Assembly: GCA_020443005.1 (NCBI GenBank)
Contig: JAGRJA010000398.1
Span: forward strand, 1 to 33,795
DNA: 33,795 nucleotides
Source: Pseudomonadales bacterium
GTDB lineage: Bacteria; Pseudomonadota; Gammaproteobacteria; Pseudomonadales; UBA7239
Reading direction: 5' to 3'
This document shows, piece after piece, positions 1 through 33,795 of this stretch. The first letter of the stretch is position 1; each line of letters opens with the position of its first letter. The notes below the pieces were generated by a model. That model saw nothing but the letters and a program-made list of their open reading frames with translations. It searched no databases and was not told the origin of the DNA. Position numbers and translations under genes: made by a program.

Positions 1-2038
1 CGACAATTCTGTCGCCGTCACCATCAAGGGCAATACCGAGGTCGGCGTTTTCAGCCTTGACCTTTTCAACAAGGTCATCCAGGTTTGACAACAGACTGGG
101 GTCGGGATCGTGGTTAGGAAAGGATCCATCCACTGTGCAGTAGAGCGGCACAACCTCACAACCAAGTTCCTCAAGAAGTTTGGGAGCAAAGTCACCGGCA
201 ATGCCGTTTGCACAATCAATCACCACCTTCAGGTTACCTGAAAGTGCAATATCGGCAGCAATTTGATCCATGTAGGCACTGTTGATATTCAGCGTTTTAA
301 GCGTACCAGAGCCGCTGTTGATGTTGCCGCTTTCAATGCGTTGGCGAATATTCTGAATGTCGTTACTGGCGAGGGTTCTGCCGCAAATCACAATTTTGAA
401 GCCGTTGTCTTCGGCAGGGTTGTGGCTGGCAGTTACCATGACTCCCGACATGGTGGTAGTGGTGGTGGTAGTGAAGTACATGAGCGGTGTAGTCACTTTG
501 CCAATATCTTCCACATCGCAACCCGTGCTGATGATGCCCTTGATTAAATGCTCCTTGATGCGGGGTGTGCTCAAACGGCCATCGCCGCCGACGGCGATAA
601 CTTTTTCACCTTTTGAAAGAGCTTCGCTGCCAATAGCCTGGCCAATGGCGTAGGCATCATCATTGCCGATAAACCGGTCGGCATTGCCGCGAATATCGTA
701 GTCGCGGAAAATAGTCGGGTTGATGGAGCGACCTTGCCGGCTTGCCGGGGCTGGCGCAGCAGGGGCGGCGGGTGCTATCTTTTCGGATTTTTCCGCGGCG
801 GGCGTGTTTGCAGTTGCTGTGGAATCACTGGCCTCCATGGAGAAAATGTCACCGCTGTCAAATTCTTCGGGCAGTGAATCGTCAAGGTTGAGGATATCAC
901 TTAAATCCTCCATGTCATCCAGTTCGGCGGAGTCTTCAGTTTCTGCTACATCCAGCATGTCGTTGTGCTGGAATATAGGGGAAGCGATGGAAGCATCTTC
1001 CAGCTTTTGCCTTCTTTTCAGTTCTTCTTCTGCTTCCTCCTCGATGGATTTTTCGATTTTCTCAACTTTGCTGATGGATTTCGCAGAGGCAATTTGGATA
1101 GGCGCAACTTCTGTTCGCAATTTGCTGGATAGTTGCTGGAAGAACCGCTGCAAGATAACCATCAGGATAATCAAATAGAGGGCGATGCTGGCAGCCAGCA
1201 CCATGGGAGAGCTGACAGACATGTGTTTCAGTTTGGGGGAAGGTGTCAGCAGCACTGTCCAGTGAGAATCAGCAACACTCGCATTGACGCCTGATTTCAG
1301 GTTGTTTTCCGGTTTGGCTTTCCCTGTTGTCAGTACTACCCGGGCTTCACCTCCCGGAAATTGCTGGATCAGTGTAGTGTCGCCCATTTCGGGGTCCAGA
1401 GATAATAGCGGTTGCTTTAACAGGTCAATGCGGTAGGAAATGAAGAGTGTACCGGCAATCGCTTTGAAAGACTGTTCGCTCATGATGGGCGTGGCCATGT
1501 TGAGAAACCAGGTGCCATCGCGCTCAATGGCTTCAGGAATAAAAGTCTCCTTGCGTTCGATTTTCCTGACCATGCTTAATTCTGAAAAACTGAGGATAAA
1601 GTCATCTGCCAGACCTGCAGGAATGATAAATACCTTCTCCGCATAGGGCATTTCGCTTTGCAGCTTTTCTGCCTGCAGCAGGGCCTCGGGATAATTGCGC
1701 TGATCCAGTGCAGAAACAATATTTGTACTGGCTGCCATATCCTGCATATGCGCCGAGAGTATTCTGATATGTGTCTGGAGTGAGCTCGCCTGAGCTTTAG
1801 CCAGTTCACTGGAAAGTTTATCGGTAAAATTATTGTTGATCTGGATAACAAAAAGGAAATAAAGCGCTGCTGTCATCGCTGCTGTGAGTAATGTCAGCAT
1901 GCCCAGCATGTTATAAAAAGATTTGCGGGCTTCTTTTTTTATCACATTCTCATCACCCGCAATGGGTGCTGTAGCTTTTGGGCTAGCGGGTTTTTGTGGT
2001 TCCGCATTTTCGGGTTGCTTTTTTTTGCCGAGTTTCAC
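1..2038 (-). CDS. algC: Phosphomannomutase/phosphoglucomutase (AlgC type), long form with a ~438-aa N-terminal membrane plus acidic-linker extension. The C-terminus runs off the window at position 1.
   Basis: Absent from the ORF track because it has no stop in the window. My reverse-strand translation is open from GTG 2038 to position 1, with an in-frame TAA at 2042-2044 just upstream and an alternative ATG at 1909. The catalytic part reads INPTIFRDYDIRG...GVMVTASHNPAEDNGFKIV (phosphoserine loop, ~416-433) and ALDGDGDRIV (metal loop, 8-25). Two hydrophobic segments lie in the N-terminal part. Confidence 0.85.
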   Translation of the reverse strand, partial: MKLGKKKQPENAEPQKPASPKATAPIAGDENVIKKEARKSFYNMLGMLTLLTAAMTAALYFLFVIQINNNFTDKLSSELAKAQASSLQTHIRILSAHMQDMAASTNIVSALDQRNYPEALLQAEKLQSEMPYAEKVFIIPAGLADDFILSFSELSMVRKIERKETFIPEAIERDGTWFLNMATPIMSEQSFKAIAGTLFISYRIDLLKQPLLSLDPEMGDTTLIQQFPGGEARVVLTTGKAKPENNLKSGVNASVADSHWTVLLTPSPKLKHMSVSSPMVLAASIALYLIILMVILQRFFQQLSSKLRTEVAPIQIASAKSISKVEKIEKSIEEEAEEELKRRQKLEDASIASPIFQHNDMLDVAETEDSAELDDMEDLSDILNLDDSLPEEFDSGDIFSMEASDSTATANTPAAEKSEKIAPAAPAAPAPASRQGRSINPTIFRDYDIRGNADRFIGNDDAYAIGQAIGSEALSKGEKVIAVGGDGRLSTPRIKEHLIKGIISTGCDVEDIGKVTTPLMYFTTTTTTTMSGVMVTASHNPAEDNGFKIVICGRTLASNDIQNIRQRIESGNINSGSGTLKTLNINSAYMDQIAADIALSGNLKVVIDCANGIAGDFAPKLLEELGCEVVPLYCTVDGSFPNHDPDPSLLSNLDDLVEKVKAENADLGIALDGDGDRIV

Positions 2039-2062
2039 TGTTTATGCCTTCCTGAAAAAAGG

Positions 2063-3259
2063 TTAACGCAATTGTTTGCTTACGAGGTTGATGATGGCGA
2101 TAGCCAGTTTCTTTTTGCTGGTGACAGGAAAGGATTCATTCCCGTCTTTCCAGATTACTGTTACTGCATTGTTTTCGCTGTTAAATCCGGTTTCAGTACC
2201 GGAAACATCATTGGCAATGATCATATCAAGATTTTTCTGCAGGAGTTTGGTTTTTGCATATTCAATCAGGTTTTCGGTTTCAGCGGCAAATCCAACGGTG
2301 TAGGGTTTTGTTTCGAGCGAGGCCACATCACGAACGATGTCAGGATTCTTTACCAATGTAATTTGCAGGGTGTCGTCAGTTGTTTTCTTGATTTTTTGAT
2401 CAGAAAAGATGGCGGGACGATAATCGGCAACAGCAGCGGTGGCAATAAACACATCTGCCTTGTCGGCGAGATTGAGTGATTCGCGGTGCATATCGAGTGC
2501 TGAAACCACATTGACGACCCTTGCCTTTGCAGGGTGGGTGATATTCGTTGGCCCTGTGATCAGCCAGGTTTCCGCGCCAGCATCAATACTGGCCTGTGCC
2601 AGCGCATACCCCATTTTCCCGGAGCTTTGGTTGCTGATATAGCGCACCGGGTCAAGCGCCTCCCGCGTTGGTCCGGCCGTGATGACGACCTTTTTCCCCT
2701 GTAAATGACCTGTTTCGAATAATTTGCAGGACAAATCGGCGATTTCCTCCGGTTCCAGCATGCGCCCCGGGCCTGTGTCACCACAAGCCTGTATGCCGTT
2801 TGCCGGGCCAAAAACCCGGATGCCGCGGGCAATGAGCGTCTCCAGATTGGTTTGTGTGGCGGGCGATGCCCACATTTGCTGGTTCATGGCCGGCGCAATG
2901 GCAATGGGTGACGGGCTGGCCAGACAAAGTGTTTGCAGCAGGTTGCCGGCTTCGCCATTCGCCAGTCTGGCAATGAAGTCTGCGCTTGCCGGCGCAATGA
3001 TAATGGCATCTGCCCAGCGTGCGAGCTCGATATGACCCATCGCTGCTTCTGCGTCAGCATCGAGTAACGCCAGGTGAACCGGTTTGCCCGATAGGGCTTG
3101 CAGGGTAAGCGGGGTGATAAACTCGGTTGCTCCCTTGGTCATTACAACACGAACATCGGCGCCTGCTGTTTGTAGCTTTCTCAGCAGCTCGGCGCTTTTA
3201 TAGGCGGCGATGCCGCCGGTAACGCCGAGAATGATTTGCCTGTTGAGCAGTGGTTTCAT
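2063..3259 (-). CDS. coaBC: Bifunctional phosphopantothenoylcysteine decarboxylase / phosphopantothenate-cysteine ligase
   Basis: 398-aa ORF. It has the flavoprotein N-domain GVTGGIAAYKSAELLRKL, plus PAMNQQMW and ACGDTGPGRM, and the CoaB-domain motifs AAVADYR and KIKK. Confidence 0.95.
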   Translation of the reverse strand: MKPLLNRQIILGVTGGIAAYKSAELLRKLQTAGADVRVVMTKGATEFITPLTLQALSGKPVHLALLDADAEAAMGHIELARWADAIIIAPASADFIARLANGEAGNLLQTLCLASPSPIAIAPAMNQQMWASPATQTNLETLIARGIRVFGPANGIQACGDTGPGRMLEPEEIADLSCKLFETGHLQGKKVVITAGPTREALDPVRYISNQSSGKMGYALAQASIDAGAETWLITGPTNITHPAKARVVNVVSALDMHRESLNLADKADVFIATAAVADYRPAIFSDQKIKKTTDDTLQITLVKNPDIVRDVASLETKPYTVGFAAETENLIEYAKTKLLQKNLDMIIANDVSGTETGFNSENNAVTVIWKDGNESFPVTSKKKLAIAIINLVSKQLR

Positions 3260-3318
3260 GAGTGAGTTGGTGATTACTTCAAAAATTAGCGTTAAGATAA
3301 CACCGGATTGGAGAATTT

Positions 3319-3339
3319 CGAAACAAAATACTTGTTTCG
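3319..3339. repeat. 8-bp perfect inverted repeat CGAAACAA-aatac-TTGTTTCG in the coaBC/radC divergent intergenic region
   Basis: Read directly: arms at 3319-3326 and 3332-3339 with a 5-nt loop, about 40 nt upstream of the radC start. Confidence 0.6.
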
Positions 3340-3378
3340 TATGTCTTTCAATAATCCTGTTTCCATAAGGAGGTGGAA

Positions 3379-4053
3379 ATGACGATCAAGGATTGGCCTG
3401 AAGCAGAGCGGCCAAGAGAAAAACTGCTGTTGAAAGGTGCGTCCTCGCTTTCGGATGCAGAGTTACTCGCGATTTTCCTGAGAACCGGTGTTGCCGGCAA
3501 GTCTGCTGTTGATCTGGCCCGAGAGTTGTTGGTTACTTTTGGTGGGCTTCGTCCTTTACTGGAAGCTGACCTTGAGTGTTTTTCGAAAGCCAGAGGCTTG
3601 GGGACCGCCAAGTTTTCCCAGTTACAGGCCGTGCTGGAAATGGCGCGACGCCATCTGCTGGAAACACTGCAAAGAGAGGGTGCCCTGTCCAGCCCCCTGC
3701 AGGTCAGGCAATACCTTGCATCACGGATGAGAGCGTATCACCGGGAAGTTTTTCTGTGCCTTTATCTGGATAATCGTCACAGGGTCATAGCCTGTGAGGA
3801 ATTGTTTTTTGGAACCATTGACAGTGCGAGTGTTTATCCCAGAGAAGTTGTAAAGTCAGCCTTGCAGCACAATGCTGCTGCAGTCATTTTTTCGCATAAC
3901 CACCCATCCGGGCTTGCGGAGCCGAGTGCAGCAGACAGACATATTACCCGGAAGCTGATCGATGCTCTGGCGTTGGTTGATATACGCGTACTTGATCATA
4001 TGGTAATAGGGGACGGGCAAATTGTGTCATTTGCCGAGCGGGGGTATTTATAG
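3379..4053 (+). CDS. radC: RadC/YicR-family JAMM-motif protein (UPF0758)
   Basis: N-terminus is [17 protein letters not shown] and the C-terminal JAMM motif is [14 protein letters not shown] at 3369-3374 favours ATG 3379 over the track's GTG 3373. Confidence 0.9.
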
Positions 4054-4080
4054 GAATGCTGAGGCCTGATTTGTTTTTTC

Positions 4081-4109
4081 TTGCTATCGTCATTGGCTTC
4101 TGGTATAAA
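4081..4109 (+). promoter_or_regulatory. Sigma-70-type promoter candidate for rpmB-rpmG
   Basis: TTGCTA (4081-4086), a 17-nt spacer, then TATAAA (4104-4109) preceded by TGG (extended -10-like). It lies ~150 nt upstream of rpmB. Confidence 0.45.
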
Positions 4110-4257
4110 ACGCGGCTCTTTTTTTGAAGTTTCTTTGTTGAAGCTTCGAGGCTTGTCTTCCGTAATGCCGGGCCTGTTTTTCAGGGTTTCATGGTCATCG
4201 GCAAGCGCAAGCGGGTTAAGCGGGGTTTCCCCAAAACGAATTGTAATAGGTAAAATC

Positions 4258-4494
4258 ATGTCCAGAGTTTGTCAGGTTACCGGAAAACGACCCATGTCCG
4301 GCAATAATGTATCCCATGCAAAGAATCACACGCGCCGTCGTTTTCTGCCCAATTTGCATCAGCATCGCTTTTGGGTTGAGTCTGAAAAGCGCTTTGTTAA
4401 ATTGAGAGTATCTGCAAAGGGAATGCGTATCATCGATAAGAAGGGTATTGAACAGGTTCTGGTTGACCTGCGTGCCCGTGGCGAGAAATTCTAG
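4258..4494 (+). CDS. rpmB: 50S ribosomal protein L28
   Basis: 78 aa, [34 protein letters not shown]..., a typical L28. The track ORF extends upstream to TTG 4081, but that extension looks non-coding. Confidence 0.95.
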
Positions 4495-4505
4495 GAGTAA
4501 ATGTT

Positions 4506-4673
4506 ATGGCTAAAAGCGCACGCGAAAAAATAAGGTTGGTATCTTCTGCGGGTACCGGGCATTTTTACACGACAGATAAAAACAAACGCAACATGCCTGA
4601 AAAAATGGAGATCAGTAAGTATGATCCGGTTGTACGCAAGCATGTTATGTACAAGGAAGCCAAGATCAAGTAA
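4506..4673 (+). CDS. rpmG: 50S ribosomal protein L33
   Basis: 55-aa ORF below the track's length cutoff: [60 protein letters not shown] lies 7 nt upstream. Confidence 0.95.
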
Positions 4674-4690
4674 TTTCCTGCAGAATGAAA

Positions 4691-4719
4691 AAGCCCGGCA
4701 GTTGCCGGGTTTTTTTTTT
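4691..4719 (+). terminator. Rho-independent terminator after rpmG
   Basis: GC stem CCCGGCA/TGCCGGG (4694-4709) followed by a T10 run (4710-4719). Confidence 0.8.
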
Positions 4720-4779
4720 GAGGAGCGAAAGTTGACTGAGAGTAGTTTGATGAAAAAACCGTCGTGAGGCAGTCATTGC

Positions 4780-5592
4780 ATGCCCGAGTTACCTGAAGTA
4801 GAAACTACCCGTCGTGGGCTTGAACCGCATTTGCTGGGTTGCAAGGTCAACGCAGTCAGGGTTTTTAACAACAAGCTTCGCTGGCCTGTAACGCCCGGTT
4901 TATCAGTCTTGCTGAATGAATTGACACTGCTTGCACTTGAGCGCAGGGGAAAATACCTCTTGTTTCGGTTCTCTGGGGGCAGCCTTTTGGTGCATCTGGG
5001 TATGTCAGGCAGTTTGCGACTGGTGGATAACAGCGAGCCTCTGAAAAAACACGATCATGTTGAGGTTACTTTCGATCGCTTTGTCATGCGTTTCAATGAC
5101 CCTCGGCGTTTTGGCGCTGTGCTTTGGGTGGAAGGTGACCCTTCGGTACATAAACTGCTGGCCTCATTAGGGCCTGAGCCCCTGTCAGAACATTTTTCCG
5201 GAGACTACCTGTTCGAGCTTTCCAGAAAGCGAACTTTACCGGTGAAAAGCTTTTTGATGGATAGTCGAGTTGTTGTGGGTGTTGGTAATATCTATGCGAA
5301 CGAGGCGTTGTTTGCTACGGGTATTCACCCGCTGAAACCTGCTGGAAAAATCACCAGAAAGCGATATACCCTGCTCGCAGAAGCGGTTGTCACCGTGCTT
5401 TGTAATGCAATCGGGTCAGGCGGAAGTACGCTCAGGGATTTTGTGAATCCGCAAGGGAAGCCAGGGTATTTTCAGCAAACCCTGAAAGTCTATGGTCGAG
5501 CAGGCTTGCCCTGTGTGGTTTGTGGCAGGCTGCTCAAGGATGTTCGGGTTGCCCAGCGAACCAGCGTATTTTGCCCTTCCTGCCAGAAATAA
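4780..5592 (+). CDS. mutM: Formamidopyrimidine-DNA glycosylase
   Basis: N-terminus is MPELPEVETTRRGL (catalytic Pro2/Glu3). The C-terminal zinc finger is CVVCG...CPSCQ. Length is 270 aa. Confidence 0.95.
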   Translation: MPELPEVETTRRGLEPHLLGCKVNAVRVFNNKLRWPVTPGLSVLLNELTLLALERRGKYLLFRFSGGSLLVHLGMSGSLRLVDNSEPLKKHDHVEVTFDRFVMRFNDPRRFGAVLWVEGDPSVHKLLASLGPEPLSEHFSGDYLFELSRKRTLPVKSFLMDSRVVVGVGNIYANEALFATGIHPLKPAGKITRKRYTLLAEAVVTVLCNAIGSGGSTLRDFVNPQGKPGYFQQTLKVYGRAGLPCVVCGRLLKDVRVAQRTSVFCPSCQK

Positions 5593-5593
5593 G

Positions 5594-5611
5594 CCCCCCC
5601 CGATTAATCGG
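5594..5611. repeat. C8 homopolymer overlapping a 12-bp perfect palindrome CCGATTAATCGG
   Basis: Read directly in the 24-nt gap between the convergent stops of mutM (5592) and ggt (5617). The C-run is 5594-5601 and the palindrome is 5600-5611. Confidence 0.9.
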
Positions 5612-5616
5612 CCTTG

Positions 5617-7488
5617 TTATTCACCGAGGGCAAGGCCCTCCCTGCGGGGGTCGCTATAGCCTGTGTAAACTTGATGCTGTACACGAATAACATTGAGACC
5701 ACTGCTTTGTGCCCTGATGAGCGGCTTATGCTGCATTTTGATCAAAGCGGAGAGCAATGATGCCGAGTAGGGCGTTGAGCTGAACTCCAGTTCCACGGTG
5801 TCTTTGATCGCAATTACATGCGGGAGCTGCATAGCCTCATACGGGTCGATATGACGATCAATCACTCTTGTCAGGTGCAGTGCTGTGTAATCGATAATAC
5901 GGGCTCCGCCGGGGGAGCCGGTGATGAGGTAAGGTGATCCATCTTTTCTGAAAACCATTGTGGGCGACATGGAGCTGCGAGGCCGTTTCCCCGGTGCGGG
6001 CCGATTGGCAATGAGCCCGCCATGATCGTCAGTCGGCAGGAACGAAAAGTCGGTCAACTGATTGTTCAGGAGAAAGCCGTTAACCATCACCCGGGAGCCA
6101 AAGGCTGTTTCGATACTGCTGGTCATGCTGAGGGCGTTGCCATAACTGTCGATAATCGACAGTTGTGTTGTTGAGGGTAATTCCGGGTTAATGCCTTCAT
6201 TGACGACAAGGGGTTCCGCGCCAGGTTGGCCCGGGCCAGGAATTGCTGTTTTTCTGGCGGGGTTGATGAGCGAGGCCCGGGTCTGCAGATAAGGTTTGCT
6301 GATCAGCAGCTCGACAGGAACAGGCATGTCTGTCGGGTCGGCGATATAGGCATTCCTGTCGGCAAAAGCAAGCCGTGACGCTTCAATAAAATGATGGATG
6401 AAAATGTCTTCGTTCATGCTCGCCAGCGGAAAGTTTTCCAGAATGCCAAGAATAGACAGCACTGTGCTGCCACCCGATGAAGGCGGGGAGGCACCGCAGA
6501 CCCGGAATTCACGATAGTCCATGCACAGGGGAGCCCTTTCAAGACTTTTGTAATTTTCCAGATCCTGCAGTGTCATGCTGCTTTTTTTGTGCCCGGAAGC
6601 CTGGAGGGTATTGACGATGTTTTTTGCTATTTCACCGGTATAAAAAACTTCGACGCCATGATCAGCTATTAACTGGAGTGTGTTTGCGTAATCCGGGTTC
6701 TTCAGTAACGAGCCCACTTCAAGCGCCTGGCCATTCCTGAAAAAATATTGCGTAAAAGCATTGGGGGTGTTTGCCTGGGGTAAATTCTCCAGCAGGTAAT
6801 TAAGGCGCTGTGACACTTCGAAGCCTGAACGGGCAAGATGTATGGCGGGGTCAAACAGGGGTTGCCAGGGCATTTTTCCATGTTGTCTGTGGGCGTATTC
6901 CAGCATTCTCAGCACGCCGGGCACTCCGGTGGCGTGCCCGCCAACAACAGCATCCAGAAACGGCATGGCTTCATTGCCAGCAAGAAAGTGGCTGGCGTTT
7001 ATGTTGTGCGGAGCGGTTTCGCGACCGTCATAGTAATGCAGTTTTTTTTGGCTGGCATCAAAGTAGAGCAAGAAGGCTCCTCCACCGATACCTGATGACT
7101 GGGGCTCTGTGAGTCCGAGCACCATTTGTGCAGCAATGGCGGCGTCAATTGCGCTGCCACCCTTGGCCAGTATGTTGCTGGCCGCTGCTGTGGCATGGCG
7201 GTTGGCGGTAACGGCCATGTAGCGGGAACCTTCTGACCGGGCTGGAAGACCGGAGCGTGTACCGGAGTGGCTCTCGGGTGCGATGAAATCACCGGGCGTC
7301 GTTACGAATTGTAGCGCCGGGTTTTCACTGGCTGTGGCACAGAAGGCGAGTAGTGACAGGAGAAGCAGGAACAGGTGGGCAGCATTTTGTTGTCTTGCCA
7401 GACAGGAAAGGGCGAAAGGCCGTTTTTTGTTGATGCGCTTCGTGGCTGTTTTGAGAGGATGGGCAAAACAGTGAGAAGTTTGTATCAC
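5617..7488 (-). CDS. ggt: Gamma-glutamyltranspeptidase precursor
   Basis: 623-aa ORF with a signal-like segment LFLLLLSLLAFCATASE. The autoprocessing/nucleophile region is PSTTQLSIIDSYGNALSMTSSIE and a C-terminal GSPGGARII is present. The start is uncertain: GTG 7488 lies only 5 nt after the coaD stop. Confidence 0.88.
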   Translation of the reverse strand: MIQTSHCFAHPLKTATKRINKKRPFALSCLARQQNAAHLFLLLLSLLAFCATASENPALQFVTTPGDFIAPESHSGTRSGLPARSEGSRYMAVTANRHATAAASNILAKGGSAIDAAIAAQMVLGLTEPQSSGIGGGAFLLYFDASQKKLHYYDGRETAPHNINASHFLAGNEAMPFLDAVVGGHATGVPGVLRMLEYAHRQHGKMPWQPLFDPAIHLARSGFEVSQRLNYLLENLPQANTPNAFTQYFFRNGQALEVGSLLKNPDYANTLQLIADHGVEVFYTGEIAKNIVNTLQASGHKKSSMTLQDLENYKSLERAPLCMDYREFRVCGASPPSSGGSTVLSILGILENFPLASMNEDIFIHHFIEASRLAFADRNAYIADPTDMPVPVELLISKPYLQTRASLINPARKTAIPGPGQPGAEPLVVNEGINPELPSTTQLSIIDSYGNALSMTSSIETAFGSRVMVNGFLLNNQLTDFSFLPTDDHGGLIANRPAPGKRPRSSMSPTMVFRKDGSPYLITGSPGGARIIDYTALHLTRVIDRHIDPYEAMQLPHVIAIKDTVELEFSSTPYSASLLSALIKMQHKPLIRAQSSGLNVIRVQHQVYTGYSDPRREGLALGE

Positions 7489-7493
7489 CGTTG

Positions 7494-8000
<507 letters not shown>

Positions 8001-8044
8001 TTAAAGGCGGATGATATTAAAGTATTTGCAACGCGAGCTCAAAA

Positions 8045-8635
8045 CTATTTCCGGACAGCGTCTCTCTGGTAAAGGCAAAAACGGACATCACCTGCAGTTT
8101 TTTGCCGAAAGATTCTCCAGTTTTGAGGTGTGACCGTTTCACGGCTGTGTGAGGGTGATTCGGCATAAACAAAAGCGCCTTCACTGAGCAGTGCCTTCTC
8201 TTCGAGCCTGTTGCAAAAGTGCTGAAGTCCGTCAAGGGCAAATGGAGGGTCGAGAAAGACGATATCAAATTGCTCACCATTGTGTTGGCGTTGTAGCCAG
8301 CTTTCTGCATCGGTGTTGAACAACTGATAGCTTTCGGCACCGATGCGTTCAAGGTTTGAGCGAAGGGTGTTGGCAGCCTGATTCGATTTTTCGACAAAAA
8401 CAATTTGGCTGGCGCCTCTCGACAGTGCTTCCATGCCGAGAATGCCGCTGCCTGCAAACAGGTCGAGGCAACGGCTTTGCATGATGATCGGTGAGAGCCA
8501 GTTAAAGAGTGTTTCCCTGACTCTGTCTCCTGTTGGCCTCAGGCCGTCTCCGGGCAGAAAGTGAATCCGGCTGTTTCGCCATCGTCCTGCGATAATTCGA
8601 ACGGATGATTTTTGTTGCGGTTTTTTTGCGTTCAC
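8045..8635 (-). CDS. rsmD: 16S rRNA (guanine966-N2)-methyltransferase
   Basis: 196 aa with RIIAGRWRNSRI, the SAM loop DLFAGSGILGMEALSRGA and the LDPPF motif. GTG start. Confidence 0.88.
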   Translation of the reverse strand: MNAKKPQQKSSVRIIAGRWRNSRIHFLPGDGLRPTGDRVRETLFNWLSPIIMQSRCLDLFAGSGILGMEALSRGASQIVFVEKSNQAANTLRSNLERIGAESYQLFNTDAESWLQRQHNGEQFDIVFLDPPFALDGLQHFCNRLEEKALLSEGAFVYAESPSHSRETVTPQNWRIFRQKTAGDVRFCLYQRDAVRK

Positions 8636-8729
8636 GCTTTAGCGCTCTATAAACTTGCAGATAAATGATAGGATACACCGATTTGTATCAGCGCGTTCAG
8701 CGCGCAAAACAATAGCAAGGCGATTTAAT

Positions 8730-10202
8730 ATGCTTGGTTTTGGAAAAGACAAAAAAGCCGAGTCAGCGGAAGCTGGCGATGTTTCCAGTGTGGTCGATAA
8801 AACTGTTCACAAGCAGGTGCCCGAGACTGAAAAACCGGTGAATGAGGCCGAAAAGAAGGGTTTTTTTGGCAAGCTTTTTGGGCGAAAAAAAGAAGAATCG
8901 GAAGCATTGGTTTCTGAAGCGAGTGCCGCAGTTCCTGATGAGATTGTGAAGCATGAACCGGTCAAGCAGGAAGACCGGGCCGGGCAAGAAGTTGTGCCAG
9001 AAGAAGCGGGGCGCCCAGCAGGGCAGCAGAAACCCGCTGAAGCAGTATCGTCTGTTGAAACCAGTGCACCTGCTGAACAAATTTCGCCGCAACCTTCCGG
9101 TGTTCCTGCGTCATCATTAACAGAGCCGGCATTGATCGGGAATGTTGAACAAGCGTCTGCGGGGCGAGAGCCCTCTGCATTGTCGGACACCGAGCCAGCA
9201 CTTGCTGAAAGCCCGGCCATCGCTGGCCAAGAGCAGTCTGTTAGCGGTGAGCAGGAAAAAGCAGGTATTTTCTCCAGAATCAAAAAAGGTTTGGGAAAAA
9301 CCGGCAGCGTGATTGCGGAAGGTGTCGGCAGTCTGGTGCTGGGTAAAAAAGTCATTGATGACGAGCTGATGGAAGAGCTGGAGACCCGGTTGTTAATGGC
9401 CGATGTCGGTATTGATGCGACGACGGAGGTTATCGAGAAACTGGCAAAACGGGTTGCACGCAAACAGCTCGATAATGCCGATGCGCTTTACGAAGCCCTG
9501 AAAGAAACGCTTTTTGATATGCTGGTCAGCTGCGAACAGCCGTTGCAACTGTCGACTCACAAGCCTTTCGTGTTGCTGGTTGTCGGGGTTAACGGCGTGG
9601 GGAAAACCACAACGATTGGTAAAATGGCCAGACAGTTCCAGCGTCAGGGTAAATCGGTTCTGCTGGCGGCCGGAGATACTTTTCGTGCAGCGGCCGTTGA
9701 GCAACTTCAGGTGTGGGGAGAACGCAATGATGTGCCGGTCGTTGCCCAGCATACAGGTGCTGATAGTGCTTCCGTCATTTTTGATGCTGTGGCTGCGGCC
9801 CGTTCCCGCAATATTGATATTGTGATTGCTGATACGGCGGGTCGTCTTCATAACAAAAGCAACCTGATGGAAGAACTGAAGAAGGTGAGCCGTGTCATTG
9901 GCAAACTTGATGATACAGCCCCGCATGAAGTATTGCTGGTGCTGGATGCCGGTACCGGTCAAAACGCCATTTCACAGGCAGAACAGTTCCAGCAGGCAGT
10001 GAATGTGACAGGTATCGCCTTGACCAAGCTGGATGGCACCGCAAAGGGAGGCGTAATCTTCGCGCTATGCAAGCGTCTGGGTCTGCCGGTCCGCTATGTT
10101 GGTGTTGGCGAGGGCGTTGAAGATTTACAGGTTTTCAATGCTCGCCGGTTTGTGGATGCGCTTTTTGCTTCTGTGAGTGAATCAGAAAAAAAGCATGATT
10201 AA
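8730..10202 (+). CDS. ftsY: Signal recognition particle receptor FtsY
   Basis: Likely start is MLGFGKDKKAE at ATG 8730; the track ORF starts at TTG 8655. It has an acidic, Pro/Glu-rich A domain followed by an NG domain with GVNGVGKTTTIGK, DTAGR and TKLDGTAKGG. Confidence 0.93.
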   Translation: MLGFGKDKKAESAEAGDVSSVVDKTVHKQVPETEKPVNEAEKKGFFGKLFGRKKEESEALVSEASAAVPDEIVKHEPVKQEDRAGQEVVPEEAGRPAGQQKPAEAVSSVETSAPAEQISPQPSGVPASSLTEPALIGNVEQASAGREPSALSDTEPALAESPAIAGQEQSVSGEQEKAGIFSRIKKGLGKTGSVIAEGVGSLVLGKKVIDDELMEELETRLLMADVGIDATTEVIEKLAKRVARKQLDNADALYEALKETLFDMLVSCEQPLQLSTHKPFVLLVVGVNGVGKTTTIGKMARQFQRQGKSVLLAAGDTFRAAAVEQLQVWGERNDVPVVAQHTGADSASVIFDAVAAARSRNIDIVIADTAGRLHNKSNLMEELKKVSRVIGKLDDTAPHEVLLVLDAGTGQNAISQAEQFQQAVNVTGIALTKLDGTAKGGVIFALCKRLGLPVRYVGVGEGVEDLQVFNARRFVDALFASVSESEKKHD

Positions 10203-10869
10203 ATTCGATAATGTCAGCAAGCGTTATTCTACAGGGCACGAGGCGCTCAGTCGGGTCAGTTTTCATGTTGGGCGCGGTGAAATGGTTTTTCTCACAGGGC
10301 ATTCAGGTGCCGGAAAAAGCACGCTTCTGAAACTGCTGATGTTGATGGAGCGGCCTACCGTTGGCCAGGTAATTGTTTCTGGACATAATATAGGTCGTTT
10401 CAAGGCTTCCCGCATTCCCTACTACAGGCGGAATGTCGGTGTGGTCTTCCAGGATCACCAGCTGTTGTTTGATCGCACTGTCTTTGACAATGTGGCTCTG
10501 CCCCTGATGGTCAGTGGTTACAGTCGCCGTGAGATAGGTCGCCGTGTCCGGGCAGCGCTCGATAAAGTCGGTTTGCTGGAGAGGGAAAAGTCATTGCCGA
10601 TTGCGCTTTCGGGTGGTGAACAGCAGCGGGTTGGCATTGCGAGAGCGGTTGTTAACAAGCCGCCACTTCTTCTTGCCGACGAGCCAACGGGCAACCTCGA
10701 CCCCGAACTCTCTGCTGAAATTATGCATCTTTTTGAAGACTTTAACCGGGTTGGGGTTACTGTCTTGATCGCTACTCATGATCTGGAGCTGGTACACAGA
10801 ATGGCCTATCGGGAAATGGTGTTGCATGCCGGGCAGGTTGTTACCGAAACGGGTGACGCGAATGGCTAA
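10195..10869 (+). CDS. ftsE: Cell division ATP-binding protein FtsE
   Basis: MIKFDNVSKRY, Walker A GHSGAGKST, ABC signature LSGGEQQR, Walker B LLLADEPTGNLD. ATG 10195 overlaps the ftsY stop by 8 nt. Confidence 0.95.
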   Translation: MIKFDNVSKRYSTGHEALSRVSFHVGRGEMVFLTGHSGAGKSTLLKLLMLMERPTVGQVIVSGHNIGRFKASRIPYYRRNVGVVFQDHQLLFDRTVFDNVALPLMVSGYSRREIGRRVRAALDKVGLLEREKSLPIALSGGEQQRVGIARAVVNKPPLLLADEPTGNLDPELSAEIMHLFEDFNRVGVTVLIATHDLELVHRMAYREMVLHAGQVVTETGDANG

Positions 10870-11875
10870 AGTGTCGGTAAAAAGAGCCCCTTCCCCGGAG
10901 CGCAGCGTCGACAGGCTTAAAGGTAAAGGCGCGTCAATTGCCAAAGTCGGTGTGCAGAACAAAATGGATTCCTGGCGGGCACACCATGCCTATTCGGCGA
11001 AAATCAGCTTGCGTGACTTGCTGGCCTCCCCCTTGCAAAGCATCATGATAGGGCTTGTGATTGCGATTGCCCTCTCCCTGCCTGGAGCCCTGCTGATTGT
11101 CATTGATAATGTGCAGGCACTGGGAGAGCGCTGGAATGGCGGGGCGGGGATTACGGTTTTTCTCGAACAGAATGTCAGCCCTTCTGTTGTCGCCGGCCTC
11201 AATGATCAATTGGCGGCGAGAGAAGGCATGAAACATATTGAGTACATTTCCCCCGAGCAGGCTCTGGAGGAATTCGGTCAGGCTTCCGGTTTTGCCGATG
11301 TACTGTCACTGCTTGATGAGAACCCCTTGCCGGGTGTGTTTCTGTTGCAGCCCGATCCCTCATTTCCCGGCTCTGGGTTGCCGGCACTGCTGGAGAGCCT
11401 GCGTGACATGGAGGGTATTGCCTGGGTTCAGATGGATCTGGAGTGGGTGCAGAAACTGGATTCCATCATGTCTCTGGCACAGCGAATCACCTCTATTCTT
11501 TCATTGGTGCTGGTGTTGGGTATTGTTTTGTCTGTTGGCAATACCATCAGTCTCGCGATTGAAAGTCGTCGGGATGAAATTGTCGTGTCAAAACTGGTCG
11601 GCGCTACAGATGCTTTTGTCAGGCGGCCTTTTCTCTATACCGGGGTCTGGTACGGCCTGGCCGGAGGGATAATCGCTGTTGGTCTTCTGTTTGTAATGAC
11701 GGGAATGCTCGATGGGCCTGTGTCACGCCTGTCGGCACTTTACCAGAGTGATTTTGAGCTGAGCGGTCTTGACCTGCAATCCGCTGCCTTGATGCTCCTG
11801 GCGAGTCTTTTTCTCGGTTATGGCGGTGCCTGGCTCGCTGTGAGTCGGCACCTGCATGATATCCAGCCCCGGTAA
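10862..11875 (+). CDS. ftsX: Cell division permease-like protein FtsX
   Basis: ATG 10862 overlaps the ftsE stop by 8 nt. It has a basic N-terminus, TM1, a periplasmic domain and three C-terminal TMs, which is the typical FtsX topology and position. Confidence 0.9.
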
Positions 11876-11916
11876 ACCTGTATCGGGTTATTGGTTCGCT
11901 GCTGGTGCGCCTTAAC

Positions 11917-11944
11917 GGAACTTTTGCCAGAGTTAGCACTCTTA
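11917..11944 (+). promoter_or_regulatory. Sigma-E (RpoE/AlgU)-type promoter candidate for rpoH
   Basis: GGAACTT (11917-11923), a 16-nt spacer, then TCTTA (11940-11944). The consensus is GGAACTT-N16-TCAAA/TCTGA. It is the only GGAACTT in an intergenic region of this window. Confidence 0.45.
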
Positions 11945-11960
11945 CTCGGGGGAGTGCTAA
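11933..11960. promoter_or_regulatory. CIRCE-like operator (HrcA-type inverted repeat) with a 10-nt spacer
   Basis: TTAGCACTC-ttactcgggg-GAGTGCTAA read directly. Both 9-nt arms are identical to the canonical CIRCE consensus TTAGCACTC-N9-GAGTGCTAA. It lies 28 nt upstream of the rpoH ATG. Confidence 0.6.
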
Positions 11961-11988
11961 AATGCGCCGATTACAGAAGGAGGATTGT

Positions 11989-12852
11989 ATGAGTTATCAA
12001 TTACAGCCTGTGAATCTGATGTCACCGGGGGCCAATATTGCCAGCTATATGCAGGCAATTCATGCTATCCCGATACTGACCGCTGATGAGGAGAATGCTC
12101 TGGCGGAGCGTTTGTATTACAAGGATGATCTCGAGGCTGCTCGCCAGCTGGTTATGTCCCACTTGCGGTTTGTTGTCCATATTGCGCGCAGCTATAACGG
12201 TTATGGCCTGAGTCAGGCGGATCTGATTCAGGAAGGCAATGTGGGTTTGATGAAAGCGGTAAAACGCTTTAATCCCGAAAAAGGGGTGAGGCTCATTTCG
12301 TTTGCTGTTCATTGGATCAAAGCTGAAATCCATGAGTTTATTTTGAAAAACTGGCGAATTGTTAAAGTTGCAACAACCAAGGCGCAGCGCAAATTGTTTT
12401 TTAACTTGCGTGGCCAGAAAAAAAGCCTTAACTGGTTGACCAATGATGAGGCAGAAGCGGTAGCAACTGATCTGGGTGTCAAGGTCAAGCAGGTTCGGGA
12501 AATGGAAAGTCGTCTCAGCGCTTATGACATGGGTTTTGATGTCGGGGCTGATGATAGTGATGACGATGCATGGCAGGCTCCGGTTAATTATCTGGAAGAT
12601 CATTCGGCAGACCCCGCCCTGATGCTGGAGAATGATAATTGGCAAAGTAATTCCGAAGACAGGTTGTATCAGGTGCTTGATGACCTGGACGAGCGAAGCA
12701 GGGATATTCTTCAGCAACGCTGGCTCGCTGACAACAAGGCTACCTTGCACGATCTTGCTGCGAAATATGATGTGTCGGCAGAGCGTATTCGCCAGCTTGA
12801 AAAAAATGCAATGGTCAAAATGAAGGCTGCAATGGGAGCGTTCAGCGCCTGA
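11989..12852 (+). CDS. rpoH: RNA polymerase sigma-32 factor
   Basis: AGGAGG lies 6 nt upstream of ATG 11989. The N-terminus is [24 protein letters not shown], the RpoH box QRKLFFNLR is present, and regions 2 to 4 are recognisable. It follows ftsYEX as in E. coli and Pseudomonas. Confidence 0.95.
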
Positions 12853-12894
12853 TGGCCCTCGCCAGAAGTAACGCCACCCCCTTGATGTAAACTG

Positions 12895-12925
12895 AAAAGG
12901 CCGCTCGCAGCGGCTTTTTTGTTTT
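12895..12925 (+). terminator. Rho-independent terminator after rpoH
   Basis: AAAAG-GCCGCT-cgc-AGCGGC-TTTTTTGTTTT, with the stem at 12900-12914. Confidence 0.75.
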
Positions 12926-13010
12926 GTACAGCTTTGTTTTGTACTGCGCATTCTGGCTTACAGGGGTGTCAGTCAGTAGAATGTAGCCCCTTTCAGGAAA
13001 ACGCGGTTTG

Positions 13011-13406
13011 ATGGCACGATATACTTTGTTTATTGCTTCGATAAGTGCTTTTTTGGCGGTAGCCATGGGGGCCTTTGGTGCACATGCGCTGAAAACAGTG
13101 TTGGATGACAAGATGATGGCTGTTTACAAAACAGCCGTCTTGTATCAGTTTGTTCATTCTCTGGCGTTGTTCGCGCTTGCCATACTGGTTTTGCTTGTCG
13201 GGCGCTCCAATCTGTTGTTGGGGAGTGTCGCCAGTTTTAGCGTCGGAATCATCCTGTTTAGCGGTAGTCTTTATGTTCTGGCAATCAGTGGAAATGCATT
13301 TTTTGGTCTGTTGACGCCTTTGGGCGGGCTGGCACTGTTAGCGGGCTGGCTCTTGCTGGCCGTATTTGCTTGTCGTCTTTCGAGAGGGAGCCCGAGTGAA
13401 AATTGA
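13011..13406 (+). CDS. DUF423-family inner-membrane protein (YgdD-like)
   Basis: About 131 aa with 4 TMs. Motifs MGAFGAHAL, LYQFVHSLAL and FSGSLY are typical of DUF423. It occupies the same position upstream of thiS-thiG as in Pseudomonas. Confidence 0.8.
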   Translation: MARYTLFIASISAFLAVAMGAFGAHALKTVLDDKMMAVYKTAVLYQFVHSLALFALAILVLLVGRSNLLLGSVASFSVGIILFSGSLYVLAISGNAFFGLLTPLGGLALLAGWLLLAVFACRLSRGSPSEN

Positions 13407-13596
13407 ATTGAACGGTTCCGCCCTTGAGGTGGCGGATACACTCACTGTCGCGGAACTCTTGTTGCAATTATCGCTGACGAACAGACGGGTTGCAGTGGAA
13501 GTTAATCTCGACATTATTCCCCGGAGTGAGTATGCGAATTACCACTTGGCTCAGGGTGACCGCGTGGAAATTGTGCATGCTATCGGTGGCGGGTAA
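13396..13596 (+). CDS. thiS: Sulfur carrier protein ThiS
   Basis: 66 aa from GTG 13396: (M)KIELNGSALEV...VEIVHAIGGG, ending in Gly-Gly. The start overlaps the DUF423 stop by 11 nt. The track's ATG 13366 is an alternative. Confidence 0.85.
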   Translation: MKIELNGSALEVADTLTVAELLLQLSLTNRRVAVEVNLDIIPRSEYANYHLAQGDRVEIVHAIGGG

Positions 13597-13604
13597 TTAC
13601 CTGA

Positions 13605-14417
13605 ATGAAGAAAATAGCTGGAGAAAACGAAGTGCAAGATAACACCCCTTTACTGATAGCCGGTGTGGCTTACCAGTCGCGTCTGATTGTCGGGACAGGA
13701 AAATACAAGGATATGCAGGAAACAGCAGAAGCGATAGCTGCCTCCGGTGCTGAAATGGTGACAGTAGCCATTCGCAGAACCAATATTGGCCAGAACCCGG
13801 ATGAACCCAGCCTGCTCGATGTGATATCCCCTGAAAAATACACAATTCTGCCCAATACAGCGGGTTGTTATACAGCTGAAGAAGCGGTCAGAACCTGCAG
13901 GCTGGCCAGAGAGCTTTTGGGTGGCCACAAGCTGGTCAAGCTGGAAGTGCTTGGAGACCAGAAAACGCTTTACCCGAATATAACCGAAACGCTCAAGGCG
14001 GCCGAAAAGCTGGTGGCTGAAGGTTTTGATGTTATGGTTTACACGACGGACGACCCTCTGATGGCCTTGCGGCTCGAAGAAATGGGTTGTGTGGCAGTGA
14101 TGCCCTTGGGGGCGCCTATCGGTTCGGGTCTTGGTATTTGTAACCCCTACAACATTCGCTTGATTCTGGAAAATGCGTCGGTTCCGATTATCGTTGATGC
14201 CGGAGTGGGTACCGCGTCGGATGCAACGGTTGCCATGGAGCTGGGTTGCGAGGGTGTGCTGATGAACACGGCAATTGCCAAGGCTCAGAACCCGGTGCTG
14301 ATGGCTTCGGCCATGAAAAAGGCGGTTGAGTCGGGTCGGGAGGCTTTTCTGGCCGGAAGAATGCCGCGCAGGCTTTATGCAAGCGCGTCTTCACCGGTTG
14401 AAGGCCTCGTAAGCTGA
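13605..14417 (+). CDS. thiG: Thiazole synthase
   Basis: 270 aa with [25 protein letters not shown] and [13 protein letters not shown]. Confidence 0.95.
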
Positions 14418-15130
14418 TGCAGCATGGCACTCAATCAGTGGTGATCCAGCCAGAATTCAGAAAACGGGATATTCGCTCCTATGTGATTCGCGGGGGGCGG
14501 ATGACAGAAGGGCAGCAGAGCGCTTTTGCCCGGTATTGGCCTGTTTACGGGTTGAGTATCGATCATGGTCAAATTTCCACCCAAAGCATTTTTGGCAACA
14601 GTAATCCACTGGTTGTCGAAATTGGTTATGGCATGGGAGACTCCCTGCTTGAGATGGCGATTGCCGGCCCCGAGCTGAATTTTTTGGGGATTGAGGTGCA
14701 TCCTCCCGGTGTCGGACGACTGATCAATGAAGCGGGAAAGCGTCAGTTGCCCAATATCAGAACCTATTGTGCTGATGCGATTGATGTTTTGTCTGATTGT
14801 TTGGCGCAAGGCTGTGTCGATCGTGTACAGCTGTTTTTTCCTGACCCGTGGCATAAAAAAAAGCATCATAAACGACGCATTGTTCAGCCGGCGTTTATCG
14901 AGCTTGTTGCGAAGTGTCTGAAAGCGGACGGCGTTTTTCATCTTTGTACTGACTGGCAGCCCTATGCCCAGCAGATGATGGAAGAAATGTCGGCGAGTGA
15001 CAAATTCAGGAATTGTGCCGGCGAGGGGCAATACAGTTCGCGTCCGTCATATCGCCCTGTGACGAAATTTGAAAGAAGAGGAGAGCGTTTGGGGCACGGG
15101 GTCTGGGATCTTCTGTTCAGCAAAAAGTAA
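14417..15130 (+). CDS. trmB: tRNA (guanine46-N7)-methyltransferase
   Basis: 237 aa with EIGYGMG and FFPDPWHKKKHHKRR. The ATG shares 1 nt with the thiG TGA. Confidence 0.95.
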   Translation: MQHGTQSVVIQPEFRKRDIRSYVIRGGRMTEGQQSAFARYWPVYGLSIDHGQISTQSIFGNSNPLVVEIGYGMGDSLLEMAIAGPELNFLGIEVHPPGVGRLINEAGKRQLPNIRTYCADAIDVLSDCLAQGCVDRVQLFFPDPWHKKKHHKRRIVQPAFIELVAKCLKADGVFHLCTDWQPYAQQMMEEMSASDKFRNCAGEGQYSSRPSYRPVTKFERRGERLGHGVWDLLFSKK

Positions 15131-15147
15131 AAATGCAGTTCCTTTTT

Positions 15148-15178
15148 TCGGGATATTTCTGTATCCCGATTTGAATTT
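15148..15178 (+). terminator. Candidate terminator after trmB
   Basis: TCGGGATA-tttctg-TATCCCGA (8-bp stem, 15148-15169) followed by TTTGAATTTG. The T tract is interrupted. Confidence 0.5.
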
Positions 15179-15325
15179 GTGGTCTGCAGCTGTGTTAGAA
15201 TTGACCGATTGGTTAACCGCAGTATTTGCACTTATCGTGTATACCTGCTCGATGTGACACCGGGTTAATAGTAATTGGCTTAAAGACGCTGTATCCGGTT
15301 TTCCGGCAGGTTAAAGGAGGCATAA

Positions 15326-15655
15326 ATGACACAACCAGCAGGCAGCAAGCGTGATGCGATTAACAAATGTATTGCCCTGAAAAAGATGCCCCATATTTTT
15401 GAAAAGCTGAAAAATGTTTGGGGCTACCCCGAGTTCTTTGGTTTTATCGACGGGCTGCTTCTTGTCGAGCCCGGCAGGGACCGAGCCGGTTTTCCCGAAG
15501 GGGTTTACAAGGAGCTGGATGCCCTTGAGAGAATTTTTCTGAAGTTCCCCGATGAAGTTGCCGCGCCTGAACTGGATAGAAATGAACGCGAAAAGCTTAA
15601 AGCTATTATCAAGGAAAAAGAAATAAAGTTGAATTACACTATCGGAGAACGATAG
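15326..15655 (+). CDS. Small soluble hypothetical protein (109 aa), function unknown
   Basis: Strong RBS AAAGGAGG 6 nt before the ATG. The sequence is protein-like and not low-complexity (...VWGYPEFFGFIDGLLLVEPGRDRAGFPEGVYKELDALERIF...). I do not recognise the family. Confidence 0.6.
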   Translation: MTQPAGSKRDAINKCIALKKMPHIFEKLKNVWGYPEFFGFIDGLLLVEPGRDRAGFPEGVYKELDALERIFLKFPDEVAAPELDRNEREKLKAIIKEKEIKLNYTIGER

Positions 15656-15789
15656 GCTTTTGTTCGCCGGTTTTCACCGCTTTTTCACAGTCCACACCGC
15701 CTTTAATTCTTTTATTTCAATACAGCAAGTCCGAGTCTTTTTTTCGTTGACGACGGTTGATCGAGGTTATTCCCGCCCTCCGGCCTCGC

Positions 15790-17124
15790 TCAAAGTATAA
15801 AGCGACTGAGATCTTCGTCGTTGGCGAGTTCGCCAAGATGTGCGTTGACATAATCGGCATCAATCACAATTGTTCGGCTGTTGCTATCTGCACCCCGGTC
15901 TGCCGCGTCGAATGAAATGTCTTCGAGTAATCGTTCCATCACAGTGTGCAAGCGCCGGGCGCCTATATTTTCAGTTCTTTCGTTGACTTCCCAGGCGGTT
16001 CTGGCTATCTCGCGGATGCCTTCAGGGCTGAATGATAATGCCACATTTTCAGTGCCGAGCAATGCGATATATTGCTCGGTCAAGGATGCGTCCGGTTCAA
16101 CAAGAATTCGTTCGAAATCATCCGTTGTCAGGGCATCCAGTTCAACGCGAATAGGCATTCTTCCTTGCAGCTCGGGAATCAGGTCAGAAGGTTTTGCAAG
16201 ATGGAAGGCACCCGATGAGATGAAAAGGATATGATCCGTTTTGATCATGCCGTATTTTGTAGAAACGGTTGACCCTTCAATCAATGGCAGCAAATCTCTT
16301 TGAACGCCTTCGCGTGATATGTCGGTTCCACCACCCTCACTGCGTTTTGCAACCTTGTCGATTTCGTCGATGAAAACGATGCCGTTTTGTTCTGCACTCT
16401 GGATCGCCCGGTTTTTCAATTCATCCTCATTGAGCATTTTCATGGCTTCTTCATCTTTTGCCATTTTTAATGCTGCCTTGACCGTCATTTTCTGCCGTTT
16501 TTTGCGCTCACCGTTCATGGAGGAGAACATGCTTTGCAACTGGCTGGTCATGTCTTCCATGCCCGGTGGTGCCATGATTTCAACCCCGACCTGGGGTGCA
16601 TTGAGTTCTATTTCGATTTCCTTGTCGTCCAGCTCGCCTTCGCGGAGTTTTTTCCGGAACATCTGACGAGTGGTGTTGTCCTTGTCTTTTTCTGTTTCCT
16701 GCCCTCGGGCGGGGGGGAGCAGCACATCGAGAATCCGTTCTTCAGCATGGTCGAGTGCACGGTGCTCAACCTTGCTGATTTCCTGCTCCTTGACCAGTTT
16801 GATGGATACTTCCACGAGATCCCTGATAATGGACTCGACATCGCGCCCCACATAGCCGACTTCAGTGAATTTTGTGGCTTCCACCTTTATGAAAGGTGCG
16901 TTGGCGAGTTTGGCCAGTCGTCTGGCGATTTCGGTTTTGCCGACGCCGGTCGGGCCTATCATCAGAATATTTTTTGGTGTGATTTCATTGCGCAGTTTTT
17001 CGTCAATCTGCATGCGGCGCCAACGGTTGCGCAAGGCGATGGCTACGGCCCTTTTGGCTGCATTCTGGCCAATGATGTGTTTGTCGAGTTCGTGAACAAT
17101 TTCTCTGGGAGTCATGTCTGGCAT
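15790..17124 (-). CDS. hslU: ATP-dependent protease ATPase subunit HslU
   Basis: [20 protein letters not shown], close to E. coli MSEMTPREIV. Walker A is [15 protein letters not shown] and IVFIDEIDK is present. Length is 444 aa. Confidence 0.97.
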
Positions 17125-17182
17125 TGTGAACTAAAGCCCTGTTGGTTGATGCTTTTTAATGATGATTGGCGCTTGGTGCTGA

Positions 17183-17716
17183 TTACAACTCTTCGATGGT
17201 TCGGTTGTGGTTGGTGTAGATACAAATATCTGCAGCAATTTCCAGACCTTTTTCAACAATACTTCTTGCGTCCATGTCGGTGCACTGGATAAGAGCTTTT
17301 GCGGCAGACTGTGCAAACGGGCCGCCGGAGCCAATTGCAATCAGGTTGTCTTCGGGTTCGATGACATCGCCATTGCCGGTAATGATCAGCGAATGGTCTT
17401 TATCGGCAACAGCAAGCAGGGCTTCAAGGCGGCGAAGGGCGCGATCCGTACGCCAGTCTTTGGCGAGTTCCACGGCGGCCCGCAACAGTTGACCCTGGTG
17501 TTTTTCGAGTTTGGCTTCAAATCGCTCGAAAAGGGTGAATGCATCGGCAGTGCCACCTGCAAAACCGGCAATCACCTGGTTTTTGTAGAGACGACGAACC
17601 TTGCGCGCGTTACCTTTCATAACGGTGTTGCCAAGGGAAACCTGACCGTCACCACCGATGACAACAGAATTGCCACGACGAACAGAAAGAATCGTTGTAC
17701 CTCGGTATTGTTCCAC
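17183..17716 (-). CDS. hslV: ATP-dependent protease peptidase subunit HslV
   Basis: GTG 17716 is preceded by GAGG 6 nt upstream and gives (M)[41 protein letters not shown]. The track ORF starts 10 codons further upstream at GTG 17746. Confidence 0.92.
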
Positions 17717-17740
17717 AAATAACCTCTGGAAATTGTCTGG

Positions 17741-17773
17741 AATCACTCAAGGTTGGGGTTATCTTGAGTGATT
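17741..17773. repeat. 11-bp perfect inverted repeat AATCACTCAAG-N11-CTTGAGTGATT between the SPOR gene and hslV
   Basis: Read directly: arms at 17741-17751 and 17763-17773, with loop gttggggttat. Confidence 0.85.
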
Positions 17774-17778
17774 TCAAG
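17751..17778 (-). promoter_or_regulatory. Sigma-32-type heat-shock promoter candidate for hslVU
   Basis: The minus strand reads ggCTTGAAA-tcactcaagataa-CCCCAACCt. The -35 is at 17772-17778, the spacer is 13 nt, and the -10 is at 17751-17758. The consensus is CTTGAAA-N13-15-CCCCATnT. It lies ~35 nt upstream of the hslV GTG. Confidence 0.55.
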
Positions 17779-17789
17779 CCAATGGAGAA

Positions 17790-18359
17790 TTATTTTTGCT
17801 TCATGACCAACGGTTGAATGTTGTTTTCGGCGAGAATACTTCTCGCATCAGAAAGGCGGGCTGTCGAAGTAAAGGGGCCAACGATAACCCGGTGCCAGGT
17901 GTCGCCGTGACTGCCGACGGTTTCTACCTTGACATCCATACCCATCAGGATGAGTTTTGCCTTGAGTGCGTCGGCATCCTTGTAGTTGCGGAAAGAGGCT
18001 GCCTGCAGCAGGTAGCTGGTTGGGGGTTCATTTTCCTGTGCAGGGGTGCTTTCAATGGTCGTGGTTGTCGGTTCGTCGACTGATTCGACGATTTCCTCGC
18101 TTTCCGATAACCGGGTATAAAACTCAAAAATCGGCTTGGAAAGCTGTTTGCCATCGGGTGCGGCCTGTTTGATGTTGTCGGCAAGCTCGCCAGCTGAGGG
18201 AAGTTGGGTGTCGGGTTGTTTTGCCAGCCAGACCAGTGAGGCGATAAAAGCGCCTACCACAAGGCCGGTAAATAACCATACCCAGCCGGGTGCACCGGAT
18301 GACTTGCGTTGGTTGCCTCTTCGGGCTGGTGCTCTCTTTCGGGTTGCTTGTCTGGACAT
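17790..18359 (-). CDS. SPOR-domain membrane-anchored protein (FtsN/DedD-like)
   Basis: From ATG 18359: MSRQATRKRAPARRGNQRK, then a TM (WVWLFTGLVVGAFIASLVWLA), a linker, and a C-terminal SPOR-like domain (YLLQAASFRNYKDADALKAKL...WHRVIVGPF). It occupies the conserved argS-SPOR-hslVU position. Confidence 0.8.
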   Translation of the reverse strand: MSRQATRKRAPARRGNQRKSSGAPGWVWLFTGLVVGAFIASLVWLAKQPDTQLPSAGELADNIKQAAPDGKQLSKPIFEFYTRLSESEEIVESVDEPTTTTIESTPAQENEPPTSYLLQAASFRNYKDADALKAKLILMGMDVKVETVGSHGDTWHRVIVGPFTSTARLSDARSILAENNIQPLVMKQK

Positions 18360-18399
18360 GGTTTTCAGTTGTCGCTCTTGTCGATGGAATAATAACGCA

Positions 18400-20163
18400 T
18401 TACATGGATTCGGGCGCAGAAACGCCAAGCAAGTGAAGTGCGTTATACAGCACCTGTTTGACAGCGATGCTCAGACTCAGGCGGGCGTTACGCAAGTCGG
18501 CATCTTCTACCAGGGTTTTGTGCGCGTTATACCAGGTGTGAAATTCACTGGCCAAATCACGCAGGTAATTGGTCAGAAGGTGAGGTTCGCCCTGCAGCCC
18601 GGCATTGAGCAGGACTTCTGGATAGCTTGCCAGCAAGGACATCAGCCGGATCTCGGATTCCTCCTTGAGGGTACTCATCGCCGCCAGACCCTGTTCCCTG
18701 TTCCAGGGGGTATTCTGTTCTGCAGCCTTGCGTGCAACGCTGCAGATACGGGCATGGGCATACTGGATATAGTAAACAGGGTTGTCCTTGCTTTGCGATG
18801 TAGCCAGTTCGAGATCGAAGTCCATGGGTTGTTCGCAGCGTCGGGTGATGTAGAAAAAGCGGGCAGCATCGTCGCCAACTTCATTTCTCAGTTCCCGAAG
18901 CGTAATGAAAGAGCCGGAGCGGGTAGACATTTGAACCTGCTCGTTTCCACGATAAAGTGAGACGAATTGAACCAGTCGAATGGTCAGTTTTTCTGCATCG
19001 AGTCCCATGGCGGTCAATGCCGCCTTTACCCGTGCAATATAGCCATGGTGATCGGCACCCCAGATGTTAATGATCTGGTCATAGCCTCTTTCAAATTTAT
19101 TGAGGTGGTAGGCGATGTCGGATGCAAAGTAGGTGGCTTGCCCGTTCTCGCGGATAACCACGCGATCCTTGTCGTCACCAAAACGGGTAGAAAGAAACCA
19201 TAGTGCGCCATCCCGTTCTTCAATATAACCGGCATCTTCCAGTTTTTTTACAGCCCGGTTGACAAGGTTTTCAGGCGTTGTCAGGGATCGCTCTGAAAAC
19301 CAGTGCTGGTAACTTACACCGAATTCGGCGAGGTCTTCCTTTATATCGTTGAGAATACCTTTGAGCCCGGTCTGAAAAACCAGTTCATAATTGTGTTCAC
19401 CCAACAAGGTTTTACAGCGTTGTATGAGTGCATCGATATGCTGCTCCTTGTCGCCGCCTTCAGGTTCATCGGCAGCAATATGGGCAAACACGGCTTGGGT
19501 ATCGTGCCGAAACTGTGAGCCAGAGGCAGCAAACAGCGTTTTGGCATAGTCGACAATGTAATCTCCCTTGTAGCCGTTACTGGGAAAGGCCAGTGTCTCC
19601 CCGCACAGTTCCAGATAGCGCAGCCAGACGCTGGTGGCCAGAATATCCATCTGACGGCCGGCGTCATTGACATAGTATTCCCTGTCAACGCAATAGCCGA
19701 TGGCTTCGAGCAGGTTTGCGTAAGTGGCGCCATAGGCTGCCCCGCGGCCGTGGCCAACATGAAGGGGGCCGGTGGGGTTGGCCGAGACAAATTCCAGCTG
19801 GATTTTTTGCCCGGCGCCCTGACGACTTTTGCCGAAGTCATTGCCCAAAGACAGAATGTCGCTGACGACCTGATGGATGCTGCTTTCATTCAGGAAAAAG
19901 TTGATAAAGCCCGGGCCGGCAATTTCGGTACGCTTGACCGAAGATGACGCGGGCAGGGCCGCTACAATTTTCTGTGCCAGTTCCCTGGGGTTGCTGCGTG
20001 CCTGTTTAGCAAGAACCAGTGCCAGATTACTGGCGAAATCACCGTGGGTTTTGTCTTTGGTTCGTTCAACCTGTATGGTGTTTTTAATGCCGCGATCAAG
20101 GACACCTTCTTCGATCAGTGTACGAATGGCGTGGTCAAGAAGCTGGGCAACGAGTTCTTTCAT
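18400..20163 (-). CDS. argS: Arginine--tRNA ligase
   Basis: 587 aa with the HIGH-type motif [14 protein letters not shown] and the class I second motif region QMSTRSG. The C-terminal anticodon-binding domain ends ...APESM. Confidence 0.97.
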
Positions 20164-20317
20164 GAAGGTCAGAAATTTATAGGCAGCAGATTAATAAGGG
20201 CGCTATTATCCCCGCTTGAATCCAGAAAGCCAATGCCTTACTTGTGACACGAAGCCTTTTTCCACAGCTTTGTTCTGTTTCACCCGTACAGGTTTTGAGA
20301 GTGACAAAAGTCCGAGA

Positions 20318-22000
20318 ATGAAAATCACACAGTATTTTTCTTTTTTTTCTATTGCCTTGCCTGTTGTGCTCGTCACTTTGTATTTCTGGGTTTTTGTCTG
20401 TTATGCCGTCAATGCACCCCAGCTCGACGATTATATGGATCTGCTGGTGGTTATGCCCGATTATGTTGAAGCGGCAGGGCTCAGGCAAAAATGGCACATC
20501 CTGTTTCAACAGTATCATGAACATCGTTACCTGACCGGACATTTACTGTCTGCACTTTTTGTAGAGATTTTCGGTGTGCTTGATTTCAGGTTTCTGATGG
20601 GAGCGGGCAATCTGGCCTTGCTGGGTTTTGCGGTTTTGCTGGTCAGGGAGTTTTCAGGTGCTGGATACCGTGCCGTAATGATGCCGGTGACGGCCTTGCT
20701 GCTCTTTAACCTGCAAGCACAGGGCTCCATGTTCTGGGCGACCGCCGCCTGGGCGCACTATGCCTTGCTGTTTTTTTCGATGGCTGCCTTTACCTTGATT
20801 GCTGCCGAGAAGGCATTGCATCGTTACATTCCGGCTTTTGGATTTTGTGCATTGGCGGTATTTACGCAGGCAAACGGGTTGTTTGTTGCTGTCCTCGTTG
20901 TGTTTTTTTGCCTGTTTGAATTTTTTGATAAAGAAAGCCACAAGGCGTGGCCGTTACTCGTTTTCTGGCTTTGCGCGGCTAGCTTGATGGGCGCGGCCTA
21001 CTTTCACGATTTTGATACAAGCCAGCGTGTTGGAGAAACCCATTTGTCCGTGCCGGATCAGGTTCGGGCAATTGTAGAGCACCCCTTGAATGTACTCATG
21101 GGGTTTTTGCTGTTTCTCGGAGGCGTTTTTGTCGATATGGATGACCGGGAAAATGTGCTTGCCCTTTTGTTTGGCTGTTTTAGCGGGGCGATGGTTGTCA
21201 GCGCATTTTGCTGGCTGGTTCTTTGTTACAAAACCCGGAAGTTGTACCCCTTGAAAATGTTGATGCTTTTGATATTTGCATCAGCTGCATCGGTTGCATG
21301 CCTTCGTGCATCTGTGATGGGCGTTGACCAGGCATTGCAGGGGCATTACAAGATCTATTCGCTGATTTCTGTTTTGTTTGTTTTCTTTGTGGCGCTCCTG
21401 TGGGCAGAACGCCATTCTGCGCGCACCCGCTTGCTGTGCAATGTTCTGGCGTGCCTGATGGCAGCGGGGGTCTACGGGGTATCCTGTGCGACAAATTTGC
21501 CGGGAGTCGAGCAAAAGAGAACAGCGATTGTCGATGACTTCAATTACTGGCTGGAAAGAAACAACCTGAAGAGAGCTTCCGTGCGTTTCTTTGTGCCGCA
21601 GTACAACAGGAAGCTCAACAGGGCAGTAAGCGTCGGCGTCTATTCGCCGGAGGTTTTGCTGTTGCCTTCACGACAGGTAGCTGTTTTTCAATCGGTTGAC
21701 GCCTGCCCGCAAGGGCTGGTTGTCGCAGAGGGGCTTGCATTGAGCTATAAACCGGGCGCGTGGGGTGTTGCGGTTCGTGGTGAAATCCCTTTTGATGTCG
21801 ACAGGGACGAGGGCCAGGAAGTCTGGCTGTGTGCTGGCAAAACTGTCTTTTATCTGGCTTTGGCAGAAAGAAATTTGCAGTGGTCTGAGGGTGCGCGCGG
21901 GCGGGTTTCGGTGGATGTTCTTGTGCCCAGGGCGCTGTTCCCGAAGCACTTGCGCCCGGAGCGCATTGAGTTGATGATTCGGGGTTCCTACGAAAAGTAG
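20318..22000 (+). CDS. Polytopic membrane protein of unknown function (~11 TM plus a ~150-aa C-terminal soluble domain), possibly a GT-C-like glycosyltransferase
   Basis: 560 aa from ATG 20318; the track ORF starts at 20216. It has many hydrophobic helices and a first loop with an acidic NAPQLDDYMDLL motif. The family assignment is inference only. Confidence 0.65.
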   Translation: MKITQYFSFFSIALPVVLVTLYFWVFVCYAVNAPQLDDYMDLLVVMPDYVEAAGLRQKWHILFQQYHEHRYLTGHLLSALFVEIFGVLDFRFLMGAGNLALLGFAVLLVREFSGAGYRAVMMPVTALLLFNLQAQGSMFWATAAWAHYALLFFSMAAFTLIAAEKALHRYIPAFGFCALAVFTQANGLFVAVLVVFFCLFEFFDKESHKAWPLLVFWLCAASLMGAAYFHDFDTSQRVGETHLSVPDQVRAIVEHPLNVLMGFLLFLGGVFVDMDDRENVLALLFGCFSGAMVVSAFCWLVLCYKTRKLYPLKMLMLLIFASAASVACLRASVMGVDQALQGHYKIYSLISVLFVFFVALLWAERHSARTRLLCNVLACLMAAGVYGVSCATNLPGVEQKRTAIVDDFNYWLERNNLKRASVRFFVPQYNRKLNRAVSVGVYSPEVLLLPSRQVAVFQSVDACPQGLVVAEGLALSYKPGAWGVAVRGEIPFDVDRDEGQEVWLCAGKTVFYLALAERNLQWSEGARGRVSVDVLVPRALFPKHLRPERIELMIRGSYEK

Positions 22001-24228
22001 GGGTCGATATCAATGTGCCAACGACATCTGTTTACCGTTTTTTCCTCTTCAAGGTAGAGAAAGCACTTGTCAAGCCCGGCGTGCAGTGCTTTTCTGGAGC
22101 GACACCACAGGGTTAATTCATACCGATAAAAACCGGCTCTTTTCTCGGCAATACAGGGCAGGGGCCCGATCAGCTTGATGGCTGGCGAAGTCTGTTGCAG
22201 TTGTTTTTTGACATTGGCAAGCCATTGTTCTGCCTGCCCGGCTTTTTTTGCTTCAGCCCTGAAAATTGCCTGATAAGTGAAAGGCGGCAAGTCGAGCAAT
22301 CGTCGCTCTTGTAAAAGTGACCGGGCCAGCTGATGGTAGCTTTCGGTTGTCAGGGTTTTCAGCAACGGGTGGGTGTGATAACGGGTCTGAATAAGCACTT
22401 TCCCTGGCTTTCCCGTTCTTCCTGCCCTGCCCGAGACCTGAGTGATTAGCTGGGCCATGCGCTCCGCGCTGCGAAAGTCGGCGCTGAAAAAGCCCTGGTC
22501 AGCATCGACGATCGCGACCAGCGTCACATCTGCGTAGTGGTGTCCCTTGGCGAGCATTTGGGTGCCGAGCAATATCATGGGTTGGCCGGAAGCGATGGTG
22601 CTGTTCAGTTGTTCCCAGTCGGATTCCTTGCGGATGCTGTCACGGTCGATTCGGAGGGTGGGGAAATCGGGAAAATGTTGTTGCAGGAAATCCTCACTGC
22701 GCTGGATGCCCATCCCGACAAAATCCGGTTTCGGGTTATGGCAGGAAGGGCAGGCGGTCATCAGTGTTTGCCTGAAGTCACAGTGGTGGCAGCGCAGCAG
22801 GTTTTGTTTGCGGTGAACAGTCAGTCGGGTGTCACAGTGTGGGCAGGTGGCCACCCAATGGCAGTTGCCGCATATCAGCGCGGGGGCATAGCCGCGGCGG
22901 TTAAGAAATACCAGCACCTGCTGCCCTGCTTCCAGTTGGTTTCTTATATTTGTGAGCAATTTGGCTGAAAAGCCTTGCTCAAGCGGTGCGGTGCGAGTGT
23001 CAATCAGTTCAAACGCAGGCGGGCTTGCGCGACCGGCCCGCTGAAGCAGACGGATATGTTTGTAGCGCCCATCCAGTGCGTTTTGCAGGGTTTCCAGAGA
23101 GGGTGTTGCACTCCCGAGAACGATGGGAATATTTTCGAGTTGTCCGCGGACAACGGCGAGATCTCTCGCTGAATAGCGGAAATTATCCTGTTGTTTGAAA
23201 GAGGTATCGTGTTCTTCGTCGACAATCAATATGCCCGGATTCTTCAGCGGAAGAAAAACCGCAGAGCGGGTGCCTATAATAATGTCGGCTTCTTGTGTGG
23301 CGGCGGCCTGCCAAACCTGAAGGCGTTGCCTGTCGGTAAGGCCGGAGTGGTAGCTGCACGCCCTGCGATTGAATCGGGCTGAAAAGCGGGCCAGGGTTTG
23401 CGGGGTGAGACCGATTTCAGGCACAAGTACCAGTGCTTGCCGACCCTGCTTCAGCACGCTTTCAATGACCTGAAGGTAAACCTCGGTTTTACCGCTGCCG
23501 GTAATGCCGTCGAGTAAAAAACACTCAAAACCCCTTGCACCGGTGATGGCATCAATGGCTAGCTGTTGTTCTTTGTTGGCCTTCAGCCCGGGCTCTGCGG
23601 TGACTGCTGTCTCTGCGCCAGTCAACCTGTTGTCGATGTCGGTTGTCAGGTCTTCAGAAAAAGTCGGTAAAGGTTCAATCAGTTTTTTTTGATACAGGGC
23701 GCGAATGGCGTGTTCTGAAATGCCGGCATCACTTATTTGCCGGGTGCTGAGCCCGGGGTGGCTTCGGATAAAATCCAGTGCCGCTGACTGGCGTGGCGAA
23801 CGCTTCAGCGCCTGTTCCGGCAAGCCCTTGCCGTGCAAGGAAAGTTGCCAGTGGTTTGTTGTTTTGGGTTTTGGTGAGCGGGTCTTGCAAAGCAGCGCGG
23901 GCAACGCGGTATGTAACGCCTCTCCGTAAGGGTGATGGTAGTAGCTGGCTGCCCATTGAAGGAGTTTCAGTTGTTGGCTGTCAAGAACGGGCTGCTTGTC
24001 GAGAATCGATAGTGCGCTGCGCAGTTTGTCGGCTGGCAGGAGGCTTTGGGTTTTGCTGCGAAGCAGTATGCCAACCATTTGCCGGTTGCCGAAAGGCACT
24101 TTTATTCGGGTGCCGGCGGCAAGTATCCCGGCTTTGTGTGTGTCGAGATCATCAGGCGGCAGATAGTCGAAAACCCTTCGTAAAGGAACAGGAAGCGCAA
24201 TTTCAAGTATCGGGCGAGGTGGCGTCAT
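21988..24228 (-). CDS. priA: Primosomal protein N' (replication restart helicase PriA)
   Basis: 746 aa with Walker A DGITGSGKTEVY, DEEHD, and the Cys-rich zinc region CGNCHWVATCPHCDTRLTVHRKQNLLRCHHCDF...CPSCH. Confidence 0.95.
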   Translation of the reverse strand: MTPPRPILEIALPVPLRRVFDYLPPDDLDTHKAGILAAGTRIKVPFGNRQMVGILLRSKTQSLLPADKLRSALSILDKQPVLDSQQLKLLQWAASYYHHPYGEALHTALPALLCKTRSPKPKTTNHWQLSLHGKGLPEQALKRSPRQSAALDFIRSHPGLSTRQISDAGISEHAIRALYQKKLIEPLPTFSEDLTTDIDNRLTGAETAVTAEPGLKANKEQQLAIDAITGARGFECFLLDGITGSGKTEVYLQVIESVLKQGRQALVLVPEIGLTPQTLARFSARFNRRACSYHSGLTDRQRLQVWQAAATQEADIIIGTRSAVFLPLKNPGILIVDEEHDTSFKQQDNFRYSARDLAVVRGQLENIPIVLGSATPSLETLQNALDGRYKHIRLLQRAGRASPPAFELIDTRTAPLEQGFSAKLLTNIRNQLEAGQQVLVFLNRRGYAPALICGNCHWVATCPHCDTRLTVHRKQNLLRCHHCDFRQTLMTACPSCHNPKPDFVGMGIQRSEDFLQQHFPDFPTLRIDRDSIRKESDWEQLNSTIASGQPMILLGTQMLAKGHHYADVTLVAIVDADQGFFSADFRSAERMAQLITQVSGRAGRTGKPGKVLIQTRYHTHPLLKTLTTESYHQLARSLLQERRLLDLPPFTYQAIFRAEAKKAGQAEQWLANVKKQLQQTSPAIKLIGPLPCIAEKRAGFYRYELTLWCRSRKALHAGLDKCFLYLEEEKTVNRCRWHIDIDPYFS

Positions 24229-24434
24229 GCAGGGCAGTGTAATCGCTTGTTTCCTTGCTAGAAACCTTCAATATGAAAAGTTCTGTCTTGAGACTAAACT
24301 TCGGAAGGATTTTTTGACATAATGCGCCCTTTTCGCCACTCCGCATCTTTTTTGGCGGGGGCTCTCCCTGAAATCGGGTTTTATCGTATCACTCACAGAG
24401 TGGCTAATTTTGCCATTGGACAGGACCATAAAAC

Positions 24435-25988
24435 ATGACACAACTTGACGGTATTAAAACTTACACCAATCTTATTTCTGCGGAGCTGGTTGAACAAGCC
24501 TTGCTTCGAGGCGAAGGCAAGCTGACCGATACCGGTGCATTGCTGGTGGAAACAGGAAAAAGAACCGGTCGTTCGCCTGCCGATCGTTTTATTGTACAGG
24601 AGCCCAGTACAGCCGATGCAATTGATTGGGGTTCTGTAAACCGTCCTTTCCCGGAAGACAAGTTCAACGCGCTTTGGGACCGTGTTGAGGCTTACCTTTC
24701 CGAGCGTGACCGTTTTGTTTCTGAGTTGCATGTCGCGGCTCATGATGAGCATTACATCCCGGTTCAGGTGAATACTGAAACGGCGTGGCAGAGTCTGTTT
24801 GGTCGAAACATGTTCATCCGTCCTGAAAAATACAACCCGAAAGCCAAGTCCGAGTGGAAAATACTCAATGTAGCCAGTTTTGAATGTCAACCTGAACGGG
24901 ACGGTACCCATTCTGACGGCGTTGTCATTATTAACTTTGCCCAGCGCAAAGTGCTGTTGGCGGGTATGCGCTATGCGGGAGAAATGAAAAAAGCCATGTT
25001 CTCTGTGCAGAACTTCCTGCTACCGGAAAAAGATGTGATGCCCATGCACTGTTCAGCGAATGTGGGTGAAAATGGCGACACGGCCTTGTTCTTCGGTTTG
25101 TCGGGTACCGGCAAAACCACATTGTCGGCTGATCCGGAGCGTTACCTGATCGGGGATGATGAACATGGTTGGGCCAAGGGCTCTGTGTTTAACATGGAAG
25201 GTGGCTGTTATGCCAAAACCATTAACCTTTCCGAAAAGAATGAGCCGATTATCTGGGATGCAATCCGTTTTGGTGCAATTGTTGAAAATGTGAAAGTGGA
25301 TGATGTTCGCCATGCTGATTATGACGACACAAGCATTTCAGAGAATGGCCGCTGTTCCTATCCGCTTGAGCATGTCGAGAAGCGTGTTGAAAAGAACTCG
25401 GCAGGTGAGCCCAAAGTTGTTATTTTTCTGACTTGTGATGTGTCCGGTGTCTTGCCTCCGGTTTCCATCCTGAGTAAAGAAGCGGCAGCCTATCACTTTT
25501 TAAGCGGTTATACTGCCCGCGTTGGCTCGACCGAGCTTGGTGCTGAGGCGGGTATCAACCCTGCGTTCTCAACCTGTTTCGGCGCACCCTTTATGCCTCG
25601 TCCGGCACGCGAGTATGCCGAATTGCTGATGAAGCGTGTTGAAGAGTTTGGTTCGCATGTTTATCTGGTAAATACCGGTTGGACCGGAGGGTCGGGTGCA
25701 CCGGGTGGGGCTGGTTCGCGTTTTCCGATTCCTGTTACCCGTGCAGTGGTTGCGGCTTGCCAGAGCGGCGCCTTGCTGAATGCCGATACCGAACATCTGG
25801 ATTGTTTGAATCTTGATATTCCCAAATTTGTACCGCATGTCGACAGCAAATACCTGAACCCGCGTGATACCTGGGAAGACAAGGCGGCCTACGATGTCGA
25901 GGCCAAAAAGCTGGCAGGGCTCTTCGCAGAAAATATCAAGAAATTCAATGTCAGTGATGCTATTCTCAAGGCCGGGCCGCAGGCGTAA
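24435..25988 (+). CDS. pckA: Phosphoenolpyruvate carboxykinase (ATP)
   Basis: 517 aa with the kinase-1a loop [13 protein letters not shown], plus IGDDEHGW and NTGWTGG. Confidence 0.97.
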
Positions 25989-26001
25989 AAAAGCAATAAT
26001 A

Positions 26002-26028
26002 ACGCCCCTTAACCGGGGCGTTTTTTTT
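26002..26028 (+). terminator. Rho-independent terminator after pckA
   Basis: CGCCCC-ttaacc-GGGGCG (26003-26020) followed by T8 (26021-26028). Confidence 0.8.
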
Positions 26029-26043
26029 GAGGGTGTTTAATCG

Positions 26044-28380
26044 GTGAATGACAATAAAACGCATATTTCCGGTTTCATGCTAGCCCTTCTTTTTTTTCTT
26101 TTTTTCCTTTCCGGTTTTTCGGCGCTGGTTTACCAGGTTATCTGGCAACGCATGCTGGGGCTTTTTTCCGGCGTGGATTTGTATTCGGCCACAATCATTG
26201 TTTCTGCATTTATGTTGGGCATGGGCTGCGGTACGCTGACAGGGGGTGGTCTGGCCGACCGGAGAACAACCCGGCAGCTTCTGGGCTTGTTTGCGTTTGC
26301 AGAATTGATGATTGGATGTTTTGCCCTGATCAGCAAGTGGCTCTATTACGATATTCTCTATCAGTCATTTCCCGGATTGGGCCAGAACCCGCTATTGCTG
26401 GGTTTTGTACTGTTTGCCAGCTTATTGATTCCGACCTTTTTTATGGGGCTGACGCTGCCCTTGTTGTCCAAAGCACTTACCCGGCAACTGGATGAAGCCG
26501 CTCTGAAAATTGGTGCGCTCTATGGCGTAAATACCTTGGGAGCTTCCTTTGGTGCGATCAGTTCTTTTTTCCTGATTCACCGGCTCGGTTTTGAGGGTGC
26601 TTTATCCTTCGGTGCCATTTTGAATTTGCTGGTCATGAGCGGTTCAGTCTTGCTCTTTTTTCATTTCAGGCAATCGCCATCAATCGTCTCCGGGGAAGCG
26701 ATAAAATCGAAGGCTACTGCTACTGCTACTGCTACTGCTACTGCTACTGCTACTGTTGGCAAAAAACCATTAAATCTGGCTGACACCGGGAAGATTAACC
26801 TCTGGATAGCCGTGTATGCGGTTTCCGGTTTTATGGCTTTGGGCCTGGAATTGCTTTGGCTAAGGTTGGTGAATGTTTTTTATGGCTCCGTTTCCTACAC
26901 ATTCAGTGCCATTATGTTTTTGTATTTGCTGGGCCTTGCGCTGGGTACATTTGCCGGTTTGAAGCTTGCGCCTCAAAGCAAAAGACCCGTTCAGGGCTTT
27001 TTGTCGGTACAAACCGGCATCGCCCTGTATTCGATATTATCGGTAATCCTGATTATTCGGTTTATTGACCACGCGCCCGTTTTTGCTGATGCCTGGTGGT
27101 TCCTGAATACACGGGGTTTGGTGCAGGGTCTTGAAAAGGCAATACATGTCTACTTGCTCCTGCCGGCGATGATCATTCTTCCACCGACCGTCCTGATGGG
27201 TATCAGTTTTCCCTATTTGCAGCAGGTTATCCAAAATGATCTTGATAGCATCGGGCGCAAAGTGGGCTGGTTACAGACTGCCAATATCATCGGTTCGACA
27301 CTGGGCGCGAGTTGTGTCGGTATTGTAATGCTGGCGCTGGCCGGTACAGCCGGCACCCTGAAAATACTGTTTTTGATGTCGGTTTTGTACCCCTTGCTGT
27401 TGTGGCGTTCGCTGTCTGTAGAGCGCTCGTCGCCCGTGAGGTCGACCGGTTACCTGTTGACAGTAGCCTGTTATGTCGGCTTGTCTTTTCTGGTTCCGGA
27501 TAATCACAGTCTGTGGGCAAAAATGCACGGAACAAATGTCGATAAGCTGATTGTTGGAGAAGATGGTTCGGGCGTTGTTGCCATGCGCAGTGAAACAGAG
27601 CCTTTTTCCCAGTCGGCCTACCTTGATAAAACGCTGGTTTACCTGAATGGCTCAACGATAAGCGCGATACCCTATGGTGGTTTGCATACCAAGCTGGGGC
27701 TGTTGCCGGCCATGCTGCATCCCCACCCGGAGGAGGTGGCGATAATTGGTCTGGGCTCGGGGGATACGCTTTTTGCGGCAGGTAGCAGGGAAGAAATAAA
27801 GTCCATCACCAATATCGAAATCGCATTTCAGCAAAAAAATGTATTACAGAAATTACATGAAACCAGACCTTATCGGGGCATTGAGCGCTTGCTTACCGAT
27901 AACCGCTTTAACTATATCTGGACAGATGCAAGAACCTGGCTAATGAGAAGCGGTAAAAAATTTGACATTATTGAAGCTGATGCCCTGTATCCTCATCATG
28001 CCTACTCCGGTAATCTGTACTCAAGAGAGTATTTTGAATTGATGCTGAACCACCTGAAACCGGGTGGATTTGCGGCTTCATGGATACCTACTGAACGAAC
28101 GGCCAACACTTTCCGTTCCGTATTTCCGTATATTCTCAATATTGGTGGCTGGCTTTTTATTGGTAGTAATGAGCCTATTGATATTGATATGAAACAGCTT
28201 AAGGAGCGACTTGAATCCGGATTTACCCGGCAATATTTTGAAGCAGTAGAATATGACTTTCATCGGGCGATTCACAATGAAATGAGTGATGTTTCACTCG
28301 AAACCCGATCCACAGACACCCCCGAAAGCAGGATGAATACGGATCTGTACCCGCGTGACGAGTTTCTGGTCCGGCAATGA
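26044..28380 (+). CDS. Fused polytopic membrane (MFS-like, 2 x 6 TM) / spermidine-synthase-like transferase protein
   Basis: 778 aa with about 13 TMs. The N-terminal motif FLSGFSALVYQVIWQRMLG recurs after the linker as AVSGFMALGLELLWLRLVN. The C-terminal soluble domain has VAIIGLGSGDT (nucleotide/SAM-type Gly loop) and FDIIEADAL. The start is GTG 26044, with ATG 26077 as an alternative. Confidence 0.8.
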   Translation: MNDNKTHISGFMLALLFFLFFLSGFSALVYQVIWQRMLGLFSGVDLYSATIIVSAFMLGMGCGTLTGGGLADRRTTRQLLGLFAFAELMIGCFALISKWLYYDILYQSFPGLGQNPLLLGFVLFASLLIPTFFMGLTLPLLSKALTRQLDEAALKIGALYGVNTLGASFGAISSFFLIHRLGFEGALSFGAILNLLVMSGSVLLFFHFRQSPSIVSGEAIKSKATATATATATATATVGKKPLNLADTGKINLWIAVYAVSGFMALGLELLWLRLVNVFYGSVSYTFSAIMFLYLLGLALGTFAGLKLAPQSKRPVQGFLSVQTGIALYSILSVILIIRFIDHAPVFADAWWFLNTRGLVQGLEKAIHVYLLLPAMIILPPTVLMGISFPYLQQVIQNDLDSIGRKVGWLQTANIIGSTLGASCVGIVMLALAGTAGTLKILFLMSVLYPLLLWRSLSVERSSPVRSTGYLLTVACYVGLSFLVPDNHSLWAKMHGTNVDKLIVGEDGSGVVAMRSETEPFSQSAYLDKTLVYLNGSTISAIPYGGLHTKLGLLPAMLHPHPEEVAIIGLGSGDTLFAAGSREEIKSITNIEIAFQQKNVLQKLHETRPYRGIERLLTDNRFNYIWTDARTWLMRSGKKFDIIEADALYPHHAYSGNLYSREYFELMLNHLKPGGFAASWIPTERTANTFRSVFPYILNIGGWLFIGSNEPIDIDMKQLKERLESGFTRQYFEAVEYDFHRAIHNEMSDVSLETRSTDTPESRMNTDLYPRDEFLVRQ
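26713..26754 (+). repeat. Perfect hexanucleotide microsatellite (GCTACT)x7 encoding (Ala-Thr)7
   Basis: Read directly. It is in frame with the 26044 ORF (26713-26044 = 669 = 3 x 223) and lies in the loop between the two 6-TM halves. Confidence 0.97.
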
Positions 28381-28413
28381 AAGGCTAACCGAGCTACAAT
28401 TTCAGGAGTTTTT

Positions 28414-29355
28414 ATGACAAAAGTGTTTGAAGATAACAGTCTGTCAATTGGCAAAACCCCCCTTGTCAAAATTAACCGTATTACCAGTGGCAAGGTGTTT
28501 GCCAAGATTGAAAGCCGAAACCCGGCGAATTCGGTTAAATGCCGGATAGGTGCAAACATGATTTGGGCGGGGGAAAAGCAGGGAAGACTCAAGCCCGGCA
28601 TGCAAATAGTAGAGCCGACCAGTGGTAATACCGGTATTGCGCTGGCGTTTGTGGCGGCTTCCCGGGGTTATTCCATTACGCTGACCATGCCGGAAACCAT
28701 GAGCATCGAGCGTCGGCAAATCATGGCAGCACTGGGGGCCAATGTGGTGTTGACGGAAGGCGCGAAAGGTATGCCGGGTGCGATAGCCAGGGCCGAAGAG
28801 ATTTGTGCAAAAGATCCTGATAATACCTTTATGCCAGGCCAGTTTGATAACCCGGCAAACCCTGAAATTCACGAGCTGACCACCGGCCCCGAGATATGGG
28901 AGGATACGGCGGGTGACATTGATGTGCTCGTCAGCGGCGTAGGTACAGGTGGAACCATTTCCGGGATTTCCCGTTTCATCAAAAAAACCAAAGGTAAAGC
29001 TATTACCGCTGTGGCCATAGAGCCGGCTTCCTCGACGGTGATTGCTTCTGCATTGAATGGTGTGGAACTCACTCATGGCCCTCACAAGATACAGGGTATC
29101 GGTGCCGGGTTTTTGCCAAAGAACCTTGATCTCTCCCTGATTGACCGGGTGGAGCAGGTCAGCAATGAGGATGCCATGACCTGGGCCCACAAGCTGATGA
29201 AGGAGGAGGGGATTCTTGCCGGTATTTCCAGTGGTGCAGCAATGTGTGTTGCCGATCGCATTGCGAGTCAGCCCGCGTTTTCTGGAAAGACTGTGGTTGT
29301 GATACTGCCGGATTCAGCTGAACGCTATCTGTCATCAGCACTGTTTGAAGGCTGA
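28414..29355 (+). CDS. cysK: Cysteine synthase A (O-acetylserine sulfhydrylase)
   Basis: 313 aa, near-collinear with E. coli CysK as I remember it: [18 protein letters not shown], the PLP lysine in [16 protein letters not shown], and [30 protein letters not shown]. Confidence 0.95.
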
Positions 29356-29403
29356 ACCGGTTTTGGCGCAGGTTAAACGAAGGAAGAAGGGACTTTGGGC
29401 AAA

Positions 29404-29928
29404 ATGAAAACATCTTCCCCCAGGCTTGTTTTTTTGGGCATGGCCATTTTTTCCACTGGCCTGATTGCGACAGCATTGTATATGCAGGAGGTGCTCGGCT
29501 TGCACCCTTGCCCACTCTGTATAACCCAGCGGATTTTCGTCATTGTCGTCGGTGTGCTTGCCTTTCTGGCCTGTTTGCACAACCCCGGCAAGACCGGCAT
29601 CAGGGTTTATGCGTTTCTTTGTGCGCTTGCTGCCTTGCTTGGTGCTGGTGTGGCTGCCCGGCATGTCTGGATTCAAAACCTGCCGGAAGATCAGGTGCCA
29701 GCGTGTGGTCCGGGCTTGCAGTATATGTTTGAGCACTTCCCTTTCATGAAAGCGCTGGAATTGCTGTTTATGGGCGATGGTAATTGTGCGGATGTGGTTT
29801 GGCAGTTTATGGGACTGAGTATCCCGGCCTGGACGCTGCTTGCCTTTGTGTGTTTTGTGATTGCAGGTGTCTGGCTTTTTCTGCGAGCACCGCTTTTCAA
29901 AGGTAGCAGCGATAAGCAGGCTTCATAA
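29404..29928 (+). CDS. dsbB: Disulfide bond formation protein B
   Basis: From ATG 29404; the track starts at TTG 29395. It has 4 TMs, the first Cys pair HPCPLCITQR, and second-loop cysteines (PACGPG...GNCADV). Confidence 0.9.
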   Translation: MKTSSPRLVFLGMAIFSTGLIATALYMQEVLGLHPCPLCITQRIFVIVVGVLAFLACLHNPGKTGIRVYAFLCALAALLGAGVAARHVWIQNLPEDQVPACGPGLQYMFEHFPFMKALELLFMGDGNCADVVWQFMGLSIPAWTLLAFVCFVIAGVWLFLRAPLFKGSSDKQAS

Positions 29929-29952
29929 AATGGAAATATTCAGGCCTGAAAG

Positions 29953-29979
29953 AAAAAACCCGCTGTTCAGCGGGTTTTT
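29953..29979. terminator. Bidirectional rho-independent terminator shared by the convergent dsbB and FKBP genes
   Basis: AAAAAA-CCCGCTG-tt-CAGCGGG-TTTTT. The stem has an A-tract on one side and a T-tract on the other. Confidence 0.75.
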
Positions 29980-30008
29980 CAAGCGGTGGAGTGATAGCGT
30001 GTACCTGA

Positions 30009-30827
30009 TCACTCGTTAACCTGTTCCTCTTCATCCTGACTTGCTTTCAGCAACTCGACTTCAAAGATAAGGGTGGAATTGGGGCCGATATCCCTGCCGG
30101 CGCCACCGGGGCCGTAGGCCAGATCGGAAGGCAGGTAAATTTCCCATTTGGAGCCTTCTGGCATCAGTTGCAAGGCTTCTGTCCAGCCAGGGATCACTTG
30201 ATTCAATGCAAAAGTAGCGGGCTCCCCGCGCTCGATTGAGCTGTCAAAAACAGTGCCATTAATCAGCTTGCCGACATAGTGAACGGTTACAACATCTTCT
30301 GCAGAAGGTTTGGGGCCACTGCCTTCCGTAATGATTTTGTATTGCAAACCACTTTCAGTGGTATTGACGCCTTCTTTTACGGCATTTTCGGCCAGGAATT
30401 TCTCGCCTTCCATTTTATTGACTTCACCCTGGGCCAGTCGTTGTGCTTCCATTTCGGCCTGCATTTTTTGCTGTTTTTCCATCATCTGCTTCTGGAAGGC
30501 CATTGCCGTTTTCTGCATTTCCTCTTCGCTCAGTCGCGGTTCCTTGCCCGAAAAGGCATCTCTCATGCCAGCGGCAACATAGTCGACATCAATTTCGATA
30601 TTCTGGTTGGCGAATTGCCCGCCTACCTCCAGGCCGAGGATATAACTTAACCGGTTTTTTTCGGTGCTGAGATCAATATCGTCGGCACTGCTTTTGGCAG
30701 GAGCGGCCGCTGGGCTAACGGTGGCAACTGTATCTGTCGAGGTAGAGGGTGCGGTGTTTTCCTTGCAGGATTGCAAGCCAAGTGCAGTAGTTATAACGGC
30801 AATGGCAACTAGGGTTTTTTTCATCAT
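30009..30827 (-). CDS. fkpA: FKBP-type peptidyl-prolyl cis-trans isomerase, FkpA/Mip architecture, with a lipoprotein-type signal peptide
   Basis: 272 aa. MMKKTLVAIAVITTALGLQSC has a lipobox-like LQSC. The N-terminal dimerisation helix region is followed by a C-terminal FKBP domain (VTVHYVGKLINGTVFDSS...LIFEVELL). Confidence 0.88.
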   Translation of the reverse strand: MMKKTLVAIAVITTALGLQSCKENTAPSTSTDTVATVSPAAAPAKSSADDIDLSTEKNRLSYILGLEVGGQFANQNIEIDVDYVAAGMRDAFSGKEPRLSEEEMQKTAMAFQKQMMEKQQKMQAEMEAQRLAQGEVNKMEGEKFLAENAVKEGVNTTESGLQYKIITEGSGPKPSAEDVVTVHYVGKLINGTVFDSSIERGEPATFALNQVIPGWTEALQLMPEGSKWEIYLPSDLAYGPGGAGRDIGPNSTLIFEVELLKASQDEEEQVNE

Positions 30828-30857
30828 CGTTTGTCCATTCTATGTGAAGAGTGGGGC

Positions 30858-30886
30858 ATGATACCGCAAGCATTGAATTTGTTGAA
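30858..30886 (-). promoter_or_regulatory. Sigma-70-type promoter candidate for the FKBP gene
   Basis: The minus strand reads TTCAAC (30881-30886), a 17-nt spacer, then TATCAT (30858-30863), ~30 nt upstream of the ATG. Confidence 0.4.
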
Positions 30887-30920
30887 CCGGAATGAAGCTG
30901 CTGGCGTGATTTATGGATGA

Positions 30921-31985
30921 CTATTCGTGCAGGGCGGCATAATAATCCGGGCCTTCCTCATCGCGGATAACAGCTTGATAATGGTATACCCCGTCTTCGT
31001 CTGTTGTTCGGCTTAGCCAGTTTCGTTCGAGCATCAGCCTCAAGTGAGCAAGGCATTCCCCCAGCGCCATCATCATTTGGCTATTGTCGAGGTTTTTTCG
31101 GAACAGTACCGGCAACAGTTCCACGGCCGAGCGCGGAGTGGAGCAGGCCTCCAGAAGCAGTTGCATGTGTTTTTCATGGTGTTGTATCAGGCTGTTGATG
31201 CGTTCCTGGATGCCGTAGAAAGGCAGCTTGTGAGCGGGCAGAACCAGCGTGTCTGCGGGTAGCTCGCGAAAACGATCCAGCGATTCCAGCCAGCTTTGCA
31301 AGGGGTTGCCGTCGGGTTCAATGGATGTCACGCTGACATTGGAAGAAATGTCGGGAATAATCTGGTCGCCAGAAATCAGTATGTTCAGCTCGGCGCAGTA
31401 CAAACAGGCGTGCTCGGGTGAGTGGCCTTCACCAATCATGATGCGCCACTGGTGCTTGCCGATTTTTAGAAACTGCCCCTCGCGCAATCGTTGATAACTG
31501 CGCGGCAGGGGTTCGACCAGCGAGGAAAAGTCCATCGAACCTTTTCTGATCTTTTCGTAGTATTCGGGTGGCATTCCTGTGCCAATCAGGTGTTTTTTCA
31601 TCGCCCAGGAGTCGTGTTGAGGCACCGGGCTGCTGAAGGTTCTTGCCGCAAAATACTCACCAAAGGTCATATAGAACGGCGCTTGCCAGTGTTCACTCAG
31701 CCAGCCGGCCTGACCGACATGATCCGGATGCATATGCGTGGCAATGATCTTTGTAACGGGTTTGCCTGACAGTTCTTTATCAAAAACCTGCAGCCAATGC
31801 TGTTGCGTACTTTGCCCTTTCATTCCCGTATCGATAATGGCCCAGCCTTCGCCATCTTCCAGCAGATAAAGGTTGATATGATCGAGTGCAATCGGCAGGG
31901 GCATTCTCGCCCACAAAATACCGGGGGCGATAAGGGTGCAAGTGCCGGGTTCGGGGGCTTCGGTGAAAGGAAAGTTGAGCGACAT
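30921..31985 (-). CDS. MBL-fold metallo-hydrolase
   Basis: HxHxDH motif in IATHMHPDHVGQAG, with further His/Asp ligands (GEGHSPEH). ATG 31985 is chosen; the track's TTG 32015 would add 10 aa. Confidence 0.8.
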   Translation of the reverse strand: MSLNFPFTEAPEPGTCTLIAPGILWARMPLPIALDHINLYLLEDGEGWAIIDTGMKGQSTQQHWLQVFDKELSGKPVTKIIATHMHPDHVGQAGWLSEHWQAPFYMTFGEYFAARTFSSPVPQHDSWAMKKHLIGTGMPPEYYEKIRKGSMDFSSLVEPLPRSYQRLREGQFLKIGKHQWRIMIGEGHSPEHACLYCAELNILISGDQIIPDISSNVSVTSIEPDGNPLQSWLESLDRFRELPADTLVLPAHKLPFYGIQERINSLIQHHEKHMQLLLEACSTPRSAVELLPVLFRKNLDNSQMMMALGECLAHLRLMLERNWLSRTTDEDGVYHYQAVIRDEEGPDYYAALHE

Positions 31986-32137
31986 GAGGAGCTGCTTAGC
32001 GGTATTTGCAACCAATGTATAAGAAAAACATTTTGATATCTTTAGGCGTTAATACTTAAAACAGTTTCAATGGGGGTGTTTTCGCTCGACTGCTGCCGGG
32101 TTCATGGGCTCGGTTTTGCCAAAATCCTGTGCAATGT

Positions 32138-32166
32138 TTGACAAGGCAACGAAGGCTTCTTAGTAT
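32138..32166 (+). promoter_or_regulatory. Strong sigma-70-type promoter candidate for the flavin reductase/ligase genes
   Basis: TTGACA (32138-32143), a 17-nt spacer, then TAGTAT (32161-32166), ~100 nt upstream of the ATG at 32268. Confidence 0.55.
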
Positions 32167-32267
32167 CGACAGCCCTTGTTTGTACCCGGCTTGTTTTTGG
32201 TGGGTGACAATAACGGGCATTTTTTCGTCAATGCACAAAACAAGGGATTACATTCCGTTTTTCCGTT

Positions 32268-32774
32268 ATGGAGTCGCCAATGGCGCTTTTTCAAAACGAT
32301 CCTGTTGAAGCAATGAAAGCAGGAATGCGGCGCCTGGCTTCTGCAGTCAGCATTGTCTCGCTCAGTGATGATGACAATCAGCGTCATGCCATGACAGTCA
32401 GCTCGGTAACCTCGCTCTCGGATAACCCGGCTTCTCTGCTGGTTTGTATTAACAAGTCGGCAGCCTGCTCTACAGCGTTTCGCCCGGAGAGGCTGTTTGC
32501 CATCAATATCCTGAAAAACCATCAGCAGGATTTATCCGGCATCTGTGCCGGGCAAGAACAGGGAGAGCAGCGATTTATAAAGGGAAATTGGGCGCAGGAG
32601 GGTTCAGTGCCTTATTTGCCGGATGCAGATGCGAGCATTTTTTGCAAGAATGTGAAAATTGTCGAGTACGGTACCCATATTATTGTTATCGGTAATGTTG
32701 AAAAGGTGATAACGGCTGATGACGAGCCTCGACCCTTGCTGTATCTGAACGGCTCATACCACACCCTTTCCTGA
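32268..32774 (+). CDS. Flavin reductase family protein (HpaC/RutF-like NAD(P)H-flavin oxidoreductase)
   Basis: 168 aa. AMKAGMRRLASAVSIVS...RHAMTVSSVTSLSDNPASLLVCINKSA is typical of the flavin_reduct fold. ATG 32280, with GGAG 5 nt upstream, is an alternative start. Confidence 0.82.
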   Translation: MESPMALFQNDPVEAMKAGMRRLASAVSIVSLSDDDNQRHAMTVSSVTSLSDNPASLLVCINKSAACSTAFRPERLFAINILKNHQQDLSGICAGQEQGEQRFIKGNWAQEGSVPYLPDADASIFCKNVKIVEYGTHIIVIGNVEKVITADDEPRPLLYLNGSYHTLS

Positions 32775-32825
32775 GCAAGTGACAGCCACTACAGATTTTG
32801 CCTTTCTTTAAGGAGAACAGAATAC

Positions 32826-33795
32826 ATGAGCTTTGATGAAACACTGACTATCCCGAAACTGGTGCAGCGAGCGGCAGCAGAGTGGCCGGATCACCCGGCT
32901 ATTGAAGAAGAGGGTGAAATACTCAATTACGGTCAGCTCGAAAGGGCGCGTCTGCGTGCTGCAGCAGCCTTTATCGAGGCGGGCTTGCGCCCGGCTGAAA
33001 GGGTGGCAATCTGGGCGCCTAATATCAAAGAGTGGATTATTGCAGCACTGGGTGCGCAGTCGGTAGGCGGTATTATCGTGCCGGTTAACACCCGGATGAA
33101 AGGCGCTGAGGCCGGTTATGTATTGCGTACCAGTGGTGCCAGATTTCTATGCACTGTGCAGGGCTTTCTCGACCTTGATTACCCGGCCATGCTCCGTAGT
33201 GAAAAACTGCCCGAATTGCAGCAAATCATTCTGTTGAGAGGTCATTCGGAAGGTTGCACTGAGTGGGAAGATTTCTTGATCGCCGGTGAGAGAGTTGACA
33301 GCGATGAGGTGCGAATTCGTACTCAGGCAGTTAAACCCGATGATGCTTCTGACCTTATCTTCACTTCGGGTACTACAGGTAACCCGAAGGGTGTACAAAC
33401 CAGTCATCAACAAAATATCCGTGTTTTTGATGTCTGGAGCGAGCTGGTGGGTTTGGTGAAAGAAGATCGCTACCTGATTGTGAACCCGTTTTTCCATTCT
33501 TTTGGTTACAAGGCGGGCTGGCTGGCTTGCCTGATTCGCGGAGCAACGATTCTGCCAATGGCGGTTTTTGATGCGGAAGTGATTATGCAGCGTATCGGCA
33601 ACGAGCGAATTTCGGTACTGCCCGGGCCGCCAACACTTTATCAATCGATTCTCGCACACCCCAAAGTCGCCGATTATGACCTGTCCTGCTTGCGGCTGGC
33701 TGTCACCGGTGCCGCCGCCATTCCGGTTTCGTTAATTCACAGAATGCGTGATGAACTGCATTTCCAGACTGTGCTGACCGCTTATGGCTTGACCG
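32826..33795 (+). CDS. AMP-dependent acyl-CoA synthetase/ligase (possibly FadD3-like). The C-terminus runs off the window.
   Basis: Absent from the track because it has no stop in the window. AAGGAG lies 10 nt before ATG 32826. My translation reads MSFDETLTIPKLVQRAAAEWPDHPAIEE...DLIFTSGTTGNPKGVQTSH (AMP-binding motif I, ~33351-33400)...LTAYGLT. Confidence 0.85.
   Translation, partial: MSFDETLTIPKLVQRAAAEWPDHPAIEEEGEILNYGQLERARLRAAAAFIEAGLRPAERVAIWAPNIKEWIIAALGAQSVGGIIVPVNTRMKGAEAGYVLRTSGARFLCTVQGFLDLDYPAMLRSEKLPELQQIILLRGHSEGCTEWEDFLIAGERVDSDEVRIRTQAVKPDDASDLIFTSGTTGNPKGVQTSHQQNIRVFDVWSELVGLVKEDRYLIVNPFFHSFGYKAGWLACLIRGATILPMAVFDAEVIMQRIGNERISVLPGPPTLYQSILAHPKVADYDLSCLRLAVTGAAAIPVSLIHRMRDELHFQTVLTAYGLT

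Follow-up and report, generated by a model that had tools for sequence, protein, structure and literature searches.

The inverted repeat between ftsX and rpoH is probably a CIRCE, the operator recognised by the HrcA repressor, which was inherited at this locus and is built into the proximal promoter of rpoH. Its 10-nt spacer likely weakens HrcA binding but need not abolish it. The window, by which we mean the whole stretch of DNA analysed (33,795 bases), appears to be an entire contig from a sparsely sampled gammaproteobacterium and has the local gene order rsmD (minus strand), ftsY, ftsE, ftsX and rpoH, and the identities of FtsY, FtsE, FtsX and RpoH were confirmed by family profiles. The element occupies positions 11933-11960 between ftsX and rpoH and is composed of TTAGCACTC-TTACTCGGGG-GAGTGCTAA, as read from the sequence with coordinates re-checked programmatically. 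The features of the region are the following.

10778-11875, forward strand: ftsX, final gene of ftsY-ftsE-ftsX, start codon uncertain (TIGR00439 FtsX_Gneg, 332 bits)
11917-11925, forward strand: predicted sigmaE (RpoE/AlgU)-type -35, GGAACTTTT, matching the E. coli sigmaE -35 motif at 9 of 9 positions
11933-11941, no strand assigned: CIRCE left arm, TTAGCACTC, by direct reading; across 13 orthologous sites chosen by homology, seven of the nine arm pairs show no variation
11940-11944, forward strand: predicted sigmaE-type -10, TCTTA, 16 nt past GGAACTT and spanning the junction of left arm (final 2 bases) and spacer (first 3 bases)
11942-11951, no strand assigned: spacer, TTACTCGGGG, 10 nt by direct reading; 9 nt in all relatives
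11952-11960, no strand assigned: CIRCE right arm, GAGTGCTAA, by direct reading and alignment of orthologous sites
11955-11963, forward strand: predicted sigma70-type extended -10, TGcTAAAAT, formed by right-arm bases and 3 bases past the CIRCE
11977-11983, forward strand: rpoH Shine-Dalgarno sequence, AAGGAGG, by direct reading
11989-12852, forward strand: rpoH (sigma-32), 287 aa (TIGR02392 rpoH_proteo, 405 bits; NF005143, 438 bits)

The CIRCE consensus is TTAGCACTC-N9-GAGTGCTAA (PMC545781, PMC4245973). Both arms of our element (11933-11941 and 11952-11960) agree with the canonical arms at 18 of 18 positions, and the spacer has 10 nt where the consensus has exactly 9. The placement is that of a CIRCE at the promoter and start of a heat-shock gene: the last base of the ftsX stop codon is 11875, 57 nt separate it from the element, the rpoH ATG at 11989 follows after another 28 nt, and the predicted promoters are overlapped. 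Another in-frame ATG at 11962-11964, 27 nt before the rpoH start and within the TAAAAT -10 region, was rejected as it has no Shine-Dalgarno sequence, and the start at 11989, with its well-spaced AAGGAGG, was preferred. In a pattern search for TTAGCACTC-N8-11-GAGTGCTAA, the site at 11933-11960 was the sole match in the 33,795 bases; none of 100 dinucleotide-preserving shuffles of the window contained a match, and a scan allowing five mismatches again found nothing but this site. The shuffles and the single site at five mismatches exclude a chance palindrome. The first-pass annotation had described a perfect-arm CIRCE with an N10 spacer, 57 nt after ftsX and 28 nt before rpoH, and had judged it unlikely to arise by chance; every detail of this description was confirmed, and the shuffles bear out the judgement.

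The same element occurs upstream of rpoH in related genomes. With one genome taken per GTDB species, the best RpoH matches showed 60-73% identity and came from Halieaceae, Oceanospirillaceae, Pseudomonas, Marinobacter, Cellvibrionaceae and similar groups. Closer RpoH proteins were found in a collection of 5.8 billion proteins, namely P0002 (87% identity, on a 1.6-kb contig) followed by P0003 (74%, on a 367-kb contig of GCA_028280345.1), and the latter contig (L084) has the same gene order as the window from radC to priA. Twelve relatives bear a CIRCE: ten of the 80 genome loci selected by RpoH, together with the closest relatives L083 (87% RpoH identity) and L084 (74%, fully syntenic). The orthologous CIRCE has 0-2 mismatches; its distance to the rpoH ATG is 54-61 nt in 11 of the 12, and in the twelfth (L038) it lies at -90 from an uncertain rpoH start. 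The element reads GGAACTTTTGCCAGAATTAGCACTC-TTATAGGCA-GAGTGCTAAAAT in L083 and TTAGCACTC-TAACCTCCG-GAGTGCTAAAAT in L084. The CIRCE-bearing members of the 80 loci belong to Haliea, Halioglobus, Parahaliea, other Halieaceae and Pseudomonadales/Gammaproteobacteria MAGs; a few Cellvibrionaceae-like rpoH loci carry degenerate versions, and no CIRCE was found upstream of rpoH in the Pseudomonas, Marinobacter, Halomonas, Marinomonas, Acinetobacter and SAR86 loci examined.

Columns of the 13 aligned homology-selected promoter regions average 65% identity, yet no variation occurs in seven of the nine arm pairs. The arms have thus been kept while their flanks diverged, a pattern that is the classic footprint expected of a sequence-specific DNA-binding protein. 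Because the same arms stand in the same place upstream of rpoH in the relatives, we regard the element as a CIRCE by descent. The proposal that it is a genuine CIRCE-type operator is supported by identical arms at the equivalent position in many relatives, and the alignment of related rpoH upstream regions, suggested earlier as a check, shows the element conserved, the closest relatives included, with an N9 spacer throughout. Some divergent arrangements were also seen. A Pseudomonadota MAG (L066, positions ~2906-2964) has two tandem degenerate CIRCE-like repeats upstream of rpoH, one of them altered symmetrically in its two arms, TTGGCAGTC-N9-GACTGCTAA, which looks as though the specificities of operator and repressor had changed in step; in L018 and L052 this change is present on one side only.

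Two predicted promoters are interlocked with the arms. In E. coli the sigmaE motif consists of the -35 element GGAACTTTT and a -10 with the consensus core TCAAA (PMC1312014). Here the predicted sigmaE-type promoter is GGAACTTTT-N14-TCTTA, with GGAACTTTT placed nine nt 5' of the left arm. The region thereby has the make-up of a P3-type sigmaE promoter, that is, a GGAACTT -35 and a TCnnA -10 about 16 nt apart upstream of rpoH, and when both strands were scanned for GGAACTT-N15-17-TCnnA this was the single match in the window. The predicted start, at ~11950-11952, falls inside the element. No rpoE/algU gene was found within the 33.8-kb window. All 12 CIRCE-bearing relatives share this arrangement; a sigmaE-type -35 (GAACTT, GAACTA or GAACC) stands at the equivalent position in each of them, as it does in many relatives that have no CIRCE, and the CIRCE-less Pseudomonas, Halopseudomonas, Stutzerimonas and Marinobacter retain a sigmaE-type promoter at ~-72. 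The predicted sigmaE-type promoter is therefore found with or without a CIRCE, and where a CIRCE is present its left arm fills the putative promoter spacer and -10. On the other side of the element, a promoter scan of the N9 relatives calls TTAGCA-18-TAAAAT, with an upstream TG, as a promoter-like sigma70-type site. In the window the corresponding sigma70-like -35/-10 spacing is 19, not 18, and the scan calls no site there. All these promoter assignments are consensus matches backed by conservation, and the starts are predicted.

A wider sample was obtained by scanning metagenomes for GAACTT-N8-10-TTAGCACTC-N8-11-GAGTGCTA, which returned at least 120 matches, 117 of them distinct among those listed. 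At least 110 of the 120 listed matches lie directly upstream of an RpoH homolog with 45-76% identity to that of the window, and for eight more the downstream sequence is too short to tell. The contigs with the motif range from 36% to 72% G+C. Ten of these RpoH proteins were looked up in their clusters, and source names were obtained for four, which were Burkholderiales and Casimicrobiaceae, Methylophilaceae, and Pseudomonadales/Gammaproteobacteria MAGs. Judged by these sequences, the interlocking of promoter and operator is widely shared among beta- and gammaproteobacteria.

Since the search pattern fixed the arms and the -35, only the free positions of the metagenome set count as evidence. 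Of the 117 distinct sites, 103 have A at spacer position 3 and 82 have T at position 1; among control CIRCE spacers from viral contigs the corresponding figures are 31% and 39%. The four free bases that follow GAGTGCTA are A, A, A and T in 102, 85, 97 and 114 of the 117 sites, respectively. Because these free positions are conserved, the sigmaE-type -10 and the TAAAAT hexamer are under selection, which speaks for real promoters. The sequence, position and conservation of the element, and the conservation of the promoter bases that overlap it, are matters of direct observation.

HrcA binding, the use of these promoters and the direction of regulation are what we infer from this arrangement. A bound HrcA would be expected to block rpoH transcription because the sigmaE-type promoter overlaps the left arm and the extended -10 overlaps the right arm. 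According to this model, an HrcA dimer sitting on both arms would cover the sigmaE-type -10, the predicted sigmaE start and the sigma70-type -10, would keep RNA polymerase off both predicted promoters, and would thereby hold down the synthesis of sigma-32. It is established for Bacillus that HrcA is kept active by GroEL and is inactivated when unfolded proteins titrate GroEL. Were the same to apply here, unfolded proteins would titrate GroEL, HrcA would become inactive and rpoH transcription would rise, such that folding stress in the cytoplasm, acting via HrcA, would gate the envelope-stress input from sigmaE.

The regulon downstream of this putative switch appears conventional. Within the window, the sequence that best matches a sigma-32-type promoter, CTTGAAA-N13-CCCCAA (one mismatch), lies at 17753-17778 on the minus strand, directly upstream of hslV-hslU (15790-17746). 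It is because hslVU carries this sequence that the sigma-32 regulon looks normal, and hslVU, on the same contig ~5 kb from rpoH, is a likely target of sigma-32. GC skew is positive in all 2-kb windows across positions 1-33795, and this uniformity suggests that the contig lies on a single replichore.

The source of the repressor was sought in several ways. Profile searches found no hrcA in the 33.8-kb contig, nor was one found in the CIRCE-rpoH genomes within the fetched rpoH loci, which were the part of these genomes covered. A typed consensus of the HrcA N-terminal domain, used as a probe, retrieved real HrcA fragments, seven of which, among the matches listed, had source names: unclassified Gammaproteobacteria, Methylococcaceae, Burkholderiales, and other Betaproteobacteria/Proteobacteria MAGs, none being attributable to Halieaceae. 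When the retrieved HrcA fragments were compared by tBLASTn with the 342 fetched loci, the sole match was L086. This 'viral' contig is really a host fragment, with an actinobacterial-looking hrcA and a CIRCE upstream of it. Cellvibrionales genomes probably carry annotated hrcA, which gives a lead; a literature search for published work on hrcA in Halieaceae found nothing usable.

The 10-nt spacer is the feature that sets this site apart. The spacer is N9 in all 132 comparable orthologous sites (12 homology-selected and 120 listed metagenome sites, with N8-N11 allowed), which makes N10 one in 133. The first-pass annotation had called this spacer exceptional, and its absence from all 132 comparable sites agrees. 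N10 as a trait of the lineage was considered and rejected, as L083 (87% RpoH identity) and L084 (74%) are both N9. A run of five Gs at 11948-11952, made up of the end of the spacer and the first base of the right arm, can accommodate the extra base, which probably lies there. Either the base is truly inserted, in which case repression is probably weakened, or the assembly is in error.

One extra base pair between the half-sites amounts to ~34 degrees of twist in standard B-DNA geometry, and setting the arms one base wider would most likely weaken HrcA binding without necessarily abolishing it. Because N9 defines the CIRCE and N10 was seen in none of the 132 sites, HrcA binding at N10 may be poor or lost, and the uniformity of N9 likewise argues that an insertion comes at a cost to HrcA binding. 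That the arms are still perfect argues for a recent insertion or for HrcA binding that persists. If real, the insertion would spare the sigmaE-type promoter but stretch the sigma70-like spacing from 18 to 19. In the literature we found no published test of HrcA on altered CIRCE spacer lengths. It is conceivable, if somewhat doubtful, that the extra base is both genuine and meaningful, in that it either detunes or removes HrcA control, leaving the sigmaE-type input dominant, or is tolerated by the HrcA of this lineage. If this were true, either outcome would provide the first natural test case for the strictness of HrcA half-site spacing.

The stronger form of the argument, in which the N10 insertion is real and the operator effectively disabled, is in our judgement unlikely. 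The rpoH gene would then rely on just two promoters, the sigmaE-type one and a weakened sigma70-type one, and the site would be a recent operator-spacing mutant whose arms have not decayed yet. Such a reading can draw on the N9 spacer of the closest relative and on the 132 orthologous sites, whose uniformity implies strong selection against a change in spacing. It can also draw on the viral contigs, where perfect-arm N10 and N8 elements are each at most ~1/10 as common as N9 and where the inspected N10 and N8 examples lie in coding or other phage contexts, none of them at chaperone promoters. However, all 18 arm bases are perfect, including positions that the overlapping promoters do not need, and this fits continued selection or a very recent event.

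The viral counts themselves were 10 perfect-arm elements for N8, at least 120 for N9, 8 for N10 and none for N11, and because the N8 and N10 contexts are phage genes or coding sequence, these numbers say little on the tolerance of HrcA. The spacer of the window agrees at 8 of 10 positions with that of L205/L206, which we judged coincidental, the L205/L206 site being inside a phage ORF. Among the IMG/VR contigs L085-L204 (for example L149, L164 and L100) the perfect-arm N9 CIRCE sometimes occurs in two or three tandem copies, as in L141, where three copies 49 bp apart span positions 5424-5548. Four other IMG/VR contigs (L214, L219, L221 and L222) carry the N8 perfect-arm variant, in each case 99 nt before one and the same small phage ORF (MTKEAKMKTYG...); their palindrome extends past the CIRCE arms and may be a different hairpin or operator that merely resembles a CIRCE.

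We consider it quite improbable that the tenth base arose as an indel during sequencing or assembly of the five-G homopolymer at 11948-11952 and that the true element is an ordinary N9 CIRCE. The extra base can indeed be placed in the run of five Gs, a natural N10 is itself rare (0 of 132), and no second assembly of the region was found: exact look-ups of RpoH (with two candidate starts), FtsX and the DUF423 protein gave no other contig, and those of HslU gave only two short contigs. Against an indel stand 165 homopolymer runs of at least 5 nt inside 25 intact genes that match their family profiles over essentially the full length, and the rate of indel error per run should therefore be at most ~2%. 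A natural N10 is just as rare, so by these counts a real mutation and an artefact weigh about the same. The two short contigs, L081 and L082 (~1.5 kb each, from the ENA metagenome assemblies ERZ28655987 and ERZ27309212), encode an HslU identical to that of the window, from which it follows that at least two other samples contain this organism or one very closely related to it.

The earlier alternative of an RNA hairpin in transcripts reading in from ftsX, here taken as one that would stabilise the ftsYEX read-through RNA, mark a processing site or attenuate, in place of a DNA site bound by a protein, is very improbable: an 11-bp stem with a 6-nt loop is predicted (-17.2 kcal/mol, z = -2.5) and a weak terminator-like hairpin lies just past ftsX, but the arms are conserved as sequence, with every base that of the CIRCE consensus in beta- and gammaproteobacteria alike, and there is no covariation (seven of nine pairs invariant, no double changes, two sequences with an unpaired change), no U tract follows the stem on its 3' side, the Shine-Dalgarno sequence is untouched, the larger region folds no better than shuffles (z = -1.1 and -0.4), and any RNA made from the predicted sigmaE promoter would have its 5' end within the repeat. 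Neither of the marks of a structured RNA, compensatory changes or a curated family match, was found, with no Rfam match at gathering thresholds and no tRNA.

A CIRCE operator at rpoH, the reading we prefer, can be compared with three known systems. The CIRCE of the groESL and hrcA-grpE-dnaK operons in Bacillus subtilis and many other bacteria has the same arms (18 of 18) and the same placement at the promoter or start of a heat-shock gene, and in both cases repression is expected to be relieved when the chaperonin is titrated. Here, unlike there, the target is the gene for sigma-32 and not a chaperone operon, the spacer is 10 nt instead of 9, and the operator is fused to a predicted sigmaE-type promoter rather than to a housekeeping one.

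The second system is the rpoH gene of Geobacter sulfurreducens, for which TTAGCACTC-N9-GAGTGCTAA is tabulated at -51 (Rodionov et al. 2004, Table 8, PMC545781); the CIRCE and sigma-32 profiles of that work were taken from Permina & Gelfand 2003 (PMC545781). The first-pass annotation had considered a CIRCE before rpoH unusual. This does not hold, as the arrangement is tabulated for G. sulfurreducens (PMC545781) and occurs also in Halieaceae, other Pseudomonadales-type gammaproteobacteria, Burkholderiales and Methylophilaceae. Because of the Geobacter entry, a repressor-over-sigma cascade is a known kind of circuit. The two sites are alike in their distance to the rpoH start (-51 there, -56 here) and in the cascade of HrcA over sigma-32 that they imply; they differ in lineage at the level of the phylum, in the N10 spacer of our site, and in the conserved sigmaE-type -35 and TAAAAT -10 that here interlock with the arms. 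The Permina and Gelfand survey reportedly covered beta-, gamma- and epsilon-proteobacteria, and Ueki and Lovley are said to have studied the rpoH of G. sulfurreducens in 2007.

The third system, rpoH P3 of E. coli, is a sigmaE-dependent promoter that has been used as a reporter (PMC1312014). Both loci have a sigmaE-type promoter directly upstream of rpoH and downstream of ftsYEX, and the -35 of the window matches GGAACTTTT at 9 of 9 positions with a 16-nt spacing to TCnnA. E. coli, in contrast, is without HrcA or CIRCE, whereas here the left arm lies in the spacer and -10 of the predicted promoter. The rpoH promoters of E. coli are modulated by DnaA and CRP/CytR.

By sequence comparison, then, the arrangement of a CIRCE at rpoH is neither rare nor new, and the present site is a new example of it in a poorly sampled gammaproteobacterial lineage. 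The sharing of bases between the operator and the sigmaE-type and sigma70-type promoters, and the breadth of its conservation, may be less appreciated, and we found in the literature no experimental test of the interlocked design in beta- or gammaproteobacteria. The N10 spacer matters only if it is real, in which case it would be a ready-made natural mutant for the spacing sensitivity of HrcA. The combination of a sigmaE-type -10 with the left arm and an extended -10 with the right arm is, by this survey, a common design in beta- and gammaproteobacteria and not the curiosity of one genome. By this design the HrcA/GroEL folding sensor would sit on the promoter that feeds envelope stress, through sigmaE, into the sigma-32 regulon, and the three main proteotoxic-stress systems of bacteria would converge on ~50 bp of DNA.
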